This document shows, piece by piece, positions 1 to 64,000 of a stretch of DNA of 64,000 bases. Both the position numbers and the translations under genes were made by a program. This DNA comes from Eubacteriales bacterium (lineage in GTDB: Bacteria > Bacillota > Clostridia > Oscillospirales > CAG-272). Below the pieces are notes generated by a model. That model had not been told where the DNA came from. It made no database searches and saw only the letters and a list, made by a program, of their open reading frames with translations. Location of the stretch: NCBI GenBank assembly GCA_045650025.1, contig JAZRQR010000020.1, positions 11,077 to 75,076 of the forward strand. Reading direction: 5' to 3'. Numbering within the stretch: the stretch's first letter is position 1; every line of letters begins with the position of its first letter.

Positions 1-1
1 G

Positions 2-733
2 CCCAAGATCGCGGATTATCACTTTACCACGCTGTCTCCCAATCTGGGTGTGGTCAGCACGGGCGGTGAGAGCGGCTTTGTGGCGGCGGACATTCCCGGT
101 CTGATCGAGGGCGCGGCAGACGGTGCGGGTCTGGGACACGCCTTTTTGCGCCACGTAGACCGTTGCAGTCTGCTCTTGCACGTCGTAGACGTTGCGTCCG
201 TAGAATACAGAGATCCCATTGAAGACATCAAGACCATCAATACCGAGCTGCAGCGTTATTCGCCCGAGCTTGCCACCCGTCCGCAGATCATTATTGCCAA
301 CAAGATCGACGTGCTGGATCCCGAGCAGGTGGACGTGGAAGCGTTTGAGGCGTTTGTCAAGGAAAACGGCTGGGAGCTGATGTACGTATCTGCGGCAACA
401 GGGCAGGGACTTCCCGAAATGATCCGCCGCGTAGCGGATCGCTTGGTGGATCTGCCGCCCATGACCATTTACGCAGCCGAGTATGCAGAGGAAGACGCAT
501 ACGTGGGCGGCGGTAAGGATACGACCATTACCTATGACCACGGCGTATATTACGTGGAGGGCGAATGGCTGTATAACTTGATGGGTACTATCAATTTCAG
601 CGATTACGAATCGCTCAATTACTTCCAGAAGGTACTGCAGAAGAGCGGCGTATTTGAGGCGCTGGAAAAGAAAGGCTGCCGTGACGGTGACACCGTTGCG
701 ATTTACGACTTTGAATTTGACTATGTAAAATAA
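2..733 (+). CDS. obg: GTPase Obg, C-terminal part (5' end lies outside window)
   Basis: Frame open to window edge; DIPGLIEGA (G3), NKID (G4), SAATG (G5) motifs; C-terminal OCT-like domain. Confidence 0.9.
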   Translation, partial: PKIADYHFTTLSPNLGVVSTGGESGFVAADIPGLIEGAADGAGLGHAFLRHVDRCSLLLHVVDVASVEYRDPIEDIKTINTELQRYSPELATRPQIIIANKIDVLDPEQVDVEAFEAFVKENGWELMYVSAATGQGLPEMIRRVADRLVDLPPMTIYAAEYAEEDAYVGGGKDTTITYDHGVYYVEGEWLYNLMGTINFSDYESLNYFQKVLQKSGVFEALEKKGCRDGDTVAIYDFEFDYVK

Positions 734-765
734 GGAGGCTTAGCGTGAAAGCGCAGGAACCTGTT

Positions 766-854
766 CTGTTCAGTATGCATTCACGCATAAACCTCACCTA
801 AAAATGGGTCCCATCCCATTTTTGGAGCAAAGCTCCACGGTGAAGTTTCAAAAC
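766..854 (+). promoter_or_regulatory. Repeated structured leader element, copy 1 (three-way junction upstream of ppa)
   Basis: 90% identical over 89 nt to 6629-6717; P1 789-798/839-848, P2 800-808/815-823, P3 824-828/832-836. Confidence 0.5.
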
Positions 855-888
855 TATTTACGCCGCCATGAGCGGCATGGAGGTTATT

Positions 889-1434
889 ATGAACATTTGG
901 CATGACATCGATCCCGCAGAGATCACCCCTGACAAATTTACGGGTGTCATTGAAATCCCCAAGGGAAGCAAGTGTAAGTATGAAATGGACAAGAAGACCG
1001 GTCTTTGCCGTCTTGACAGAATCCTGTATACCGCAACGCACTATCCCGCAAACTACGGCTTTATTCCGCGCACCTATGCGGACGACGGAGACCCGCTGGA
1101 CGTGCTGGTGCTTTGCGGCGAGTCGATCTATCCCATGACGCTGATTGACGTATATCCCATCGGCGTGGTGCGAATGATTGACGGCGGTAAGCTGGACGAT
1201 AAGATCATCGCCCTGCCTTGCAACGACCCTACCTACCGTGAAGTTACCTCGCTGGATGAGCTGCCCGCGCACGTATTTGATGAAATTATGCACTTTTTCA
1301 TCGTGTACAAGCAGTTGGAGAACAAGCAGACCGCTGTTAAGGAGCTGCACAGCGCAGCAGAAGCAAAGGTCATTATCCAGGCGGCTATTGATAAGTATAA
1401 CGAGCTGGAAGCAGAAGGCGCTTTCAAAAAGTAA
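889..1434 (+). CDS. ppa: Inorganic pyrophosphatase, family I
   Basis: MNIWHDI...IEIPKGSKCKYE...YPANYGFIP..DGDPLDVLV motifs; GGAGG 6 nt upstream of ATG 889 (ORF track start 868 trimmed). Confidence 0.9.
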   Translation: MNIWHDIDPAEITPDKFTGVIEIPKGSKCKYEMDKKTGLCRLDRILYTATHYPANYGFIPRTYADDGDPLDVLVLCGESIYPMTLIDVYPIGVVRMIDGGKLDDKIIALPCNDPTYREVTSLDELPAHVFDEIMHFFIVYKQLENKQTAVKELHSAAEAKVIIQAAIDKYNELEAEGAFKK

Positions 1435-1442
1435 TCATAAAA

Positions 1443-1477
1443 AGAACGGCAAGCTGCGTGCTTGCCGTTCTTTTTTG
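1443..1477 (+). terminator. Rho-independent terminator after ppa
   Basis: 12-bp perfect stem AGAACGGCAAGC/GCTTGCCGTTCT, 5-nt loop, T-run. Confidence 0.8.
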
Positions 1478-1488
1478 GCGCGATTCTC

Positions 1489-1517
1489 TTGAAAACGTGC
1501 GGGGTTCGTGCTATAAT
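1489..1517 (+). promoter_or_regulatory. SigA-type promoter TTGAAA-N17-TATAAT
   Basis: Hexamers at 1489-1494 and 1512-1517, 17-nt spacer, 25 nt upstream of ATG 1543. Confidence 0.7.
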
Positions 1518-1542
1518 AAGCATAGAAAGTGAGGGGAAGAGT

Positions 1543-2022
1543 ATGACCCGTATTATGTTCGTCTGCCACGGCAACATCTGCCGCAGTCCCATGGCGGAAT
1601 TCGTGCTGAAAAAGATGGTGTCGGAACGGGGCGTTGCCGATCAGTTTGTGATCGCATCAAGCGCCACCAGCACCGAGGAGATCTGGGGCGGCGTGGGCAA
1701 CCCCGTCTATCCGCCCGCCAAGGCAGAGCTTGCAAAGCACGGCATCTCCTGCGAGGGTAAGCGTGCCGTGCAGCTGACACGCGCCGATTATGACAAATAC
1801 GACCTGTTTGTGGGCATGGACAGTGCCAATATCCGCAATATGCACCGTATCCTGGGCGGTGACGCGCAGGGGAAAATTTGCAAGCTGATGGATTATACCG
1901 ACCGCGGAGGTGACGTTGCCGACCCGTGGTACACCAGAGATTTTGCCACCACATACCGCGACGTGACCGACGGTTGCCGTGGGTTGTTGCATACTTTACT
2001 TTGTAAAGGAGAATCTATATGA
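1543..2022 (+). CDS. Low-molecular-weight protein-tyrosine phosphatase
   Basis: CHGNICRSP (CX5R-S) P-loop and DPWY aspartate loop; start trimmed because promoter lies inside ORF-track extension. Confidence 0.9.
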   Translation: MTRIMFVCHGNICRSPMAEFVLKKMVSERGVADQFVIASSATSTEEIWGGVGNPVYPPAKAELAKHGISCEGKRAVQLTRADYDKYDLFVGMDSANIRNMHRILGGDAQGKICKLMDYTDRGGDVADPWYTRDFATTYRDVTDGCRGLLHTLLCKGESI

Positions 2023-2552
2023 ATTTCACCGAAATTGCCAATACGCGCCAATCCTGCCGCAGCTATGACGCGGCAAGAGCGGTCGAACAGGAAAAGTTAG
2101 ATGCTATTTTAGCCTCCGCACGTCTTGCCCCCTCTGCATGCAATGCGCAGCCCTATCATATCACGGTCTGTCGCGGTGCAGCTGCTGCTAAGGTAGCAAA
2201 AGAAGTGCAGGGCATGGGCATGAATAAATTCGCCACCGATGCACCCGTGCTGCTGGTGATTTCCGAGGAGAATTATAACAAAACCGCTGCTTTAGGTGCA
2301 AAGCTCAAGCATAACGATTATCGATCCATCGACATTGGCATCATGACCGCATACCTGACTGCCGAAGCCACCGCGCAAGGGCTGGAGACATGCATTCTCG
2401 GTTGGCTGGACGATGCCGCCATCCGTAAGATCTGCGGTCTTTCGTACCCCGTGCGCCTGGTGATCACGTTGGGATATGCCAAGGCGGATGACAAGCTGCG
2501 CCCCAAAAAGCGCAAGAATATGGACGAGCTGGTAACCTTTTTGGAGGAATGA
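2019..2552 (+). CDS. Nitroreductase family protein
   Basis: 177 aa; N-terminal RQSCRSY and PSACNAQP motifs typical of NADH/FMN nitroreductase fold; ATGA overlap with upstream gene. Confidence 0.75.
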   Translation: MNFTEIANTRQSCRSYDAARAVEQEKLDAILASARLAPSACNAQPYHITVCRGAAAAKVAKEVQGMGMNKFATDAPVLLVISEENYNKTAALGAKLKHNDYRSIDIGIMTAYLTAEATAQGLETCILGWLDDAAIRKICGLSYPVRLVITLGYAKADDKLRPKKRKNMDELVTFLEE

Positions 2553-4147
2553 CAATGAGAGTGGAGCAAATTATCGCGACCCCTACGCAGATCGAGCTGC
2601 TCATTCCCGAGCTGCCCTTGGTCTCCAAGGTGTATGCCGAGGCGAGATTGCCGCTGGTAACGGGGGATGCGCGCCGCGTCCATCACGGCAGGATCGTGGC
2701 GGTGACCGAGAAAAAGCAAAAGCGCAGCATTGTGTTTGAGCGCTTTGCGGGAGACCTGGATCTGCTGATCTGCCGCTTTGAAGCGGTGGTTGGCGGTGAG
2801 ATTCTGGATGGCGTGCGCTACGTCACCGATATGACGCCCGCATGCTCGGCGTGCGCGCCCGCACCGTTTGCGGTCAAGCGCCCCGTTGGCACCTGGGTAA
2901 CCTCCACAGCAGAGGATATCGACTATCTTGGCATGGGGGCGATGATGACCGAGATCAACAGCCCCTGGATTCAGACGCTGGAGACCGAGGGAAGCATTGC
3001 GCACACCTTTTGCGGACAGACCTATTATTTTGATAAGCCCACCATGGATCTGTATGATCGCCTCATGCAGCCCTGCATTGAGCGCGGCGTGCCGTGCCTG
3101 ATCCGCATGATCAACCGTTTTTCCTATCGCCTCAAGGGCTCGGACGATGCGCTGACCAAGATCATCGGGCACCCGGGCTACGAATCGACCGGTTTTAATG
3201 AGCAAATGAGCGCGTTCAATCTGCGCACCGAGCAGGGGCTTTGGATGTACTGCGCCTTTATCGATTTTATCTGCGCACGCTATATGGATGCCGCAAGCCC
3301 GCTGTTTTGCAGCGACGTCATGGACGTGGGCAACGAGATCAACGCCCAGGATACCTGGCACAACATGGGCGCAATGACCTGCGCGGCGTTTATGGAGGAA
3401 TATACCGTGTCCTTGCGTCTGGCGCACCTGATCGCACGCAAATACAATGCTAATTCGCGTGTGAATATGTCGCTTGACCACTATTTTGCCACCGCGCTTA
3501 AGGACGAGCCGATGCATATGTACCACGGGCGCGCGTGCCTTGCGTACCTTGCCGAGTATTGCAGGCGCGACGGTGATTTTGATTGGGGCATTGCGGCGCA
3601 TCCGTACCCCGAAAACCTTACCAAGCCGGATTTTTACCACGACACCACCGCCACCTACGATTGGAACACGCCGCGCATTACCATGAAGAACATTGAAATG
3701 CTGCAGGCGCTTGTGGAGCTGCCGCAGCTCCTTTATCGCGGCAAGTCGCGCCGCATCGTGTGCGACGAGCAGGGCTTCCATACCGATTACAACGACCCCG
3801 AATCCGAAAACAAGGGCGCATATGCGTTCGTGCTGTGCATGCAAAAGCTGCGCAATTGCCCCAATATCGATCTGTTTCTGATCAACCGCTATGCCGACAT
3901 GCCGCTGGGCGATGAGGGCGGCTTGCATCTGGGCTTGCGCTACGAAAAGGGCTATGCGGACGATATTCACCTTTTGATCGCCCCCGGTGACTACAAAAAG
4001 ATCTGCTATGCCATGATCGATCTGTGGACCGAAAACGAGCAAAAATGGATCGATCAGGCAAAGGAATACATTGGAGAGGCGCTGTACGAAAGCCTTTTAT
4101 CGCCCGTATTGCCGGGAGATGCTGACGTGGAGGAATGGAAGCAATGA
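2549..4147 (+). CDS. Hypothetical protein, clan GH-A-like TIM-barrel (possibly DUF5722-type)
   Basis: 532 aa; GNEINAQ (acid/base-like NE) and CDEQGF (nucleophile-like E) spaced as in GH-A barrels; family assignment from memory only. Confidence 0.45.
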   Translation: MTMRVEQIIATPTQIELLIPELPLVSKVYAEARLPLVTGDARRVHHGRIVAVTEKKQKRSIVFERFAGDLDLLICRFEAVVGGEILDGVRYVTDMTPACSACAPAPFAVKRPVGTWVTSTAEDIDYLGMGAMMTEINSPWIQTLETEGSIAHTFCGQTYYFDKPTMDLYDRLMQPCIERGVPCLIRMINRFSYRLKGSDDALTKIIGHPGYESTGFNEQMSAFNLRTEQGLWMYCAFIDFICARYMDAASPLFCSDVMDVGNEINAQDTWHNMGAMTCAAFMEEYTVSLRLAHLIARKYNANSRVNMSLDHYFATALKDEPMHMYHGRACLAYLAEYCRRDGDFDWGIAAHPYPENLTKPDFYHDTTATYDWNTPRITMKNIEMLQALVELPQLLYRGKSRRIVCDEQGFHTDYNDPESENKGAYAFVLCMQKLRNCPNIDLFLINRYADMPLGDEGGLHLGLRYEKGYADDIHLLIAPGDYKKICYAMIDLWTENEQKWIDQAKEYIGEALYESLLSPVLPGDADVEEWKQ

Positions 4148-4818
4148 ATAAAGGAAAATTAGCAGTTTCGGGCTTGATTAAATATCTGCTTGGCGTGGTG
4201 CTGGTGGCGGCGCTTTTGCTGCTGCCCGCGTGGACGCTTGCGTACCCCGGCGCGTGGTTGTTTATGGGTGTGCTGTTTTTGCCCATGCTGGTCATGGGCG
4301 TGGTCATGCTATTTCGCGCGCCTGATCTGCTTGCCAAGCGTCTGGATAGCAAGGAAAAGCAAAAAACGCAGCAGGGCGTGGTCAAGCTGGCGGGACTTGT
4401 CTTTGTGGGCGGCTTTGTGCTGTGCGCGCTGGATTTTCGCTTTGGCTGGTCGCACGTGTCCACTTGGCTGATGATCGCTGCCGCCGTCATATTTCTGATC
4501 GGCTACGGCATGTATGCCGAGGTCATGCGTGAAAATGCGTATCTCTCGCGCACCATTGGGGTACAAGAGGGGCAAAGTGTGGTCAGCACGGGGCTTTACG
4601 GTGTGGTGCGCCACCCCATGTATCTTGCCACGCTACTCATGTTTTTGCCCATGCCGCTGATTTTGCAATCGCTTTGGGGGCTTTGCGTGTTCGGCTGGTA
4701 TGCGGTGCTGATCGCAGTCCGCATTCTCAACGAGGAAAAGGTGCTGAGTGCGGAGCTGGACGGCTACGCAGAGTATAAGCAAAAAGTCAAATATAGAATG
4801 ATACCGTTTATCTGGTAA
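4135..4818 (+). CDS. Isoprenylcysteine carboxyl / phospholipid methyltransferase family membrane protein
   Basis: Multi-TM; GLYGVVRHPMYLATLLMF motif; start could be ATG 4144. Confidence 0.7.
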   Translation: MEAMNKGKLAVSGLIKYLLGVVLVAALLLLPAWTLAYPGAWLFMGVLFLPMLVMGVVMLFRAPDLLAKRLDSKEKQKTQQGVVKLAGLVFVGGFVLCALDFRFGWSHVSTWLMIAAAVIFLIGYGMYAEVMRENAYLSRTIGVQEGQSVVSTGLYGVVRHPMYLATLLMFLPMPLILQSLWGLCVFGWYAVLIAVRILNEEKVLSAELDGYAEYKQKVKYRMIPFIW

Positions 4819-4825
4819 AAGAAAA

Positions 4826-4850
4826 GGGAGATCCCCGCAAGGGATCTCCC
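4826..4850. terminator. Bidirectional hairpin between convergent genes
   Basis: GGGAGATCCC-CGCAA-GGGATCTCCC, A-run upstream and T-rich downstream. Confidence 0.7.
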
Positions 4851-4855
4851 GAATT

Positions 4856-5998
4856 TTATTTGAACAACTCCGCCGTGGTCTTCATTTTCTCAATGACCGG
4901 CACGTCAAACGGGCAGCGGGATTCGCACGCGCCGCACCCAAGGCAATCATCCGCGTGGGCATCGAGATGGACGTAATGCTCCTTGACCGATGCGGGCACG
5001 TCCTCCTGCATGGTCGCCAGGTCGTAGAGCTTGTTGACCATGGCAATATCAATGTTAACAGGGCAGGGCTTGCAATGTCCGCAATAGGTGCACTGTCCGC
5101 TGTAGGCGTGTCTGGGCGCGTTTGCAAGCACGGTGGCGTAGTCCTTCTGATCCTCGGTCGCGCTCTCGTAAGCCAGCGATGCGGGGATCTGCGAAACGTT
5201 GTCAAAGCCGATCAGCACGCTGGAAACCGCAGGGCGGGTCAGGGCATAGTGCAGGCATTGCACAGGGGTCAGCGCCACGCCAAAGGGCGAACGCTTGGCA
5301 TCCAGCAGTCTGCCGCCGCCAAGCCCCTTCATGACCGTGATCGCCACGCCCTTTTGCTCGCAAAGCTTGTAAAGATCGGCTCTTTCCTTGTCAATGCCTG
5401 CAAATTTTGCGTCGTATTCCTCCACAAAGAAATCGTCAATGTTTTCGGTAGGGGGCAGCAGGTCGTATGCGGGGTTGAGCGAGAACAGGATCACCTCAAC
5501 TGCACCGTGCTCCACAGCCAGGCGCGCAATGGTGGTGTTATGCGTGGAAAGACCGATGTGGTGGATGGCACCCGATGCCTTCAGCTCGATCATGTAATCC
5601 ATAAATCCGCATTCCAGCACGGTCCTCCAATCCTCCAGTTTGTCCACGAAATGGATCATGCCAAGGTCGATGTAATCGGTCTGAAAACGTGCCAGCAGAT
5701 CGGCAAACGCCGCCTTGACCTCGTCCATGTCGCGCGTGCGTACGTACTGTCCGTCACGCCAGGCAGAGCCCACGTGCCCCTGTACGATCCACTTTTCGCG
5801 ATTGTCCTTGATGGCGCTACCGATATTGGTGCGCACGTTGGGCTCGGACATAAAGCAGTCCACAATGTTGATGCCCTGCGCAAAGCATTCGTCCATGACC
5901 GCCTTGACCTCCTCGGCATTGTGCCGCTCCAGCCACTCGCCGCCTACGCCGATCTCGCTGACCATCAGTCCCGTATTTCCCAAAACTCTGTATTGCAT
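4856..5998 (-). CDS. Aldo/keto reductase with C-terminal 4Fe-4S ferredoxin-like domain
   Basis: MQYRVLGNTGLMVSEIG N-terminus; CTYCGHCKPCP and CLGCGACESRCP cluster motifs; exact promoter at 6030-6058 lies inside the longer ORF-track version. Confidence 0.85.
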   Translation of the reverse strand: MQYRVLGNTGLMVSEIGVGGEWLERHNAEEVKAVMDECFAQGINIVDCFMSEPNVRTNIGSAIKDNREKWIVQGHVGSAWRDGQYVRTRDMDEVKAAFADLLARFQTDYIDLGMIHFVDKLEDWRTVLECGFMDYMIELKASGAIHHIGLSTHNTTIARLAVEHGAVEVILFSLNPAYDLLPPTENIDDFFVEEYDAKFAGIDKERADLYKLCEQKGVAITVMKGLGGGRLLDAKRSPFGVALTPVQCLHYALTRPAVSSVLIGFDNVSQIPASLAYESATEDQKDYATVLANAPRHAYSGQCTYCGHCKPCPVNIDIAMVNKLYDLATMQEDVPASVKEHYVHLDAHADDCLGCGACESRCPFDVPVIEKMKTTAELFK

Positions 5999-6029
5999 GA
6001 TAGTACCGTCCTTTGCTTGTATTGATACG

Positions 6030-6058
6030 ATTATACCACATATGAGAAAAACTGTCAA
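6030..6058 (-). promoter_or_regulatory. Exact consensus promoter TTGACA-N17-TATAAT (minus strand)
   Basis: Plus-strand ATTATA 6030-6035 and TGTCAA 6053-6058, 17-nt spacer with TGG extended -10. Confidence 0.8.
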
Positions 6059-6064
6059 TATTGC

Positions 6065-6094
6065 TTGACGGATCCGCTACTTTTGTGTTATACT
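6065..6094 (+). promoter_or_regulatory. Promoter TTGACG-N18-TATACT
   Basis: Hexamers 6065-6070 and 6089-6094, TGT extended -10; divergent from 6030-6058. Confidence 0.6.
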
Positions 6095-6122
6095 GTAAAA
6101 AACGAGAAAGGAAGATTTCACA

Positions 6123-6605
6123 ATGTTTCGTCCCATGGTTCGACAGAGCAAGCAGCTATCAAAAGAGGATTGCATTTCCGTTTTGCGCGAGCAAAAGAGA
6201 GGCGTGCTGAGCGTCAACGGTGACGACGGCTACCCCTATGCCGCGCCCATCAACTACTATTACAATCCGGAGGACGGCTGCCTGTATTTCCATACCGGCA
6301 AAAGAACCGAGAGCCACCGCACCGAATCGCTTGCCAAGTCGGATAAGGTATGCTTTTGCGTGACCGAGCAGGGAACTCCCATCCCCGGCGATTGGGCGTT
6401 GCTTGTGCGCAGCGTGGTGGTGTTCGGACGCGTGGAAATGGTGCACGACGTTGAGCGCGTGGTGCATATCTGCACGGCAATGAGCCGACAATTCACGAGT
6501 GACCAAGCGTTTATTCAACGTGAGATCGACCGCTTTGCCAAGGGCACGCTTTTGCTGAAGCTGACGCCCGAGCACATGTGCGGCAAGCGTCTGGAAGAAA
6601 AATAG
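6123..6605 (+). CDS. Pyridoxamine 5'-phosphate oxidase family (FMN-binding split barrel) protein
   Basis: 160 aa; RGVLSVNGDDGYPYAAPINY pattern typical of PNPOx/Nim-like proteins. Confidence 0.7.
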   Translation: MFRPMVRQSKQLSKEDCISVLREQKRGVLSVNGDDGYPYAAPINYYYNPEDGCLYFHTGKRTESHRTESLAKSDKVCFCVTEQGTPIPGDWALLVRSVVVFGRVEMVHDVERVVHICTAMSRQFTSDQAFIQREIDRFAKGTLLLKLTPEHMCGKRLEEK

Positions 6606-6628
6606 CCGCGAAGTTTTACTTTACTCGC

Positions 6629-6717
6629 TTGTTCAGTATGCATTCGCGCCTAAACCACACCTAAAAATGGGTCCCAACCCATTTTTGGAGCAGTGCTCCA
6701 CGGTGAGGTTTCAAAAG
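6629..6717 (+). promoter_or_regulatory. Repeated structured leader element, copy 2 (upstream of bcp)
   Basis: P1 6652-6661/6702-6711, P2 6663-6671/6678-6686, P3 6687-6691/6695-6699; SD 6721-6727. Confidence 0.5.
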
Positions 6718-6730
6718 TTAGGAGGTTATT

Positions 6731-7183
6731 ATGCTGACAGTAGGACAAAAAGCCCCGGATTTTACACTTTTCGATAAGGACGGAAACGCCGTCTCACTCT
6801 CCGACTTCCTTGGCAAAAGGGTAGTCGTATATTTCTATCCCAAGGACAACACCCCGGGATGCACGCGCCAGGCATGTGCCTTTGCGGGTGCGTATGCGCA
6901 GTTTCGGGAAAAGGACGTGGTAGTCATCGGCATCAGCCGCGACAGCGTCGCCTCGCACGTCAAGTTTGCACAGAAATACGACCTGCCGTTTATCCTGCTT
7001 TCCGACCCCGATCGCGTTGCCATTGACGCGTTTGGCGTATGGAGCGAGAAAAAGCTGTACGGTAAGCTCAGCTTTGGCGTTAACCGTACCACCTTTCTGA
7101 TCGACGAGCAGGGCATTATCACCCACGTTATGCCCAAGGTCAAGCCGGACACCAATGCCGCCGAGATTCTGGCGCTGCTTTAA
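6731..7183 (+). CDS. bcp: Thioredoxin-dependent thiol peroxidase (peroxiredoxin Bcp)
   Basis: 150 aa; PKDNTPGCTRQAC peroxidatic Cys motif. Confidence 0.9.
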   Translation: MLTVGQKAPDFTLFDKDGNAVSLSDFLGKRVVVYFYPKDNTPGCTRQACAFAGAYAQFREKDVVVIGISRDSVASHVKFAQKYDLPFILLSDPDRVAIDAFGVWSEKKLYGKLSFGVNRTTFLIDEQGIITHVMPKVKPDTNAAEILALL

Positions 7184-7352
7184 ACAGACAAAACACCTGC
7201 CTGCGCGGGTGTTTTTTCTTGCGGCAAAACCTCTGAAAAAAACTCTAAAAACCCTGCATCGTTCACAGATAGTTCACACTATTCTGCAAATTTTGTGGTA
7301 TAATGTACTATCACTAATTATGTCAACCTATAAAATCATTTGGGAGGGTATT

Positions 7353-8825
7353 ATGGCTGAATTAAAAATGCTTGCCATCGACCTTGGCGCGTCCAGCGGC
7401 AGAGGTATCGTTGGCTCCTTCGACGGCGAAAAGCTGACTTTGCGCGAGAATCACAGATTCTCCAACGACCCCATGTACGTCAACGGAAGATTTACCTGGG
7501 ATATCCTGCGCATCTACTTTGAGATCAAGAACTCGATCACCAAGACCATCATTGACGGCGACGACATCGCCAGCATGGGTATCGACACCTGGGGTGTTGA
7601 CTACGGTATGATCGACAAGAACGGCAGACTGATGGCAAACCCCATCCACTACCGTGATGCAAGAACCGAAAACGTGACCGATTACGTTAAGAACTTCGTA
7701 TCCCCCGAAGAGATCTACAACGTAACCGGTATTCAGGCAATCGACTTCAATACCCTCAACCAGCTGGCTGTAGAGAAGAGAGACAACGGCGAGGCATTTG
7801 ACAGAGCTGACAAGCTGCTGTTCATCCCCGACCTGCTCAACTACTTCCTGACCGGTAAGATGGCTACCGAGTATACCATTGCTTCCACCGGTATGATCCT
7901 GGATGCAAACTCCAGAAAGATCGCAACCGAGCTGCTCTCCAAGCTGGGCATTCCGGATAGCAAGTTTGCTCCCATGGTAGAGCCCGGCACTTGCCTTGGC
8001 GGTCTGCTGCCTTCCATTACCGATGAGGTTGGTAAGAACCGCATTCAGGTTTACACCACCGCGTCTCACGATACCGCATCTGCGGTTATCGCAGTTCCTG
8101 CTACCAAGAAGGACTTCATTTACATTTCCTCCGGTACCTGGTCGCTCATGGGCGCTGAGCTGGATGCTCCGCTGATCACCGATGCAACCAGAGAAGCGAA
8201 CTTCACCAACGAGGGCGGCGCAGAGGGCACCATCCGCTTCCTTAAGAACATCATGGGTCTTTGGATCATTCAGGAATCCAGAAGACAGTGGAAGAGAGAA
8301 GGCAAGGATTACTCGTTTGCTCAGATGGAAGCTTGGGCAAAGGAGTGCACGCCGTTCCGTTCGCTGATCAACGTGGACTACAAGACCTTCAACACTCCCG
8401 GCAACATGCCCGAGAAGATCCGCGACTACTGCCGTATGACCGGTCAGCCCGTACCCGAAACCGTGGGCGAGGTCGTTCGTTGCATTTACGAGTCTCTGGC
8501 TCTCAAGTATCGCTACACCGTAGACACCATTGGCAGACTGCAGGGTAAGCCCGCAACCATGATCAACGTCGTGGGCGGCGGCACCAAGGATAAGTTCCTG
8601 TCTCAGATGACCGCGGACGCTTGCGGTATTCCCGTATGCGCAGGTCCTGAGGAGGCAACCGCTATCGGTAACCTGGTATCCCAGGCAATTGCACAGGGCG
8701 AGATCAAGGATTTGGCTGAGGCAAGAGTCGTAGTGGCTAACTCCTTTGAGATGAAGCACTACGAGCCCTGCGCACAGCGCGAGGCATGGGATGAAGCGTA
8801 CGCACGCTTCTGCAAGCTGCAGTAA
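7353..8825 (+). CDS. rhaB: FGGY-family carbohydrate kinase, rhamnulokinase-like
   Basis: AIDLGASSGRGIV...HRFSN...WD N-terminus typical of RhaB; GGGAGGG SD before ATG 7353. Confidence 0.7.
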   Translation: MAELKMLAIDLGASSGRGIVGSFDGEKLTLRENHRFSNDPMYVNGRFTWDILRIYFEIKNSITKTIIDGDDIASMGIDTWGVDYGMIDKNGRLMANPIHYRDARTENVTDYVKNFVSPEEIYNVTGIQAIDFNTLNQLAVEKRDNGEAFDRADKLLFIPDLLNYFLTGKMATEYTIASTGMILDANSRKIATELLSKLGIPDSKFAPMVEPGTCLGGLLPSITDEVGKNRIQVYTTASHDTASAVIAVPATKKDFIYISSGTWSLMGAELDAPLITDATREANFTNEGGAEGTIRFLKNIMGLWIIQESRRQWKREGKDYSFAQMEAWAKECTPFRSLINVDYKTFNTPGNMPEKIRDYCRMTGQPVPETVGEVVRCIYESLALKYRYTVDTIGRLQGKPATMINVVGGGTKDKFLSQMTADACGIPVCAGPEEATAIGNLVSQAIAQGEIKDLAEARVVVANSFEMKHYEPCAQREAWDEAYARFCKLQ

Positions 8826-8869
8826 TAGCATTTTAAGAATCAGCATAAAGCACGGGGAGGATCAAAATT

Positions 8870-10000
8870 ATGATGAAGGAAAAACAGTTTGCCGATCTGA
8901 GTCTGATCGGTATGCGCGGCTGCGAGGAATTTGCAAAGAAGGTGGATTATTATCTCAAGGATTGGCACGGCCTTTCCCAGGATGATACCTACCTTGTCAA
9001 CGTTATCTGTCCCAGATTCGGCACGGGTGAAGCAAAGGCGCTGATCAAGCAGTCCATGCGCGGTCAGGACGTTTACATTATCTGTGACGTTTTCAACTAC
9101 AGCGTGACCTACAAGATGTACGGTATGACCGTTCCGATGAGCCCGGACGATCACTACGCTGACCTTAAGCGCATTATTGCAGCCCTTGCAGGTAAGGCAA
9201 GAAGAATCACCGTGATCATGCCCATGCTCTACGAGGGCAGACAGCACCGCAGACAGGCACGCGAGTCGCTCGACTGTGCACTGATGCTGCAGGAGCTTTG
9301 CGCAATGGGCGTTTCCAACATCATCACCTTTGATGCTCACGACCCCAGAATTTGTAACGCGATCCCGCTCCACGGCTTTGATGACGTGCAGCCTACTTAT
9401 CAGATGGTCAAGGCGCTGGTTCGCAGCGTACCCGATATCATGATCGATAAGGATCACATGATGATCATCTCTCCCGATGAGGGCGCTATGCAGAGATGCA
9501 TGTACTATTCCTCGGTGCTGGGGCTGAACATCGGTATGTTCTACAAGCGCCGTAACTACTCTGTCGTGGTCAACGGCAAGAACCCCATCGAGGCACACGA
9601 GTACCTCGGTCAGGATCTGCACGGCAAGGACGTGCTGATCGTGGACGACATGATCTCCTCGGGTGAATCCCTCCTGGACGTTGCAACTCAGCTCAAGAGC
9701 AGAGGGGCTAAGCGCGTATTCGCGTGCGCGTCCTTCGGTCTGTTCACCGACGGCTGCGCTAAGTTCGACAAAGCGTTTGAAGACGGCGTGATCGACCGCG
9801 TGCTGTCCACCAACCTGGTGTACCGCCGCCCCGAGCTGGCAGACCGCAAATGGTTCGTGGAGGTGGATATGTCCAAGTACGTTTCCTACATCGTCGAGAC
9901 GCTCAACCACGACACCACCATCAGCGAGCTGCTCGATCCCGTATCCAAGATCAACGCGCTTATGGAAAAGCATAAGGCAGAGCTTGCACAGGGTAAGTAA
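8870..10000 (+). CDS. prs: Ribose-phosphate pyrophosphokinase family protein
   Basis: DAHDP and LIVDDMISSGES (PRPP-binding loop) motifs; 376 aa, longer than classical Prs. Confidence 0.75.
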   Translation: MMKEKQFADLSLIGMRGCEEFAKKVDYYLKDWHGLSQDDTYLVNVICPRFGTGEAKALIKQSMRGQDVYIICDVFNYSVTYKMYGMTVPMSPDDHYADLKRIIAALAGKARRITVIMPMLYEGRQHRRQARESLDCALMLQELCAMGVSNIITFDAHDPRICNAIPLHGFDDVQPTYQMVKALVRSVPDIMIDKDHMMIISPDEGAMQRCMYYSSVLGLNIGMFYKRRNYSVVVNGKNPIEAHEYLGQDLHGKDVLIVDDMISSGESLLDVATQLKSRGAKRVFACASFGLFTDGCAKFDKAFEDGVIDRVLSTNLVYRRPELADRKWFVEVDMSKYVSYIVETLNHDTTISELLDPVSKINALMEKHKAELAQGK

Positions 10001-10016
10001 AGCAAATAGCAAAAAA

Positions 10017-10049
10017 GGGCAGAGCCGCAAGGCTCTGCCCAATTTTTTT
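10017..10049 (+). terminator. Rho-independent terminator after prs
   Basis: GGGCAGAGCC-GCAA-GGCTCTGCCC followed by AATTTTTTT. Confidence 0.85.
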
Positions 10050-10063
10050 ACGCAAAATAAGTG

Positions 10064-10092
10064 TTGCATTATTTCGAAACATGTGATATAAT
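10064..10092 (+). promoter_or_regulatory. Promoter TTGCAT-N17-TATAAT
   Basis: Hexamers 10064-10069 and 10087-10092, TGA extended -10. Confidence 0.7.
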
Positions 10093-10122
10093 ATATCTAA
10101 CTATAAGTAAAGGACAATTTTT

Positions 10123-10635
10123 ATGAAACTGATCGCATTTCCCGAATGTGGAAAAATCGTCAATACCCACGGCGTTATGGGCGCTGTCAAAATAGAATCC
10201 TGGTGCAACACCCCTGCGGTGCTTGCCAAATTGAAGAGAGTTTATCTGCCCACTAAGGAGGGTATGAAGGAGCTCAAGGTCACCCGCGCGTCGGTGTTCA
10301 AGCAGTTCGTGCTTGCCGAGATTGAGGGCATTGGCACTGTCGAAGCGGCAAACGCGCTGCGCGGCAAGGTCATTCACGCCGCAAGAGAGGATCTGAAGAT
10401 CCCCGAGGGCGAGTATCTGATCGCAGAGCTGATCGGTCTGGATCTCGTAGACGTGGAGAGCGGCAAAGTGTACGGACAGCTCTCGGAGGTGCTTGACCAG
10501 GGACCTGCCGACATTTACGTGGTCAACACCCCGAGCGGTGAGCGCATGATGCCTGCCGTTCCCGAATTCGTCAAGGGCATTGATCCCGAGCGCGGCATTC
10601 TGGTTGCCCCCATCGGCGGCATGCTGGAAGACTAA
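10123..10635 (+). CDS. rimM: 16S rRNA processing protein RimM
   Basis: 170 aa; GKIVNTHGVMGAVKI N-terminal barrel and C-terminal PRC-like region; adjacent to trmD. Confidence 0.85.
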   Translation: MKLIAFPECGKIVNTHGVMGAVKIESWCNTPAVLAKLKRVYLPTKEGMKELKVTRASVFKQFVLAEIEGIGTVEAANALRGKVIHAAREDLKIPEGEYLIAELIGLDLVDVESGKVYGQLSEVLDQGPADIYVVNTPSGERMMPAVPEFVKGIDPERGILVAPIGGMLED

Positions 10636-10650
10636 ATAAGAGGGAAGATC

Positions 10651-11352
10651 ATGAGATTTGATATTATGACCCTGTTTCCCGAGCTGGTTGGCTACGTGCT
10701 GGGCGAAAGCATCATCGGCCGTGCGCAGAAAAGTGGCGCGATCGAGGTACATACCCACCAGATCCGGGATTATTCCGAGGACAAGCATCGCCGCGTGGAC
10801 GACACGCCCTACGGCGGCGGTAAGGGCATGCTGATGGCAGCACCGCCCGTTTATAATTGTTTCCAAGGCGTGCTGCACAAGCAGGCAGAGGAGGGATTTA
10901 CCGGCACGCGCCGCGTGATCTATATGTCTCCCGCAGGCAAGGTGCTGACGCAGAAAAAAGCCGAGGAGCTGGCGCAGTACGATAATTTAGTGCTGCTGTG
11001 CGGTCACTACGAGGGCATTGACTGCCGCGTAATTGAGGAGATCGTGGACGAAGAGCTTTCGATCGGCGATTACGTGCTCACGGGCGGTGAGATCCCCGCT
11101 TGCATTGTGGTGGACGCTGTGGCGCGCCTTTGCGAGGGCGTGCTTGCCGATCCCGAATGCTACGAAAAGGAAAGCATTTCCTCGGGACTTTTGGAATACC
11201 CCCAATACACAAGACCTTATGAATGGCACGGCGTTAAGGTGCCCGACGTACTCATCTCGGGACACCACGCCAATATTGACGCGTGGCGACTGCAAAAAGC
11301 CACCGAAAAGACCCAAAAACAAAGACCTGATCTCTTAGAAAATCACGACTGA
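10651..11352 (+). CDS. trmD: tRNA (guanine37-N1)-methyltransferase
   Basis: MRFDIMTLFPE start, GHYEGID and SIGDYVLTGGE motifs. Confidence 0.95.
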   Translation: MRFDIMTLFPELVGYVLGESIIGRAQKSGAIEVHTHQIRDYSEDKHRRVDDTPYGGGKGMLMAAPPVYNCFQGVLHKQAEEGFTGTRRVIYMSPAGKVLTQKKAEELAQYDNLVLLCGHYEGIDCRVIEEIVDEELSIGDYVLTGGEIPACIVVDAVARLCEGVLADPECYEKESISSGLLEYPQYTRPYEWHGVKVPDVLISGHHANIDAWRLQKATEKTQKQRPDLLENHD

Positions 11353-11366
11353 AAGGAGGGAGCGCT

Positions 11367-13361
11367 TTGACCGACCGAAAAACTGCGCCGAAAAAGCAAA
11401 AGGTTGGCTCGCTGTTTTTTCATCTCTTTAATCGCTTGTCGCTGTGGCTCTATACGTTATTGATCGGCAGCCTTCCTGCCCGTCTTTTAACCTCCTATGA
11501 TGCGTTGGAAAATCGATGGAGCGTGCTTTGCCTGCGTGTGCTGGGTGCACCGGATGGTAAGCTTCGTCAATCCATGCACAAGGCGCGCCTGCGCTGTGCA
11601 TCCTGGATGGAGCGTAGCGTCATCCTGCGCATACTGGATAGACTTGTCCGGTTCTTTATGCATTGTCCCTTAAACGTATATGGCATGTTCTTCTTTATAT
11701 ACGGTGGCGTTGGTGCTGCGGTGTACTTTGTAGCAGAGCGCTTGTCGGTCAGCTACGCGGGCGATCTTGGCTGGGGCGTTGCCGGCATTGTGATCGCGTT
11801 TGCATCCTTGCCGCTGCTTGCAACGGGCAAGCCGCTGAGCACGGCTGCGTTTGGTAGCCGCATCGTGGGTAATATTCTTCGCTCGTACGTTGGACTGGAG
11901 CCGCCCCTGAAAGAGAAGGAAAAGGAACGCGGCAGCACCCTGATGGTGTACGCGGCATTGATCTTTGGCATTGCAGCGGGCGCGCTGACCTTCTTCTTCC
12001 ATCCGGTCACGGTACCGATTGCCGCTGTTCTTCTGGCTCTGGCAATTGCCGTGCTGTACGTTCCCGAGTGCGGCGTACTGCTGGCTTGCGGCTCGATCTG
12101 GATGTGGTGGATGACGGGATACCCCATGCTGTGCGTGATTGGCATTACCGTGATCACTCTGATCAGCTATGCCAATAAGCTCATTCGAGGCAGACGCGTC
12201 ATGTACGTGCGCCTGATCGATTTTATGATGCTGTTGCTGCTCGCTGTATTTGCTTTGCAGGGCGTGATACTGCAAAGCGGCTTCTATGCAATTGCATACG
12301 GCGTTGGATATGCGTTATTGATCGCCGTGTATTTCCCGGTCGTCAATCTGATGCGCTCCCGCGAGTGGTTAAATCGCTGCTATAAGCTGCTTGCGATCTC
12401 GGGCTCCGTGCTGGCTGTTATCAGCATTTTGCCTGTGGCGCAGATCCTGTATTTCCTGGATATTACGCTTTTGCGCGTGGATCTTTCCATGTTTGAGCAG
12501 CTCTTTACCAGATATGATTCGTATTTCAGTCAGAAAAACATGGTGGGCGGCATTTTGCTGATGCTGCTGCCCATGATGCTGAGCCGATTTGCAGACAGAC
12601 GCACCATTACGGGCTTTTTCTGGAAGCTGCTTTGGATCATTGCAGGATGCGCGTTTGTCGTGCTGTCCATGCAGCTTGGCTTATGGATCGGCATGATCGT
12701 TGCGCTGCTTGTATTCTTCTTTGTGTACAGCTACCGTTCGTTGAGCACCGCAATGCTGCTTGCATTCCCGGTAGGCTGGGGCGTGGTATGGCGGGAGGAA
12801 ATTGACGGACTGATTGGCATGAGCCGCTGGAATATCGTGACGGATATGCAGCATGTGATAGTCAGCTTTGCGGACGATGCATACAGACGGTACGAGATCG
12901 CGCGCAGCGTGCTGCGCCTGTCCCGTGATCACCTGCTGGGCGTCGGCTTTGGCGACCAGGCGGTTTATTCCGTATTTGCGCATTATGCAGCACCCGGTAT
13001 GGAAAATGCCGTTGTGCAAAGCACGTATTTGCAGTTTTTGCTGGAATGCGGCTACCACGGTGTATTCCTGATGGTTGCGATGCTGGTCACCTTTGTGATC
13101 TGTGTGCTGACGTACCTGCATTGGGGTGGCGATGCCGCTACCAAGGTGCGTGCCGCAGCGGGTCTTGCAGGTGTTGTTGGCGTATTGGTATGCGCGGCAT
13201 TTTGCAATTTCATGAATAACGCAAGCTTGTTTGGATTGTTCTGGCTGGTAATCGGCTTGACGGTGGCGAGCCTGCGCACGCAATACGAAACGCATGCACG
13301 TGCAGTGCAAACGCATGCTTCTACGGGGGAACGCTCGGATATTGCGTTCCGTACCAGATAA
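11367..13361 (+). CDS. O-antigen ligase (Wzy_C) family polytopic membrane protein
   Basis: 664 aa, more than 10 TM; GVGFGDQ...STYLQFLLECGYHG loop; TTG start 6 nt after AAGGAGGG. Confidence 0.65.
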   Translation: MTDRKTAPKKQKVGSLFFHLFNRLSLWLYTLLIGSLPARLLTSYDALENRWSVLCLRVLGAPDGKLRQSMHKARLRCASWMERSVILRILDRLVRFFMHCPLNVYGMFFFIYGGVGAAVYFVAERLSVSYAGDLGWGVAGIVIAFASLPLLATGKPLSTAAFGSRIVGNILRSYVGLEPPLKEKEKERGSTLMVYAALIFGIAAGALTFFFHPVTVPIAAVLLALAIAVLYVPECGVLLACGSIWMWWMTGYPMLCVIGITVITLISYANKLIRGRRVMYVRLIDFMMLLLLAVFALQGVILQSGFYAIAYGVGYALLIAVYFPVVNLMRSREWLNRCYKLLAISGSVLAVISILPVAQILYFLDITLLRVDLSMFEQLFTRYDSYFSQKNMVGGILLMLLPMMLSRFADRRTITGFFWKLLWIIAGCAFVVLSMQLGLWIGMIVALLVFFFVYSYRSLSTAMLLAFPVGWGVVWREEIDGLIGMSRWNIVTDMQHVIVSFADDAYRRYEIARSVLRLSRDHLLGVGFGDQAVYSVFAHYAAPGMENAVVQSTYLQFLLECGYHGVFLMVAMLVTFVICVLTYLHWGGDAATKVRAAAGLAGVVGVLVCAAFCNFMNNASLFGLFWLVIGLTVASLRTQYETHARAVQTHASTGERSDIAFRTR

Positions 13362-13380
13362 TCAAGGAAGGGAAATGAGT

Positions 13381-13977
13381 ATGGCTGATCATAAAAGAAA
13401 TATGGTCTCTTCGGATGAGCAAAAGGCATCCAGCATTGCTCCCGAGGTGGCGCCCGGCGTCAAGACAGAGACCAAAAAGAAAATTCGCAAAGCGCCCAAG
13501 GTCAAGAAGCAAAGAAAGAAGGGCATGCCGATCGTGGTGGATATCCTGGTCGTATGCGTCTTTTTGGCGGTGCTTGTCGGCTCGGTCTGGGGACTTTACA
13601 AGGTGACCGAGTATTTCTCCACCAGATACGCGCCCATGGACATTACCTATACGCTGCTGACGTCCGACGTGAGTGCCGAGCTGGCATTTGACGAGGACGG
13701 TAAGTGCGTGGTATTGCCCGACAGCGACGTATATGCGCTGCAAGACGGGCAGAGCGTGCCGGTTGGTCAGGTGCTTTCGGTTTCGACCGAGCAGCAGGAT
13801 GACGGTACGGTTGACGTCTACGTCGTCGTAGAGACCAATGCGGATTACAATTACGCGCTGGGCTACTTTGTCAATCAAGTCAAGATCGCTGTCGGAAAAA
13901 CGTACGAATGCCGCTTCAGCGGTCTGGTAAGCGATGCGGTGATCGTGGAGCTTCAGGTAGTAGACGAGGAGGCGTAA
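13381..13977 (+). CDS. Hypothetical membrane-anchored protein (Lys-rich N-terminus, single TM; possibly DUF4330)
   Basis: Start at ATG 13381 by SD spacing; KKKIRKAPKVKKQRKK then a TM helix. Confidence 0.45.
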   Translation: MADHKRNMVSSDEQKASSIAPEVAPGVKTETKKKIRKAPKVKKQRKKGMPIVVDILVVCVFLAVLVGSVWGLYKVTEYFSTRYAPMDITYTLLTSDVSAELAFDEDGKCVVLPDSDVYALQDGQSVPVGQVLSVSTEQQDDGTVDVYVVVETNADYNYALGYFVNQVKIAVGKTYECRFSGLVSDAVIVELQVVDEEA

Positions 13978-13978
13978 T

Positions 13979-14482
13979 ATGAACAAGACCGAAAAGAGAA
14001 AGAATTTATTTTCATCCGGTGGCGTATTTGTCGATATTTTTATCGGATTTTTGATTGCTGCTTGTATTGCCGGTATTGTGTACCGCTGCTTTATTTACGA
14101 CCCGAATGCGGGTGTGCCGGACGGCAAATCGTATATGGTCTATTTTGAGATCGAGAACGCGCAGGAAAGCTTTGCAGACTATCTGGACAGCGGCGATGCG
14201 GTATACGATGGCGCTACGGGCTTGCGCATTGGTGCGCTTGCGTTGCATGAGGCGCATGCAGAGGGCAGCGCAGTCGCATTGCTGCAGGACGAGGCAGATC
14301 CGGCAGACGAGGTAATCGTGCGCGGCTTGATGCGTTCGGTGCCCGGTGAGATGGAGCAGGGAACGCTGGTGATCGGCGGCACGTATATGCTGACGCCGGG
14401 TCAGGTGCTGGAGATCTACACCGATACGGTGTCGCTTGAGGTGCGCATTTTGAAAATTGTGGAGCACTCTGAAGAGAAGTAA
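13979..14482 (+). CDS. Hypothetical membrane-anchored protein (single N-terminal TM; possibly DUF4330)
   Basis: GAGGAGG SD; same architecture as upstream neighbour. Confidence 0.45.
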   Translation: MNKTEKRKNLFSSGGVFVDIFIGFLIAACIAGIVYRCFIYDPNAGVPDGKSYMVYFEIENAQESFADYLDSGDAVYDGATGLRIGALALHEAHAEGSAVALLQDEADPADEVIVRGLMRSVPGEMEQGTLVIGGTYMLTPGQVLEIYTDTVSLEVRILKIVEHSEEK

Positions 14483-14577
14483 TTTTTCGTTACGACGAAT
14501 CCGCGGATCGTTTTGTGCAATATGACGGAAAAGTATTCGTCCACTTGTCAAAAATTCCTATAGAATGACGCTTGATT

Positions 14578-14606
14578 TTGACGCTTCCATTTGTTATACT
14601 TATAAT
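14578..14606 (+). promoter_or_regulatory. Promoter TTGACG-N17-TATAAT
   Basis: Hexamers 14578-14583 and 14601-14606. Confidence 0.7.
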
Positions 14607-14649
14607 AGTAAAACTGTCTGTATAACTACTAAAGAAACGGGAGAGATAT

Positions 14650-14913
14650 ATGAAGTCTTGTCAAGTTGTGATTACCAATGCGAGCGGTTTGCATGCCAGA
14701 CCTGCTACGTTCTTCATTCAGAAGGCAAACAGCTACAGATGCTCTATCTGGATTGAGAAGGAAGAGCGCAAGGTCAATGCAAAGAGCCTTTTGGGCGTAC
14801 TGTCTTTGGGTATTGCCAAGGGCATGTCTGTTACGCTGACTGCGGACGGACAGGATGAAGAGCTTGCACTGCAGGGCTTGCAGGCGCTCATCAACTCCGG
14901 ATTTTCCGAATAA
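14650..14913 (+). CDS. ptsH: Phosphocarrier protein HPr
   Basis: 87 aa; SGLHARPA (His15) and KSLLGVLSLG (Ser46) motifs. Confidence 0.85.
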   Translation: MKSCQVVITNASGLHARPATFFIQKANSYRCSIWIEKEERKVNAKSLLGVLSLGIAKGMSVTLTADGQDEELALQGLQALINSGFSE

Positions 14914-15000
14914 GGCAAACGGCTTGTATAAAACGGTGTGTGGGAACGAGGGTAAGTGTCCGCGCACCGTTTTTACTATTTTGCGGGAAAGGAGAAGGCT

Positions 15001-16833
15001 ATGTCTCAAAATCGTATGCAGCAGCTTTTAAGCAAAGCGAATGCACTGCCGCTGACCCCGGGCGTGTATATCATGAAGGACGCTTCGGGCAAGGTCATTT
15101 ACGTGGGCAAATCCCGCAAGCTGAAAAATCGCGTGTCGCAGTATTTTCAAAACAGCGAGAAGAATGCCAAGACTGCGCGCATGGTTGAGCGTGTGCAGGA
15201 CTTTGATTATATCCTGTGCGAAACTGAGATCGAAGCACTCTCCTTGGAAAACACGCTGATCAAGCAATATACCCCCAAGTATAACATCCGCCTCAAGGAT
15301 GCAAAATCCTACCCGTATATCAAGATTACGGATGAGGCGTATCCGCGTCTTGTCATGATCCGTAAGCGCGAGGCGGACAAGGGTAAATATTTCGGACCCT
15401 ATTCGGGCACGTCTACCGTGTATACCGTGATCGGTTCGTTGCAAAAGGCGTTGCAGCTGCCAAACTGCAAGCGCAAATTTCCCGAGCAGATCGGCAAGGA
15501 ACGCCCTTGCTTGTACTATCAGATCAAGCAATGCTGCGGCGTTTGCACGGGCAAGGTGACCCCTGAGGCGTATGCCGATAAGATCCATACAGCCATGGAG
15601 CTTCTGCGCGGCAATACTGCTGCCGAAAAGCGGCGCTTGACCGAGCAGATGTACGCCCTTGCCGAGCAGGAGCGTTACGAGGCGGCAGCCGTCTGCCGCG
15701 ATACCATTGCGTCACTTGACCGCCTTTCGCAAAAGCAAAGCGTGGTGGGCGCACCGGATGACGATTACGACGTATTCGGCTTGCACGACGACGGCGTGCT
15801 GTCCGCACTTTCGGTATTCTTTGTGCGCGGCGGCGTTTGTACCGATAAGCAGGATTTCCTGTTTGACAAAGAAAACATTGCGGATCTGGATTCGGTGCTG
15901 TCCTTTATTTGCGATCTGTATCGCAGCAGAAGTGACGTGCCGCGCCTGATCTTGATTTCCTTTGCGCCTGACGAGGACGCACGCGCCACGGCTGCCGAGT
16001 TCTTGGGCGGCATTGCGGGGCGCAAGGTGGAGCTGCGTACTCCCGAGAGAGGCACGCTGCGTGCCCTTTGCGAAACCGTGACCGCCAACGCGCGCGAGGT
16101 GGCGGAAAAGAGCGCCACGCATGAGAGCCGCCGCGAGGGCGTGCTGCTGCGCCTGGCGCATATATTGGAGCTGGAGAGCTATCCCGCACGCATTGAGGCG
16201 TACGACATCTCCAATTTTGGTAAGGAGCATTTGACCGCAGGCATGATCGTGACGCGTGACGGTGCCTTTGCCAAGCGCGATTACCGTACCTTTAAGATCA
16301 AATCGGTTGAGGGAACCGACGACTACGCCAGCATGCGTGAGGCGCTTTCGCGCCGCTTGGCGCACCTGTCGGACGAGGAGGGGAGCTTCTCGGAATATCC
16401 CGACCTGATATTGCTTGACGGCGGACGCGGACACGTGGCTGTGGTGCGTGCGCTGGCAGATGAGCTTGGGATCGACGTGCCCATTTTCGGTATGGTCAAG
16501 GACGATTTCCATAAAACGCGCGCGCTTTGTACCGATACGGAAGAGATCAGTATCGCAAAGGAGACCGCGGTATTTCAGTTTATTTACGGCATACAGGAAG
16601 AGGTGCACCGCTATACCGTTGGCAGCATGAAAAAAGCCAAGGGCAAAACGCTTGTGACCTCCACCTTGACGCAGATTCCGGGCATCGGACCTGCCAAGGC
16701 AGCGGCGCTGCTCAAAATGCCGGGCGGCTTGCAAGCCGTCAAGCGCGCCTCGCGCGAGGAGCTTATGCGCATCAAGGGCATTGGGGAAAAGGATGCCGAC
16801 GCCATTATCGCACACTTTAAAGAAAAGAGATAA
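15001..16833 (+). CDS. uvrC: Excinuclease ABC subunit C
   Basis: GIY-YIG N-terminus (GVYIMKD..VIYVGKS), UVR domain, C-terminal (HhH)2; SD GGAGAAGG before ATG 15001. Confidence 0.95.
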   Translation: MSQNRMQQLLSKANALPLTPGVYIMKDASGKVIYVGKSRKLKNRVSQYFQNSEKNAKTARMVERVQDFDYILCETEIEALSLENTLIKQYTPKYNIRLKDAKSYPYIKITDEAYPRLVMIRKREADKGKYFGPYSGTSTVYTVIGSLQKALQLPNCKRKFPEQIGKERPCLYYQIKQCCGVCTGKVTPEAYADKIHTAMELLRGNTAAEKRRLTEQMYALAEQERYEAAAVCRDTIASLDRLSQKQSVVGAPDDDYDVFGLHDDGVLSALSVFFVRGGVCTDKQDFLFDKENIADLDSVLSFICDLYRSRSDVPRLILISFAPDEDARATAAEFLGGIAGRKVELRTPERGTLRALCETVTANAREVAEKSATHESRREGVLLRLAHILELESYPARIEAYDISNFGKEHLTAGMIVTRDGAFAKRDYRTFKIKSVEGTDDYASMREALSRRLAHLSDEEGSFSEYPDLILLDGGRGHVAVVRALADELGIDVPIFGMVKDDFHKTRALCTDTEEISIAKETAVFQFIYGIQEEVHRYTVGSMKKAKGKTLVTSTLTQIPGIGPAKAAALLKMPGGLQAVKRASREELMRIKGIGEKDADAIIAHFKEKR

Positions 16834-16839
16834 AACGCT

Positions 16840-17418
16840 ATGATGAGAATTATTACGGGAAAAGCAAGAGGCTGCAAGCTGTACACGCTGGAGGGCACCG
16901 ACACGCGTCCGACCACCGAGCGAGTCAAGCAAGCCGTGTTTTCCATGATCCAATTTGATATTGAGGGCAGAGACGTGCTGGATCTGTTCGGCGGCTCGGG
17001 ACAGATGGGACTGGAGGCGGTCTCGCGCGGTGCACGCCATGCTATCATTGTGGATAAGTCCAAGCCCGCCGTGGACGTCATTTATAAGAACATGCTCAAA
17101 ACCAAGCTCGCCCCCGATTGCTTTGTGGTCAAGTCGGATTATGCCGATTTCCTCAAGAGCCGCCAGGGCAGAGAGCAATACGACATTGTATTTTTGGATC
17201 CGCCCTACGCATCCGATGCGCTGTCCGAGTCTCTGCTGCTGCTTTTGCGCTACGACCTCTTAAAGCCGGGCGCGCGCGTGATCTGCGAGTCGGATAAGGA
17301 GAACATCTGGGGCAAGCATTTCGCACTTTGCGATCGCTATCGCGTAGTGGGCAAGACCCACCATGCATCCTCGTTTGTTACCATTCTTGAGCCTGTTGTG
17401 GAGGATGACGAGGCATGA
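16840..17418 (+). CDS. rsmD: 16S rRNA (guanine966-N2)-methyltransferase
   Basis: DLFGGSGQMGLEAVSRGA and DPPY motifs. Confidence 0.85.
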   Translation: MMRIITGKARGCKLYTLEGTDTRPTTERVKQAVFSMIQFDIEGRDVLDLFGGSGQMGLEAVSRGARHAIIVDKSKPAVDVIYKNMLKTKLAPDCFVVKSDYADFLKSRQGREQYDIVFLDPPYASDALSESLLLLLRYDLLKPGARVICESDKENIWGKHFALCDRYRVVGKTHHASSFVTILEPVVEDDEA

Positions 17419-17921
17419 GCCGCGCCATCATTCCGGGCAGCTTTGATCCCATGACGCTGGGACACAAGCAGGTCATAGCCGCGGCTGCCGCTATCTTTGA
17501 CGAGGTGGTGGTGCTGGTCATGCATAACGATATGACCAAGTACGTATCGGATGCCAAGGCAAAGCAATACGCATTTGATACCGAGGCACGCGTGCACATT
17601 GCGCGCCTGACCTGCGCCGATATTCCGGGCGTGCGCGTGGAAACGCGAGGCGGCTTGCTGATCGACGCATTTGACGAGTTTGCGGGGGACGCGATCGTCA
17701 AGGGCGTGCGCAACGAGCAGGATTTTGCCTATGAGCAGATCCACGCGTCCTGGAATCTCGCACATAACCCCCGTGCACGTACGCTGTACCTTCCTGCCGA
17801 CCCTGCTTTTGCGCACGTCAGCTCCACCTTGGCGCGAGAGCGACTGCAAAAAGGGGAGGATCTTTCCGATATTCTTGCACCCCAAGCCATTGAATGGATA
17901 AAAACACACAAGGAGGCATAA
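17415..17921 (+). CDS. coaD: Pantetheine-phosphate adenylyltransferase
   Basis: PGSFDPMTLGH motif; overlaps rsmD stop. Confidence 0.9.
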   Translation: MSRAIIPGSFDPMTLGHKQVIAAAAAIFDEVVVLVMHNDMTKYVSDAKAKQYAFDTEARVHIARLTCADIPGVRVETRGGLLIDAFDEFAGDAIVKGVRNEQDFAYEQIHASWNLAHNPRARTLYLPADPAFAHVSSTLARERLQKGEDLSDILAPQAIEWIKTHKEA

Positions 17922-17922
17922 T

Positions 17923-18723
17923 ATGAACGCAAAGACCGTACGAATTGCTAACATCCTGGCAGCCATTCTGCTGCTGCTAAACGCAGGATGCATCCTGCTC
18001 AATCTGGTGCTGTCGCTGTTTAAATTAGCATCATTCACAATCTCGCTGCCCGCAGGCATCTTTCTGTGCCTGGCATTGGTGCTGCCCACCTTCGTATTGC
18101 TGATCAACGGCATCAAGCAAGCAAAGCGCAAGCAGGGCGTGTTTGATCTCATTTTCTCGATTATAACGCTGATTGTTGGCGCAATCTGGGCGGTTGCGAG
18201 CCTGCTGGATTGGGGACTTTCGATCGCGCAGAGCGTGATCATCAATCAATATTATGCTATGGATATTGACATTCCCTTGGGACAAATTCTCAGCATTCTG
18301 AGCTATGTGCACATTGCATATACACTGCTTACCATCATTGTAGCGCTCTATTTGCTGGTTGTGTATGCCATCAGCGTGCTCAGATCCAAGCAAAAGTGGC
18401 TGCAGATTAAGGCAGAGCTACACAAGCTTGCGGTTGCTGTCGTGATCCTGGTGCCGGGGCTGCTTTATTTTGTGCGTTTGGTTCTCAATAGAATTATGAT
18501 TACCGTCAGCATGGAAGCGTATAGCACGTATTCGATGATTGCCATGTACGTACAGTATGGCGTGTCGCTTTTGCTGCCCATCGCCGCAGCCGTATTGCTT
18601 TTGACCTTTGGCTTGATTTTGAAAAAGCAAACCGCGCCCAAGGAAAGCGTAGCACAGCCTGAGCAGCCTGCTCCCGTAGCAGACATCGACCTGCCCGCGG
18701 GCGTGAGCGCGGACGATCTTTAA
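17923..18723 (+). CDS. Hypothetical polytopic membrane protein (paralog A)
   Basis: 266 aa, about 6 TM; shares KQ-K-GxFDLIFSI and K-x-QxKAEL blocks with downstream gene. Confidence 0.5.
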   Translation: MNAKTVRIANILAAILLLLNAGCILLNLVLSLFKLASFTISLPAGIFLCLALVLPTFVLLINGIKQAKRKQGVFDLIFSIITLIVGAIWAVASLLDWGLSIAQSVIINQYYAMDIDIPLGQILSILSYVHIAYTLLTIIVALYLLVVYAISVLRSKQKWLQIKAELHKLAVAVVILVPGLLYFVRLVLNRIMITVSMEAYSTYSMIAMYVQYGVSLLLPIAAAVLLLTFGLILKKQTAPKESVAQPEQPAPVADIDLPAGVSADDL

Positions 18724-18759
18724 TTCAAACTCAAAATTATTACATAAAGGAGTATTCTT

Positions 18760-19515
18760 ATGAACAAAAAAGCGGTTATTTCCAACGTGATCATTTCGGT
18801 CATCGTCAACCTCTTGTTGGCGGCTATTCTGATCGGTGCAGGCGCGCTGGTGCTGGCATTCCCGCAGATCTTCAGCATCGTGCTCAACGCAATCTTCGCT
18901 CTGATCGGCATTTCGCTGACGCTGACCACCATCCCCAACCTGATTGGCGGCATTGCAAACGTCAAGCAGAAAAAGGGAAGATTTGACCTGATTTTCTCGA
19001 TCGTCACCATGGTAATTGGTGTCACCCTTGCCATTTATGGCGGAATCAACGTGCTGGTTCAGATCGGCGTCAGACTCATCGCGATGCCTATCATCGTCTT
19101 TACCATTATGAAGATCCTTCGTTGGGTCGTTTGCGGTCTGGCTGCGCTCTATCTGATCGTTCTGCCCATCATCCGTATCGCAAAGGCAGAGAAGAAGTTC
19201 ATGCAGTTCAAGGCAGAGCTGGTTAAGATTCTGCTTGGCGTGCTGATCGTCGTACTGTTGATCTGCGGTCTGCTGTTCTCGGTGCTCAATCAGTTTATCG
19301 GCATCTCTTTGATCGTGGTTGGTGTACTGACCGCCCTGTTTGCTCTGCTCATTCTCATCGTTGGCTTGGTTGGTCTTAAGAAGGCTGACAAGGTCAAGGT
19401 GGATAGCGGCATCGTTGCAGTTGGCGTAGACGTAGACGGTGACGGCACCATCGACGTGCTGCACGTGGATACCGACGGTGACGGCAAGGTGGATACCGTT
19501 GTGACCAAGGACTGA
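18760..19515 (+). CDS. Hypothetical polytopic membrane protein (paralog B) with DxDGDG tail
   Basis: 251 aa; C-terminal VDVDGDGTIDVLHVDTDGDGKVDTVV. Confidence 0.5.
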   Translation: MNKKAVISNVIISVIVNLLLAAILIGAGALVLAFPQIFSIVLNAIFALIGISLTLTTIPNLIGGIANVKQKKGRFDLIFSIVTMVIGVTLAIYGGINVLVQIGVRLIAMPIIVFTIMKILRWVVCGLAALYLIVLPIIRIAKAEKKFMQFKAELVKILLGVLIVVLLICGLLFSVLNQFIGISLIVVGVLTALFALLILIVGLVGLKKADKVKVDSGIVAVGVDVDGDGTIDVLHVDTDGDGKVDTVVTKD

Positions 19516-19569
19516 TCTTCTTATCATTTAAAAGAGCAAGCAATGGGGCTGCGGAATTAGTGAAAAAAC

Positions 19570-19610
19570 AGCAGGAATTTGTTCAATTTTGAGCAGGTTC
19601 CTGCTATTTT
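19570..19610. terminator. Bidirectional hairpin terminator
   Basis: AGCAGGAA (19570-19577) / TTCCTGCT (19598-19605), 20-nt loop; T-runs on both strands. Confidence 0.6.
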
Positions 19611-19637
19611 CAATTTGTGGTGTTGAGTTTACAACAA

Positions 19638-19864
19638 GGATGCGCTTAAAAAGCCGTCCCCTCGGGGGTAGGAGGGATCCCACAATGGTCCCCAGTGGGA
19701 GGAAGGGGAACACGCGTAAAGTTTGGACAAGCAAACATTTCATCGGATTTCGCAGGTAATAAAAAATAATACCATCCCAACTTCATCACGATACCCCTTC
19801 CTCCTCGCTACGCTTCGCTGCGAGGCGCCTCCTTCCCCCGAGGGGACGGCTATAGGTGCGCATC
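19638..19864. repeat. 227-nt inverted-repeat / long-hairpin element
   Basis: Arms pair 8+16+6+11 bp: 19638-45/19857-64, 19653-68/19835-50, 19670-75/19828-33, 19698-708/19794-804. Confidence 0.65.
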
Positions 19865-19892
19865 CTAATCGCTTTCATATCCTCATAACAAA

Positions 19893-19925
19893 AAGCAGAA
19901 ATCAAGACTTCTGCTTTTATGTTAT
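19893..19925. terminator. Bidirectional hairpin terminator
   Basis: AAGCAGAA-ATCAAGAC-TTCTGCTT with T-rich tails on both strands. Confidence 0.65.
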
Positions 19926-19983
19926 TTTCTCGCTATTTCCGCATCCCCATATGCTTGCTCTTTTTTTCGTTTGCCCATCCTTG

Positions 19984-20012
19984 TTGACACAGCCCCAAAA
20001 GTTTGCTATAAT
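19984..20012 (+). promoter_or_regulatory. Exact consensus promoter TTGACA-N17-TATAAT
   Basis: Hexamers 19984-19989 and 20007-20012; lies inside ORF-track extension 19723.. Confidence 0.8.
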
Positions 20013-20043
20013 AGAGGTAATAAACCGAAAAAGGAGAATTGCC

Positions 20044-20748
20044 ATGCAACATTTCCAAAACAAATATTTCTCGATCATCGGAGATTCGATCAGCACGCTG
20101 GAGGGCTACATCCCGTCCGGTCATGCGGTGTATTATGATGCCGCGCATATGGAGGCTGCCAACGTGCACAGCGTAAAAGATACCTGGTGGGGACAGGTGA
20201 TTGCGCAGCTTGGCGGTCAGCTGCTGGCAAACGATTCCTTCTCAGGCAGCACGGCGGTCATTCACCCCGCTTGCTTTGTGGATTCCTATACCTGTACCGA
20301 TCAGCGCACCTCGTTTCTACACAAGGGAGAGGTAAATCCCGATGTGATCATGATCTACATGGGTACCAACGACCGCGGCATTTGCGCCAAGCCCTTGGCA
20401 ACCGAAGAGGGCGAGAAGAGCGATCTTTCGGTCTTTTCTACGGCATACGCCACCATGCTGCAAAAGCTGCGCACCAATTACCCCGCAGCGCAGATCTGGT
20501 GCCTGACGCTGCCCGTGTGCTATTGCTCTGCAAATTCCGAGTTTGCCTTTCCGTATGAGCATGGCGGTTGGCATATTGAGCAGTTTTGCAAAGCCATTCG
20601 TGATAGCGCGCAAGAATACGGCTGTCGCGTCATCGACCTGTATGCGCAGACCAAGGATACCCCCTACGACTCCATGGACGGCTGTCACCCCAACGCCGAG
20701 GGCATGAAGACCATTTCGGCGGCGGTGCTGGCGGAGCTGGCTCAATGA
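20044..20748 (+). CDS. SGNH/GDSL-type hydrolase
   Basis: FSIIGDSIS block I, GTND block III, C-terminal DGCHP block V; SD AAGGAGAA. Confidence 0.75.
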   Translation: MQHFQNKYFSIIGDSISTLEGYIPSGHAVYYDAAHMEAANVHSVKDTWWGQVIAQLGGQLLANDSFSGSTAVIHPACFVDSYTCTDQRTSFLHKGEVNPDVIMIYMGTNDRGICAKPLATEEGEKSDLSVFSTAYATMLQKLRTNYPAAQIWCLTLPVCYCSANSEFAFPYEHGGWHIEQFCKAIRDSAQEYGCRVIDLYAQTKDTPYDSMDGCHPNAEGMKTISAAVLAELAQ

Positions 20749-21266
20749 AGCGCGTAATTGAGACCGAGAGACTGGTGCTGCGCGAATACGTGCAGGATGA
20801 CTTTGACGCGCTGTACGCCATTTTATCCGATCCCATCACCATGCAGCATTATCCCAAGCCTTATGATAAGGACGGCACGCAGCGCTGGCTGAATTGGAGC
20901 TTTGATAACTACCAAAAGCACGGATTCGGACTTTGGGCGATCGAGCTGAAGGAGACCGGTGAATGTATCGGTGATTGCGGCATTACCATGCAGCCCATTG
21001 ATGGGGAGTGGCTGCCCGAGATCGGCTATCATATCCACCGCAACCATTGGCGACGTGGATACGCCAAGGAAGCCGCCTGCGCCGCGCGCGATTGGTGCTT
21101 TGCCAACACCGCGTTTGACGAGGTCTATTCCTACATGACATGCTCCAACGTTGCTTCCTATTCCACTGCCGCGTCAATCGGCATGCAGCGCATCAAGCAA
21201 TACGAGGATGACGGTGTGCCGCATTACGTGTATCGCATCACCCGAGCGGAGTGGGAATCCGCATAA
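20745..21266 (+). CDS. GNAT family N-acetyltransferase (RimJ/RimL-like)
   Basis: 173 aa; TERLVLRE start, WRRGYAKEAA acetyl-CoA loop. Confidence 0.8.
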   Translation: MKRVIETERLVLREYVQDDFDALYAILSDPITMQHYPKPYDKDGTQRWLNWSFDNYQKHGFGLWAIELKETGECIGDCGITMQPIDGEWLPEIGYHIHRNHWRRGYAKEAACAARDWCFANTAFDEVYSYMTCSNVASYSTAASIGMQRIKQYEDDGVPHYVYRITRAEWESA

Positions 21267-21291
21267 AACACCACGATATAGGAGGAATTCT

Positions 21292-22398
21292 ATGAAAATC
21301 CATGCTCGCATACTGGCGCTGCTCCTGCCTGCGTTGCTGCTGGCGGCTTGCACGTCCGAATCCTTGCCGCAAACTGACACGACCGACGCGGCAACCGATC
21401 TGCCCACCGCTGAGATCGTGACCGAGCAACCTACAGAGATTGTCACAGAGGAGGAAACCACCGTGCAATATTCGTATCAGACCGTACAAAATCCCATCCA
21501 CGAGGGTGGCGGCGACCCTTGGGTCGTACAGCACGAGGGGGAGTATTATTACTGCTATTCGGTTGGCAACGGTGTCAGCGTAGCAAAGGTGCCCTCCATT
21601 GCAAAGCTCAGACAGAACGGACGCCGCGTGTACACACCGCCTCAGAACACCATGTATTCCAGCGAATACTGGGCACCCGAGCTGCACTATATTGACGGCG
21701 CGTGGTATATTTACGTGGCTGCCGATGACGGCAATAACGAAAACCACCGTATGTACGTTTTGCGCGGCACCACGCAGGACCCGACCGATCCCTTTGAAAT
21801 GGTGGGGCAGATCACCGATCCCTCAAACAAATGGGCAATTGACGGTACGGTTTTGCAGCTGAACGGCGAGCTGTACTTTATCTGGTCGGGCTGGGAGGGC
21901 AACGTCAACGTGGCGCAGAACCTTTACATTGCCCACATGAGCGACCCTTGCACCATTGATTCCGAGCGCGTTTGCCTGTCCGTGCCCGAATATTCTTGGG
22001 AAATGTACGGGCAGCCTTATATCAACGAGGGACCTGCCGTGCTGCAGCACGAGGGCAAGACCTTCTTGGTCTATTCCGCATCGGGCAGCTGGACCGACCA
22101 GTATTGTCTGGGTATGCTGACGCTGACGGGCGACGACCCCATGGACGTCAATAGCTGGGAGAAATCGAACCGACCCGTATTCCGCTACCGTCCGCACGTG
22201 TGCTACGGACCGGGGCATAACTCGTTCTGTACCGCCCCCGATGGCAGCGTTTGGATGATCTACCACGGCAATCTGGTCTCGGGCAGCGGCTGGTCGGGAC
22301 GCTCGGTATGGATCGCCCCCGTCACCTTTGATGAGGACGGTACGCCCGAATTCGGCAAACCCTCTAAGGAAGTGGAATTTCCGTTTGCGGTCCATTGA
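21292..22398 (+). CDS. Glycoside hydrolase family 43-like lipoprotein
   Basis: Lipobox LLAAC; GGGDPWVV, YWAPELHYIDG, EGPAVL blocks of 5-bladed propeller GH43. Confidence 0.75.
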   Translation: MKIHARILALLLPALLLAACTSESLPQTDTTDAATDLPTAEIVTEQPTEIVTEEETTVQYSYQTVQNPIHEGGGDPWVVQHEGEYYYCYSVGNGVSVAKVPSIAKLRQNGRRVYTPPQNTMYSSEYWAPELHYIDGAWYIYVAADDGNNENHRMYVLRGTTQDPTDPFEMVGQITDPSNKWAIDGTVLQLNGELYFIWSGWEGNVNVAQNLYIAHMSDPCTIDSERVCLSVPEYSWEMYGQPYINEGPAVLQHEGKTFLVYSASGSWTDQYCLGMLTLTGDDPMDVNSWEKSNRPVFRYRPHVCYGPGHNSFCTAPDGSVWMIYHGNLVSGSGWSGRSVWIAPVTFDEDGTPEFGKPSKEVEFPFAVH

Positions 22399-22417
22399 GA
22401 CGGCAGGGAAATGACCT

Positions 22418-23338
22418 ATGAAGAAACGTAACAACTGGGGGATTTTACTCGCCATTCTGGCGGCGGCATTGTATGCTGTCAACGCGCCGTTTTCCAAGCT
22501 GCTGCTTGCCTATATGCAGCCCACCTTAATGGCAGGCTTTCTGTATCTCGGGGCAGGGCTTTGTATGGGAGGCATTGCGCTTGGCAGAAAGCTGTTGAGG
22601 CATCAGCGCACCGAGGAGCGGCTGTCGCGCGCCGATCTGCCGTACACGCTTGCCATGATTTTGCTGGATATTGCCGCGCCGATCTTTCTTTTGCTGGGGC
22701 TTTCGTTTACCACGGCGGAAAATGCCTCCTTGCTCAATAATTTCGAAATCGTTGCCACCGCGCTGATTGCGCTGGCAGTATTTGGCGAAAAGATCAGCGC
22801 AAGACTGTGGGTGGGCATTGCGTTTGTGGTTGCCTCCTGCACGCTTTTGTCGTTTGAGGATCTCTCGGCACTCAAGTTCTCGCTTGGCTCGGTGTTTATT
22901 CTGGCGGCTTGCCTGTGCTGGGGTATTGAAAACAACTGCACGCGCAAGCTCTCCGCAAAGGACCCCTTGGAGATCGTGCTGATCAAGGGCATCTTCTCCG
23001 GGCTTGGCTCGGTGCTGATCGGGCTTTTGCTGGGCGAGCGTATCACGCACATCTGGAGCGTTTTCCCCGTGCTGGCGGTGGGCTGCGTGGCATACGGATG
23101 CAGCATTTTCGTGTACGTATATGCGCAAAGACTGCTGGGAGCGGCACGCACCAGCGCGTTTTATGCGGTCGCACCCTTTATCGGCGTATTGCTTTCCTTG
23201 CTGATCTTCCGCGAGCTGCCATCCTATGCGTTTTTCGTTGCGCTTGCGCTTATGGTAATCGGGGCGTGGCTTTGCTCGTCGGACGGTCCGCTTTTTGGAC
23301 GCAAGAAAAAACAATCATGCTATTGGGTTGCAAAATAG
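22418..23338 (+). CDS. DMT (EamA) family transporter
   Basis: 306 aa, 10 TM, duplicated EamA halves. Confidence 0.8.
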   Translation: MKKRNNWGILLAILAAALYAVNAPFSKLLLAYMQPTLMAGFLYLGAGLCMGGIALGRKLLRHQRTEERLSRADLPYTLAMILLDIAAPIFLLLGLSFTTAENASLLNNFEIVATALIALAVFGEKISARLWVGIAFVVASCTLLSFEDLSALKFSLGSVFILAACLCWGIENNCTRKLSAKDPLEIVLIKGIFSGLGSVLIGLLLGERITHIWSVFPVLAVGCVAYGCSIFVYVYAQRLLGAARTSAFYAVAPFIGVLLSLLIFRELPSYAFFVALALMVIGAWLCSSDGPLFGRKKKQSCYWVAK

Positions 23339-23389
23339 ACAGTCCCATCACAACGCTGTATTCCGCGTGATAAGATAAAGGAGACCCCT

Positions 23390-24055
23390 ATGAACATACA
23401 AAATAACGTCTTAAAGCACTACCTGCGCAACGTGTATTTCATCACGGGTACGGCGTATGCGGGCAAATCCACCGCGGTGCACTTGCTTGCCGAGCAATAC
23501 GGCATGATCGAGTGCGGGGAGAACTATCACATGGCAATCTCGGATGCGGTCGCCACACCGGTAACGCATCCCGATCTGTGCTATAATAAGCAACTGATCG
23601 ATTGGCGCGATTTTGTGACGCGCACGCCCGAGGAATACGAGCGGTGGATCTATGCAGTAGGTCGCGAGGCAGCCGAGTTTGAGGTCGCCGCCCTGATCGC
23701 ACTTTCCGGGCAGGGAAGCGTGATTGTGGACACCAATATTCCGCTTGACGTGCTGCACGAGATATCGGATTATGATCACGTAGCCGTCATGCTCTCGCCG
23801 CAATCCATGAGCGTGGAGCGCTTTTTTGACCGCGATGACCCCGATAAGCAGTTTCTGCTTGGTGTGATCGATTCCTGCGAAGACCCTGCCGCCGTTATGG
23901 AAAACTACCGCGCGGGTCTTGCGCGCATCAACAGCCGGGCGCACTACGACGAGTATGCAAACAGCGGCTTTTTCACCTTGGTGCGCGAGAACACCGATAC
24001 CGACACACGCCAAGCCGTCTGCGACGCGCTTGCCAAGCATTTCAAATTGAAATAA
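23390..24055 (+). CDS. P-loop NTPase/kinase-like protein
   Basis: Walker A GTAYAGKST; no further family recognised. Confidence 0.4.
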   Translation: MNIQNNVLKHYLRNVYFITGTAYAGKSTAVHLLAEQYGMIECGENYHMAISDAVATPVTHPDLCYNKQLIDWRDFVTRTPEEYERWIYAVGREAAEFEVAALIALSGQGSVIVDTNIPLDVLHEISDYDHVAVMLSPQSMSVERFFDRDDPDKQFLLGVIDSCEDPAAVMENYRAGLARINSRAHYDEYANSGFFTLVRENTDTDTRQAVCDALAKHFKLK

Positions 24056-24074
24056 CCCGACAAGGAGACTGAAT

Positions 24075-24602
24075 ATGAACACCTTAGAAGCCATTGCAAA
24101 ACGCAAATCCACCCGCGCATACAAGCCCGAGCAGATTTCGGAGGAATCTCTTTCTGCCATCCTGCGCGCAGCCAATGCCGCACCTGTGGCAATGGCAAAG
24201 TACGATTCCTTGCACATCACGGTCATTCAGAGCAAGGATGTGATCGGCAAGATCAACGAAATGACCGCCGAAATGTTTGCAAAGCGTATGGGCGTTAAGA
24301 AAAATACCGATTTCGGTGCCAAGACGATGGTGCTGGTGTCCACCGTCAAGGCAGGCTTGCCGCCTGAAATGGCATACGCCAACGTGGGCATCGTGATTGA
24401 GAATATGGTCATCGCCGCAACGTCGCTGGGCATTGACAGCGTCATTCTGGGCGGCGCACCCGCCATCGTGTCGCAAAACGAGGCAATGGTCAAGGAGCTT
24501 GGCATCCCCGAGGGCTTCACCCCTGTCCTTGGCGCACTCTTCGGCTACGCCCAATGCGACGAACCCGCCAAGGAGCATGCCATCAACGTCAATCGGGTGT
24601 GA
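24075..24602 (+). CDS. Nitroreductase family protein
   Basis: 175 aa; RKSTRAY and PVAMAKYD pattern. Confidence 0.75.
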   Translation: MNTLEAIAKRKSTRAYKPEQISEESLSAILRAANAAPVAMAKYDSLHITVIQSKDVIGKINEMTAEMFAKRMGVKKNTDFGAKTMVLVSTVKAGLPPEMAYANVGIVIENMVIAATSLGIDSVILGGAPAIVSQNEAMVKELGIPEGFTPVLGALFGYAQCDEPAKEHAINVNRV

Positions 24603-24613
24603 TTGCAAAGGAA

Positions 24614-24641
24614 AATGCCGATGAGCTTTCTCATCGGCATT
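24614..24641. terminator. Bidirectional hairpin between convergent genes
   Basis: AATGCCGATGA / TCATCGGCATT 11-bp stem. Confidence 0.7.
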
Positions 24642-24661
24642 GCTTTATTGGCAGGGAATTG

Positions 24662-25186
24662 CTATACCCCATACATCCCCGTGAGGGGATCGCGGAAAAT
24701 GTCGATTTGCGGCGTGCGGAAGGTGAATACGATAAACGCCAGGGCGAGTACGCAAAGCGCCACCACGGCAAATTTTGGCTGCTTACAGAGCAGCCTTTTT
24801 TGATGAAGCAAGCGCGTCTCGTACGCATACGTCACCGCTGCTGACACAAAGAAAATGCTGATGTTGAGCCAATCGGGCGACTTGCCGATGACGCCGTTAT
24901 AGGTGTAAAACAGCACGGGGATCAGCGCAAGCCCCGATAGCACCCCGCGTAGCTTGACGCACCAAAAATCCGTTCGATCGCGAAAAAAACAGCTTTGCAC
25001 CAAGGCAAAGAGCAGCATGGGCCAGAACAGCAGCTTCATGTGCTCCCACGTTGACTCGTTGACGCCCGAGAAGGGCGCGATCCACCAAGCCTCTCCCAGC
25101 CAGTCGTACAAAAAATGCAGCAGCGTGCCGCCAAGCGCCGTTACGGCAAAGCCGCAAAGCTGCCAAAGCCCGATCGATCGTTTCAT
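24662..25186 (-). CDS. Hypothetical membrane protein (possibly DUF6512)
   Basis: 174 aa, 5 TM; LHFLYDW...VNESTWEHMKLLFWP. Confidence 0.45.
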   Translation of the reverse strand: MKRSIGLWQLCGFAVTALGGTLLHFLYDWLGEAWWIAPFSGVNESTWEHMKLLFWPMLLFALVQSCFFRDRTDFWCVKLRGVLSGLALIPVLFYTYNGVIGKSPDWLNISIFFVSAAVTYAYETRLLHQKRLLCKQPKFAVVALCVLALAFIVFTFRTPQIDIFRDPLTGMYGV

Positions 25187-25255
25187 AAAACCCCCATGCG
25201 TTTTTTCTTAATATATGCCCACACGGCGCATGATATATGCAAGTGCCGAAAATCA

Positions 25256-25284
25256 TTGACTTTTACGCGTCTGTTTGCTATAAT
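25256..25284 (+). promoter_or_regulatory. Promoter TTGACT-N17-TATAAT
   Basis: Hexamers 25256-25261 and 25279-25284. Confidence 0.75.
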
Positions 25285-25314
25285 AAAGAAAAACCAAATG
25301 AAAGAGAAGCGACT

Positions 25315-25707
25315 ATGAAAGTAATCGAGGTTGTGGCAGCCCTGATCTGGCGGGGCGATACGTTTATGATCTGTCAACGCCCTGCGCACAAGGCGCGTGG
25401 CTTGCTTTGGGAGTTTGTGGGCGGCAAGGTTGAGCCCGGAGAGAGCAAGCCCGAGGCGCTGGTACGCGAATGCAGGGAAGAGCTGGCGATCACGCTGGAA
25501 GTGGGCGAGGTCTTTATGGACGTTGTGCATGAATATCCCGACCTGACCGTGCATCTGACGCTGTTTCACGCCACCATTGCCAAGGGCGAGCCGCAGATGC
25601 TTGAGCACCACGACATACAATGGATCACCCCGCAAGAGGTGGGCAAGTACGATTTTTGCCCCGCGGACGTGGAGATCCTGCACAAGATTACCGAGGTGTT
25701 CGGTTGA
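25315..25707 (+). CDS. NUDIX hydrolase, MutT-like (8-oxo-dGTP/(d)CTP diphosphatase type)
   Basis: Nudix box GGKVEPGESKPEALVRECREELAI. Confidence 0.85.
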   Translation: MKVIEVVAALIWRGDTFMICQRPAHKARGLLWEFVGGKVEPGESKPEALVRECREELAITLEVGEVFMDVVHEYPDLTVHLTLFHATIAKGEPQMLEHHDIQWITPQEVGKYDFCPADVEILHKITEVFG

Positions 25708-25748
25708 TCCATCCGTAAAACTAAAAATGACATAAAAGGAGTATCCCT

Positions 25749-26675
25749 ATGAGCAGCTTTGAAAATCTTCGCGTCGTGGATAATTTCTACCAGACCTCTC
25801 TGTATTTCCCGATGCCCACCGTCATCATTTCCACGCTTTGCGAGGACGGCACCACCAATCTGGGTCCCTACTCGCTGGTGCAGCCCTATTACGTAGCCGG
25901 TAAGGATTACTACGCCATGCTGTTGTGCTGCCGCAATTCCTCCAACACCGCGCAAAACATCCTGCGCAACGGCAAGTGCACGCTCAATTTCATTGACGAC
26001 AAGCCTGCCACCTTCAAGGAGGCTGTCAAGCTTTCCTGGCCGGGGGACAAGCCCGAGGAAAAAATGCCCAAGTGCAAGTTCAAGCTGGAAAAGAGCCTTT
26101 TGGAGGAGCAGACCGGCGAGATGCGCCCCATGGTATTGACGGATGCGATCCAGGCGATCGAGTGCACCTGGGTGCGCGAGCTTGAGGGTGCGGAAAAGTT
26201 TTTGCCCGGTGAACTCAACGGCTACGAAGGTCCCTACAACGATTTCAACGGCATTACCTCCAAGTTCGGCGCACACTTTATTCTGCGCGTGGACAAGATC
26301 CTGATGAAGAAAAAGTATGCCGATGCCATTATCAACGGCGTTAAGGCAAAGGATTTTCCGTCCTTGCCCGTCGATTACGGCTACCGCGACAGCAAGAATT
26401 TCTGGTTCCACAGAAAGACCCGCATGCGCGCAGAGCTGCTTCAGATGCGTAAGGCTTCGCTGGAATCGGTGCGCTATGCGGCAGATCGCGCTGACGACAC
26501 CGTCAAGTTTACCGATGAGGCGCTGATGACCATTCTGGGTGTGCCGCGCGTATTCCTCTCAGTCGTGCTCAAGGGATGCGTTTCCTGGGCAAAGGAAAAC
26601 GGCGTTACGCTGATCACTGCGGAGCACATGCAGATCATCAACGATAAGCGCTCCAAGGAAAAAAATAAGAAATAA
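25749..26675 (+). CDS. Flavin-reductase-like protein with C-terminal PCP_red-like domain
   Basis: N-terminal split-barrel-like region; C-terminal FTDEAL..GVPRVFLSVVLKGCVSWAKENG..ITAEHM resembles protochlorophyllide-reductase small domain. Confidence 0.4.
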   Translation: MSSFENLRVVDNFYQTSLYFPMPTVIISTLCEDGTTNLGPYSLVQPYYVAGKDYYAMLLCCRNSSNTAQNILRNGKCTLNFIDDKPATFKEAVKLSWPGDKPEEKMPKCKFKLEKSLLEEQTGEMRPMVLTDAIQAIECTWVRELEGAEKFLPGELNGYEGPYNDFNGITSKFGAHFILRVDKILMKKKYADAIINGVKAKDFPSLPVDYGYRDSKNFWFHRKTRMRAELLQMRKASLESVRYAADRADDTVKFTDEALMTILGVPRVFLSVVLKGCVSWAKENGVTLITAEHMQIINDKRSKEKNKK

Positions 26676-26683
26676 GCTGACAG

Positions 26684-26717
26684 ATCCGCTTGCTCAACTC
26701 GAACAAGCGGATTTTTG
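26684..26717 (+). terminator. Rho-independent terminator
   Basis: ATCCGCTTG / CAAGCGGAT stem, 11-nt loop, TTTTT. Confidence 0.75.
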
Positions 26718-26731
26718 CTTGCCGAATCCTC

Positions 26732-26760
26732 TTGCATTTTGCAGCAAAAAGCGGTATAAT
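26732..26760 (+). promoter_or_regulatory. Promoter TTGCAT-N17-TATAAT
   Basis: Hexamers 26732-26737 and 26755-26760; heads the 26807-33069 gene string. Confidence 0.75.
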
Positions 26761-26806
26761 GAAGACAGTACGAAAAAGAAGTAAACATATTGGTAGGAAA
26801 ACGAGC

Positions 26807-27178
26807 ATGAACAAGCTAAAGGAACGCGCAAAGCAACTCAAAACCGATATCCCCGCCGTGTTTTTGGCGTTGACGGATCGCAAAACGCCGTGGTATGCCA
26901 AGGGGCTGGCGCTTTTGACTGTGGCGTATGCCTTGTCGCCCGTGGATCTTATTCCGGATTTCATTCCGGTGCTCGGGTATCTGGACGACCTGATCATTTT
27001 ACCCGTCCTGGTGGCTATTACGGTCAAGTGCATTCCTGCAGACGTGTTCGCGCAATACCGTGAGCGCGCAAGGGACATGTGGGCAGACGGCAAGCCGCAG
27101 AGGTGGTACTACGCCGTGCCGATTATCCTGATCTGGATCTTGGCGCTCGGGCTGATCTTACTGGCAATATTTTTATAA
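26807..27178 (+). CDS. DUF1232 (YkvA-like) membrane protein
   Basis: YALSPVDLIPDFIPVLGYLDDL signature. Confidence 0.7.
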   Translation: MNKLKERAKQLKTDIPAVFLALTDRKTPWYAKGLALLTVAYALSPVDLIPDFIPVLGYLDDLIILPVLVAITVKCIPADVFAQYRERARDMWADGKPQRWYYAVPIILIWILALGLILLAIFL

Positions 27179-27194
27179 GACGTGGGAGGGAACT

Positions 27195-28340
27195 ATGCAA
27201 AAACAATTGTTTTCCGTTTTACTGCTCTGCGCGCTGCTGCTGGGTCTTGCAGGCTGCGCAGGCGCATCGCATGGCGCGGGCGAGACCTATGCCGTGCAGC
27301 AATACCGCACGACCATGCAATATTACGAGGATTTTAAGATCTTGCAGATCGCCGATTTGCACCTGGGTATCGAGACTGACGTGGCACTCCAGCTGCAGAT
27401 CCTGCGCGACACCATTCGCCGTGAGCAGCCCGACCTGATTGTTCTGACGGGGGATAATTTTATGTATGCCTCCAAGGGCGTAGTCAAGAGCCTGATCTCC
27501 ACACTCAACGAGGAGTGCGCGGCATTGACCACGGCACGCAACGGACGCCTGACCAAGTTTACGCTGACCTTTGGCAACCACGACAATCAGGGCGACTACG
27601 CGCGCTACTACATCAACGACGTGATCCGCACTTACGTAACTGCCGACGGTAACGAGATCGCCGATCGGAAATTTGCAGCCTTCGTGGACTACGAGGACGA
27701 TGCGCTCTTCGGTCTTGCCAATTTCTACATCGATCTGGTGGATGACCGCACCAAGAGCACCGATACCGTGGACGTCAAATACCGCGTGCACATCATTGAT
27801 TCCAACACCTACCACTTTATGGGGCCCGACTACGACTACGACGTCATGCACCCCGAGCAGCTGCAGCACGCGCAAAACGTTTACGAGCAGGCAACTGCCG
27901 ACCGCGACTACATCGGTCTTGCGTTTTTCCACATTCCGCTGTATGAATTTGAGCAAGCCTACGAGCAATACTCCTCGGCGGCTGCTCCCGAGCAGGTAGG
28001 GCAGGGCGAATACCGTGAGGGCGTGCTGTACGGCTACGAGAATAACGGTGCATACAGTATGCTGCGAGCTACCAATATCGTGGCGTATTTCTGCGGACAT
28101 GACCACATCAACTACGGTGATATTATCTTCAACGCGCACAGCGCGTCCGCTGCAGATCGCGCCATTTTCTCCTATGGCGTCAAGAGCACCAATCAGCTCT
28201 ATCACGATACCGACCTGATCGGCTACAAGACCATTACGCTGCGTGACGTGTCCGTAGAGGACTTTCTCTCCATGGATTACGTAGGCAACAACTTCCAAAA
28301 CTATACGAAAGGATACGGCAGCTATGAAAATGACAACTAA
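27195..28340 (+). CDS. Metallophosphoesterase lipoprotein
   Basis: Lipobox LGLAGC; ADLHLG, GDNF, GNHDNQ, GHDHIN motifs. Confidence 0.8.
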   Translation: MQKQLFSVLLLCALLLGLAGCAGASHGAGETYAVQQYRTTMQYYEDFKILQIADLHLGIETDVALQLQILRDTIRREQPDLIVLTGDNFMYASKGVVKSLISTLNEECAALTTARNGRLTKFTLTFGNHDNQGDYARYYINDVIRTYVTADGNEIADRKFAAFVDYEDDALFGLANFYIDLVDDRTKSTDTVDVKYRVHIIDSNTYHFMGPDYDYDVMHPEQLQHAQNVYEQATADRDYIGLAFFHIPLYEFEQAYEQYSSAAAPEQVGQGEYREGVLYGYENNGAYSMLRATNIVAYFCGHDHINYGDIIFNAHSASAADRAIFSYGVKSTNQLYHDTDLIGYKTITLRDVSVEDFLSMDYVGNNFQNYTKGYGSYENDN

Positions 28341-29271
28341 AAAAATCTGTATCGTGCGTGCCGTAACCCCGGTGCTGTTGCTGCTTGCATGCTTTTACTC
28401 GTACGATTTTTACAAATGCCTTTCAGGCTTTATTGCAAACGGCTTTCGCGAGCCGCTTGTCATGCTGCCCATGATTTTAGCGTACTTTCTACCGGTGTTC
28501 TGCTTTTGGGCATCCTTTTATGACTTTTACGTACGCGCCGTGCCCCCCGTTGCAAAAACCATCCTCTCGGTGCTTGTCGCGCTGTACGCCGCGGCTGAGC
28601 TTGTGCTGATTGTGCAGAAGCTGCCGCTTTACCAAAGCAACAATGCGCTTGGTGTGTATGATGCGCTGCCCAGCTTTGGGCTGCATTTCCCCTACGACAT
28701 GCTGATTCTGCTTGGCTGCATGATACTCTGGCAGATCTTCCGCCTCGCCGTTGGCAACAGACAGAGCACTCGCGCAGGTGCGTTTCTTGAGAGCTGCAAG
28801 CAGCAGGGAACGCTTACGCTGCGCGTCTGGGAATACGTTCTTCTTTGCATACTTTCATTCGTGGTATTCGTGTTCACGGGAGCCGGCATTTGCGCCACCT
28901 TTACTGCAATGGAAAACGCGCTGTATGACGCACGCTACCTGTTCCTTTTGCTGTGGGTCGCGCTGATCCCCATGGCAAATCTGGTTGTGCTGGCTGTCAA
29001 GCCCCAAGCCATCAAGACCACCAAGCGCACAAAGCTGACCGTGCTTGGCTCGCTTGTGGCAGTCAACCTGGTATTCGGTGTGCTGTTTTTGGTGCTTGAG
29101 CTGACTCAGCCCGATTTTCTGGTGCACGTTGGCAAGCCGCTATTCCTGATCGCCTTTTCGGTGTCGCTCCCCATTGAGCCCGGTGTGATTCTGGGGATCA
29201 TGGCGCTTGGCACCGTGATTGCGGCGGTGCGCATGATCAAGGTTACTGTCAAGCAGGCAGAGGAGGCGTGA
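28324..29271 (+). CDS. Hypothetical polytopic membrane protein
   Basis: 315 aa, about 8 TM; 17-nt overlap with upstream gene. Confidence 0.5.
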   Translation: MKMTTKKICIVRAVTPVLLLLACFYSYDFYKCLSGFIANGFREPLVMLPMILAYFLPVFCFWASFYDFYVRAVPPVAKTILSVLVALYAAAELVLIVQKLPLYQSNNALGVYDALPSFGLHFPYDMLILLGCMILWQIFRLAVGNRQSTRAGAFLESCKQQGTLTLRVWEYVLLCILSFVVFVFTGAGICATFTAMENALYDARYLFLLLWVALIPMANLVVLAVKPQAIKTTKRTKLTVLGSLVAVNLVFGVLFLVLELTQPDFLVHVGKPLFLIAFSVSLPIEPGVILGIMALGTVIAAVRMIKVTVKQAEEA

Positions 29272-29272
29272 C

Positions 29273-29623
29273 GTGGGAAACGAAAAGGTTTACAATATGG
29301 CGTTTGCCAAGGTGTACCCTCTGTTGATCGCCAAAGCAGAGAAAAAGGGAAGAGTGCGCGCAGAGGTGCTGGAGGTGACCGCGTGGCTGACGGGATATGC
29401 GCCTGAGCAGATCGAGGCTTGCCTTGTAACTGACCTCTCCTATGGAGATTTCTTTCGCATGGCGCCCGCGCTGCACCCCTCTCGCACCCTGATCACCGGC
29501 ACGGTATGCGGTATTCGCGTGGAAACGGTGGAGGAGCCGCTGATGCGCGAGATGCGCTATCTGGACAAGCTGGTGGACGAGCTTGCAAAGGGCAAGCCGA
29601 TGGACAAAATATTAAGAGGATAA
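29273..29623 (+). CDS. DUF2200 domain protein
   Basis: MAFAKVYPLLIAKAEKKGR pattern; GTG start 1 nt after upstream stop (ATG 29297 alternative). Confidence 0.55.
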   Translation: MGNEKVYNMAFAKVYPLLIAKAEKKGRVRAEVLEVTAWLTGYAPEQIEACLVTDLSYGDFFRMAPALHPSRTLITGTVCGIRVETVEEPLMREMRYLDKLVDELAKGKPMDKILRG

Positions 29624-29634
29624 GGAAGCATACT

Positions 29635-30351
29635 ATGTTTGATTTTCAGGATAAGGTGGCTGTGGTGACAGGCGGCGCAAGAGGCATCGGAAAGTGTATT
29701 GCCGAGCAATTTTTGGCTGCGGGCGCACACGTCTGCATCATTGACGTGCTGGAAAATGACTATTTCGTGGGCGATCTGGCGGACAAAGCTACGTTGGAGG
29801 CGTTTGCAGACAGGGTCATTGCCGAGTATGGGCACGTGGATTACCTGATCAATAACGCCGCCCCCTTGTCGCGCGGCATTGATGCTTGCAGCTACGAGGA
29901 GTTTGAGTACGCGCAAAGGGTGGGGGTTACCGCGCCGTTTTATCTCTCTAAGCTGTTTGCGCCGCATTTTGCCAAGGATGCAAGCATTGTCAATATTTCG
30001 TCCTCGCGCGATCGCATGAGTCAGCCGGGGACCGAGAGCTATACGGCTGCCAAGGGTGGCATTGCCGCGCTGACGCACGCTTTGGCGGTCAGCCTTGCGG
30101 GAAGGGTGCGCGTCAATTCCATCTCGCCCGGCTGGATTGACAACGCCTATACCGTATACGAGGGTGCAGACGCGACCCAGCAGCCTGCAGGCAGAGTGGG
30201 CAACCCGCCCGACGTTGCCAATATGGTGCTGTATCTGTGCTCGCCCATGGCAGGCTTTATCACAGGCGAGAATATCTGCATTGACGGCGGTATGACACGC
30301 CACATGATCTACCACGGCGATCACGGCTGGACGTTGGAGAGCAAGGCATGA
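29635..30351 (+). CDS. SDR family oxidoreductase
   Basis: TGGARGIG cofactor motif, S...YTAAK catalytic motif. Confidence 0.85.
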   Translation: MFDFQDKVAVVTGGARGIGKCIAEQFLAAGAHVCIIDVLENDYFVGDLADKATLEAFADRVIAEYGHVDYLINNAAPLSRGIDACSYEEFEYAQRVGVTAPFYLSKLFAPHFAKDASIVNISSSRDRMSQPGTESYTAAKGGIAALTHALAVSLAGRVRVNSISPGWIDNAYTVYEGADATQQPAGRVGNPPDVANMVLYLCSPMAGFITGENICIDGGMTRHMIYHGDHGWTLESKA

Positions 30352-30860
30352 TTATTCTGATTACAGGCGCATCCCACGTGGGCAAGACCGCACTCTCGCA
30401 AAAGCTGCTGGAGAAATACGGCTATCCGTACCTCTCGATCGATCACCTCAAAATGGGATTGATCCGCAGCGGCAATACCGACCTGACGCCCATGAGCGAG
30501 GACGGTGCGCTGACCGCGTATCTTTGGCCTATCGTGCGTGAAATGATCAAAACCGCCATTGAAAACGGGCAAAACCTGATCGTGGAGGGCTGCTATATCC
30601 CGTTTGATTGGCAAAACGACTTTGAAGAAGCGTATCTTGCGCACATCCGCTACTATTGCCTTGTGATGAGCGAGCAGTATATCCGCACACACTTTGACGA
30701 TATCAAGCGCTACGCAAGTGTGATCGAGCGCCGCTTTGACGACACGGATTGCACCCTGCAAAGCGTGCTGCACGATAACGCCGAGGTGCTGCGCAATGCC
30801 AGAGAGCACGGCGTGCCGTACGTGCTGATCAATGAACGTTACGAAATCCATATTGAGTAA
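30348..30860 (+). CDS. P-loop NTPase (2-phosphoglycerate-kinase-like small ATPase)
   Basis: Walker A GASHVGKT; ATGA overlap with SDR gene. Confidence 0.5.
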   Translation: MIILITGASHVGKTALSQKLLEKYGYPYLSIDHLKMGLIRSGNTDLTPMSEDGALTAYLWPIVREMIKTAIENGQNLIVEGCYIPFDWQNDFEEAYLAHIRYYCLVMSEQYIRTHFDDIKRYASVIERRFDDTDCTLQSVLHDNAEVLRNAREHGVPYVLINERYEIHIE

Positions 30861-30866
30861 AATGCT

Positions 30867-31616
30867 ATGAATCCATATTTGAAAAATCTCAACAAAATCG
30901 AGTTCGTGGTGACCAATGCCTGCACGGGCAAGTGCAAGCATTGCTCGCAAGGGGAGCACGATGGGGGCGGTGTGCATATCGATTTGCGCGTTGCCGCCGA
31001 TGCGGTGCGCAAAATTGCAGGCGCTTACGACGTTCAAACCGTCATGACCTTTGGCGGTGAGCCGCTTTTGTACCCCGATGTGGTGTGCACGATCCTGGAG
31101 ACCGCCAAGGAGCTGCACGTTCCCAAGCGTCAGGTCATCACCAACGGGTATTTTTCCAAGAATGCCAATACCGTCCGTGCTGTTGCGGAGCAACTTGCCG
31201 CGTGCGGTGTCAACGATCTGCTGCTCTCTGTGGACGCGTTCCATCAGGAGACCCTCCCGCTTGAATCGGTCAAGCAGTTCGCCGCCCAAGCCAAGGCATG
31301 CGGTATTCCCATGCGCCTCTCGCCCGCGTGGTTGGTCAGCCGCGAGCACGACAATCCCTATAACCGCCGGACGCGCGAGATTCTTGCTGCCTTTACAGAC
31401 CTGCAGATTCCGCAAGGGGAGGGCAACGTGATCTTTCCCGAGGGCAACGCGCGCAAGTATCTTGCCGGGTATTTTGTGGATTCCCAGCCAGAGAACCCCT
31501 ACGTGGACGATCCGTGCGACGTGCGCTGCGCATCTTTTTCGCCAAACGGTGACGTGCTTGGCGGTAACGTGTACAAGCAGGATATCATGGAGATCCTGCG
31601 ATCCTATACCCCTTAA
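30867..31616 (+). CDS. Radical SAM protein, function unknown
   Basis: CTGKCKHC (CX3CX2C), FGGEPLLYP, ITNGY blocks. Confidence 0.8.
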   Translation: MNPYLKNLNKIEFVVTNACTGKCKHCSQGEHDGGGVHIDLRVAADAVRKIAGAYDVQTVMTFGGEPLLYPDVVCTILETAKELHVPKRQVITNGYFSKNANTVRAVAEQLAACGVNDLLLSVDAFHQETLPLESVKQFAAQAKACGIPMRLSPAWLVSREHDNPYNRRTREILAAFTDLQIPQGEGNVIFPEGNARKYLAGYFVDSQPENPYVDDPCDVRCASFSPNGDVLGGNVYKQDIMEILRSYTP

Positions 31617-31620
31617 AGGA

Positions 31621-32403
31621 ATGATTATGACGAACCAACAAATCTTACAAATCGCCATAGCGCAATCCGCGCAGGATCTGTGCGCCGAGGTCTCCGACTT
31701 TGAAAAGAGTGAGAACGTGATCGTGACCTCGCGCGAAAACGAGCACGCACGCCGCTATTTAAAGCTGCCGTTTTCCTGCCAGCTGGTGTCGTACGGCAAC
31801 AACGTGGTGGCGTCGGTCTCGCCTGAATTTCGCGAGATTACCGAGCAGTACATAAACAAATATCCCGTGGAGCATCTGTTTGAAACGCCAAATATGCACG
31901 TGCTGGGCGAGGCGCTGATGCAAAAGGGGCAGAAGATCTGCTTTATGGCGGAGTATTTTTTGCCCGACGTAGAGGTGCTTTCTCAGCGGACCGTCGACAC
32001 TTGCCCATACGAAACAAGGATTCTCACGCAGGCGGATTTTGCCGAGCTGTATCTGCCCGAATGGTCCAATGCGCTCTGCAAGGATAGGAAACACTTGGAC
32101 GTGTTGGGCGTGGGCGCGTATGACGGGGAGCGACTGATCGGACTTGCGGGCTGCTCGGCGGACTGTGACAGTATGTGGCAGATCGGCATTGACGTACTGC
32201 CCGCGTACCGCAGGCGGGGTATTGCCTCAGCACTTACAAGCCGCCTTGCCACCGAAATACTTTTGCGCGGTAAGGTGCCGTTTTACTGTGCAGCCTGGAG
32301 CAACATCAAGTCGGTGCGCAACGCGCTGCGCAGCGGTTTTCGCCCCGCATGGGTAGAAATGACTGCCAAGCCCTGCGAAACGGTAGACGGAATGAATCAA
32401 TGA
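31621..32403 (+). CDS. GNAT family acetyltransferase
   Basis: C-terminal VLPAYRRRGIASALTSRL acetyl-CoA motif; start 31621 or 31627. Confidence 0.65.
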   Translation: MIMTNQQILQIAIAQSAQDLCAEVSDFEKSENVIVTSRENEHARRYLKLPFSCQLVSYGNNVVASVSPEFREITEQYINKYPVEHLFETPNMHVLGEALMQKGQKICFMAEYFLPDVEVLSQRTVDTCPYETRILTQADFAELYLPEWSNALCKDRKHLDVLGVGAYDGERLIGLAGCSADCDSMWQIGIDVLPAYRRRGIASALTSRLATEILLRGKVPFYCAAWSNIKSVRNALRSGFRPAWVEMTAKPCETVDGMNQ

Positions 32404-32415
32404 AGGGGAACTTAC

Positions 32416-33069
32416 ATGGAGAACAACCATAGCATTCTCATAGAAAACGCCCGCGCCTACGTGCAGGCGTTGTTTGCAGGCGAATCCAGCGGGCACGATT
32501 ATTATCACACTCTGCGCGTGTTCAAAATGGCAACGCGTATTGCCCGGGCGGAGCAAGCCGACGTGGAGAGTGTGCAGCTGGCGGCGCTTTTGCATGACGT
32601 GGATGACCGCAAGCTCTCGCCCGAAACCTATGCCACCCAAGCCAACGCGCGCCGCTTTTTGCAAGAGCAGGGCGTGGACGAGATGCGCGCAGCGCGTATC
32701 TGCCGCATTATCTCGCAGGTTTCCTTTTCGGCAAACGGCTCTGCCGCCCCCGATACGCTCGAGGGAAAATGCGTGCAGGATGCTGACCGTCTGGATGCCA
32801 TTGGTGCCATTGGCATTGCCCGCGCGTTTGCGTACGGCGGTAATCACGGGCGGCTGATGTACGACCCCGAGGTTGCGCCGAGGGCGGACATGACCGCACA
32901 GGAGTACGCTAAAAGTAAATCCACCACCGTCAATCATTTTTATGAAAAGCTGTTCAAGCTGACCGATTTGATGCAAACGCCCACCGCCATTGCCATTGCC
33001 AAGGCGCGGCAAGCGTATATGCGCGCCTATATTGAGGAATTTATGGCGGAATGGGACGGGCTTTGCTAA
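32416..33069 (+). CDS. HD-domain phosphohydrolase
   Basis: HDYYHTLRV ... LLHDVDD metal-binding motifs. Confidence 0.8.
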   Translation: MENNHSILIENARAYVQALFAGESSGHDYYHTLRVFKMATRIARAEQADVESVQLAALLHDVDDRKLSPETYATQANARRFLQEQGVDEMRAARICRIISQVSFSANGSAAPDTLEGKCVQDADRLDAIGAIGIARAFAYGGNHGRLMYDPEVAPRADMTAQEYAKSKSTTVNHFYEKLFKLTDLMQTPTAIAIAKARQAYMRAYIEEFMAEWDGLC

Positions 33070-33170
33070 GGCGCGCGGGCGCACGGTTGCCAAGGTGCGA
33101 CCGAACATATCCGAATGTCAAATTGCACGAAAATATTATAAAAATATTGTGAAAAAGTTTCAAAAACCTC

Positions 33171-33199
33171 TTGACAAACGCGCATACATATGCTACAAT
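33171..33199 (+). promoter_or_regulatory. Promoter TTGACA-N17-TACAAT with A/T-rich UP region
   Basis: Hexamers 33171-33176 and 33194-33199. Confidence 0.8.
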
Positions 33200-33284
33200 A
33201 TAGTGCCGCATAAAATAGGCTTTTTAAGTATGCAATTTTTATAGGGTTGCATCGCCGAATTTAGCGAGACTATATGAAAGAGAG
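33200..33284 (+). promoter_or_regulatory. Possible ribosomal protein L21 leader
   Basis: About 95-nt 5' UTR before rplU with hairpin ATGCAA-N11-TTGCAT; L21 leaders are known upstream of rplU in Firmicutes, not verified against a model. Confidence 0.35.
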
Positions 33285-33293
33285 GTGCTTTTC

Positions 33294-33605
33294 GTGTTTG
33301 CAGTAATTGAAACCGGCGGAAAGCAGTACAAGGTACTCGAGCAGGACATCATCTATGTCGAGAAGCTCAATGTTGAGGAAGGCAGCGAGATCGTTTTTGA
33401 TAAGGTCGTTGCAGTTTCTACCGACGCAGGCTTTAAGGCAGGCGTTCCCACCGTTGACGGCGCTAAGGTAACCGCTACTGTGCTGAAGAACGGCAAGAAC
33501 AAGAAGATTTACGTTATGAAGTACAAGCCCAAGAAGAACGAAAAGAAGAAGATCGGTCACAGACAGCCTTACACCAAGGTTCAGATCACTAAGATCGAAG
33601 CTTAA
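33294..33605 (+). CDS. rplU: 50S ribosomal protein L21
   Basis: (V)[13 protein letters not shown]; GTG 33294 nine nt after GAAAGAGAGG. Confidence 0.95.
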
Positions 33606-33617
33606 TTTTCGGTTCTT

Positions 33618-33980
33618 ATGACCAAGCTGGTATTTTTCAGAAGCGACGGAATTTTCTACGGCTTTGAGGAACAGGGACACACGGGATACGGACAAGAGGG
33701 TGACGATATCATTTGCGCGGCACTGTCGGCAATGACCATGCTCATCATCAACACCGTCGAAGTGGCGTATGCATCGCATATTGATTACAATATCGATGAA
33801 TCCACCACCAAGATCGTTGTGAAGTCCAAGTCGGCTCTCCCCGAATTTGAGGAGGACGATTATAAGCGGTATGCTGTTTCGGGCATCTTCATGGCTTATT
33901 ACAAGCAGATTGAGGATATGATCGAAGAGTATTACGATTTCCTGGACGTATCTGTAATCGACAAACCGTACGAGTCGTAA
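33618..33980 (+). CDS. prp: Ribosomal-processing cysteine protease Prp
   Basis: GHTGYG...DIICAALS His/Cys dyad; located between rplU and rpmA. Confidence 0.85.
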   Translation: MTKLVFFRSDGIFYGFEEQGHTGYGQEGDDIICAALSAMTMLIINTVEVAYASHIDYNIDESTTKIVVKSKSALPEFEEDDYKRYAVSGIFMAYYKQIEDMIEEYYDFLDVSVIDKPYES

Positions 33981-34046
33981 ACCACGTAATTTTTCAAATT
34001 CAGAATCCCCGAGGATTGGGATCGCATTAAAGATGGAGGTAAGATC

Positions 34047-34325
34047 ATGTTGAGACTTAGTTTACAGTTCTTTGCTCATAAAAAGGGTGTCGGCTCTACT
34101 AAGAACGGTCGTGACAGTGAGTCTAAGCGCCTTGGCGTTAAGAAGGCTGACGGTCAGGCAGTTATCGCCGGCAACATCATCGTAAGACAGAGAGGAACCG
34201 CTATCCACGCTGGTAACAACGTTGGCATGGGTACTGACCACACTCTGTACGCGCTGATCGACGGCAAGGTAAAATTTGAACACAAGACTAAGGACAAGAA
34301 GCAGGTCAGCGTTTACGCAGACTAA
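34047..34325 (+). CDS. rpmA: 50S ribosomal protein L27 (with N-terminal pro-peptide)
   Basis: [24 protein letters not shown]; extension ending in FF-A fits Prp cleavage. Confidence 0.95.
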
Positions 34326-34345
34326 TTCAAGGACCTTGAGTCAAA

Positions 34346-34380
34346 CGTAAAAGGGGTGCTATGACAGCGCCCTTTTTACG
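34346..34380. terminator. Bidirectional terminator hairpin 1 (rpmA / glpK)
   Basis: CGTAAAAGGGGTGCT-ATGAC-AGCGCCCTTTTTACG. Confidence 0.8.
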
Positions 34381-34387
34381 TACCATA

Positions 34388-34420
34388 AAGCCCTCCATAC
34401 CTTGGCGGTATGGAGGGCTT
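34388..34420. terminator. Terminator hairpin 2 (proximal to glpK stop)
   Basis: AAGCCCTCCATACC / GGTATGGAGGGCTT 14-bp stem. Confidence 0.7.
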
Positions 34421-34424
34421 CTGT

Positions 34425-35909
34425 TTATTCGCTGAGCGTGCGCTTGACGGCGGTTTTCCAGCCGTTCAGAAGCGATGCTCGCTGCTCCGTTTGCATATCG
34501 GGGGAGAAGCTTGCGTCCTCTTGGTAGATCGAACGAATGTCGTCCAGAGAGCTGTAAAGCCCCACGGCAAGCCCTGCCAGGCAGGCAGCGCCCAATGCGG
34601 TGGTTTCAATGCATACGGGGCGCACAATGCGGGCGTTCAGCATATTGGCTTGGAACTGCAACAGGAAGCGGTTGGCGCTTGCGCCGCCGTCCACCTTCAG
34701 AGCGTGCACCTGTGTGCCGGCCTCTTGCTCCATCACTGCAAGCACGTCTGCGGTCTGGTACGCCATTGCCTCCAGCGTTGCGCGTACGATATGTGCCTTG
34801 GTGGTTGCGCGTGTCAGACCCGTAATGCTGCCTCTTGCATAAGCATCCCAATAAGGTGCACCCAAGCCTACAAAGGCGGGAACGAAATACACGCCGCCGC
34901 TGTCGGGTACGCTCAGGGCAAGGCGTTCGGTGTCTGCGGAGGATCGGATCAGCCCAAGTCCGTCGCGCAGCCATTGCACGGCAGCGCCGCAGATAAACAC
35001 CGAGCCCTCCAGCACGTACTGAGTCTGGTCGCCAATGCGCCATGCAATCGAGGTGACCAAGCCGTTTTGCGAGGTGACGGGCGTCGTGCCCGTATTCATC
35101 AGCATAAAGCCGCCCGTACCATACGTATTTTTTACGTCACCCTTACAGAAGCAGCATTGCCCAAACAAGGCGGCCTGCTGGTCTCCTGCAACGCCTGCAA
35201 TCGGAATTTCGGTGCCAAAGAGCGTCGGCTTAGTGTATCCGAATACGCCCGAGGAGGGGAGCACGCGGGGCAGCATGCAGGCGGGAATCCCAAACAGATC
35301 CAAAAGCTCCTGATCCCAGCAAAGGTCGTGAATATTATAGATCATGGTGCGAGCCGCATTACTGGGGTCGGTGGCATGCACCTTTCCGCCCGTCAGCATC
35401 CAGATCAGCCAGGTGTCGATCGTGCCGAACAGCAGGTCGCCGCGCGCCGCTTTTTCCATAGCGCCGGGCACGTTTTGCAGGATCCAACGAATTTTGGTGG
35501 CGGAGAAATAGGCGTCGATCAAAAGTCCGGTTTTTTCGCGCACCGAACCCGCATAGCCTCGCTCCTTGAGCGCATCGCAATATGCAGCCGTGCGGCGGCA
35601 TTGCCAGACGATGGCGTTATAGATAGGCTTGCCGGTGTGTTTATCCCAAACCACCGTGGTCTCGCGCTGATTGGTAATGCCGATGGCAGCAATGTCGCTG
35701 CTGTCCAGTCCGGATTTTGCCAGCGCCTCGTGGGCAACACCAATCTGCGTTGCCCAAATTTCGGTGGGATCGTGCTCCACCCAGCCGTCAGCAGGGAAGC
35801 ATTGCGTAAATTCCTTTTGCGCCGTGGCGATCATATCGCCGTTGCGCGAAAAAATAATGGCGCGGCAGCTTGTCGTGCCTTGATCCATTGCAAGCAGATA
35901 CTGTTTCAT
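34425..35909 (-). CDS. glpK: Glycerol kinase
   Basis: [20 protein letters not shown] start; full-length FGGY signature; exact promoter 35943-35971 excludes longer ORF. Confidence 0.95.
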
Positions 35910-35942
35910 AACGCGTCTCCCGTCACAAGTTACTACAATGTG

Positions 35943-35971
35943 ATTATACCATGCTTCTCCTTGCGTGTCAA
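35943..35971 (-). promoter_or_regulatory. Exact consensus promoter TTGACA-N17-TATAAT for glpK
   Basis: Plus-strand ATTATA 35943-35948, TGTCAA 35966-35971; embedded 8-bp inverted repeat CCATGCTT/AAGCATGG (35949-56/35970-77). Confidence 0.8.
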
Positions 35972-35984
35972 GCATGGATCTTGT

Positions 35985-36033
35985 GTAGCCGTACGGGGGT
36001 CGAACCAATTCGGTTCGATTCCCGTACGGCTAC
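35985..36033. repeat. 49-bp palindrome between divergent promoters
   Basis: GTAGCCGTACGGG (35985-97) / CCCGTACGGCTAC (36021-33) plus inner TCGAACC/GGTTCGA. Confidence 0.7.
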
Positions 36034-36037
36034 CCTC

Positions 36038-36066
36038 TTGACACGGAATTTATTCGGTGATATAAT
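36038..36066 (+). promoter_or_regulatory. Exact consensus promoter TTGACA-N17-TATAAT
   Basis: Hexamers 36038-36043 and 36061-36066. Confidence 0.8.
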
Positions 36067-36160
36067 GAAAACACCGTCCGGAGTCGAGTGGCAGTTACAG
36101 CGATTTTGCGACTGTTATGGGGATCAGGATTGACGAGTCATGATTTTTTAAAGGGTTGAT

Positions 36161-36862
36161 ATGATGAAAAAATTTCGTTTGGTCAGTTATAATATTTGCT
36201 CCGCGCATTTTGCGGGTGGGCACTATACGGAACAGAATCTGCATGACCTGGCAGACACGCTGAAGGATCCGAGCTTTGACGCGGTTTGTCTGCAAGAGGT
36301 GGATAAGGGCGCAGCCAGATCTGAGGGCGTGGACATGACCGCGCGTCTTGCTGAGCTTGCGGGCTACACGCATACCTATTTCATAAAAATCCGCGATTTT
36401 CAGGGCGGGGAATACGGCACGGCGATCCTTGCGCGTCATCCTATTCTGGAGTCTCAGACCTTGAACTTTGCCGTCAAGATCGCCAAGCAGGGCACATCCT
36501 GCGGCTACGTGGTGCTGGACGTGCAGGGGGAGCGCGTGACGCTGTTCAATACGCACCTTTCCATTGAAAGTGATGAGGCGAACACCGATACTATGCTGTG
36601 CCTGGGCGACATCCTCAACCAATATGCAGACGAAAACGGAGCAAGAATTCTGTGCTGCGGAGATTTCAATACCAATCCCCCCAAGCTTGCAGAATACCTG
36701 CCCCGCTTCTTGCGCGCCAATGCGGATCTCCTTACCTATGCGGACAGAAGCATTGACAACGTGCTGTATCTGGGTTATCAAGTGGAAAACGTTCATACGG
36801 TCGATACGACCACCTCGCGCGTGACAGACCATAACATGCTGGTCTGCGACGTGCTGTTATAA
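36161..36862 (+). CDS. Endonuclease/exonuclease/phosphatase (EEP) family protein
   Basis: SYNICS N-terminal and TDHNMLV C-terminal motifs. Confidence 0.75.
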   Translation: MMKKFRLVSYNICSAHFAGGHYTEQNLHDLADTLKDPSFDAVCLQEVDKGAARSEGVDMTARLAELAGYTHTYFIKIRDFQGGEYGTAILARHPILESQTLNFAVKIAKQGTSCGYVVLDVQGERVTLFNTHLSIESDEANTDTMLCLGDILNQYADENGARILCCGDFNTNPPKLAEYLPRFLRANADLLTYADRSIDNVLYLGYQVENVHTVDTTTSRVTDHNMLVCDVLL

Positions 36863-38011
36863 GGACTCCATATAAGCGCGAATGTTCGCCTCGGAAGCCG
36901 CACAGCTTCCTTGGATCATTTGTGCGCTACCACCGCCCTTGCCGTCAAGGGCGGTATTTATTTGCTTGGAAAGCGCACGCAAATCGGTATTGGCGGCGCT
37001 CATGATATAGCGGTAGCCACCCTCATCGTTACCGGAGAATGCCGCACAGATGCCCGTGCACTTGGGGACACCTGCATTGACCAGCAAGCGCAGGGAAAGC
37101 ATATCGGGATCGTCCGTAAAGATGCAAAGATTGCCCGCGGTCTGCTCCAGCGCGGCGATCTTGTAGTCCAAAAGCTGGCGGCGCAGGGAAGCGATGGTAG
37201 CACCGCGCTTTTCAATCTCCGTCTCGCGACGCTGCAGCCCTGCCACAACGTCACTCTGCGGAACCGAGAGCATAGCGGAAAGCGTGGCAACGTCACTCCA
37301 GGTCTTGCGATAATGGGCAAGCGCGGCGCTGCCTGCCAGGAAATGAATGCGCATACCGCCCTTGTAGCGGATGGCGTCCAGCAGCTTGATCATGCCGATC
37401 TCGCCCGTGCGTGCCACGTGCGGTGCACAGCAAGCGCAAACGTCATACGCGCCAATGGTGACCAGGCGCACGTTGTCCTGCAGCTCCAGCTTGGAGCGGT
37501 ACGCGGTTGCCGCCAGCACCTCGGGTGCGGGGTATTCTGCCGTGATGGCAACGTTTTGATAAATGATGCGGTTTGCCTCGTCCTCAATTTCATCCAGCTG
37601 TGCGCGCGTCAGCTCACCGTCAAAGTCCATCGTGATCTCGCCACCCAGATGGAAGCCCACGTTGCTGTATCCGTATTTTCTGTGCATGAGTCCGGACACA
37701 ATGTGCTCGCCCGAGTGGATCTGCATCTTGGCGTAGCGCGCCGTAAAATCGAGCTGTCCGTGCACAGTCGTGCCGGGGGTCAGGGGAGCGTCGGTGTAAT
37801 GCGTGATCACGCCGTCCTGTTCCCGGACGTCCAGCACGTTTGCCTGACCGAGCATGCCGGTGTCGGCACTCTGGCCACCCTCTTCCGGGAAAAATGCGGT
37901 TGCATCCAGGATTACAGCAAAGCGCTCGTCACACGCAAGACATGCAAGAACGGTGGCGTCAAACGCCTGCATATAGCTGTCCTGATCAAATAAACGAATT
38001 GTATGTTGCAT
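36857..38011 (-). CDS. alaX: Alanyl-tRNA editing protein (AlaX-L type, with DHHA1-like C-terminus)
   Basis: HSGEH and CCAPH zinc motifs of AlaRS editing domain; C-terminal GKGGGS; stop overlaps EEP stop (TTATAA). Confidence 0.75.
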   Translation of the reverse strand: MQHTIRLFDQDSYMQAFDATVLACLACDERFAVILDATAFFPEEGGQSADTGMLGQANVLDVREQDGVITHYTDAPLTPGTTVHGQLDFTARYAKMQIHSGEHIVSGLMHRKYGYSNVGFHLGGEITMDFDGELTRAQLDEIEDEANRIIYQNVAITAEYPAPEVLAATAYRSKLELQDNVRLVTIGAYDVCACCAPHVARTGEIGMIKLLDAIRYKGGMRIHFLAGSAALAHYRKTWSDVATLSAMLSVPQSDVVAGLQRRETEIEKRGATIASLRRQLLDYKIAALEQTAGNLCIFTDDPDMLSLRLLVNAGVPKCTGICAAFSGNDEGGYRYIMSAANTDLRALSKQINTALDGKGGGSAQMIQGSCAASEANIRAYMESL

Positions 38012-38056
38012 AATTACCTCGTAAACAAAGAGCCGCAAATGCGGCTCTTTTGGTTT

Positions 38057-39250
38057 TTATTGCAGCTTGAGATCCAGCCACAGGTCGGAAATGTACGCAA
38101 GCAGATCCTTATCCAGATTTGCATATGCATATTTTTCGTACGAGGCTGCGAAATCAAAGTCCTCGGGATACAGCATTGCGTAATAGTCGCATTCTGCATC
38201 ACCCATGCCGAGCGATTCCTGATATTCAGGATTTTCATACACGGCGCTGTTGGGGGTTGCATAGTAAATGTACTCTGCGTTTGCTCTTGCAATGTCGCAC
38301 TCCTCGCCGTCAATGACTACGTCGGTTGCGAGCATGAAGTTAATATACGCCTCAGCAATCTCCTTGTTCTTGGCGCAGGTCGGAATGCACATAGCATCCA
38401 TAAACAGATTGGTGCAAATGTTGCCTTGCTCGTCTCTGGGGTAGAAGAAATCCAGAGAGACGTTGGAGGAGGCATTTTCCATCATGGTAATGCAGTCGCC
38501 TGCGTAATACGCCGCAATGGCAGCATCGCCCGACTCCATCATGTTAAATACCTGGTCCATGACGTAACGCTTGAGCACCGACTTTTGTGCGGCAAGCTCC
38601 GTGTAAGCCTTGTCCCAATCCGCAGTATCCTTGGAGTTTACGCTCAGCCCCAGCTTGTACATTGCCGTACCGAATGCGTCGCGCGAGTTATCAAATTGCA
38701 GAATCTGCTTGGCGTACTTTCCGTCAGGTCCGCCCCACATCAGGTCCCAGGAGCCGGTGTCTGCTTCGTCTACGATGTTCGAGTCATATACGATGCCTAC
38801 CATGCCGTAGGTGTAGGGAACCGTATATTTGTTTTCCGGATCGTAGAAGAGATTGCGGAACTGTTCGGGGATGTTCTTTTCAAAGTTGGGAATGTTGTCA
38901 TAATTCAGCTCCAGCAGCATATCATGCTCGATGAAATAATCGATCATGTAGTCGGAGGGAATGATGACGTCGTAGCTGGCAGAGCCTGCCTCCAGCTTGG
39001 CACGAAGGCTCTCGTTGGAATCGTAGGTGTCGTAGTTGACCTTAACGCGCACCCCGTATTCCTGGTAGTACCAAGCCTCAAACGCTTTGTTTACGTCCAG
39101 CGACTCGTAAGAGCCGTCCGAAATGTATTCGCCCCAGTTATATACGTTGAGTACAACGTCGTAGCCGGAGTCACATGCGCTCAGGGTGCTCATGCAGGGA
39201 AGAAGCAGAAGTGCTGCTAAAAGAAGCGAGAAAATCGATCTGCGTGTCAT
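38057..39250 (-). CDS. potD: Spermidine/putrescine ABC transporter substrate-binding lipoprotein
   Basis: Lipobox LSAC; PotD-like length; last gene of potABCD order. Confidence 0.8.
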   Translation of the reverse strand: MTRRSIFSLLLAALLLLPCMSTLSACDSGYDVVLNVYNWGEYISDGSYESLDVNKAFEAWYYQEYGVRVKVNYDTYDSNESLRAKLEAGSASYDVIIPSDYMIDYFIEHDMLLELNYDNIPNFEKNIPEQFRNLFYDPENKYTVPYTYGMVGIVYDSNIVDEADTGSWDLMWGGPDGKYAKQILQFDNSRDAFGTAMYKLGLSVNSKDTADWDKAYTELAAQKSVLKRYVMDQVFNMMESGDAAIAAYYAGDCITMMENASSNVSLDFFYPRDEQGNICTNLFMDAMCIPTCAKNKEIAEAYINFMLATDVVIDGEECDIARANAEYIYYATPNSAVYENPEYQESLGMGDAECDYYAMLYPEDFDFAASYEKYAYANLDKDLLAYISDLWLDLKLQ

Positions 39251-40113
39251 TTCGATCCCTCCTTTTTGCGTGCTCTGCGTGCGCGGGCGAGTTCCTTTTG
39301 CTGCTGACGCTTTGCCTTAGCATCCTGGTCGGTGCTCAGCACGTTAAACAGGATCAGGAAGATCAGAACGGTCACGAAAATGACGGTTGCCAACGCGTAA
39401 ATATCGGGCTTTACGGACTTTCTGACCTCACCGTAAATCAGAATGGGCAGGGTGGTAAAGCCGGAGCCCTTAGTGAAGTAGGAAATGACAAAGTCATCCA
39501 GCGAAAGAGTAAATGCCATAATCAGGCCGGTTACGATACCGGGCATGATCTCGGGAAGCTCAACCTTGAAAAAGGATTGAATGGGATTGCAGCCCAGGTC
39601 CATTGCCGCCTCAGGCAGGGATTTATCCATCTGCTTGAGCTTGGGCATGATCTGCAGCATCACGTAGGGTAGCGTAAAGGTAACGTGCGCGATCAGCATG
39701 GTCCAGAAGCTGAAGGTTTCGGACACGTGCAGGATCAAGCCTACGAATACAAACAGCAGCGTAAACGAAAAACCGGTAATGATTTCGGGGTTGATCATGG
39801 GGATCTGGGTAATGGTCATCAGCGTGGTGCGCGCACCGGCAGAGCGCATTTTGTTAATGCCGTAAGCGGCAAGCGTACCAAGCGCGGTGGAGATGACGGA
39901 AGAGGTGATTGCCAGTAAGAGCGTGTTGCGAACTGCCTCCAGAATTGCCTCGTTGGAGATCATCTCGCTGTACCAGTACAGCGAAAAGCCTTCAAATACA
40001 GATGTGCTCTTTCCTTGGTTGAACGAGAACAGGATCATAACCACGATGGGGGCAAACAGGAAAAAGAAGACTAAGAACATGTAGAGCTTTGCCAGGAATG
40101 AATTCTTTTTCAT
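39247..40113 (-). CDS. potC: Spermidine/putrescine ABC transporter permease
   Basis: 6 TM, EAAMDLG permease loop. Confidence 0.85.
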   Translation of the reverse strand: MKKNSFLAKLYMFLVFFFLFAPIVVMILFSFNQGKSTSVFEGFSLYWYSEMISNEAILEAVRNTLLLAITSSVISTALGTLAAYGINKMRSAGARTTLMTITQIPMINPEIITGFSFTLLFVFVGLILHVSETFSFWTMLIAHVTFTLPYVMLQIMPKLKQMDKSLPEAAMDLGCNPIQSFFKVELPEIMPGIVTGLIMAFTLSLDDFVISYFTKGSGFTTLPILIYGEVRKSVKPDIYALATVIFVTVLIFLILFNVLSTDQDAKAKRQQQKELARARRARKKEGSK

Positions 40114-40982
40114 CGTGAACCCTCCTTTTCGTTATCACCGAATCTGTTCATCAGGATCAGACCTGCAAGCAGGATCAGCATCAGCACAAAGGAGAGTGCC
40201 GCTGCAAAGTGGTGATTGTTGTTGTAGTAGTAATAGTCGATGATATCACCGATCAGGAAGATACCGCCGAGCTGGTTGGAAATGTAGAACGTGGAGATCG
40301 AGGGAACGAAAACCATGGTAAAGCCGGAAAGCACGCCGGGAATACTGAGCGGCATGATCACCTTGCGCAATACCGAAAATCCGTTGCAGCCAAGATCCTG
40401 CGCCGCCTCTACCAAGCGGTAATCAAGCTTTGCCATGACCGAGTAAATGGGAAGGATCATGTAAGGCAAGAAGTCGTATACCATACCGATGATAACGGCA
40501 AATTCATTGTAGATCAGGATGTCGGGCTTGGGATCAAGCGGAATGGGAACCATGCTTTCGGGTAAAAGCGAAAGCAGATACACAACGGCGTTGTTGAGCA
40601 CCTCCAGCACCTCGGAAAGCGCATACGTACGGATGATGAAGTTTGTCCACATGGGGAGCATGATCAGCACCACCAGAATTTTCTGCGTGTTGGCAGAGGT
40701 ACGGGAAATGAAATATGCGGCGGGATAACCGATAAGCAGGCAAACTACGGTTGCAATCAATGCCAGCTTGACAGACCTGAAGAATACGTTGAGATATTTG
40801 GGCGTGAAGAACAGCTGAATATGCTCAAACGTCAATCGGATCTCGTTTTGATCTGTGGTTTCGGTGAACGCATAAAACGCAACAAACGCCAAGGGAATCA
40901 GAATAAACAACACACTCCAAAGAATGTGCGGCGTCGCAAGCAAACGCGACATCGGTCCTTTAGCGGTATGCTTCATGCTCAT
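40110..40982 (-). CDS. potB: Spermidine/putrescine ABC transporter permease
   Basis: 6 TM, EAAQDLG permease loop. Confidence 0.85.
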
Positions 40983-42100
40983 TCCTCCTCGTCGACCACG
41001 TCGGAAAGGTGGTCCATTTCATCGGAGAAGGTGGAGTAGTCGCCGAATTTGCCGGAATATTCGGATTTCTTCATAACGTGAATAGCATCGGGCTGGATAT
41101 GCAGACCGATGGTCTGACCCTCGGCAACAAAGTCGGAAGTCTCCAGCATCCACTTAAAGCCCTGCACGTCTACGATGATCTCGTAATAGTCGCCCTTGAA
41201 GGTGACGCTGAATACCGTGCCGATCAGCATGCCGTCCTTGACGTCAACCACGTCAACGTCCTCGGGACGAATGACGATATCCACCTTTTCGTTGGGCGCA
41301 AAGCCGCTGTCCAGGCAATCGAATACGTGACCTGCGATCTTTGCCTTGTAGTCGCAAAGCATGGTCCCGTCCAGAATGTTGGATTCACCGATAAAGTCTG
41401 CAACGAATGCGTTGACAGGCTCGTTATAGATGTCGGTAGGCGAGCCGATCTGCTGAATGGCACCGTCCGCCATGACGACTACGGTATCGGACATGGAAAG
41501 TGCCTCCTCCTGGTCGTGCGTGACGTAAATAAAGGTGATGCCGGTTTCGCGCTGAATGTTCTTCAGCTCCTTCTGCATGTCCTTGCGCAGCTTGAGGTCC
41601 AGTGCACCGAGAGGCTCGTCCAGCAAAAGCAGCTTAGGGCGGTTGATCAGTGCACGCGCAATGGCAACACGCTGCTGCTGACCGCCGGAGAGGTTGCCCA
41701 CGTGTCTGCGCTCAAAGCCCTTGAGGTTGACAAGCTCCAGCATTTCCTTGACGCGGCGTTCTATTTCATCCTTTTTAACCTTTTGAATTTTCAGACCGAA
41801 CGCAATGTTCTCATATACGTTCAGGTGAGGGAACAGCGCATAGCGCTGAAATACGGTATTGACGTGGCGCTTGTAAGCAGGCACGTCGTTGATACGCTGA
41901 CCGGCGAACTCCACGTCACCGCTGTCGGGGGATACAAATCCACCAATGATACGCAGCGTAGTCGTCTTACCGCAGCCGGAGGGGCCCAGCAGGGTAACGA
42001 ACTCCTTGTCGTGAATCTCCAGGTCAATGGCACGCAAAACGGGCTCACCGTCAAACGACTTTGCAACCCCCTTGAGTCGAACCAAAACTTGATCATTCAT
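40979..42100 (-). CDS. potA: Spermidine/putrescine ABC transporter ATP-binding protein
   Basis: [25 protein letters not shown]; C-terminal TOBE-like domain. Confidence 0.9.
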
Positions 42101-42145
42101 TTCGCATCAATACTCCTTTTAGACAGAAATATTCAGAATACTAAT

Positions 42146-42174
42146 ATTGTAGCAGATTTTATCGCAAAATGCAA
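42146..42174 (-). promoter_or_regulatory. Promoter TTGCAT-N17-TACAAT for potABCD
   Basis: Plus-strand ATTGTA 42146-42151 and ATGCAA 42169-42174. Confidence 0.7.
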
Positions 42175-42295
42175 TAGATTTCGCAAAATTCTTTGAATAA
42201 TCGCGAAATTTCTGTCAAAGGTCAGCAAAACAGTGCGGTTTTCTTGCAATATCTCGCGTATTCTCCCGTTTCCTCTCGTTTTCTCGCTTTTTTGC

Positions 42296-42859
42296 TTATG
42301 CGAACAGCATGCCGAACAGGCAGCAGGAGAACACAAAAAGCGTCAGCGAGGAGCCTGTGCGCAGCAGCAGCCAAACCGAGAGCAGCCACATGCAAAGCAG
42401 GCACAAAAAGCTCAGAACCGTGCATATGCGCTCCGCGGTCTGTAAGGGGAGCTTGATGCTCAGCGCACCGTGCAGAATGCGCCCACCGTCAAAGCCCTCA
42501 ATGGGGATCAGATTGAGCATACCCAAGGACAAAGAGGACAGGCCAAACTCCAAGATCCAGTCAGAATACCCGAGAAAGGGAAGCGACAAGCCAAAGCAGA
42601 AAAAGTTGAAAAAAGGACCCGCAAAGCATAGGGCGATCAGCGCAGGATAGGAGCAAAGTCTGCCCTTTGTCACAAGTCTTGCGCCAAGCACGTCCAGTCG
42701 CATCTGCGCAAGATCGATTCCGAGCAGCTTGGCGGCAAGCACGTGCCCAAGCTCATGGATCAGGGCGGCGCTTAAGCAGGCGCAAAGCTGCCGGGGCGGC
42801 GTGGTGGCGATCATGCACAGCAGCATGATAAAGGTGGCGGGAGTGACCGTGATTTTCAC
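42296..42859 (-). CDS. Site-2 protease (M50)-like membrane metalloprotease
   Basis: HELGH motif in a TM helix; GTG 42859 five nt after GAGGTG (ORF-track start 42886 trimmed). Confidence 0.6.
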   Translation of the reverse strand: MKITVTPATFIMLLCMIATTPPRQLCACLSAALIHELGHVLAAKLLGIDLAQMRLDVLGARLVTKGRLCSYPALIALCFAGPFFNFFCFGLSLPFLGYSDWILEFGLSSLSLGMLNLIPIEGFDGGRILHGALSIKLPLQTAERICTVLSFLCLLCMWLLSVWLLLRTGSSLTLFVFSCCLFGMLFA

Positions 42860-42896
42860 AAAACACCTCGGTAGTAAAAAATTCACAAAATAGCGG

Positions 42897-42925
42897 TTGA
42901 CAATCGGGTGACTGTCATATATAAT
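42897..42925 (+). promoter_or_regulatory. Exact consensus promoter TTGACA-N17-TATAAT
   Basis: Hexamers 42897-42902 and 42920-42925. Confidence 0.8.
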
Positions 42926-42954
42926 AAAAACACTATATAAAAGAGGAGGAAGCT

Positions 42955-43545
42955 ATGCATTTACAGATTCATGATGCTTTGATCCCCGGAACAAAGCTGC
43001 GCAGATCCGATATGAACAACGTAACGGGTCTTGAATTTCTTTCCAAAATCTTCTTTATTTCCGACGGCGTTATGCTGACACAGATTCGTGACATCTCCGG
43101 CATTGACGGCTCGACTCTGCAAAACTGGACCAAGAGAGGCTGGGTGCCGCTTTCCAAGTCCAAGAAATACGATATTGACCAGGTTGCGTACATTTTGATT
43201 ATCAATATGCTGCGCCCCTGCATGCAGCTGGACAAGATTGCGTACATGCTGGAATACATCAACGGTGACCTGGAGGATGAGAGCGACGACATCATCCGCG
43301 CCAGCGTGCTTTACGATTATATTTGCCGCATTCTGGACGCGCTGGTGGAGGAGAATCAGTGCTCGTTTTCTTCGATCCGTGCGGTTATTGAAAAGCAGAC
43401 CACCAGCTATACCGAGGTAATGGACGGCGCAAGAGAACGCCTGACGGATGCGCTGGAGGCGATTGTGGTGGCGTACTATGCAACCCTGATCAAGCAGCGC
43501 TCGGATGAGCTTGTCAACAAGCTTGTGGGCAACCGCTATGAGTAA
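42955..43545 (+). CDS. DUF1836 domain protein (putative HTH)
   Basis: LQNWTKRGWVPLSKSKKYDIDQVAYILIINMLR matches the DUF1836 pattern; SD AGAGGAGGA. Confidence 0.55.
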   Translation: MHLQIHDALIPGTKLRRSDMNNVTGLEFLSKIFFISDGVMLTQIRDISGIDGSTLQNWTKRGWVPLSKSKKYDIDQVAYILIINMLRPCMQLDKIAYMLEYINGDLEDESDDIIRASVLYDYICRILDALVEENQCSFSSIRAVIEKQTTSYTEVMDGARERLTDALEAIVVAYYATLIKQRSDELVNKLVGNRYE

Positions 43546-44131
43546 ACGCAATTCGGAGCGCATTGTCCTTGCTGTCATTTATCTGCTGCTGATCTCGTTT
43601 GCGGCAACTGCATCGTATATGATTGCGGATCAGATCATGCGCATGCTCAACACCATCATGGTGCTGGAGGAAACGCACGTGGCAAGCGTGCTGCGCCTGT
43701 TTCTGACCGTGCTGCTCAGCTGCACGATTCTGGCTGCCGTCACGTATTGGGAGGGCTATCATTTTGCAACCTTTGAAAAGGGCATCGTCTTTCCTGCCAT
43801 CGGCATGGCGCTGGGCGTGCATTTTGCGCTGGGATTCTTGTTCGGCTTTTCTCCCTGGGTCACGGGTGGCGTCATGTATCTGACGGGCTGGATGAATTAC
43901 GGAGCGGATTACACCTCGGAGTGCTCCATGGCAACCAAGGATATCAGCGTGCTGCTTTTTGTCGCAGCGTTCGTCATCTTCTCGGGCATCTATATGCTGT
44001 TTATGACATTTCCGCAGTATTACGGAATGGTCAAGCGATTTGCGGACAGAGAAGAGCTGCTGGAGCAGGCACAGCGCAAAACAACTTATGTGCAACCGCA
44101 AGAGGAATATGCGGATTCTGACGAGAATTGA
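43538..44131 (+). CDS. Hypothetical membrane protein
   Basis: About 5 TM; ATG 43538 overlaps upstream stop (ATGAGTAA). Confidence 0.45.
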   Translation: MSKRNSERIVLAVIYLLLISFAATASYMIADQIMRMLNTIMVLEETHVASVLRLFLTVLLSCTILAAVTYWEGYHFATFEKGIVFPAIGMALGVHFALGFLFGFSPWVTGGVMYLTGWMNYGADYTSECSMATKDISVLLFVAAFVIFSGIYMLFMTFPQYYGMVKRFADREELLEQAQRKTTYVQPQEEYADSDEN

Positions 44132-44225
44132 AACAGGGGGGATTTTGAAATCCCTTATATAATAAGGGATTTCAAGTGCTCCCGGAAACGGCGAAAATTT
44201 TTTTAAAAAATTTTTCAAAAAGGTA

Positions 44226-44253
44226 TTGACAAATTCGAAAAAAGGTGTATAAT
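44226..44253 (+). promoter_or_regulatory. Strong promoter TTGACA-N16-TATAAT with UP element (tRNA operon)
   Basis: Hexamers 44226-44231 and 44248-44253, GTG extended -10, A/T tract 44185-44222. Confidence 0.8.
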
Positions 44254-44290
44254 GTTATACGTTGCCGGTAAGCAAGCCAAGGCAGCGAAT

Positions 44291-44375
44291 GCGAGAGTGG
44301 CGGAACTGGCAGACGCGCACGTTTGAGGGGCGTGTGGTTCACACCGTACGGGTTCAAGTCCCGTTTCTCGCACCA
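44291..44375 (+). tRNA. tRNA-Leu(GAG)
   Basis: Hand-folded cloverleaf: acceptor GCGAGAG/TTCTCGC, anticodon loop TTGAGGG, long variable arm, T-arm ACGGG-TTCAAGT-CCCGT, encoded CCA. Confidence 0.9.
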
Positions 44376-44408
44376 AAGGGTACGAGGTGTGAGCCTTGTA
44401 CCGAATAT

Positions 44409-44495
44409 GCGGGTATGGCGGAATTGGCAGACGCGCTAGATTCAGGTTCTAGTGGGGGCAACTTCGTGGAGGTTCAAGTCCTCTTACCCGCACCA
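44409..44495 (+). tRNA. tRNA-Leu(CAG)
   Basis: Acceptor GCGGGTA/TACCCGC, anticodon stem CTAGA/TCTAG, loop TTCAGGT, long variable arm, T-arm GGAGG-TTCAAGT-CCTCT, encoded CCA. Confidence 0.9.
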
Positions 44496-44497
44496 AA

Positions 44498-44529
44498 GCA
44501 AAGGGTGATCTTCGGATCACCCTTTTTGC
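44498..44529 (+). terminator. Rho-independent terminator T1
   Basis: GCAAAGGGTGATC-TTCG-GATCACCCTTTTTGC. Confidence 0.85.
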
Positions 44530-44531
44530 TT

Positions 44532-44675
44532 TGGTACAGGTAAGAGACCACGCAGAAGCTCCTGCGAGTACGGTGCATACTGAACACATCTATACAAGTG
44601 GTCTCCGTACTCGACGCAATAGGGAGCGCAAAGCGCGAGTCTTTGCCAGGTTCTAAGTCCTCTTACCCGCACCAA
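44532..44675 (+). other. Structured module B ending in a tRNA-Leu 3'-end copy (candidate ncRNA or att-site scar)
   Basis: 5' TGGTACAGGTAAGAGA is an inverted (14/17) copy of the tRNA 3' end; 3' end AAGTCCTCTTACCCGCACCA identical to 44476-44495. Confidence 0.4.
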
Positions 44676-44681
44676 AAAGAG

Positions 44682-44711
44682 CAGGTAGGCATTTAGCCTA
44701 CTTGTTTTTTT
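44682..44711 (+). terminator. Rho-independent terminator T2
   Basis: CAGGTAGGC-ATTTA-GCCTACTTG followed by TTTTTTT. Confidence 0.8.
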
Positions 44712-44868
44712 GTCGCGGGTATACAATGAGGACTTGAACGGGCGCGGTAGTGAATGACTGCCTAAATGGCAGTCAGAGCCGCGCCTGACCGAGGCACGTA
44801 GCAAAAGACCGCATCAATTCGCGGCTTTTGCGTCGTCGTGCCGAGAATCAAGTCTCTTACCCGCACCA
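44711..44868 (+). other. Structured module C: Y-shaped tRNA-like element with acceptor stem and ACCA (candidate ncRNA)
   Basis: GCGGGTA (44715-21) / TACCCGC (44858-64) + A + CCA; GAGGACTTGAAC (44728-39) is the exact reverse complement of tRNA T-arm 44472-83. Confidence 0.4.
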
Positions 44869-44870
44869 AA

Positions 44871-44902
44871 GCAAAGGGTGATCTTCGGATCACCCTTTTT
44901 GC
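44871..44902 (+). terminator. Rho-independent terminator T1' (duplicate of T1)
   Basis: Identical to 44498-44529. Confidence 0.85.
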
Positions 44903-45028
44903 TTTGGTACGCACCCACGTTTGCCCGATCCTTTATAAATCTTAATATCTTAAATATCGACACAATTTGTACCAAACGCAAAAAAATCTGTTATAATAGT
45001 GGCAACGATAGATTTTGAGAGGAAGCTT

Positions 45029-45796
45029 ATGTTAAAGTATTTAGGATTTACCGATACTCTGCCTGAAGCGCAGGGCGCATATTCCTGGCAGCATTTGACG
45101 TTTGTGACGTCGCTGGTGCTGGTGATGACGGCACTTGCCATTCTGATTGGATTGCATTACCGTAAGCATCCTGAAAAGAATAAAAACGTACCGCTGATCT
45201 GGGCGGCGCTGCTGATCGACGGCTTTGAGATCTGCAAGATCGTGCTCAATTGCATCCACGCAGACAACCCGGTCGATAGCCTTTTGATCAATCTGCCGCT
45301 GTTTCTGTGCAGCATCCAGCTGATCACCCTGCCGCTTGCCGCGTTCTCCAAGGGTATACTGAAGGAGGCAGCTCTTGACTTCGTTATGATCTTTGGCTTG
45401 CTGGGCGCTCTGGCGGGCACCTATGGCGCAGCACAAAACTACGCGGTGTATCACGTATTCTACTACGTTAACGTGGTCTCGGGCATTACGCATTGCATTT
45501 CCGGCTTCGGCGCGCTCTACATTGCCATTTCGGGTATCGCAAGCATGAAAAAGAGAAATATAGGCATCACCTTTGGCATTCTCTGCTTCTTCTGTGCTGC
45601 CGCATATACCGTCAACCGCCTGATCGATTACAATTACATGTTCCTGATGCGCGGTGACGGCACGCCCTACGACATTCTGTATAATCTGGTCGGCGGACAC
45701 GCCTGGCTGTACCCCATGGGCGTCATCGCATTGTTCCTGCTTTACATATCCGGCTTCTACGGTGTGTATTTCCTGATCAGCAAAAAGAAAAACTGA
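45029..45796 (+). CDS. Hypothetical polytopic membrane protein (YwaF/TIGR02206-like?)
   Basis: About 7 TM; ATG 45029 after GAGAGGAAG; ORF-track GTG 44999 lies in a -10-like TGTTATAAT. Confidence 0.4.
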   Translation: MLKYLGFTDTLPEAQGAYSWQHLTFVTSLVLVMTALAILIGLHYRKHPEKNKNVPLIWAALLIDGFEICKIVLNCIHADNPVDSLLINLPLFLCSIQLITLPLAAFSKGILKEAALDFVMIFGLLGALAGTYGAAQNYAVYHVFYYVNVVSGITHCISGFGALYIAISGIASMKKRNIGITFGILCFFCAAAYTVNRLIDYNYMFLMRGDGTPYDILYNLVGGHAWLYPMGVIALFLLYISGFYGVYFLISKKKN

Positions 45797-45831
45797 ACAA
45801 AAACGCCACCGCATCAGCGGTGGCGTTTGTT

Positions 45832-46809
45832 TTACCATATTTGCAGAACCTTTTCTGCCAAAGTCACCATCAGGGGCAACGTGCCAAGGCAAAGCAGGCT
45901 GGATACGCCGACTGTCTGCGAGGCGTAGCCGGGGGAAATGTCGTATGTCTCGGAAAACATGGAAATGATGGATGCCGTGGGCAATGCCGTTACGGCGGTG
46001 GAGAACATGACAATGTCATCCGAAAATCCGAGCAGCTTGCAAATCACGAACACGATAGCGGGGATGAGGATCAGCTTGCAAAGCGAGAAGAGGTAGATCT
46101 TGCCGGAGCAGAGCAGCTGCTTGGGCGTTCTGGTTGCAAGCAGAGCACCCGTGATCAGTACCGAGATAGGCAGGCAAAGCGCCGCCAGCTTGGCAAAGAG
46201 CATTAAAAACGCGTTGTCGATCACCGTGCCGATGAGCGGATTGTGCAGCGCGGGATTGCGCAGAAGGTACAGCGCAACGCCGATGGCGCACGGAATGGAG
46301 CCGAAATTGAGCAGCGCCTTTTTGGGGGTCATGCGGATATCCTCGCGCTTTCTGCCAAGGATCATAAGTCCCCATACGTACATGAAGATGTTAAAGCTGA
46401 TCAAGAAGAATGCACCGTAGAATTTACCGATGTCACCGAATATCGCGCCCAGAATGGGGAGTCCGATAAAGCCGCAGTTGGTAAAGATCAAGGAAAACTC
46501 GGTGATCTTGCGCTCGTTGAGATCCTTATAAGGCACGCAGAGCGGAAAGGCGATGAGCGACATGAGAAAATGCAGGAAAAAGCCAATGCCCAGGATCAAA
46601 AGTCCGCGCTTTAGATTTTCGGCGGTGTATTCCACGTTGACAAGCGCGTCAATGATCATCATGGGCTGACCGACCTTAATGATCAGCGTGGAGAGGCGTT
46701 TGGATGCGGCGTTGTCGATCCAGCCGATCTTACGGCAGCAATATCCGATCGCCAGCATTAAGAACATGACGATGATGACGACTAACAGGGAAGTGAAATC
46801 GTAAGTCAT
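45832..46809 (-). CDS. AEC (auxin efflux carrier) family transporter
   Basis: 325 aa, 10 TM, two-halves architecture. Confidence 0.75.
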   Translation of the reverse strand: MTYDFTSLLVVIIVMFLMLAIGYCCRKIGWIDNAASKRLSTLIIKVGQPMMIIDALVNVEYTAENLKRGLLILGIGFFLHFLMSLIAFPLCVPYKDLNERKITEFSLIFTNCGFIGLPILGAIFGDIGKFYGAFFLISFNIFMYVWGLMILGRKREDIRMTPKKALLNFGSIPCAIGVALYLLRNPALHNPLIGTVIDNAFLMLFAKLAALCLPISVLITGALLATRTPKQLLCSGKIYLFSLCKLILIPAIVFVICKLLGFSDDIVMFSTAVTALPTASIISMFSETYDISPGYASQTVGVSSLLCLGTLPLMVTLAEKVLQIW

Positions 46810-47375
46810 ACCGTATCCTTCAAGCTGTCCAGCTTTCGTTTGATCTCCTGCATATCGGCAAGCATCTCTTCCTTACGGCGAGGATCGCGCAAAAGCGCTG
46901 CAGGGTGGTATACGGCGGTCATAACAAAGTTGCCCTTTTCAAACCACGTGCCGTGCTCCTTGGAAATCTTGAAATCCGGCTTGATCAGGCGCATTGCCGC
47001 GATTCTGCCAAGACAAACGATGATCTTAGGCTTGATCAGGCGCACCTGCTCACGCAAAAAGTCAATGCACGCGTCCTCCTCAGCGGGCAGCGGATCGCGG
47101 TTTTTGGGCGGACGGCACTTGAGAATATTGGCAATGTATACATCCTCGCGTGCAATATCCACGGCGTATAAATATTTGTCCAGCAGCTGACCGGCTCTGC
47201 CTACAAAGGGCGTGCCGGAAAGATCCTCCTGCTCGCCGGGCGCTTCGCCCACAAACAGAATATCCGCTTCACGGTTGCCCGTGCCGAATACGCAATTGGT
47301 ACGTGTTTTAGCCAGCTCGCAGCCCTGGCAGCTGCTGCATGCTTCATAAAGTTGATCCCAGGTCAATGGTAGCAC
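46806..47375 (-). CDS. Uracil-DNA glycosylase, family 4
   Basis: C..C N-terminal Fe-S cysteines, GEAPGEQED and HPAALLR motifs. Confidence 0.85.
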
Positions 47376-47429
47376 CTCGCTTTCATGCTCCCATTATACC
47401 AAACTATTTTGACAATTGCAAGAGGATTT

Positions 47430-48053
47430 TCAGAATTGCATCAGCGTTTGTACCGCGTTTTGCTCGCAGATCGCCTTGCAATACTCGCCCAGATAGGTTT
47501 GCATCGAGCGGGCGTTTTCGCGGTTGCCGTACTCGCCCAAGAAGCAGTAGTCGTCGGGTGTGTATAGGGACGGCGCGCTGATGTCGTATAAAGCCAGAAA
47601 ATATGTATGCCTGGGATCGACGTAAGCGCTGCTTGCGCCAGTGTATCCGACCAGATCCAAGCGTTTACAAACCGCGATCAGGTGCTTTAAAGAAGAAAAA
47701 GAATATACGTACACGGCGTTTCCAAGCCTTTCTTTGGTGCATAAGGAGCGTCCGGAAATTGGCGCTGCGCTCAGCGAGCGCACTTCGGTACAGGCGGTGC
47801 CCGTATCGTTCTCGGGCGCACAGACGAACAGCTCACAGCCGCCATCTGCGGACGGGTACATCTGCACGTACAGATGCTTCATATCCGCGTAAAATCCGAT
47901 CTGCTGCTTGGCGTCCTCCAGTAATTGGCGCAGTACGCCGCGCACGTGTGCATCTGCAATGCCGATATGGTCGTTTTGCAGATGATAATGCGACATGTCC
48001 GCAGCGCTGAGCATGATTTTCAATTTGGTGTCGCTGATTTTAATCAAGTCCAT
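47430..48053 (-). CDS. mecA: Adaptor protein MecA
   Basis: MDLIKISDTKLKIMLSAADM N-terminus typical of MecA; 207 aa. Confidence 0.7.
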   Translation of the reverse strand: MDLIKISDTKLKIMLSAADMSHYHLQNDHIGIADAHVRGVLRQLLEDAKQQIGFYADMKHLYVQMYPSADGGCELFVCAPENDTGTACTEVRSLSAAPISGRSLCTKERLGNAVYVYSFSSLKHLIAVCKRLDLVGYTGASSAYVDPRHTYFLALYDISAPSLYTPDDYCFLGEYGNRENARSMQTYLGEYCKAICEQNAVQTLMQF

Positions 48054-48140
48054 ATCGATATCCTTTCAAGAGTTGGTTTCTACTATCATTATAATCCGCA
48101 CGGAGGATTTTGTGTACCCCTAAAAATATGGTAATTGCGA

Positions 48141-48169
48141 TTGACTCGGCAGGGTATGTATGGTATAAT
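48141..48169 (+). promoter_or_regulatory. Promoter TTGACT-N17-TATAAT
   Basis: Hexamers 48141-48146 and 48164-48169, TGG extended -10. Confidence 0.75.
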
Positions 48170-48191
48170 AAGGGGAAAGGGAGGTGATGGT

Positions 48192-50546
48192 ATGCATTAC
48201 AATGCACAGACCGGCGGCGTGGAGATTTCGCTGGGAGAGCTTTGTGCGCTTGCGTTCGGACGCAACAACTACAAGGAAGAAGTGCCCGCAGAAGCGGATG
48301 CGCACGATATTGACGCACAGGCGGATGCGTATTACGCGGACGTGCAGCTGCAGCATACCTGTCGCTATGCCGGTATTTTGGTCAAGACGGTGGGAACTGC
48401 GCAGGGGATTTGCCCCGTGGGCGATACGGTGACGCTGGAATATACCGTTCGTGTCGCCAAACTGCCCGGGTCGCACGAGACCTTTGCCGTTCCCGTACGC
48501 CAGCGCTGTCTTGCGTATTTCTTGGCTTCCGCCAAGGATCTGCAAGCCGTTGCCATCCGCCGCACCACCGTGACTGCCAAGGGAGAGAAGAGCAGCACGG
48601 ACACCCGGTTTACCACCATGACGCTCGGCGACGAATATGCAAGCATTCTGTCGCGTGCGCTGCCGTATCTGCAGAACTGTATTGAGCAAAACCGTAAGGT
48701 CAAGCCTTGCGCGGCGGAGCTTGCCTTCCCGTACCCTGAGATCAGAGAGGGGCAGGAGGACTTTATGCGCGAATGCTTCCGCGACATCATGCACGGCAAG
48801 CGCCTGTTCATTCAAGCCCCTACCGGCATCGGAAAGACCATTTCCACCATGTATCCCGCCGTGCGCGCCATGGGTAAGGGGAAATATGACAAGATCTTTT
48901 ACCTGACCGCCAAGGCGAGCACGCGCCGCGAAGCGTTTGCGGCTGCGAAACGTCTGTTTGACGCGGGCGCGCCGTTCCGCACCATCGTGCTTTCTGCCAA
49001 GGAGCAAATGTGCCCTGCAGAGGAGTGCACCTACCGCACGTGTAAGCATAACTGCCCGCGCAGCCTGTCACATACCAAGATCATGCAGGCGATCTCCGAG
49101 CTGCTGACCCATCAGAATGGGTACACCGCCTCGCTGATCAAGCGCGTTGCCGAAAAATACGGGGTCTGCCCGTACGAGCTTTCCCTGGATCTCTCCGAAT
49201 TTTGCAGTATCATTATTTGTGACTATAATTACGTGTATAACCCTGCTGTCAAGCTGCGTCGGTATTTCGTGGAAAATAACGGGAAATACGTACTTCTTGT
49301 CGACGAGGCGCATAACTTAGTGGATAGAGCGAGGGATATGTTTTCCTGCGAGCTGCATAGCGATGCGTTTGCGTCCTTGCTGATGCAGCTGCCGGACAGC
49401 GAGCCGTTGCATGCCAAGGTGGCACAGGCACAAAACGTATTCCGCATTGCCAAAAAATATTGCCGCGACACGCTGCGCAAGGATGCAGGCGGCACCGAAT
49501 ACGGCTATTATTTCTCACGCGAGCCGCTGGATGATATCAACAGCACGCTGGAAACGCTTGCGGGCGCGGTGGAGAAGTGGCTGAAAATACACACCTACGA
49601 TGCGCTCTACGACACACTTGAGGCGTTTTACGGGGAGCTGCGCGCCTATAACGCTACCTCTGCGCTTTACGACGGTGGGTTTGTGACCTACCTGACCGTG
49701 CAGGGAAGCGAGATCACGCTCAAGCAGCTTTGCCTGGATCCCAGCCGACAGCTCGAGGAGTGCAACAGCGGTGCGGAGGCGGTCATTATGTTTTCCGCAA
49801 CGCTGACGCCGCCCGAATACTTTGCGCAATCGCTGGGTGGCGGCAAGCAAGCGATTTCGGTCAATTTTCCGTCGCCTTTCCCGCGGGAAAATCTTTGCGT
49901 GGCGGTTGCCGAGGGCATCAGCACCAAGTACGAGGACCGTGATCGCTCAATCAAAAAAACGGCGTCCTATATCGCAGCCTCGGTGTGCGGTAAGGTGGGC
50001 AATTATATGGTGTATTTCCCATCGTATTCCTATATGGAGCAGGTTGCAAAGGCGTTTTGCGATCGCTATCCGGACGTGCCGGTGCTGCTGCAAAAGCGCG
50101 GCATGACGCAGGAGCAGAAGGAGGCGTTTCTGGATGCCTTCCGTGCGGAAAATCCCGAGATGCTGATCGGCTTTTGTGTGCTTGGCGGCTCGTTCTCCGA
50201 GGGTGTGGATCTGCCGGGCGGCAGATTGATCGGTAGTATCATCGTGGGCGTGGGCATTCCGGGGCTTTCGGATGAGCGAAACATTGTGCGCGACTATTAT
50301 GCCGACCAAAACGGACTTGGCTACGAATACGCCTACGTGTACCCCGGCATGAACCACGTTCTGCAGGCGGCAGGGCGCGTGATCCGTACGGATACCGACC
50401 GCGGAATCGTGGTTTTGCTAGACCAAAGATACGCGGAGCAGCGGTATATTGATCTGTTCCCGCCGCATTGGGAGGACGTTCGTTTTGCAAGTGATGCGCA
50501 ATCTCTTGCAAAAACGGTTGCGGGATTTTGGAAAAGCGGGCAATAA
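48192..50546 (+). CDS. XPD/DinG-family Fe-S ATP-dependent DNA helicase with about 208-aa N-terminal extension
   Basis: APTGIGKT, DEAHNL, Fe-S Cys cluster (CPAEEC..C..C, CPYE), C-terminal helicase C2; SD GGGAGGTGA before ATG 48192. Confidence 0.8.
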   Translation: MHYNAQTGGVEISLGELCALAFGRNNYKEEVPAEADAHDIDAQADAYYADVQLQHTCRYAGILVKTVGTAQGICPVGDTVTLEYTVRVAKLPGSHETFAVPVRQRCLAYFLASAKDLQAVAIRRTTVTAKGEKSSTDTRFTTMTLGDEYASILSRALPYLQNCIEQNRKVKPCAAELAFPYPEIREGQEDFMRECFRDIMHGKRLFIQAPTGIGKTISTMYPAVRAMGKGKYDKIFYLTAKASTRREAFAAAKRLFDAGAPFRTIVLSAKEQMCPAEECTYRTCKHNCPRSLSHTKIMQAISELLTHQNGYTASLIKRVAEKYGVCPYELSLDLSEFCSIIICDYNYVYNPAVKLRRYFVENNGKYVLLVDEAHNLVDRARDMFSCELHSDAFASLLMQLPDSEPLHAKVAQAQNVFRIAKKYCRDTLRKDAGGTEYGYYFSREPLDDINSTLETLAGAVEKWLKIHTYDALYDTLEAFYGELRAYNATSALYDGGFVTYLTVQGSEITLKQLCLDPSRQLEECNSGAEAVIMFSATLTPPEYFAQSLGGGKQAISVNFPSPFPRENLCVAVAEGISTKYEDRDRSIKKTASYIAASVCGKVGNYMVYFPSYSYMEQVAKAFCDRYPDVPVLLQKRGMTQEQKEAFLDAFRAENPEMLIGFCVLGGSFSEGVDLPGGRLIGSIIVGVGIPGLSDERNIVRDYYADQNGLGYEYAYVYPGMNHVLQAAGRVIRTDTDRGIVVLLDQRYAEQRYIDLFPPHWEDVRFASDAQSLAKTVAGFWKSGQ

Positions 50547-50592
50547 TTCGACAAAAAATGCAATAAATTTTGAAAAATATTCAAAATAAGTA

Positions 50593-50621
50593 TTGCAAAT
50601 TACAAAACGGCGTGGTATAAT
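50593..50621 (+). promoter_or_regulatory. Promoter TTGCAA-N17-TATAAT
   Basis: Hexamers 50593-50598 and 50616-50621. Confidence 0.75.
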
Positions 50622-50655
50622 AGGGCAGTTGATTTGACAATTAGGAGTTATAACG

Positions 50656-51936
50656 ATGCACTATGTAGACATGAGCAAGCAGCAGCTGCTTGCCGAATAC
50701 CAATCTTTACAAAAGGAATACAATGAAATTCAGGCGCAGGGTCTTTCTCTGGACCTTTCGCGCGGTAAGCCCAGCGCAGAGCAGCTGGACCTGATTAACG
50801 ATATGCTGTTTTGTCTGGACCGCGATTCTTGCTTCTCGGAAAGCGGCTTTGACTGCCGTAACTACGGTATGATGGACGGTGTTCCCGAAGCTAAAAAGCT
50901 GTTTGGCGACCTGCTCGGCATTCCCTCCGAAAACATTTTCGTGGCGGGCAACTCTTCCTTGACCTTAATGTACGATACCATGAGCCGCTGCATGCTGTAC
51001 GGCACCGCAACCCAAGGCTGCGGACCCTGGTGCAAGCTGGATAAGATCAAGTTTTTGTGCCCCTCTCCCGGATATGACCGTCATTTCCTGATCTCCGAAT
51101 CCATGGGCATTGAAATGATCACCATTCCCATGCTGGAGACCGGTCCCGATATGGACATGATCGAGGAGCTGGTTGCCAACGACGCATCCATCAAGGGTAT
51201 CTGGTGTAACCCCAAGTATTCTAACTCCGACGGTTATATTTATTCGGATGAAACGGTGGAAAGACTGGCAAGCATGAAGACCGCTGCACCCGATTTCCGC
51301 ATTTTCTGGGATAACGCTTACGTTGTGCATGCGCTGTATGGCCAGCATGACGAGCTTGCCGATATTTTTGCACTGTGCGAAAAGCACGGCAATCCCGACA
51401 GAGTGTTCTATTTCGCCTCTACCTCCAAGATCACCTTCCCGGGCGCGGGTGTAGCCATCATGGCAATGTCCAAGGCAAATCTGGAGCACGCCAAGAAGAT
51501 CCTGACCGTGCAGACCATCAGCTACGATAAGCTCAATCAGCTGCGCCACGTCAAGTACTTCGGCTCGGCAGAGAACGTGATCCGCATCATGCAAAAGCAG
51601 GCGGATGTGCTGCGTCCTCGCTTTGAGATCACCAAGCAGACGCTGGAGCGCGATCTGGGTGACAAGGGCATTGCGCGCTGGACGGATCCCAAGGGAGGCT
51701 ACTTCATCAGCCTGTACGTCATGAACGGCACTGCAAAGAGAGCCTACGCGCTTGCCAAGGATGCGGGCGTGGTGCTGACCAAGGTAGGTGCAACCTACCC
51801 TTACGGCATCGACCCCGACGACTCCAATATCCGCATAGCCCCCACCTATCCTTCCAAGCAAGACCTGACGGCAGCCATGAACGTGCTGACCGTATGTGTT
51901 CGCTTAGCGGCACTTGAAAAGCTTCTCGCAGATTAA
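50656..51936 (+). CDS. Class I/II PLP-dependent aminotransferase
   Basis: 426 aa; STSK PLP-lysine motif, LSRGKP N-terminal block. Confidence 0.7.
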
Positions 51937-51943
51937 TTTTGAT

Positions 51944-51981
51944 AAAGCAGTCTCAAAAAAATGAGGCTGCTTTGTTTTTTT
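51944..51981 (+). terminator. Rho-independent terminator
   Basis: AAAGCAGTCTCA / TGAGGCTGCTTT stem then GTTTTTTT. Confidence 0.8.
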
Positions 51982-51982
51982 C

Positions 51983-52011
51983 TTGACAGTGGTGCATGTT
52001 TTATGTATAAT
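51983..52011 (+). promoter_or_regulatory. Exact consensus promoter TTGACA-N17-TATAAT
   Basis: Hexamers 51983-51988 and 52006-52011. Confidence 0.8.
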
Positions 52012-52042
52012 GAAAGTAAGGAAACAGGAAAGGAACGGACAT

Positions 52043-53041
52043 ATGCGCAACAAGGTTACCCAAGCTTCCACCAATCCGTATTCTTACAGCGATACCAACA
52101 AGCGTTACTATACCTACGATTATTTTCTCAAGCAGACCTTTGGCACAAAGGTGGCAAAGCTGCCCATCGATGCGGGCTTTACCTGTCCCAACATTGACGG
52201 CAAATGCGGACACGGCGGCTGCATTTATTGCTCGGAAAAGGGGAGCGGAGATTTTGCACCGCAACCCGACGTGCCGATCTATCAGCAAATGGAAATGTCC
52301 TATGCGCTGACCAGCGGCAAATGGAAGACCGACAAGGTCATCCCGTATTTTCAGGCGCACACCAACACCTACGCGCCCGTGGAGGTGCTCCGGGAAAAAT
52401 ACGAGCAAGCGCTGACCTATCCCGGAGTGGTGGGCATGAATATTGCCACGCGTGCCGACTGTCTGGAACCCGATGTAGTGGCATATCTTGCACAGATTGC
52501 TAAGCGCACGTATCTGACCGTGGAGCTTGGACTGCAGACCTCGTGCGATCAAACGGCTGCGCTGATCAACCGCGGGCATAATTTTGCCGCGTTTGTGGCA
52601 GGGTATCAGGCCTTGCGGCAAGCAAGCCCCGATATTCATATCTGCGTGCATATCATTCTGGGCTTGCCCGGGGAGGACACCGACACCATGCTGCGCACCG
52701 TGCGTGACGTGGCAGACCTGCACCCCGATCAGGTCAAGATCCACCTGCTGCACGTCATCAAGGATACGGTCATGGCGGATATCTACTTGAGCGGCGAGTA
52801 CGAGCCCATGACGCAAGACGCTTACACGCGCGTGGTGGCGCAGGCGCTGACGCTGCTGCCGCCCAAGACTGTGATTGCCCGCCTGACGGGAGACGGCGCG
52901 CCCGATGCGCTGCTGGCGCCCGATTGGAGCCGCAAAAAGACCGCCGTGGTCAATGACGTTGATAAGCTGCTGTATCAAAACGACTGGTATCAAGGAAAAT
53001 TCTATCATAAAACGGAGGAAGATCATGTTTTTGAAAGCTAA
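52043..53041 (+). CDS. TIGR01212-family radical SAM protein
   Basis: CPNIDGKCGHGGCIYC cluster motif typical of this family. Confidence 0.8.
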   Translation: MRNKVTQASTNPYSYSDTNKRYYTYDYFLKQTFGTKVAKLPIDAGFTCPNIDGKCGHGGCIYCSEKGSGDFAPQPDVPIYQQMEMSYALTSGKWKTDKVIPYFQAHTNTYAPVEVLREKYEQALTYPGVVGMNIATRADCLEPDVVAYLAQIAKRTYLTVELGLQTSCDQTAALINRGHNFAAFVAGYQALRQASPDIHICVHIILGLPGEDTDTMLRTVRDVADLHPDQVKIHLLHVIKDTVMADIYLSGEYEPMTQDAYTRVVAQALTLLPPKTVIARLTGDGAPDALLAPDWSRKKTAVVNDVDKLLYQNDWYQGKFYHKTEEDHVFES

Positions 53042-55118
53042 ATGGATATGGAAGCAGGGCGAGATCCTTGCTGACGAATTTGCAGACTTTGCTGCGGAAT
53101 TTGAAGCAACGGGTAAATCCCCCTATACGCTTACCATTGCTGCCGACTCCAATTATACGGTCTATATCAACGGCGAGCTGGCTGCATTCGGGCAGTACGC
53201 GGACTATCCGACCTACAAGGTCTGCGACCGCATCGACGTAACCAAATTCATCAAGCAGGGCAAAAACCGCATGGTAATCGTGGTTTGGTATTACGGAGAC
53301 GATACGCAAACCTATATTCACGGTGATCCCGGTGTGATCTTTGAGCTTTGCGAGCAGGATGCGCCCATTTGCTACTCGGATGAAAACACACTCTCGCGTC
53401 TGTCGCGCGATTACATTTCGCATATCAAGCAGCTGATCTCGGGACAGCTGGGCTTTACATATCACTATGACGCCACCTCGTACGACGGTTTTATTGAACA
53501 GAGCATAGCGGACGGCTTTGCGCCCAGCGTAGCCATGCCCATGATCTCCACCGACTTTACGCTGCGTCCCATTAAAATGCTGGAGCTTGCGCCCAGATCC
53601 GCGGCGCAGATGTGCCTGCAGGGTCTGTTTGATTACGTGGATAAGCACGATCGCCCCGACGTGATGATGCAGCATGCGGCGCTGCGCCACCGCTATCCCG
53701 AGCAGATCTCGGATATGCGCGGCTTTTTCGGCTTTGATCACCCCGTGCATTTCAAGACCGAGGATAAGGCGCAGGGCATCTTTTTCGTGGTTGATCTGGG
53801 GCAGGAATGGGCAGGATTTTTGGATTTTGATATTGAAGTCCCACACGACTGTCAGATTGAGATCGGTTATGGCGAGCACTTGGCTGACGGTAGATGCCGC
53901 ACCTCGGTGCGCGGATTTTCTTGTGATTACCGTGCAAAAAAGGGAAGAAACCAATACCTGCATACCTTCCGCCGTTTTGGCTGCAGATACGTGCAGTTTT
54001 TCGTCAATGCAACCGAGTTTACCGTGCATTATGCGGGCTTGCGTCCCACGCTGTATCCTGTGACCGCAAAGAAATTTGAGAAGGGAAATCTCTTGCAGCA
54101 AACCATTTACGACGTTTGCACCAATACGCTGCTGCAATGCATGCACGAGCACTACGAGGATTGCCCGTGGCGCGAGCAGGCACTTTACTGCATGGATTCG
54201 CGTAATCAGATGCTGTGCGGCTATTACGCATTTGGCGAGACAGAGTTCCCGCGCGCCAACCTTAAGCTCATCTCCAAGGGGCTGCGCCCCGACGGTATTC
54301 TCTCGATTTGTTATCCTTCCGGGCTGGATTTTCCGATTCCGTCATTTTCCACGGTATATTTTATACAAATGGAAGAATATATCCGTCACACGGGTGATAC
54401 CTCGCTTGCCAAGGAGTGCTATCCCGTGCTGGAAACCATCATCAATACCTTTATCGCCAAGCTGCAGGATAACGGCCTGATCGAGAACTTTTACGGCGAG
54501 GGTGGCTACTGGAATTTCTACGAATGGTCGCCCGGCATGAACGGTCACTTTTTTGAAAAGGTGCGCTGCTTTGAATCTCCCATCAATGCGTTCTTCTCAC
54601 TTGCCCTGCAGCACATGGCAAAAATCTGCCAAGCACTCGGTAAGAATGAGGAAGCGGAGCAATATCTGCGCATTTCCGAAGGCGTCAACCGCGCAATTGC
54701 CCGTGGATTCTACAATCCCGAAACTAAGCTGTTTGAGTCCTTTGATAACCGTTGCCGTGGGGAATACAGCGTGCTGACAAACTCGCTTTGCTTGCTGTGC
54801 GGTGCGGCAGAGGGGCTGGATCTGATCAATATCCTCAGAATACTGTCAACCAACGGCAAGGATAATTGCGGCTATACGGTTTATCCCAACACGCTGAGCA
54901 TGAATTCCTTCCGCTTTGACGCGCTGCTTAAGATCGACAGGGAAGTGTACGCACCCATCATTCTGGACGAGATCGACCGCGACTACTTCCACATGCTGCG
55001 CAACGGTGCGACTACCTTCTGGGAGACCATTATCGGCCTGTCGGATTTCGGCCACGCGGCAAGCTTGTGCCACGGCTGGAGCGCACTGCCGATCTATTAC
55101 TACGAGCAGCTTTTGTAA
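53025..55118 (+). CDS. GH78-like (alpha-L-rhamnosidase-related) six-hairpin glycosidase
   Basis: AKWIW N-terminus, DCPWREQ block; 17-nt overlap with upstream gene. Confidence 0.55.
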   Translation: MFLKAKWIWKQGEILADEFADFAAEFEATGKSPYTLTIAADSNYTVYINGELAAFGQYADYPTYKVCDRIDVTKFIKQGKNRMVIVVWYYGDDTQTYIHGDPGVIFELCEQDAPICYSDENTLSRLSRDYISHIKQLISGQLGFTYHYDATSYDGFIEQSIADGFAPSVAMPMISTDFTLRPIKMLELAPRSAAQMCLQGLFDYVDKHDRPDVMMQHAALRHRYPEQISDMRGFFGFDHPVHFKTEDKAQGIFFVVDLGQEWAGFLDFDIEVPHDCQIEIGYGEHLADGRCRTSVRGFSCDYRAKKGRNQYLHTFRRFGCRYVQFFVNATEFTVHYAGLRPTLYPVTAKKFEKGNLLQQTIYDVCTNTLLQCMHEHYEDCPWREQALYCMDSRNQMLCGYYAFGETEFPRANLKLISKGLRPDGILSICYPSGLDFPIPSFSTVYFIQMEEYIRHTGDTSLAKECYPVLETIINTFIAKLQDNGLIENFYGEGGYWNFYEWSPGMNGHFFEKVRCFESPINAFFSLALQHMAKICQALGKNEEAEQYLRISEGVNRAIARGFYNPETKLFESFDNRCRGEYSVLTNSLCLLCGAAEGLDLINILRILSTNGKDNCGYTVYPNTLSMNSFRFDALLKIDREVYAPIILDEIDRDYFHMLRNGATTFWETIIGLSDFGHAASLCHGWSALPIYYYEQLL

Positions 55119-55187
55119 GTGATAATCGTGTGAATCCTTTTGTGCACTGTGTCTATAATAATTACAATATTTTGGTTAATGTGACTA

Positions 55188-55216
55188 TTTACGATTGCAA
55201 CATTTTATGCTATAAT
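55188..55216 (+). promoter_or_regulatory. Promoter TTTACG-N17-TATAAT (extended -10 TGC)
   Basis: Hexamers 55188-55193 and 55211-55216 in an A/T-rich 150-bp spacer. Confidence 0.55.
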
Positions 55217-55269
55217 ATTTAGGCGCATAATAGCGACAAATAAAAAAATTATCAAAGGAGAAAATCAAC

Positions 55270-56850
55270 ATGAAAAGATTTCTTTCCGTGCTGCTCGCAT
55301 CTCTGATGGTTCTCGCTCTGGCAGCTGCTTGTGTGTTCAGCACCTCCGCAGCTCTCGAGGGTGACTGGGTAACCTCCAGAAGCGGCAGTGACTACGAGGA
55401 CGAAGGCAGCTACTGCCCCGCTCCCGGCTACCACTACGATCCCGCTCTCGGTTTCGTTATGGACCCCCCCACCTACGCTAAGGAGACCACTCCTTTCGTA
55501 CAGGCTCACCTGAAGAATGCTATTGACCTGAAGGCTAACAACGACGGTCAGGGCAACTCCGTTAACCTCAAGTTCACCGTTCTTGACTATGCTTACGACG
55601 GCGGCGAGAACAAGGACCAGTGGATCGCGCTGACTCTGAACAGCCAGCCCAGATCTACCCCCGGCTCCACCAAGTACGGCGAAGGTCTGTGCATCCTGAT
55701 CCGTGGCGGCGGCTACGGCTCCGCACAGGTTCAGCCCTTCTACGTAGACAACGAGACCGGCAAGAGCTTCACTCCTGCAACTGCATTCCCCACCGTTGAC
55801 GTTCCCATGAACGACAAGGACCAGGAAGAGTACACCTTCACCGTTAAGTATGTTGACGGCGGTTACGTTTTCGCAGTTAACGGCAACGAGTTCGTTGCAG
55901 ACGCTACCCTGAATGCTCACTTCGACAGAGTATTCGCTGAGGGTGCATACGTTGGCCTTCTGTGCCAGACCGGTGTTGCTGACACCACCATCTCCCTCGC
56001 TATCACTGAGTGGCAGGGCGAGCTCCCCGTAGGTGATGACTCCGCAGATCCTGAAGAGGACCTCCGTGAGAAGGCTCCCATCGCTGATTCCGCTACTATC
56101 GAAGCTAACATGCCCGCAGTTCTGTGGGATTCCACTATGAGAGACTTCAGAAAGATCTCTCTGTCCGGTGGTGAGTATGTAATCAACGAAGACGGTTCCG
56201 TTAAGATCAACATCCAGACCGTTTCTCCTTACATTTCCTTCGGTATCAAGTCCGAGGTTTCCTACGAAGCAGCTGACTTCCCCTATGTAGTAGTTCTGAC
56301 CAGAAACTGCATGGCTAACAGCGGTAACGTTTACTACTGCGCAGGTCCCATCCTGTCCGCAGAGAACAACTACTCCGAGAACTGGACCATCGATGATGTT
56401 ACTTACCCCGATGGTTGGGCTCTGGGTATCATGGACTTCTCCGACTACAACGAAGATGGTTGGTACGGCAGAATTAACAGCATCCGTGTTGGTTTTGACT
56501 TCTCCGCAGACGATATCGCTGACGAAGAGTTCAACAACTTCGACATCGGCTTCATCGGCGCATTCCGCTCCGTTGAAGAGGCTCAGGCTTACACCGCTGC
56601 TTGGCTCGCAGCTAAGGGCTACAGCGCAGAAGTAACCACTGAGGCAGAGACTGAAAAGCCCACCGAGGAAGAGACCACCAAGGCTCCCGAGGCTACTACC
56701 GAGGCTAAGACCGAGGCTGGTGCTGACGCAACCACCGAGGCTGAGACCGAGGCTGCAAAGAAGTCCAACTGCAACTCCATCGTTGCTGCTCCCGTTGTAG
56801 CATTCATTGCTATTCTGGGCGTTGCTTTCGTAGCAAAGAAGAAGGACTAA
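55270..56850 (+). CDS. Secreted cell-surface protein, LamG/ConA-like region, T/E-rich stalk and C-terminal TM anchor
   Basis: Signal peptide ..STSA/ALEG; C-terminus TEAETE..SNCNS-IVAAPVVAFIAILGVAFVA-KKKD; AGA/CGT Arg codons like ribosomal genes. Confidence 0.6.
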   Translation: MKRFLSVLLASLMVLALAAACVFSTSAALEGDWVTSRSGSDYEDEGSYCPAPGYHYDPALGFVMDPPTYAKETTPFVQAHLKNAIDLKANNDGQGNSVNLKFTVLDYAYDGGENKDQWIALTLNSQPRSTPGSTKYGEGLCILIRGGGYGSAQVQPFYVDNETGKSFTPATAFPTVDVPMNDKDQEEYTFTVKYVDGGYVFAVNGNEFVADATLNAHFDRVFAEGAYVGLLCQTGVADTTISLAITEWQGELPVGDDSADPEEDLREKAPIADSATIEANMPAVLWDSTMRDFRKISLSGGEYVINEDGSVKINIQTVSPYISFGIKSEVSYEAADFPYVVVLTRNCMANSGNVYYCAGPILSAENNYSENWTIDDVTYPDGWALGIMDFSDYNEDGWYGRINSIRVGFDFSADDIADEEFNNFDIGFIGAFRSVEEAQAYTAAWLAAKGYSAEVTTEAETEKPTEEETTKAPEATTEAKTEAGADATTEAETEAAKKSNCNSIVAAPVVAFIAILGVAFVAKKKD

Positions 56851-56884
56851 TTCTTAACTGAATATAATCTTTCAGACCTATAAA

Positions 56885-56916
56885 GGGGCTGCCGCTTGCG
56901 GCAGCCCTTTTTGTTT
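56885..56916 (+). terminator. Rho-independent terminator
   Basis: GGGCTGCC-GCTTGC-GGCAGCCC then TTTTTGTTTT. Confidence 0.85.
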
Positions 56917-56970
56917 TGTGAATTGTTCAATATGCCTTGAACGCGAGGGGATATTTGTGCATACTTACAA

Positions 56971-56999
56971 TTTACAGAAAACAGAAAATGTGGTATAAT
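56971..56999 (+). promoter_or_regulatory. Promoter TTTACA-N17-TATAAT (extended -10 TGG)
   Basis: Hexamers 56971-56976 and 56994-56999. Confidence 0.65.
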
Positions 57000-57061
57000 A
57001 CATCATATGTTCCGTGTTGCCCTTCAAGCGCGACGATTTGTGCGGAACCAAGGAGTAAAAC

Positions 57062-59125
57062 ATGTCTAGAACACAACTGTTATCCGTTCTTTCTTTGATC
57101 CTTTGCCTTGTGATGGTGCTGCCTTTTGCAGCATGTCATCCCGCAAGCGAAGGGGAAGGACAAACCACCGACCTTGTAACCGATGCGGAAACCGCAGAGG
57201 ATTCTGCTGCTGACACCGAGGACAATACCGAGGGCAATACCGAAGCCGATACCGAAACGGGTACCGAGCAGGACACCCAGCCTCCCAAGGAGGAGCTTGG
57301 CGTGGCAGGTAAGCCTTCCATCAATTTTGATAAGACCGTTCAGGTAACCGAGAACGGCGGCGCTGCTGTCGTTACTACCGCGTCCGGTCTTGCTTACACC
57401 GCATCCGGCTACAGCCAATATGCAAACGGCTCGTTTACCATCAACGCAAACCATAAGGTAACGCTGGACGGCTTTGCAGACAGCTTTAACAGATTGACGC
57501 TGTGCTACGTTTCGGATGCACCGCTGGAGTGCACCGTAACCTACGTGCAGAACGGCAAAACCGTGGAGGATCTGTTCTACCTCGAAGCAGGCACACAGAC
57601 CTTCTGCGCGCTCACGCTTGGTTATTTGTCCGGCAAGCAGGCAAGTGATCTGACCGCAATTTCCTTTAGCACCTGCGAGGAAAAGAATGCAAGCTTTGTG
57701 CTGTGCGACGTTAAGACCGAGGTTTACGAGGTGTACGCAGATGACGTATACTACGTAGAAAACGATGCTTACGTGCTTGGCATTCGTCTTTCCTGGGGCG
57801 GTGGCGTTTGCTACATCAAGGATAAGAATAGCCAGATCAAGGGCATTGAAAACCTGATCAACCAGGCGGACACCGGCAGACTGGTGCAGCAATCCTACTA
57901 CGGCACGTATGCAAACGGTGAATACGTCAACGGCAATTACAATGGCACCACCTGGCCCTACAACCCCGTACAGGGCGGTGACGTGCACGGCAATGCCAGC
58001 CGTATCATTGACATCGTGGTAGGCGATAGCTCGCTGTATATCAAAGCACAGCCGCAGGACTGGGGTCACAACAACGATCTGACCATCAGCTACATGGAAA
58101 ACGTCTACGTCCTGGAGGACAACTATATCCGCGTAGATAACCGCTTTGTGGATTTCTCGGGTTGGGAGCACAGATACGCCAACCAGGAGCTGCCCGCATT
58201 CTATACGCTGAGCTATTTTAACGAGTTCTCTTACTACGCAGGCTCCAAGTCCTGGGAAGATCAGCCTCTGACTACCAGAGATGACCTTGGCTTCTGGGGA
58301 GATGCAAAATATCACGACGACTGCACCTTCAAGATTCGCTACAGCAACACGGAAACCTGGTGCGCATGGACCAACGGCTTGACCGATTACGGCATTGGCT
58401 TGTTTGTTCCTAATGTGGATATCCTGCTTGCAGGCAGACACGCTTATAACGGCAGCAAGGACTCCAAGAACGGCGCTACCAACTACGTAGCCCCCTTGTG
58501 CACCATGAAGATCGTATCCTTCGAGCCCATCGAATACAGCTACATGATGACCACCGGTACGCTTGACCAGATCCGTAGCACCTTCAAGGCGAACAAGGAT
58601 TTTGCCACCAACGAATCTCTGCACAACAATTACATCAACGAGCGTATTGAGGACGAGGGCGCAGCAGTTCCGATGGATAAGCTGGTATTTGACAATCTCA
58701 ACGCCAGCCTCAAGCTGCAGGCTATGAACAATACCGTTACGGGCTTTGACGAGGAGCAGAAGGCTGCTACGCTGACCGTTGCGACCGCAAGCGATCCTTA
58801 TGCCAACATTGATTACACCAAATCTGCTGTTAAGCTCAAGGCAGAGGATTACACCAAGATCGTGGTTACGTACATGATCCCCACGACCAACAGCCGCTCG
58901 ACTTATAACGCAGAGCTGTTCTTAAGCACGGGCACCTCCATGAACGCCGAGGGCGGCAAATCGGTGCGCGGACAGGTCGTAGCCGATGGTGAATACCATA
59001 CGCTTGAAATCTCGGTAGCGGGACTTTCGTTCTGGTCGGGTAATATCAACGCGATCCGCTTTGACTACTTTGATGCATGCGGCGTCGGTGACGTGATCTA
59101 CGTTCGCTCCATTGAACTCCAATAA
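57062..59125 (+). CDS. Hypothetical secreted lipoprotein with acidic xTE-repeat linker
   Basis: Lipobox PFAAC; DTEDNTEGNTEADTETGTEQDT repeat; about 600-aa unrecognised domain. Confidence 0.5.
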   Translation: MSRTQLLSVLSLILCLVMVLPFAACHPASEGEGQTTDLVTDAETAEDSAADTEDNTEGNTEADTETGTEQDTQPPKEELGVAGKPSINFDKTVQVTENGGAAVVTTASGLAYTASGYSQYANGSFTINANHKVTLDGFADSFNRLTLCYVSDAPLECTVTYVQNGKTVEDLFYLEAGTQTFCALTLGYLSGKQASDLTAISFSTCEEKNASFVLCDVKTEVYEVYADDVYYVENDAYVLGIRLSWGGGVCYIKDKNSQIKGIENLINQADTGRLVQQSYYGTYANGEYVNGNYNGTTWPYNPVQGGDVHGNASRIIDIVVGDSSLYIKAQPQDWGHNNDLTISYMENVYVLEDNYIRVDNRFVDFSGWEHRYANQELPAFYTLSYFNEFSYYAGSKSWEDQPLTTRDDLGFWGDAKYHDDCTFKIRYSNTETWCAWTNGLTDYGIGLFVPNVDILLAGRHAYNGSKDSKNGATNYVAPLCTMKIVSFEPIEYSYMMTTGTLDQIRSTFKANKDFATNESLHNNYINERIEDEGAAVPMDKLVFDNLNASLKLQAMNNTVTGFDEEQKAATLTVATASDPYANIDYTKSAVKLKAEDYTKIVVTYMIPTTNSRSTYNAELFLSTGTSMNAEGGKSVRGQVVADGEYHTLEISVAGLSFWSGNINAIRFDYFDACGVGDVIYVRSIELQ

Positions 59126-59138
59126 CACACAAAAAACC

Positions 59139-59170
59139 TCCGCGGCATTGCCGCGGAACTTGCTTTTTTT
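59139..59170. terminator. Bidirectional terminator (57062 gene / ruvB)
   Basis: CCGCGGC-ATT-GCCGCGG with T-runs on both strands. Confidence 0.75.
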
Positions 59171-60239
59171 ATTGATCAAACAGGGAAACTTGGTTGTTGA
59201 TGCCGTTTTTGTTGGGCGCTGCGGGAACGCGCAAGCCAAGGTGCTCGTAGGCGAGCTTGGTCACGCATCTGCCACGCGGTGTGCGGGAAAGGAAGCCGAG
59301 CTGCATCAGATAGGGCTCGTAAACGTCCTCAATCGTCACAGCCTCTTCGCCAATGGTTGCCGCCAGCGTGTCCAGGCCAACGGGGCCGCCGTCGTAGAAC
59401 TTGATAATGGCTTCCATCATCTTGCGGTCGGTGTTGTCCAGACCCAGCTCGTCGATCTCCAGCTTGTTGAGCGCATAACCGGCAATCTCGGAGTCAATGG
59501 TATCCTTACCGCTGACCATAGCAAAGTCACGCACGCGCTTGAGCAAGCGGTTTGCTATACGGGGCGTGCCTCTGGAGCGCGAAGCAATCTCGTACGAGCC
59601 GTCCTCGGTGATGGCAATGCCTAAGATGCCGGCACTGCGACGCACGATCAGCGCAAGCTCCTCGGGGGTGTAAAGCTCCAGCTTGAGCAGTACGCCAAAG
59701 CGGTCACGCAAGGGAGTGGTCAGCTGACCTGCGCGTGTTGTCGCGCCGATCAGAGTGAACTTCGGCAGGTCGATACGAATGCTGCGTGCAGCGGGACCCT
59801 TGCCGATGATAATATCCAGCGCGTAGTCTTCCATAGCGGGGTAGAGGATCTCCTCAACCGAACGGGAAAGACGGTGGATCTCGTCAATAAACAGCACGTC
59901 GCCTTGGTTAAGGTTGGTCAGAAGCGCTGCCAGATCGCCTTGCTTTTCAATGGCAGGGCCGGAGGTAATGCGAATGTTAACGCCCAGCTCGTTGGCAATG
60001 ATATTGGAGAGTGTGGTTTTACCCAGTCCGGGAGGGCCGTAGAGCAGCACGTGGTCAAGCGACTCGCCGCGCATCTTGGCGGCTTCAATGTAAACCTTCA
60101 GGTTTTCCTTTGCCTTGTCCTGGCCTACGTAATCTGCCAGCGTTTTGGGGCGCAGGGAAGCATCAATATCGGAATCCTCGGGGGAATACCCGGTGGATAC
60201 GATGCGATTTTCATAATCAAAATCCTGTTCTTCGAACAT
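59169..60239 (-). CDS. ruvB: Holliday junction DNA helicase RuvB
   Basis: [14 protein letters not shown], full-length match to the RuvB pattern. Confidence 0.95.
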
Positions 60240-60252
60240 ACACCGTGCCTCC

Positions 60253-60864
60253 TTACATCAGCTTTTTGAGTGCCTGGCGAATGATCTCCTCCAGGGTCAT
60301 CTGGTCTGTGGGCATGGATTTGAGCACGTTGGTCGCCTCGGCTCTCTGGTATCCCAGCACCATCAAAGCGTCCAGCGCCTCGCTGAGCTTTCCGCGCGCG
60401 GGCGCGCCGGACTTGGCAGAGGTTGCCGTTTCAGGGGCTGCGGAAAATTCACCGCCGTGCTCCTTGATCAGCTTATCCTTAAGCTCCAGCACGATTCTTG
60501 CTGCCGTTTTGGGTCCAACGCCGCTTGCCTTAGAAATTGCCTTGGTATCCTCGGTGCACACCGCCAGCGCGAATTTTTCGGGCGTCAGAAGCGACAGAAT
60601 GGACATGGCTGCTTTGGGGCCTACGCCGGAAACCGTGATCAGCATCTGGAAGGAGGAGAGCTCGGTTTCATCAAAAAATCCGAACAGCTCAATTCCGTCC
60701 TCGCGCACGGCAAGGTAGGTGTAGAGCTTGGCAGGATTTCCTGCCGGGGGCAGCTTGTCATAAGTATTCTGGCTGACCGTCAGCTTATAGCCAACGCCGC
60801 CTGCATCGATCACGGCAAAGCTCATGCCCTTATGTGCGAGCGTACCGCTTACGTAATAGTACAT
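60253..60864 (-). CDS. ruvA: Holliday junction DNA helicase RuvA
   Basis: MYYYVSGTL start, two HhH motifs (GVGPK), domain III; upstream of ruvB. Confidence 0.9.
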
Positions 60865-60878
60865 AAAATCTCCTTAAA

Positions 60879-60902
60879 TCCCACGGGGATGCCCCCGTGG
60901 GA
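60879..60902 (-). other. Stem-loop between yfhO-like stop and ruvA start
   Basis: TCCCACGGGG-ATGC-CCCCGTGGGA; short U tract only, followed by ruvA SD. Confidence 0.4.
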
Positions 60903-60908
60903 ATCATG

Positions 60909-63746
60909 TTATTCTTGGGGTGGTTGTTGCTCCGGGAGTGCTTGCTGCTCGGCGGACTCGGAGGTCTCCTTTTGCGCTTCGGGCACTTTACGGGGTTCGG
61001 GGATGCGGAAGAACTCGCCGTAGCCGCGAATGCGACGCAGCTTGTCTTCAAAGATGATCAGCAGGAAGAATGCAGCTGTGGAAACGATGGTGACGGCAAC
61101 GCCCAGCACCAGCTCCTTGGGGCAGTAGATCATCTGGATCTCGTGCTCGCCGGGCTGCTCGATATAATAGCCGACCAGAGCGTCAGCAAGCTCAATGGTC
61201 TCTACCTTCTGACCGTCGATCAGTACCTGCCAGCCCTTGTCGTAGGGAATGGTGGTGGTGATCAGCTGATTTTCCTTGGTGGTGGTAATGGTGCCGGGCA
61301 GGTAATCCTCGCGGTAATTCTCGGGATCGATCTGCACGTTGCCTTGCTGCAATCTGGTGATTGCTTCGGTAAATACTTCCATATCCAAAGCGTATACGAA
61401 GCCGTGCTCCAGATTCTGCTGGAGATAGAAGTTGTCGTAGTCGTTCTTGATGGTCAACTTGAGCTCCAGATCGGTTCTGTCAAAGTCGCCGATCGAAACG
61501 ATTCTCCAGGTGTTGTTATCGCCCCACTTGCCTGCGGACTTGCCGTTGGCGGTCATGTTGACCTGTCTGGAATATACGGTGGGGAAGTAAACGAACAGCT
61601 CGGTGTTCTTCTCAATTCGATAATCAAACGTGATCGTACCGCCATCGCCCTTATACAGGTCGTGCTTGGCAGCAGAGCTCTTGGTAACGTCCTTAGTGTT
61701 CATCGAGACCTGCTGTTGCTCTACGAAGATCTGCAGCGTCTCCTCTTCGCCAAGCATCATGGAGATCATGGCGTTCATGCGCTCAAAGGGATTTTCGTAA
61801 TCGTTGAGTGCAAAGTCGGCAAACGCATCGTCCACCGCGTAGGCAATGCTCATATAGTAGGGATTCTGGTAAACCACGTATTTGCCGTTGTCCAGTACGT
61901 TTTCCCAGTCGTCCTTATCATACAGGGGCTCGCCGTAATATTCGTCGTAATTCTTGTCGGTCATGATATACTTGATACCAAGCAGGGAGTCGCTCACGGG
62001 AGTCTCGCCCTGATACTGAGACCAGTGCGATTTGGAGGAGTAACCCATCATGCGCAAGAAGTAGATGGTGTCTGCGTTGAGTGTGGAGGTGGAGTTGGAA
62101 AGACCGCGGATCTGCAGCGCAAGGTTATCGTTGAGCTTGCGGTGGTAGGTCTTTTCCATACGGTAGAAGGAGGTATCGTTTTCCTGTACGGTATTGATGA
62201 TGGGTCTTACCGTATCCAGATAATCGTTGTAGTAGGAGTACTTGGTAAAGGTTACGTCCTTGTCAAGATCGTTGAGATCCCAAAGACCGCTGATATACAT
62301 CTCGCCGCACACAAAGAATACAAGCAAGCAAGCGATCAGCTCTTTGTTTCTGACGCGTGGGAGTACGCAAACCAGGATGGTGTATACGATCAGACAGCCG
62401 ATGGTCAGCCATACGGTCTGGAAGTCGTGCACCTTGATATATTCGTTGTATTCCGCTTCGATCAGGGGCGCAAATTCCTGCAGGACGATCACGGCAAGTC
62501 CAATGATGGCAGCAATACCGATCATGGGCTTGCGGCTGACCGTGCGCATGTTGGTAAATGCACGGTAAGCCATGACGATCATATAGAAGCCGAGCATAAA
62601 GCTGTAACGGTTGTTGAGCCAGTTGGGCTTCTGGAAGCCGTGCCAGATCAGGTCGATCGAGCTGGTGGCAAAGCTGAATACGAATATGGTGATCAGAATT
62701 GCGTAAGCAACCTTTTCGCCCGTCTTGAACTGCTTGTTAAAGAAGAACATGGGCACCAACAGAAGCGTCAGCACACCGCAATAAACGAAGGGAAGACCTG
62801 CGGGACGAACCGTGTCGTAGGAGGAGGGCAGGAACTTGTAGAACAGCTCAAGGAAGTTTAAGCGTGAGGTGAATGCCCAGTTGGGATCCGAGAAGTCGGT
62901 CTTACCAAAGGTCAGGGAGTAGTATGCCGTAAATACGATGAAGGCGGAAATACCGATTGCAATGACCGAGTAAAAGCCGATACGCAGGAAGGAACGAATG
63001 CCGTGGAATCTTTCCTCGTAGGGGTTGTTGCAGTGCTTGAAGCCCCAGAGGTACGCAAAGAAGTAAATAGCAACCGCGATACATACCATGTATCCGATAT
63101 AGTAGTTACTGACCACGGTCAGGGTCAGGAAAATGACGAACACCTTGTATTTTCCGTACTTGACCAGCTGCTCAATGCCGTACATTACCAGCGGGAACCA
63201 GATGACCGCGTCGATCCACATGGTATTGTTTTGCTGGGTAATGCAGTAGGACATCAGGGCATACATGACGGAAAACGCGATCACGCCGATACGGTTGATG
63301 CGTTTTTCGGACTGATGCAGATAAAATGCCATGGTACCTGCGCAGAACGCAGCCTTTACCATAAACATGAACAAGAGTGCCTCACACATTCTGTCCTCGG
63401 GGAACAGGCAGACAAGATAGGAGAAGGGGCTGGCGATATAGTATTCGTAAATACCCATAAACTCCCCGCCCAGGGCGCGTGAGAATGAGTAAATGATACT
63501 GGTATCTCCGTTGACCACAAAGTTGCGTAGCGCCTCAAAGAAATAGACGTACTGACCGTTGAGGTCAAGCACCAGCACGCATCCGTTGCCGAACGGATAC
63601 AAGCCTCTTGCCAGATACATCAAATATACCAGGACGGCAGGGATCAGTGCGGCGATCAGAATATACCAATACTCCGAAAAGATATTGGTACATTTTCTTT
63701 TGCACTTTAAAAGTCCGTCTTTTGCTAATTCCGAATTCCACTTCAT
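60909..63746 (-). CDS. YfhO-family membrane glycosyltransferase-like protein
   Basis: 945 aa, N-terminal about 13 TM plus large extracytoplasmic domain and C-terminal TM. Confidence 0.7.
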   Translation of the reverse strand: MKWNSELAKDGLLKCKRKCTNIFSEYWYILIAALIPAVLVYLMYLARGLYPFGNGCVLVLDLNGQYVYFFEALRNFVVNGDTSIIYSFSRALGGEFMGIYEYYIASPFSYLVCLFPEDRMCEALLFMFMVKAAFCAGTMAFYLHQSEKRINRIGVIAFSVMYALMSYCITQQNNTMWIDAVIWFPLVMYGIEQLVKYGKYKVFVIFLTLTVVSNYYIGYMVCIAVAIYFFAYLWGFKHCNNPYEERFHGIRSFLRIGFYSVIAIGISAFIVFTAYYSLTFGKTDFSDPNWAFTSRLNFLELFYKFLPSSYDTVRPAGLPFVYCGVLTLLLVPMFFFNKQFKTGEKVAYAILITIFVFSFATSSIDLIWHGFQKPNWLNNRYSFMLGFYMIVMAYRAFTNMRTVSRKPMIGIAAIIGLAVIVLQEFAPLIEAEYNEYIKVHDFQTVWLTIGCLIVYTILVCVLPRVRNKELIACLLVFFVCGEMYISGLWDLNDLDKDVTFTKYSYYNDYLDTVRPIINTVQENDTSFYRMEKTYHRKLNDNLALQIRGLSNSTSTLNADTIYFLRMMGYSSKSHWSQYQGETPVSDSLLGIKYIMTDKNYDEYYGEPLYDKDDWENVLDNGKYVVYQNPYYMSIAYAVDDAFADFALNDYENPFERMNAMISMMLGEEETLQIFVEQQQVSMNTKDVTKSSAAKHDLYKGDGGTITFDYRIEKNTELFVYFPTVYSRQVNMTANGKSAGKWGDNNTWRIVSIGDFDRTDLELKLTIKNDYDNFYLQQNLEHGFVYALDMEVFTEAITRLQQGNVQIDPENYREDYLPGTITTTKENQLITTTIPYDKGWQVLIDGQKVETIELADALVGYYIEQPGEHEIQMIYCPKELVLGVAVTIVSTAAFFLLIIFEDKLRRIRGYGEFFRIPEPRKVPEAQKETSESAEQQALPEQQPPQE

Positions 63747-63967
63747 ATGCTGTTCTCCTCGTTATCATGGTGCCCGGACGTCGGGCTGGTAATGGATTTG
63801 ATCGATTTTTCAAGCTTGATGCGGTCCACGTTCATGTCTCTGCCGCAGCCACGGCACACCACACGCACAAGGCTGCCCACGCGCATGACCGTAAAATCAG
63901 CGCAGCCGCAGGGGTGTGGCTTTTTGAGATGCAGGACGTCTCCCGTTTGTATTTTGATGATATTCAT
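63743..63967 (-). CDS. DUF951 family small protein
   Basis: HPCGC...CRGCG zinc-ribbon-like cysteines; ATG 63967 seven nt after GGAGA; overlaps yfhO-like start. Confidence 0.55.
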   Translation of the reverse strand: MNIIKIQTGDVLHLKKPHPCGCADFTVMRVGSLVRVVCRGCGRDMNVDRIKLEKSIKSITSPTSGHHDNEENSI

Positions 63968-64000
63968 ATGCATTTCTCCGTCTGTCGGAAGGGGATTCCC

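Follow-up and report, generated by a model that had tools for sequence, protein, structure and literature searches.

The window, by which we mean the whole stretch of 64,000 nucleotides that was analyzed, carries two closely similar sequences, one directly upstream of ppa and the other directly upstream of bcp. Pfam assigns the products of these genes to Pyrophosphatase and AhpC/TSA, respectively. Pairwise alignment of positions 766-854 with 6629-6717 is gapless over 89 nt and yields exactly the nine substitutions that the initial annotation had counted (at 766, 783, 787, 794, 814, 830, 831, 844, and 854). The start context attributed to both genes is likewise shared, with GGAGGTTATTATG through ATG identical at 879-891 (ppa) and 6721-6733 (bcp), and the invariant 5′ block TGTTCAGTATGCATTC preceding the fold is the same in copy 1 and copy 2. 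Predicted folds agree with the proposed three-way junction of helices P1, P2, and P3 in both copies, with z scores of -4.7 (copy 1) and -2.9 (copy 2) relative to shuffled sequences. The early description of a structured element located directly 5′ of single genes on the sense strand is accurate for both copies. The 29-nt core formed by P2 and P3 occurs at two places in the window, namely the two copies (0 expected by chance), and a covariance model run on the window recovers these copies and no others. Matches to the 5′ block with three mismatches at 44571 and 56924 have no core close by and are attributed to chance.

The element is larger than was first proposed. Its real start lies further 5′, and the overlooked 5′ third consists of an additional helix, P0, together with a GUG placed at the host ribosome-binding site. 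By aligning flanks across the family described below, we deduced that copy 1 extends over about 743-888 and copy 2 over about 6606-6730, both on the + strand. Copy 1, a B-type unit with a P4 hairpin, sits between the host Shine-Dalgarno (SD) sequence with its spacer and the ppa ATG; its boundaries are set to within about 4 nt by family alignments and by comparison with an empty orthologous site at locus L052. The host SD, GGAGG at 734-738, directly follows the obg stop codon (731-733), is common to the empty site, and precedes the GUG of the element by 6 nt. An open reading frame (ORF) of 18 codons runs from this GUG (745-801) to a UAA at 799-801 in the P1/P2 junction. P0 (743-786) pairs GCGTGAA at 743-749 with TTCACGC at 780-786 around a 30-nt loop that contains the block TGTTCAGTATGCA. 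The three-way junction (789-848) is built from P1 (789-798/839-848), P2 (800-808/815-823), and P3 (824-828/832-836). An extra 5-bp hairpin had been noted in copy 1, and it is indeed present as P4 (862-876), but GCCGC lies at 862-866 and GCGGC at 872-876 rather than within 861-875. The element then supplies its own SD (GGAGG, 879-883) and a spacer before the ppa ATG (889-891).

Copy 2 is of the bcp type, which has no P4 and carries GCG in place of GUG, and it begins right after the stop codon of the upstream gene (6603-6605). Here, P0 (6607-6648) pairs CGCGAA at 6607-6612 with TTCGCG at 6643-6648. The junction (6652-6711) comprises P1 (6652-6661/6702-6711), P2 (6663-6671/6678-6686), and P3 (6687-6691/6695-6699), and the SD of the element (6721-6725) is followed by the bcp ATG (6731-6733).

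The same order of parts recurs throughout the family. A locus-specific SD is followed by a spacer usually ending in TAGC, by GUG AAA G, by a variable loop of ~30 nt, and by UUCACGC, which pairs back on GCGUGAA to form P0 with the GUG inside. P1, P2, and P3 come next, and then an A/U-rich spacer, usually P4, the sequence (C)AUGGAG(R)UU, 4-7 nt, and the AUG of the gene, for a unit length of 125-150 nt. In most family members P4 is a 6-bp stem, GCCGCC/GGCGGC.

An exact-pattern scan of one genome per species with the pattern ATTTTTGGAGCNNNGCTCCACGG returned 44 loci. Of these, 43 are true copies, found in about 14 MAGs that carry the label Eubacteriales or Clostridia bacterium and come from the gut of sheep, cattle, and yak, and a single match in a Balneolaceae MAG is set aside as chance. 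A covariance model built from 50 cores identified 56 units in those loci and the window, and a second scan anchored on P0 and the P1 5′ strand added seven more from one metagenome. What had been regarded as a leader of ppa and bcp in two copies is actually an interspersed repeat located before unrelated genes. It comprises no fewer than 63 units, distributed over about 50 loci, in about 14 MAGs of ruminant-gut Clostridia and one metagenome. Each MAG holds at least 4-10 units, as judged from a locus sample that derives from exact-match scans of incomplete MAGs and is biased.

The initial annotation recognized no named riboswitch, ribozyme, or leader family, and Rfam agrees at both gathering and permissive thresholds: cmscan of the whole window gave two tRNAs only, and a permissive scan of 700-950 gave only a chance match to CRISPR-DR47 (E = 1.9). 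Collections of plasmids, phages, and viral contigs contained no match to the unit, and the family loci examined included no orphan 5′ or 3′ ends of the kind that could flank an autonomous parent element. Exact-protein look-ups of the ppa and bcp products found no record; the closest ppa homologues share 84% identity, and the named ones belong to Ruminococcaceae or Oscillospiraceae MAGs.

Compensatory changes provide comparative evidence for the helices. Where the two window copies differ at 783 (A versus G), the pairing partner has changed in step (T versus C at 746/6609), which converts a U-A pair to C-G and P0 from GCGUGAA/UUCACGC to CGCGAA/UUCGCG. Among 35 full-length units, standard pairs make up 97.8% of pair cells, and nine pairs have changed on both sides (two in P0, three in P1, one in P2, and three in P4). 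Shuffled controls average 1.0 such double changes, and none of 500 shuffles reaches nine. RNAalifold independently arrives at these five helices, with the SD and AUG left out of any pairing. Single-sequence folds give a mixed picture of SD accessibility, with the SD of copy 1 predicted to be partly paired. In that copy, AACCTC on the P1 5′ strand (790-795) is perfectly complementary to GAGGTT at the SD (880-885), and some predicted folds use this pairing. We rejected SD sequestration by the P1 5′ strand (AACCUC/GAGGUU) as a feature of the family, since the pairing exists in copy 1 only, is absent from copy 2, and is unconserved elsewhere.

The folding strand is not distinguished by these data. 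The opposite strand folds about equally well, and for copy 1 the - strand is slightly better. A G.U intermediate would be tolerated only by + strand RNA, and a C.A intermediate only by the opposite strand. Because the two are about equally common in the helices, this test cannot discriminate between + strand RNA, the - strand, and single-stranded DNA as the folded species. The P2 and P3 stem sequences behave differently from the other helices in that they are almost invariant and are without covariation of note across the family. The first search pattern had prescribed P3 and the 3′ half of P2; both could vary in the second scan, which again showed them invariant. This near-invariance would argue for sequence-specific recognition by a putative partner over a purely structural role. 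The P2 loop is variable, both in sequence and in length (4-7 nt), and a few aberrant copies depart further from the consensus: one (L031:5263) keeps the three-way fold with different P2 and P3 sequences, another (L032:4471) is without P3, and a third (L048) is without P2.

The placement of the units relative to genes is highly regular. All are sense to the next ORF, and 47 of the 48 terminal units end 14-38 nt before an ORF start; for 8 of the 56 units, the next feature is another unit in a tandem array of two or three. Copies scattered in random orientation and position had been named as the mark of a REP/MITE-type repeat, a pattern that differs from the sense-strand copies before genes found here. 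The only unit with no gene next to it, L039:3266-3510, has a degenerate SD region and is followed by a 10-codon ORF, a terminator-like hairpin, and then the own ribosome-binding site of the next gene; it is a decayed or stranded copy. Pfam-confirmed targets include ppa, bcp, recA, a mutY-like glycosylase gene, queA, and genes for L-fucose isomerase, an aldo-keto reductase, a histidine kinase, an Lrp-type regulator, and EutN. Others were recognized by N-terminal sequence only (murG, a CobW-like protein, and a predicted NUDIX protein). The downstream genes are functionally unrelated and therefore do not form one regulon.

Four pairs of filled and empty orthologous sites reveal where the units insert. 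In each, the unit lies precisely in the gap that separates the host SD and its spacer from the host ATG. The first pair compares the filled ppa site of the window with the empty site of L052, where the order of genes is identical (obg, ppa, LMWPc, nitroreductase, DUF5722). The empty site reads GTAAAATAAGGAGGGTATCT up to the insertion point and ATGAATATC after it. The filled site reads GTAAAATAAGGAGGCTTAGC up to this point, continues with an insert written GTGAAAG...(146 nt)...GGAGGTTATT, and resumes with ATGAACATT. In the second pair, it is the window that holds the empty site, GGAGGAATGACA followed by ATG (2543-2557, + strand), and the orthologous gene of MAG locus L015 is filled at exactly this point. 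The third pair (L016 versus L043) and the fourth (L033 versus L011 and L017) give the same picture as ppa. As read from these alignments, with boundaries accurate to about 4 nt, the unit puts its GUG at the place of the old ATG and delivers a new SD for that ATG.

Among 45 non-internal units, 40 have an SD-like tetramer no more than 16 nt upstream of the GUG, compared with 9.5% of random windows. The spacing from host SD to GUG varies (4-9 nt), and the upstream flanks are unrelated between loci. Frequent SD sequences at variable spacing within unrelated flanks indicate that the left SD belongs to the host and not to the repeat. The units also form arrays. The number of units before bcp is one, two, or three depending on the MAG species, as in a VNTR (L001:1858-2188, L030:1892-2092, and L037:2071-2266), and further arrays are found at L011:983-1349 (three units), L017:5375-5595 (two), and L026:5308-5528 (two). 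An inverted-repeat search found internal helices only, with no terminal inverted repeats and two unrelated ends. There is no consistent target-site duplication among the four pairs: a TA duplication fits L033/L011 and does not fit L015/window, L016/L043, or window/L052. We therefore rejected a TA-duplicating MITE, for which terminal inverted repeats are absent and duplication is seen in one of four filled/empty pairs.

Two loci carry a separate element of ~285 nt with terminal inverted repeats of ~20 nt (TAGCCGTACGGGAATCGAAC and GTTCGACTCCCGTACGGCTA) and a very stable fold (z = -6.9). It lies at a TA inside the P0 loop, in opposite orientations, before bcp in one case (L040:3618-3903, - strand) and before queA in the other (L034, within the upstream ~180 nt, element-oriented). 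This element is probably a MITE or a structured RNA. A tmRNA or tRNA fusion was considered for both loci and discarded, given that ARAGORN and Rfam were negative and that the tRNA-like end is an inverted-repeat terminus of the ~285-nt element; the same searches of L034 and L040 found no tRNA- or tmRNA-linked integration site for the leader unit. Elsewhere in the window, tRNA genes are present at 44291-44372 and 44409-44492, and the 3′ end of the second appears again ~160 nt later, at 44649-44676 (GTCCTCTTACCCGCACCAAA). This duplicate resembles an att-site scar such as a small element would leave on integration or excision.

The ORF that opens at the GUG differs considerably among copies. Its length is 5, 10, 14-15, 18, 32, 47-55, or 110-121 codons, its frame differs between subfamilies, and four units have GCG in place of GUG with a compensating change in P0. 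In about 18 copies, an ORF of 47-55 codons extends across the unit to a stop at, or close to, the host ATG. About 11 of the units, designated A-type, have a 49-codon ORF whose stop codon overlaps the host ATG by -4 (AUGA), an arrangement seen neither in the window copies (18 codons in one and no start codon in the other) nor in most B-type units. Near-identical A-type copies occur at different loci in several MAGs, and this most uniform subfamily looks as if it has spread recently across them. A protein search with the 49-aa peptide gave four clusters only, none annotated, and four related peptides have been called as genes in public data. A conserved leader peptide was nevertheless rejected on the grounds that many ORF lengths and frames exist and only the first ~8 codons are alike. 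Because ORF length runs from 5 to 121 codons and bcp-type copies have no such ORF, translational coupling cannot be the general function of the unit.

The genomic context suggests that the units are transcribed as part of the mRNAs of the genes they precede. Some have clear TTGACA/TATAAT promoters 40-60 nt upstream in unique DNA (identified by eye in MAG loci), and others follow the stop codon of a co-directional upstream gene. Both window copies lie within apparent transcription units whose only terminators come after ppa and bcp, and a terminator scan flagged no intrinsic terminator at P2 on the + strand. Candidate promoters inside the unit (TTGTTC-16-TAAACC and TTTATA-16-TAAACT) were dismissed, as they score below the scan threshold and the transcript would start within P1. 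A weak sigma-70-like match, TTTACG-18-TAAAAT (9/12), is present at 702-731 in the 3′ end of obg. It may be a chance occurrence, and transcription from it would start almost exactly at the host SD and the 5′ end of the element. On the - strand at 860-878, P4 and the following AAATAGTTTT match the pattern of a terminator that could stop antisense transcription into the leader.

Orthologous copies have changed remarkably little. Leaders at orthologous loci are 89-100% identical overall, compared with 56-86% for codon third positions of the genes. For three individual pairs, the respective values are 99% versus 75% (L002/L028), 100% versus 77% (L021/L042), and 99% versus 81% (L005/L035). The bcp leaders are 85-98% identical (89-98% for the pairs involving the window), and the corresponding values are 77-91% for the bcp coding sequence and 56-79% for its third positions. 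The L016/L043 leader pair is less well matched (73% identity), perhaps as a result of replacement or of independent insertion. Orthologous units keep locus-specific features and are therefore old and vertically inherited. Moreover, change that is slower than at third positions is not predicted by selfish spread alone, which indicates that the units matter to the host gene. The reason for this conservation may be that the unit holds the only SD of the gene and that each of its stems hides an SD-like or anti-SD-like strand. These strands include CCUC and GGUGA in P1 and GGAGC/GCUCC in P3, and loss of a stem could occlude the ribosome-binding site. A binding partner specific to the invariant P2/P3 junction may equally be the reason.

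Taken together, these observations lead us to propose that the units belong to a MIRU-like family of repeats that insert at start codons, are transcribed as mRNA leaders, and supply a replacement ribosome-binding site, rather than being riboswitches of one regulon. We assign this interpretation a probability of roughly 0.6. The structured, SD-carrying, MIRU-like repeat family of uncultured gut Clostridia is new, and the window contributes two of its units and one empty site. The view of a novel regulatory RNA serving two genes gives way to this broader one in light of the heterogeneous targets, the insertion polymorphism, and the near-invariant P2/P3 stems.

In the mechanism we envision, an orientation-locked repeat of 125-150 nt sits between the original ribosome-binding site of a gene and its start codon. 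The unit is gained or lost as a block, can form tandem arrays, and would be transcribed within the mRNA of the gene. Its 5′ end places a GUG at the former start-codon position, 4-9 nt after the host SD, with P0 locking the GUG. The middle folds as the P1/P2/P3 junction, often followed by the P4 hairpin, and the 3′ end gives a new SD and spacer, unpaired in the consensus fold, from which the host ATG would be read. We infer this use of the internal SD, like transcription of the unit, from position, and any coupling and the cause of the conservation are likewise proposals; family membership, placement, orientation, insertion polymorphism, the helices, and the slow change of orthologous copies are shown by the data. 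In the youngest-looking subfamily, the 49-codon ORF would lead from the GUG through the unit to the AUGA on the host start, and ribosomes loaded at the old site might be handed to the gene as in MIRUs or in the engineered "bicistronic design". The window copies have a truncated ORF (copy 1) or a startless one (copy 2), so that the internal SD alone could serve. A more far-reaching version, which we offer only tentatively, is that the unit might be a self-contained mobile translation-initiation cassette. Such a cassette, a natural counterpart of the bicistronic design, would target start codons, take over the host ribosome-binding site for its GUG, and bring a replacement SD, and a putative dedicated protein or RNA partner that reads the invariant P2/P3 junction would serve movement, translation, or mRNA stability. 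On this version, the family and MIRUs together would make start-codon targeting a general feature of bacteria and no longer a mycobacterial peculiarity.

Several other explanations share part of this evidence. The repeats could be purely selfish, non-autonomous mobile DNA resembling MITEs or hairpin transposons, whose hairpins serve a transposase on single-stranded DNA and whose SD makes insertion harmless with no function at the RNA level. Multiple copies, presence/absence polymorphism, tandem arrays, and helices that fold as well on the - strand without strand asymmetry are all compatible with this explanation, and the near-identical A-type copies at different loci in several MAGs suggest recent spread. 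However, terminal inverted repeats are absent, TA duplication is confined to one of four pairs, no transposase-bearing relative was seen in the loci, plasmids, phages, and viral contigs contained no match, and selfish spread alone does not explain why orthologous copies are so much better preserved than synonymous sites. Selfish DNA is thus an unlikely account. The same purifying selection, the 5′ leader location beside the SD, and the invariant P2/P3 stems and junctions expected of a specific partner could instead reflect a cis-regulatory RNA (a riboswitch, protein-binding leader, or thermosensor) that responds to a trans-acting factor, places many genes under one signal, and has spread by duplication. 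Some targets would even fit a stress or repair theme (recA, the mutY-like glycosylase, bcp, and the predicted NUDIX protein), but others such as fucose isomerase, histidine kinase, EutN, and queA would not. In addition, the junctions are only 0-2 nt and have no conserved internal loops for a pocket, P2 or P3 can be lost, and alternative SD pairing is not conserved. A riboswitch or ribozyme in particular was rejected because Rfam has no match and the downstream genes are unrelated, and a regulatory RNA of any of these kinds strikes us as quite improbable.

Two further proposals are weaker still. Perhaps the conserved entity is the peptide that begins at the GUG, either as a small protein or as a leader-peptide attenuator. 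This would account for the suitably spaced SD that precedes the GUG in 40 of 45 units, for the 47-55 codon ORF in about 18 copies, and for the four related peptides called as genes. This is very hard to reconcile with a peptide of varying length and frame that is similar over its first ~8 codons alone, with a P2 loop whose length varies from 4 to 7 nt, and with the four units in which GCG replaces the start codon and P0 is compensated; an attenuator would call for a conserved leader peptide, or a conserved stop position, coupled to alternative hairpins. Least probable of all, we believe, is a site for site-specific recombination or a gene-cassette boundary (akin to integron attC or integrase att sites), a notion prompted by imperfect hairpins between genes, fixed orientation, discrete units, and tandem arrays. 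The copies are at scattered housekeeping loci rather than in cassette arrays, synteny is unchanged around filled versus empty sites, no integrase was seen among nearby called genes, and attC-type core sites were not recognized on reading the sequence.

If the preferred interpretation of a start-codon repeat that supplies a ribosome-binding site is correct, then this family would be the second lineage, independent of the first, in which repeats insert with precision at start codons. To our knowledge, MIRUs in mycobacteria are the only such case described so far. The anatomy of the family described here is much richer, with five helices, an SD carried by the unit, and, optionally, a coupled upstream ORF; filled/empty pairs define the insertion to within a few bases, and how such repeats find start codons would become directly testable. 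The unit would also constitute a natural, portable ribosome-binding-site module for Clostridia. For annotation, it follows that these ~150-nt leaders should not be read as riboswitches, nor their short internal ORFs as genes.

Comparison with known systems helps to place the family. The small bacterial interspersed repeats ERIC/IRU, Correia/NEMIS, BOX, RUP, and bcr1 listed in PMC3110155 are similar in size, multi-copy, intergenic, often transcribed, and predicted to form stable RNA structures. However, those families are bounded by terminal inverted repeats, flanked by target duplications, or both, are found in either orientation, and show no fixed relation to start codons. As to size, bcr1 is a Firmicutes repeat of about 155 bp. 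None among them is known to supply the ribosome-binding site of a gene as a rule. Putative mobile promoters and 5′ leader duplications likewise place near-identical upstream sequence before unrelated genes, but here any promoter-like sequence is found in the unique DNA that flanks the unit, and the unit itself carries an SD and no recognizable promoter. An engineered parallel is the bicistronic design (BCD), cited in PMC12548453 (ref. 78), which has in common with the family an SD1, a short leader cistron with SD2 near its 3′ end, and a stop codon overlapping the start of the gene. BCDs are without stable helices, whereas the family here is natural, repeated, and dominated by such helices, and its leader cistron is often broken.

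The nearest relatives in kind are MIRUs, which have units of 46-101 nt and reside in Actinobacteria, whereas the present family has units of 125-150 nt and resides in Clostridia. It also differs in having five helices with compensatory changes, its own SD, and an internal ORF that is intact in a minority of copies. We liken the family to MIRUs by the description of the class and claim no membership of the mycobacterial family itself. As described in PMC12548453, which cites Supply et al. (1997), MIRUs insert at start codons with an internal ORF coupled at -4 nt, minimizing the effect on the host gene. MIRUs are small, occupy intergenic regions that are transcribed, point the same way as the genes on either side, and form tandem arrays of variable copy number; their insertion is tolerated because the internal ORF ends in a stop that shares 4 nt with the host start (AUGA). 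The family described here likewise inserts at start codons in the orientation of the gene, as seen in four filled/empty pairs and in units that are all sense, and forms tandem arrays whose unit number varies (one to three before bcp, and the arrays of L011, L017, and L026).

Follow-up and report, generated by a model that had tools for sequence, protein, structure and literature searches.

The five copies of a tRNA 3' end found at the tRNA-Leu(CAG) gene of the window (the whole 64-kb stretch of DNA analyzed here) pair up as the ends of two folded units, termed B and C, each of which is followed by a terminator. These units belong to a family of ~110-160-nt folded non-coding modules, arranged in tandem downstream of tRNA genes and in the orientation of the tRNA, and the family looks like a previously undescribed group of tRNA-linked elements rather than a dead integration scar. 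At its start, a unit carries the final ~19-22 nt of the preceding tRNA as their reverse complement, and at its end it carries them as a direct copy, spanning T-loop position 55/56 through the discriminator or CCA; the two ends are predicted to pair on the + strand into a long closing helix around conserved hairpins. The reading favored here, with a probability of roughly 40%, is that B and C are structured 3'-trailer RNA modules of tRNA operons, which stay identical to the tRNA end and are reshuffled as the repeats recombine. The locus surrounding the two modules is composed of the following features:

44226-44253, + strand: sigma-70-type promoter of the tRNA-Leu operon, TTGACA-16-TATAAT, 12/12 matches
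44291-44375, + strand: tRNA-Leu(GAG) (ARAGORN), without a trailing module and separated by a 33-nt spacer from tRNA-Leu(CAG)
44409-44495, + strand: tRNA-Leu(CAG) (ARAGORN), whose final ~21 nt (44475-44495) are the repeated sequence
44481-44537, + strand: copy 1 of an exact 57-nt direct repeat, i.e., tRNA 3' end plus terminator T1
44496-44537, + strand: terminator T1, with a stem at 44500-44525 followed by UUUUUGCUUUGG; the hairpin is lengthened by pairing of ACCAAAGCAAA with UUUGCUUUGGU
44676-44714, + strand: terminator T2, with a stem at 44676-44690 / 44696-44710, overlapping a run of seven T's (44704-44710)
44849-44910, + strand: third direct copy, which lacks 1 nt at 44853/44854, and the second T1, identical to the first (hairpin 44873-44898)
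44854-44910, + strand: copy 2 of the 57-nt direct repeat, identical to 44481-44537 by repeat search and BLAST
45029-45796, + strand: downstream gene of a TMEM164-family membrane protein, with its own promoter region

The only promoter-like site within 44000-45200 is the one at 44226-44253. Most of the repeat anatomy given by an earlier, sequence-only reading of this DNA holds up on recounting. The 63/62-nt repeat with a 1-nt deletion and a 373/374-bp period is correct, 57 nt of it being exact and the 5-6 nt to its left reading CAAGTC in one copy and CAAGT in the other, i.e., the deletion itself. The third, shorter direct copy with a different terminator is present (44648-44676), exact over the 22 nt at 44655-44676, extended to 44648 with a 1-nt insertion (GGTTC-T-AAG) and succeeded by T2. 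The first inverted copy likewise exists, but the 14/17 match ascribed to it becomes 15/17 positions complementary to the tRNA end over 44530-44546; the second, said to be exact over 7 and 12 nt, is indeed split into two exact parts at 44715-44721 (GCGGGTA, 7/7) and 44728-44739 (12/12). For the 21-mer CAAGTCCTCTTACCCGCACCA, allowing ≤3 mismatches, the expectation in shuffles of the 64-kb window is 0.00. Other copies of B or C, for which that reading had suggested a search, were not found elsewhere in the 64-kb window.

Among the loci compared, T1 follows module C in the window alone, and many metagenome contigs end at the tRNA-Leu(CAG) locus, those encoding the closest homologues, P0001 and P0006, stopping before the tRNA. 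Both observations would fit a second copy of tRNA end plus T1 created by repeat mis-assembly. Such an artefact is highly improbable, given that independent assemblies carry T1-B-T2-C (L085) or T1-B and the start of T2 (L086), and that the third direct copy has a 1-nt deletion of its own and a unique right flank. It would in any case touch only the 57-nt duplicate and not the finding as a whole.

The internal organization of the two modules is as follows:

44530-44676, + strand: module B, with a 5' inverted arm at 44530-44546 and a 3' direct arm at 44648-44676 (22 nt exact from 44655)
44566-44573 / 44605-44612, + strand: covarying stem in the interior of B
~44628-44642, + strand: small hairpin in the interior of B
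44715-44868, + strand: module C, with an inverted 5' arm split by a 6-7-nt loop and a direct copy at its 3' end
44715-44721 / 44858-44864, + strand: stem P1 of C, acceptor-like, 7 bp, followed by A and CCA (44865-44868)
~44722-44728, + strand: internal loop of C, 6-7 nt
44729-44737 / 44848-44856, + strand: stem P2 of C, a ~10-bp helix of the T-loop and T-stem 3' strand with its complement
44739-44787, + strand: two-part hairpin P3 of C
44793-44842, + strand: two-part hairpin P4 of C, with an invariant distal stem, GCAAAAG(A)CCGC/GCGGCUUUUGC

The interval had been described as encoding nothing, which stands insofar as there is no credible ORF between 44496 and 44910 but fails insofar as both modules are strongly folded: the folding energy of C is -81.9 kcal/mol (z = -7.9) on the + strand and that of B is -52.6 kcal/mol (z = -3.9). 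On the - strand, C reaches -70.6 kcal/mol, 11 kcal/mol weaker than on the + strand, and a minus-strand RNA is the less likely product. When seven C copies were folded jointly with RNAalifold, 49 pairs were obtained and 96.8% of the cells were paired. Double changes occur at 13 of these 49 pairs; column shuffles give 5.3 ± 1.2, none of 500 reaching 13, and slid-partner controls give 1-2; in addition, one C pair is kept as G.U in 6 of the 7 copies. Module B shows a covarying central stem together with conserved single-stranded tracts, and the pairing of its acceptor part is poor in several species. The arms of the units behave differently from one another: the direct arms are invariant and the same as the tRNA, the inverted arms drift, and this asymmetry is not one that a simple RNA helix predicts. 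Moreover, the inverted arms are complementary to the whole T arm of the tRNA, beyond the unit's own direct arm, and the encoded CCA is missing from several C copies. Neither module is a degenerate tRNA in the eyes of ARAGORN and the Rfam RF00005 and tmRNA models, which recognize only two genuine tRNAs in the region; B and C are without D, anticodon and T arms.

T1 (-20.4 kcal/mol) and T2 (-19.3 kcal/mol) are G+C-rich hairpins with a U tract on the + strand, as intrinsic terminators are. Each inverted arm is continuous with the preceding terminator stem, so that tRNA end, terminator and inverse form a near-perfect long palindrome (-43.4 and -34.4 kcal/mol for the two); at the B-C junction, the palindrome is made of the 3' arm of B, T2 and the 5' arm of C. 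The sequence-only reading was right that simple attachment-site duplication does not account for the inverted copies, which can now be seen as the 5' strands of the units' closing helices and, equally, as the outer arms of terminator palindromes. The latter view invites a purely mutational explanation, in which hairpins behind a strongly transcribed tRNA seed template-switch (quasi-palindrome) events that copy the left flank in inverted form and leave a functionless by-product. The continuity of the arms with the terminator stem, the perfect 41-nt palindrome arms seen in L120, and the match of the inverted arms to the tRNA T arm past the direct arm of the unit are all in line with this mechanism. 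Nevertheless, as a full account it is improbable, since it leaves unexplained why unit interiors are 70-85% conserved across species whose neutral sites are saturated, why internal stems carry compensatory changes, why the boundary at T55 is constant, and why the same interior can stand behind different tRNAs (see below).

To compare the locus among relatives, 80 loci were fetched via the downstream TMEM164-family gene and ~45 more via homologues of the upstream 208-aa protein. All originate from uncultured Oscillospirales ("Eubacteriales", Faecousia, Acutalibacteraceae) of ruminant and other animal guts; none is from the species of the window, the best reaching ~90% protein identity, and no exact matches to the window proteins are on record. 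B and/or C are present behind the orthologous tRNA-Leu(CAG) in L002, L008, L009, L014, L085, L086, L089 and L106, and shortened forms are found at further loci:

L085: T1-B-T2-C, the contig stopping inside C
L086: T1-B and the start of T2, then divergent sequence and the contig end
L014: serine-recombinase element, then T1'-B-T2-C-T3; flanking protein 67% identical
L009: T1-C-C'-T3
L008: C-C-T3
L002: T1-C-B-(C fragment)
L106: T1-B-T3
L089: T1-B-T ... B', the second B being truncated
L083, the closest relative: T1 and a short C without hairpin P3, nothing more; B absent
L097/L098: T1 and half of B, truncated (L097)
L115/L118: a B variant and a partial C, truncated

The number and order of units thus differ between relatives, and one locus (L038) has no unit. 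Since truncated copies exist and some relatives are without units (no B in L083, none at all in L038), the units must be dispensable. With a covariance model for C, eleven complete or nearly complete copies are retrieved, every one of them on the strand of the tRNA, where the lower-scoring matches lie as well. The identity of B and C between the window and its relatives is 79-82%, compared with 32-49% at the 4-fold sites of the flanking gene, which are saturated.

These comparisons bear on the view that the repeats are an inert scar. That integrating elements leave tRNA gene fragments behind is general background (PMC9897764), and the sequence-only reading had noted that the direct repeats are shaped like tRNA attachment-site repeats; they are, in that identity begins in the T-loop, as expected of a crossover there, and continues to the 3' terminus of the tRNA. 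It had also proposed looking for an "empty" tRNA-Leu-terminator site among relatives, and simple sites of this kind occur behind tRNA-Leu(CAG) in L124 and L125, in Clostridia-like contigs. Its suggestion of an inert scar or deletion remnant did not survive, however. Conservation of the arrangement in distant relatives had been named as the observation that would speak against it, and T1-B-T2-C recurs in L085 and L014; the identity of B and C far exceeds that at 4-fold sites, and the C stems carry compensatory substitutions; finally, no relative was found to hold an intact element between the same repeats. In its explicit form, this explanation takes the repeats as attL/attR-type scars of one or two integrase insertions whose cargo was later deleted, leaving an inert 310-bp remainder. 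Integration at tRNA-Leu(CAG) does occur in relatives (see below), which, with the T-loop start of the repeats and the empty sites, is what such a history would leave. Yet the unit boundaries are alike in >20 independent copies, where random deletions would have given different ones, conservation is far above neutral with covarying stems, neither an integrase nor cargo lies near the repeats, and the inverted arms stay unexplained, all of which makes a scar quite improbable.

Units of the same build are also found behind other tRNAs. In L082, a metagenome contig, a C unit stands behind tRNA-Leu(CAA), and its interior is kept while both arms are switched to the Leu(CAA) sequence; it was the one true match of the metagenome scan, the single false one (L081) being merely a terminator. 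Scanning every tRNA in all fetched loci for trailing units yielded additional unit types, named D, E, F and G, and the following occurrences, in which the unit ends likewise track the local tRNA:

tRNA-Gln(CTG) units: L025, L030, L033, L043, L059
tRNA-Leu(CAA) unit: L043
tRNA-Leu(TAG) unit: L067
tRNA-Arg(TCT) and tRNA-His units: L120, L122, L123; the His units have the inverted 5' arm only, the direct copy missing

The interior E is common to the Gln(CTG) units of three species and the Leu(CAA) unit of L043. It folds into a four-way junction (z = -5.5) whose hairpins covary, and it is 70-85% identical among its copies, compared with 46-59% at 4-fold sites there. Sequence features recur across types as well: a GGU-triloop hairpin is present in both E and C, and the motif UGACCGAG is common to C, D and the Arg-type unit. 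Among copies with a direct arm, most are identical to the tRNA from T55/C56 onward, the adjoining letters of the unit being "..AA"; B-type copies deviate, their match setting in 1-2 nt further along or reaching back as far as the end of the T-stem. This T-loop boundary spans five tRNA species and several unit families. All copies lie on the strand of the tRNA, as an RNA embedded in a tRNA operon would. Placement within the tRNA transcription unit is seen in L122 and L123, where tRNA-Arg and tRNA-His flank a unit, no terminator intervenes, and the unit must therefore be co-transcribed with both.

If the trailer-RNA reading is right, B and C would be made as 3'-trailer or read-through portions of the tRNA operon transcript. 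Expression of both would need read-through, because the strong terminators T1 and T2 separate them from the sole detected promoter. The tRNA-like closing helix could then allow RNase P, acting at the acceptor-like stem, and 3' trimming enzymes to release and stabilize the units, and it might also prevent a wrong pairing of the inverted arm with the tRNA proper. At the DNA level, gene conversion and unequal crossing-over may take place among the direct repeats and between them and the tRNA gene. It is proposed that this recombination maintains the identity to the tRNA, shuffles, adds and removes units, and gave rise to the 57-nt duplication of tRNA end plus T1 that is seen in the window only. 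The weak points of the trailer-RNA reading are the drift of the inverted arms beside invariant direct arms, the match of the inverted arms to the tRNA T arm beyond that of the direct arm, the losses of CCA, the truncated and absent copies, and the terminators placed upstream of the units. Together with the constant T55 boundary, they keep a DNA-level model alive as a serious, if less probable, alternative.

In that model, the units are non-autonomous DNA cassettes, each with its terminator, that were inserted at T-loop position 54/55 by a recombinase encoded elsewhere or accreted with larger elements, in the manner of a miniature CIME; the right-hand direct copy would be the displaced original tRNA end, and the fold would serve the propagation of the element itself. 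The left edge at T55/C56 with "..AA" is a classic T-loop crossover signature and is shared by five tRNA species, direct copies remain exact while the remainder drifts, and the presence, order and completeness of units vary at orthologous loci between att-type flanking repeats, as in CIMEs. Likewise, one interior (E) stands behind two different tRNAs, the 57-nt flanking direct repeat fits a Campbell-type insertion of a circle carrying tRNA end plus T1, and the terminators, with no promoters of the units' own, speak against expression. The tRNA end is also demonstrably usable: both L014 and L003 contain an element whose end falls precisely at ...CACT|GCACCAA, the 3' end of the tRNA sequence upstream of T1, and in L014 the element encodes a large serine recombinase, which is frameshifted. 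The tRNA-Leu(CAG) end is therefore an active integration target in relatives. In L120 and L122, phage-like genes start at the point where the tRNA-His direct copy of a G-type unit is expected, a hint that extra direct copies may serve as secondary attachment sites.

The machinery for such cassettes was sought without success. Among the ~65 window ORFs scanned, ~20 of which have no Pfam match, none encodes an integrase (proposed earlier as the source of the repeats), a recombinase, a transposase or a reverse transcriptase; window ORFs are those of housekeeping genes (Obg, Ppa, TrmD, UvrC, RuvAB, MecA, a DinG-like helicase, YfhO). The window region matched phages through its tRNAs only, B plus C gave no match in plasmids and the E unit none in phages, and pattern scans of viral contigs for C, B and the end of the L014 element returned nothing, so that neither an autonomous parent element nor a cognate recombinase was found in the window, viral contigs, phages or plasmids. 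A circle of 160-370 bp would be very small for recombination. Furthermore, the inverted arm follows the tRNA too (L082, for example), a feature that simple duplication of an att site leaves unaccounted for; T1-B is vertically shared clade-wide and B-T2-C is kept down to 67% protein identity; and the multi-hairpin covariation resembles that of an RNA fold. A more specific version, in which tRNA-anchored mobile cassettes insert at T-loop 54/55 and build arrays behind many tRNAs, either with the palindromes acting as folded, attC-like sites or with an RNA intermediate copied back, and by means of a recombinase or reverse transcriptase encoded elsewhere, is unlikely.

Several known RNA classes were considered for the units and set aside. 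Rfam 15, searched at permissive E-values with the window region, gave a best non-tRNA match of 25 bits against a threshold of 75, and seven related loci gave tRNAs only. A hammerhead-like reading of CUGACCGAGG...CCGAGAC in C fails on a misfit of the core and the lack of an Rfam match. A T-box, riboswitch or leader does not agree with the downstream genes, which differ or are convergent in relatives. In a guide of the bridge-RNA or omega-RNA type, the arms would match adjoining halves of a target, whereas those of the units match each other; IS110 and TnpB genes are also lacking nearby. Finally, mimicry of a T arm within the 3' arm could involve 2-4 bp at most.

The units are of consequence under either reading. 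If they are RNAs, they form a sizeable undescribed structured-RNA family in abundant uncultured Oscillospirales of the rumen and gut, and termini that copy the 3' end of the preceding tRNA point to a link with tRNA processing, quality control or end recognition. Should they instead be mobile cassettes, no smaller elements anchored at tRNA genes would be known, and they would explain extra tRNA attachment sequences usable by other integrative elements; were the specific tRNA-anchored version true, gut Clostridia would harbor non-coding mobile elements of a new, tRNA-targeting class. For annotation, a short piece of a tRNA 3' end lying behind a tRNA gene in one of these genomes should not be taken for a simple island scar, and assemblies break at such loci.

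The literature searched contains no description of such units, although individual traits recall several known systems. CIMEs are cis-mobilizable elements flanked by att sites and devoid of recombination genes. Like them, and like tRNA attachment-site repeats in general, the present units have direct tRNA 3' repeats that begin in the T-loop, they accrete in tandem behind the gene, and their content varies between relatives; they differ in being non-coding, only 110-160 bp long and vertically conserved, in having covarying folds and an inverted arm that tracks the tRNA, and in that no integrase or parent element was found. REP/BIME/REPIN sequences and MITEs are likewise small palindromic units of alternating orientation, with mosaic linkers, compensatory upkeep of hairpins and variable copy number. 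In contrast to these, the terminal repeats here copy the upstream tRNA and change with it, the units were seen nowhere but immediately behind tRNA genes, in the orientation of the tRNA, the 64-kb window holds no other copy, and the folds are multi-hairpin junctions.

Closer to the trailer-RNA reading are RNAs with tRNA-like ends or produced from tRNA transcripts, including precursor 4.5S RNA and the tRNA-like domain of tmRNA, both RNase P substrates, the E. coli 3'ETS-leuZ sRNA, and MALAT1/mascRNA. The likeness, which is drawn from sequence and predicted fold, lies in the placement within a tRNA transcription unit, the acceptor-like end pairing followed by a discriminator and CCA (in the C module of the window), and the compact stable fold; on the other hand, the helix of the present units reproduces the exact sequence of the neighboring tRNA up to and including the T-loop, the units form neither a T arm nor a cloverleaf, and terminators often lie upstream. 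Integron attC arrays offer a last parallel, with a single-site anchor, imperfect palindromes of 60-95 bp between units that have conserved outer arms and variable centers, and a plausible folded single strand. Unlike integrons, however, the locus has no IntI or other tyrosine recombinase in the window, no attI and no Pc, its arms do not by eye resemble the RYYYAAC / GTTRRRY core motifs of attC, and the cassettes are non-coding, structured and anchored at the 3' end of a tRNA.

Relatives carry variant forms of unit C, the second of the two folded non-coding units behind tRNA-Leu(CAG). In the related locus L009, the second C copy (525-731) carries an insertion of ~50 nt within the loop of hairpin P3 as well as several A.C mismatches; even so, the covariance model of C assigns this copy 152 bits. 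In L083, the closest relative of the window (about 90% protein identity), a natural 'mini-C' (3990-4108) lacks hairpin P3 altogether, and thus the closing helices and hairpin P4 appear to form the minimal retained core of C. Both unit B and the second copy of T1, the terminator of tRNA-Leu(CAG), are absent from this relative. A more distant relative harbors a diverged unit 3' of tRNA-Leu(CAG) (L041:3740-3930), in which the 5' arm retains resemblance to the inverse of the tRNA end (GGCACAGGTATCGGCTTGAAC) but the 3' arm has ceased to be a copy of the tRNA end.

The 5' flank of the tRNA operon comprises the following features:

42955-44131, DUF1836 gene and 208-aa ORF, directly 5' of the tRNA operon
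44145-44175, perfect 14-bp hairpin with arms TTGAAATCCCTTAT/ATAAGGGATTTCAA

The DUF1836 gene overlaps by 41 nt with the conserved 208-aa ORF, which has no match in Pfam, and the synteny of this pair is kept in all relatives obtained through it. The hairpin, also kept in relatives, lies at the end of the upstream gene. An A/T-rich palindromic tract (44193-44221), possibly an UP element, comes next, immediately 5' of the consensus tRNA promoter. Additionally, the two tRNA-Leu genes are separated by a spacer (44376-44408) that folds into a hairpin of its own (GGTACGAGG...CCTTGTACC); just 3 nt lie between the two tRNAs in L002 and L009. Elsewhere in the window, several long ORFs (526-687 aa) gave no Pfam match at E <= 1e-5:

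11367-13361, long ORF
34410-36041, long ORF
55270-56850, long ORF
57062-59125, long ORF

Most metagenome contigs carrying the upstream gene (L083-L129) terminate inside or shortly past the tRNA/unit region, where repeats apparently break short-read assemblies. Unit arrays in MAGs may therefore stay hidden.

In two relatives, the 3' end of tRNA-Leu(CAG), 5' of T1, is the exact end point of an integrated element (L014:596-2099; L003:460-500), whose terminus reads ...GGATTTATCATCAC(T/C)CACT|GCACCAA in both. The L014 element encodes a large serine recombinase (domains Resolvase, Recombinase and Zn_ribbon_recom), the gene being frameshifted into two ORFs (596-1672 and 1599-2099).

Two tRNA-His loci, followed by a further unit type (G-type), lie on contigs classed as viral by IMG/VR:

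L120:1300-1900, tRNA-His palindrome/G-type unit region
L122:460-1300, tRNA-His/G-type unit region

In L120, the tRNA end, terminator and inverse 3' of tRNA-His constitute a perfect palindrome with 41-nt arms. In both loci, the next G-type unit stops where the direct tRNA-His copy is expected, and small phage-like membrane genes come after the interruption. These loci may contain a prophage whose attachment site is the tRNA-end copy of the G-type unit.

Follow-up and report, generated by a model that had tools for sequence, protein, structure and literature searches.

Module C, a segment of about 154 nt behind the tRNA-Leu genes of the 64-kb window (the whole stretch of DNA that was analysed), lies on the + strand, that of the tRNAs, at 44715-44868 and is one copy of a conserved C-type 'tRNA-trailer module', in which two arms and their junctions form the 'cargo'. 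Its closing helix is built from a direct copy of the 3' end of the neighbouring tRNA and a 5' strand tailored to this copy. Module C has an exceptionally stable fold, its helices covary and its sequence is constrained between species; the ends of the modules match the adjacent tRNA, the modules lie on the same strand as the tRNA, and one location is inside a tRNA operon. From these observations we infer that Module C may be transcribed, processed and functional as a released RNA. Our leading interpretation, to which we give a probability of roughly 45%, is that it is a passenger RNA of tRNA operons, the tRNA-like end of which recruits tRNA end-processing.

The tRNA-Leu operon has a sigma-70 promoter (44226..44253, + strand; TTGACA-16-TATAAT, 12 of 12 consensus matches), and the promoter scan showed no other promoter-like site upstream of Module C. 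The promoter is followed by tRNA-Leu(GAG) (44291..44375, + strand; ARAGORN, and Rfam RF00005 with 44.6 bits) and tRNA-Leu(CAG) (44409..44495, + strand; ARAGORN, Rfam and repeat comparison). The 3' part of tRNA-Leu(CAG), here called X, comprises the T-loop, the 3' strand of the acceptor, A73 and CCA, and the ends of Modules B and C derive from it. Terminator T1 (44496..44537, + strand; terminator scan) is the centre of a long palindrome, X-T1-X' (44481-44502 / 44525-44546, 22 nt, 91% complementary), composed of the tRNA end, T1 and the start of Module B. The latter (44538..44674, + strand) is a second trailer module with an interior unlike that of Module C. Its 5' GGTAAGAG is complementary to CTCTTACC, its 3' terminus (GGTTCTAAGTCCTCTTACCCGCACCA) is a copy of the tRNA 3' end, and its fold is weakly better than that of shuffled sequences (z = -2.1); homologues were found in L014, L002, L091, L092 and L095 (loci other than the window carry L numbers). 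Terminator T2 (44675..44714, + strand; bidirectional in form and reported by the scan on the - strand) has the X of Module B on one side and the X' of Module C on the other. Terminator T1' (44869..44910, + strand), which follows Module C, is identical to T1. The tRNA-Leu(CAG) end plus T1 (44481-44537) recurs at 44854-44910 as a perfect direct repeat of 57 nt, the second copy being the last 15 nt of Module C and T1'; this repeat is absent from an earlier reading of the locus made from the letters alone (the sequence-only reading). The 22-nt tRNA end is present in four copies within 44356-44870, and Module C occurs once in the window. Homologues of the window neighbours are DUF1836, a membrane protein without a Pfam family and TMEM164; exact-protein look-up of two flanking window proteins gave no record.

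The minimum free energy (MFE) fold of Module C as RNA is Y-shaped and has 52 pairs, which agrees with the roughly 50 base pairs in 154 nt counted in the sequence-only reading. The energy was -81.9 kcal/mol, compared with a shuffled mean of -48.0 (a strong z of -8.64; 0 of 200 shuffles were as good). The reverse strand gave -70.6 (z = -5.25), and the same fold was obtained with DNA parameters (z = -6.8). The closing helix consists of 7 bp in the acceptor register, a 5'-strand bulge and then about 11 bp. In the acceptor-like part, GCGGGTA (44715..44721, + strand) pairs with TACCCGC (44858-64), which is followed by A (44865) and CCA (44866-68); the sequence-only reading had equated these strings with those of tRNA-Leu(CAG), 44409-44495, and they are indeed identical. 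The acceptor-like stem and the ACCA of Module C duplicate the 3' end of the neighbouring tRNA. The 6-nt bulge (TACAAT, 44722..44727, + strand) is located where the 5' strand of a tRNA leaves the acceptor stem, and it is present in every C-type copy with varying sequence. The 'anti-T' box GAGGACTTGAAC (44728..44739, + strand) is the perfect complement of the T-arm segment GTTCAAGTCCTC of tRNA-Leu(CAG) (3' strand of the T-stem plus T-loop) and pairs with 44848-44857; the stem extension proposed earlier, GAGGACTTGA with TCAAGTCTC, was located at 44728-37 and 44848-56. The 3' strand of both closing helices is the copy of the tRNA 3' end (44848..44868, + strand; TCAAGTC-TCTTACCCGC, A and CCA), from which one base of the tRNA is deleted.

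Arm 1 (44739..44787, + strand) has an outer helix (44739-48 / 44778-87) and an inner hairpin (44755-62 / 44768-75), with a conserved asymmetric internal loop, AGUGAAU / GA; the strings GGCGCGG (44741-47) and CCGCGCC (44779-85) enclose GACTGCC-TAAAT-GGCAGTC, exactly as first described. The junction UGACCGA and arm 2 occupy 44788..44847 (+ strand), with an outer helix (44793-98 / 44837-42), an inner helix (44801-12 / 44821-31) that is invariant across copies, and the apical loop AUCAAUUC. The sequence-only reading had recognized this arm correctly but had given its outer helix as 9-10 bp, with 3' coordinates that were off by one base; the helix has 6 bp, GGCACG (44793-98) with CGTGCC (44837-42), and the 'CCGAG' strings on either side of it are direct repeats and non-complementary.

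The C-type homologues come from gut MAGs of related Oscillospiraceae/Eubacteriales. In six full copies 97.4% of the cells assigned to helices were paired, and 11 pairs showed double-sided changes, in five of the six helices; none of 500 shuffles reached any of these measures, and alignments that were slid out of position gave 36-43% paired cells and 0-2 double-change pairs. Helices 3 and 4 of arm 1 have five pairs with double changes, and the outer helix of arm 2 shows compensatory changes among L014, L091 and the window, so that both arms proposed from the sequence are kept through compensatory change. Between the window and L091 the identity is about 95% for Module C, compared with 75% for the flanking coding sequence, 82.5% for Module B and 89% for the promoter region. 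The seven substitutions in Module C are all compensatory or in the apical loop; two compensated pairs are in the outer helix of arm 2 (GGCACG/CGTGCC to GGUGCG/CGCACC in L091). Junctions and loops, where the bases are unpaired, do not vary in sequence among species in which the flanking protein is only 66-87% identical, and this invariance of internal loops and junctions suggests a protein or RNA partner. Helix 1 (the acceptor) is the least well kept, with 90.5% paired and three pairs broken without compensation. The ACCA is retained in three of seven homologous copies (window, L008 and L083a) and is replaced by CAGC in L002, AUGA in L009a and CAUU in L014. The alignment contains nine G.U cells and one A.C cell, and the outer helix of arm 1 carries a tandem G.A/A.G mismatch in L002, L008 and L014 and Watson-Crick pairs in the window, L009 and L083. 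A trend towards purifying selection on unpaired positions, well beyond that on intergenic DNA nearby, is already visible with these few sequences.

A covariance-model search of the window and 91 loci added no C-type copies, distant ones included, to those already known from BLAST and nhmmer, and BLAST of 44536-44912 gave no match among phages (50,697 records) or plasmids (72,556 records). Three C-type patterns were searched in the IMG/VR viral contigs and gave a single chance match, in a capsid gene (TAGCAAAAGACCGCATCAA), with none for the arm 1 pattern; a pattern for the Q-type module (see below) matched host flanks of prophage contigs. Two of the three matches from a metagenome pattern scan were chance matches in coding DNA.

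The ends of the modules follow the tRNA beside which they are found. In L083 the interior of Module C lies behind tRNA-Leu(CAA) (141 of 154 positions align, E = 1.5e-26), and both closing helices are changed on both strands to fit this tRNA (GUCGGU/ACCGGC and GUGGGACUUGA/UCAAGUCCCAC); the 5' bulge is retained despite these changes. For 11 modules the energy of the duplex between 5' and 3' ends averaged -22.3 kcal/mol within the same tRNA type versus -13.2 with other types. A direct copy of the tRNA's own 3' 16-mer was present within 600 nt downstream at 16 of 49 non-redundant tRNA loci, and upstream at none of the 49. Modules of the same design with other interiors occur behind tRNA-Gln, Leu(TAG), Arg and His, and at least six interior types are represented (C, B, Q, Q2, R and Leu-TAG types). 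The Q-type interior appeared near-identical by eye behind tRNA-Gln (L030) and tRNA-Leu(CAA) (L043), and the Q-type closing helix extends into the discriminator and C74, which is outside the tRNA register. Almost without exception the modules come behind the operon's last tRNA, and a further terminator follows them. L085, L087 and L088 have a module that separates tRNA-Arg from tRNA-His; no terminator occurs there, so that this module must be co-transcribed. In this tRNA-Arg module the 5' GCGUCAG pairs in tRNA register with CUGGCGU, after which come G and CCA. Where the tRNA has C4-G69, the L087 module has U4.G69 and the L085 module U4-A69; the former is a G.U intermediate on the tRNA strand, involving the module's own downstream 3' end. 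Module stems are almost purely Watson-Crick (1-3 G.U per about 50 pairs), and the fold energy was better on the tRNA strand in 11 of 21 modules, that is, without consistent bias. At tRNA-His loci there is a palindrome of about 40 nt per arm, CCA included. The membership of Module C in this family was overlooked in the sequence-only reading; the family, found behind many tRNA genes of gut Clostridia, is apparently undescribed so far, and the literature yielded no description of tRNA-trailer modules of this kind.

Module C was compared with known RNA and DNA elements. It shares with a tRNA the 7-bp acceptor stem, discriminator and 3' CCA, identical to those of tRNA-Leu(CAG), but as a tRNA or pseudo-tRNA it was rejected: ARAGORN reported only the two tRNA-Leu genes and Rfam gave no tRNA match at 44715-44868, even at E up to 10, in agreement with the earlier view that the fold is not a cloverleaf. 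The same view held that it is too small for a tmRNA; neither ARAGORN nor Rfam found one, and the length is only 154 nt. None of the 4227 Rfam 15 families, ribozymes and sRNAs included, matched Module C at the gathering threshold, and the window, L030, L043, L083 and L087 gave tRNAs only; matches to MicX and plant miRNAs were terminator or long-hairpin artefacts. A hammerhead has a core CUGANGA - stem II - GAAA plus a cleavage triplet. The arrangement CUGACCGAG - arm 2 - CGAGA(A/C) is longer by one base and carries G where A14 is invariant, with no Rfam match, and was rejected; as a look-alike, CUGACCGAG...CGAGAC misses two invariant positions. A kink-turn, which has a 3-nt bulge and then tandem sheared G.A/A.G pairs in register with the helices on either side, is still a candidate for arm 1: the internal loop (AAU-GA-A / GA) has the right letters, shifted by one nucleotide relative to the predicted inner helix. 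A separate promoter was discarded, the TACAAT of the bulge having no -35 partner and not being conserved among homologues, as was a small ORF that meets an immediate stop (ATG AGG ACT TGA). With feet of GCGGGTA and TACCCGC and neither RYYYAAC nor GTTRRRY cores, Module C is not an integron attC site; the nearest attC-core string, CTTGAAC, has G where Y is needed. As in an att duplication, the direct repeat of the tRNA 3' end begins in a tRNA stem-loop, but 316 nt of non-coding structured DNA without an integrase lie between the 57-nt repeats. The T-loop att model of a tyrosine integrase was also rejected, since what precedes the T-loop copy on its 5' side (GAGAA, GCAAA) does not resemble the T-stem as an inverted core site would. 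As in MITEs and REPINs, terminal inverted repeats form a hairpin, the 5' strand being an inverted, bulged copy of the 3' end; the terminal repeat of Module C is tRNA-specific and has no fixed family sequence.

As a passenger RNA, Module C would be made together with the tRNAs, in the window by transcription that starts at the tRNA-Leu promoter and reads through T1 and T2, and elsewhere as an internal unit of a tRNA operon. Its tRNA-like end would then be a substrate for tRNA end-processing, with RNase P cutting 5' of G44715 and 3' trimming or CCA repair setting the end at 44868. This would free a stable RNA of about 154 nt, the arms of which would carry the function. Among RNAs other than tRNAs, tmRNA, 4.5S RNA and the P1/P7 C4 RNA are matured by tRNA enzymes. 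The t-elements of plant mitochondria likewise have an acceptor-like stem, are not tRNAs and are matured by these enzymes (PMC1920247). Several observations argue against the passenger RNA. T1 and T2, both consensus terminators, stand between the sole detectable promoter and Module C, which has no promoter of its own, and in the predicted read-through RNA its 5' strand pairs with the tRNA-end copy of Module B across T2, not with its own 3' end. The loss of ACCA, the weak acceptor helix, the register of the Q-type helix, the pure Watson-Crick stems, the lack of strand bias, the patchy distribution and an interior without known RNA motif also speak against it. A wider proposal is put forward only tentatively, as it is rather doubtful: tRNA-trailer modules may be exchangeable structured-RNA cassettes of the tRNA genes of gut Oscillospirales, closed by a tRNA mimic, matured by the tRNA machinery and spreading between tRNA loci by re-tailoring of both strands, and such cassettes would be 'passengers' or parasites of tRNA operons.

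The main rival of the RNA interpretation, in our estimate somewhat unlikely, is that Module C is a non-autonomous, cassette-like mobile or recombining DNA element that accretes at tRNA 3' ends, its fold being required when the DNA is single-stranded, or by a recombinase or transposase whose gene lies elsewhere, and the RNA being incidental; REPINs or MITEs, integron attC and the folded attP of CTX phage are possible analogies. Presence, absence and order of the modules differ among close relatives: B-T2-C in the window and L091; C, B and partial C in L002; tandem C-C in L009 and L083; B, about 400 nt and B' in L095; and a truncated B or nothing, with no Module C, in L103-L106. In L089, where the P0002 homologue (a flanking protein) has 90% identity and is among the most similar retrieved, arm 1 is deleted and arm 2 mismatched. 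One interior is found behind different tRNAs (Q-type, L030 and L043), assemblies often break at the Module C locus, and the 316-nt segment 44538-44853 between the perfect 57-nt repeats resembles a Campbell-type or unequal-crossover product. X and inverted X' flank each terminator, giving long palindromes, and the nearly pure Watson-Crick stems, the lack of strand bias and the fold obtained with DNA parameters fit this explanation as well. Traces of mobile DNA are found at several loci: in L014 Module B is immediately preceded by ...|GCACCA plus terminator, at which a large serine recombinase gene ends, in L087 a prophage lysis cassette abuts the tRNA-His module, and in L025 the CCA of a Q module is directly followed by an element of 2.2 kb whose terminal inverted repeats are perfect over 22 bp. 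In the window, on the other hand, no recombinase or transposase adjoins Module C, and classical target-site duplications, integron cores and the T-stem-like inverted core site that a T-loop-targeting tyrosine integrase would require next to the T-loop copies are all absent. The phage and plasmid collections held no copies, and the viral contigs gave only the chance capsid-gene match for the C-type patterns. A three-way junction with invariant unpaired bases and about 95% identity, against 75% for coding sequence, exceeds what known DNA repeats need, and the 5'-strand bulge outlasts re-tailoring to another tRNA in L083.

Replication itself could also produce such structures. Module C would then be a functionless by-product of template switching at terminator hairpins near highly transcribed tRNA genes, together with scars of integrative elements, with the tRNA end copied direct and inverted and the 'compensatory' changes and perfect hairpins being mechanical. 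Template switching can make and maintain perfect hairpins and mimic compensatory evolution (PMC8794818), and high transcription of DNA stimulates quasipalindrome mutations (PMC3820800). X' adjoins the descending arm of the terminator without a gap, the tRNA-His palindrome extends about 40 nt per arm through the CCA, G.U pairs are very few and decayed copies are common. We nevertheless consider a by-product improbable: the compensating strands of the arm outer helices and of the closing helix are 40-110 nt apart, too far for simple local template switches, and copying would erase the conserved bulge and the tandem G.A motif. The recurrence of one interior at different tRNA loci, the invariant unpaired junctions and loops in species with only 66-87% identity of the flanking protein, and the excess in element identity (about 95% versus 75% for coding sequence and 82.5% for Module B) speak against it as well. 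Still less probable, in our view, is a cis-acting transcription or processing device without a free RNA, in which the module, together with the second terminator, would provide a fail-safe point of termination or cleavage and shield downstream or convergent genes from read-through of the very strong tRNA promoter. The position of most modules, after the last tRNA and before another terminator, would suit such a device, and the trailer as a whole (44496-44912) folds exceptionally well (z = -14.8). What lies downstream varies from locus to locus (a TMEM164-like gene in the window; in L008, L009 and L014 a transporter-like ORF in convergent orientation), and the module therefore goes with the tRNA and not with the next gene. 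A single terminator suffices for many tRNA operons in the same genomes, the module is missing in close relatives, one module is internal to an operon, and an insulator needs neither a specific conserved three-way junction nor tRNA-matched ends.

If the modules are processed RNAs, they would constitute a new abundant non-coding RNA family in dominant, poorly studied gut and rumen bacteria and would be the natural equivalent, in bacteria, of the engineered 'tRNA scaffold'. If they are DNA-level cassettes, they would represent a new kind of tRNA-targeted repeat, which would account for tRNA trailers as hot spots of structural variation and assembly breaks. The closing helix, which tracks the neighbouring tRNA, is a simple testable signature for finding more modules, and it raises the question of the mechanism by which both strands are re-tailored when a module moves. 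In either case annotators should take modules neither for tRNA pseudogenes nor for simple integrase scars.

Among known systems, mascRNA, the tRNA-like domain of tmRNA, 4.5S RNA and the P1/P7 C4 antisense RNA are non-tRNA substrates of RNase P. In common with tRNA-like processing elements (t-elements, PMC1920247), the 5' and 3' ends of Module C form an acceptor-like helix of 7 bp, beyond which the discriminator and CCA are unpaired, the remainder is not a tRNA, and the element is derived from or located beside tRNA genes. It differs from them in lacking mimics of the D-loop and of the T-loop, the bases of the latter being buried in a helix; moreover, its interior is exchangeable cargo, the ends are re-tailored to each neighbouring tRNA, and ACCA is not universal. 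Integrases leave direct repeats of tRNA 3' ends, as in the att sites of prophages and genomic islands and in tandem accretion. The modules share with these a direct repeat from T-loop through CCA, the arrays and the hot spot for mobile DNA (L014, L025 and L087). However, only 100-300 nt separate the repeats, there is no integrase, the modules also contain the tRNA end in an inverted and tailored copy, and the interior is not the remnant of a decaying island but a three-way junction that is conserved and covaries.

Structured extragenic repeats include REP/REPIN and BIME, Correia and other MITEs, and integron attC sites. Like the modules, they are short, protein-less intergenic hairpins near terminators, often behind genes, with arrays, a patchy distribution and stems maintained by compensatory change; the ends of the modules, in contrast, copy the adjacent tRNA and have no fixed terminal repeat, an attC core is absent, and the fold is branched with invariant junctions. 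The attP of CTX phage folds as a single strand into a stem that re-creates the target duplex. By analogy, the modules may be likened to it in having two inverted target copies about 100 nt apart and a stem that re-creates a duplex with an internal bulge, but they are chromosomal and very short and have no phage genome or Xer/dif-type site. In the synthetic 'tRNA scaffold', structured RNAs are expressed between tRNA-derived ends, and the cell processes and stabilises them. A foreign structured RNA between tRNA-derived ends is what the modules have in common with this design; in the scaffold only the anticodon arm is replaced and the D and T arms stay, whereas the modules keep only the acceptor and T-stem strands and are natural.

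Module C (44715-44868) is real: a conserved, structured element that belongs to a family. It folded into a Y of 52 pairs with a minimum free energy of −81.9 kcal/mol, compared with −48.0±3.9 for shuffled sequences (z = −8.64), so that the Y shape described in the sequence-only reading is far better than shuffled controls. The opposite strand folded more poorly (−70.6, z = −5.25), and DNA parameters left the fold unchanged. Every string quoted in that reading was found at its place; arm 2 is present, but only GGCACG (44793-98) and CGTGCC (44837-42) pair, the flanking CCGAG being direct repeats. Overall the description held, and the interpretation was supported in part. The contention that the element is neither a cloverleaf tRNA nor a tmRNA agrees with ARAGORN and Rfam (4227 families, E up to 10), which returned no tRNA, tmRNA or other family at Module C. 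Its 5' box GAGGACTTGAAC perfectly complements the T-arm of the real tRNA, and the closing helix has a tRNA-like geometry: its 3' strand runs through without interruption, and its 5' strand bulges after nucleotide 7, which matches the point where the 5' strand of a tRNA leaves the acceptor stem.

A consensus promoter (44226-44253) drives both tRNA-Leu(GAG) (44291-44375) and tRNA-Leu(CAG) (44409-44495), each identified by ARAGORN and Rfam. Terminator T1 comes next, followed by Module B (44538-44674), terminator T2, Module C and terminator T1', an exact copy of T1. Module B differs from Module C in its interior but is alike in design: its 5' GGTAAGAG complements the tRNA end, and the module finishes in GGTTCTAAGTCCTCTTACCCGCACCA, a copy of the tRNA-Leu(CAG) 3' end. 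Its fold beats shuffles weakly (z = −2.1), and homologues occur in L002, L014, L091, L092 and L095 (two copies), with truncated forms in L103-L105. A direct copy of the 3' part of the tRNA (X) and an inverted, tailored copy (X') flank each terminator, giving long palindromes (44481-44546 and 44655-44739); at the tRNA-His loci of L085 and L087 the palindrome arms are ∼40 nt, CCA included. The predicted fold of the whole trailer pairs X' of Module C with X of Module B across T2 (an X-terminator-X' palindrome) and T1 with T1', and arms 1 and 2 alone of Module C persist. A perfect 57-nt direct repeat (44481-44537 and 44854-44910), comprising the last 15 nt of tRNA-Leu(CAG) or Module C plus terminator, brackets 316 nt that span Module B, T2 and the greater part of Module C, an arrangement suggestive of a recent recombination or duplication event. 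The sequence-only reading noted neither this repeat nor the match of the 5' box to the T-arm.

Conservation was assessed on 80 related loci fetched via the downstream membrane protein (Eubacteriales, Oscillospiraceae and Faecousia MAGs from ruminant guts), to which L083 was added by a metagenome scan and L091 and L089 via homologues of the upstream protein. Module C copies with 83–86% identity were found in L002, L008, L009 (two in tandem) and L014; in the second tandem copy (L009 526-729) arm 1 is enlarged apically by a GC-rich insertion of 48 nt, and the remainder is intact. RNAalifold on six full copies recovered the Y shape, with 97.4% of the cells paired and 11 pairs changed on both sides, in five of the six helices. 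None of 500 shuffles reached any measure, and slid controls gave 36–43% paired cells and 0–2 double-change pairs. No variation is seen in the inner helix of arm 2 or in most of the unpaired junctions (AAUGAAUGAC, CAGAAC, CUGACCGAGG, GUAGC). The sharpest comparison is that with L091, where identity is 75% in flanking coding sequence, 82.5% in Module B, 89% in the promoter region and about 95% in Module C. Of the seven Module C substitutions, four make up two compensatory pairs in the outer helix of arm 2 and three fall in the apical loop of that arm; as between arms decaying freely and compensation, the alternatives posed earlier, compensation is what is seen.

The closing helix is matched to the neighbouring tRNA. 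In L083 a C-type interior, the type of Module C, lies behind tRNA-Leu(CAA); the module ends in the 3' end of that tRNA (UCAAGUCCCACCACCGGCACCA), and both 5' strands are altered to fit it (GUCGGU, GUGGGACUUGA) with the intervening bulge kept. This end-tailored design is general, being shared by modules with other interiors, which lie behind tRNA-Gln(CTG) (L025, L030, L033, L043, L059), tRNA-Leu(CAA) (L043), tRNA-Leu(TAG) (L067, L072), tRNA-Arg(TCT) and tRNA-His (L085, L087, L088) and a partial tRNA at the end of a prophage contig (L086). Each starts with X' and ends with X of its tRNA. Of 49 non-redundant tRNA loci, 16 repeat the 3' 16-mer of their tRNA in direct orientation ≤600 nt downstream, and none does so upstream. 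The duplex energy of module 5' and 3' ends averaged −22.3 kcal/mol for the same tRNA type vs −13.2 kcal/mol for other types. Some interiors share sub-motifs (a UGAAUG-stem-CCGGUGG hairpin, UGACCGAG). A minimal variant behind tRNA-Gln (L059 2060-2117) has just GATCTAAATGCAAC between X' and X, and looks like a deletion between AATGCAA direct repeats flanking the Q-type interior. Between the two Module B copies of L095 (3690-3870), at least three units of GTATGG-NATC plus a short hairpin precede a T-loop-like CACCGGTTCAAATCC; this region may be another module type.

We consider it possible, with a probability of about 0.45, that Module C is a passenger RNA carried by the tRNA operon, its tRNA-like end serving for maturation. 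Every module lies on the strand of its tRNA and downstream of it, and the tRNA-like geometry of the closing helix points the same way. In L085, L087 and L088 the module would be part of a tRNA precursor, because it lies between tRNA-Arg and tRNA-His without a terminator; the 5' GCGUCAG of the module and CUGGCGU form a helix in tRNA register, and G and CCA come next. C4-G69 of tRNA-Arg is U4.G69 in the L087 module and U4-A69 in that of L085, and the former is a wobble intermediate on the tRNA strand, involving the module's own 3' end. The C-type alignment holds 9 G.U cells vs 1 A.C cell. Against an RNA, the trailer fold described above leaves the closing helix unformed, T1 and T2 both lie between the promoter and Module C, an upstream scan found no promoter of its own, ACCA is kept in three of seven copies, conservation is lowest in the acceptor helix, the module stems consist almost entirely of Watson-Crick pairs, and a comparison of both strands in 21 modules gave neither a consistently better fold. 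A cis-acting insulator is a very improbable reading of the same element. That it is a neutral by-product is improbable: hairpins can arise and be 'repaired' by replication template switching in the absence of selection (PMC8794818, PMC3820800), but this process accounts poorly for the invariant unpaired sequences, the long-range compensation, the tandem G.A motif and the bulge that is kept.

Alternatively, Module C would be a DNA-level cassette or repeat, which we regard as somewhat unlikely. The locus is dynamic: modules form tandem arrays (L009, L083, L025), arm 1 is missing from L089 and Module C from L103-L106, and L002 has a different module order. Contigs often break at the tRNA-Leu/Module B/Module C locus, a pattern compatible with repeats or with structural variation among strains; the upstream-gene contigs L091, L092, L093, L096, L097 and L106 end inside or just past it. 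Unrelated mobile DNA is inserted at tRNA-end copies in L014, L025 and L087. In L014 a large serine recombinase gene in two frames (596-2099), ending in CTCACT|GCACCA plus a terminator, lies directly upstream of Module B, and tRNA-Leu genes are absent from the 4 kb upstream. This looks like integration of an element at the tRNA end. L025 carries a 2.2-kb AT-rich insert (5763-7968) between two tandem Q-type modules, directly after the CCA of the first. The insert is bounded by perfect terminal inverted repeats of 22 bp (GGGCTACAAAAAAGATATTTTT) and contains three ORFs, one of which (424 aa) has a C-terminus that by eye looks like a putative endonuclease. In L087 (943-3916, minus strand), holin-like, endolysin-like and collagen-repeat tail-fibre-like genes, prophage-type from their translations only, adjoin a truncated module behind tRNA-His; because of this, the IMG/VR contigs L085-L088 would join prophage ends to a tRNA cluster of the host. 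Phage and plasmid collections gave no match to the region. Homologues of the neighbouring genes (42955-44131, 45029-45796) are DUF1836 (196 aa), TMEM164 (255 aa) and a Pfam-less membrane protein (208 aa); no recombinase or RNA-related protein is among them.

A comparable module family was not found in Rfam or the searchable literature. For a passenger RNA with a tRNA-like end there are known counterparts: tmRNA, 4.5S RNA and C4 RNA are substrates of tRNA-maturation enzymes and have such ends. The t-elements, RNAs with acceptor-like ends, are likewise substrates of these enzymes (PMC1920247).
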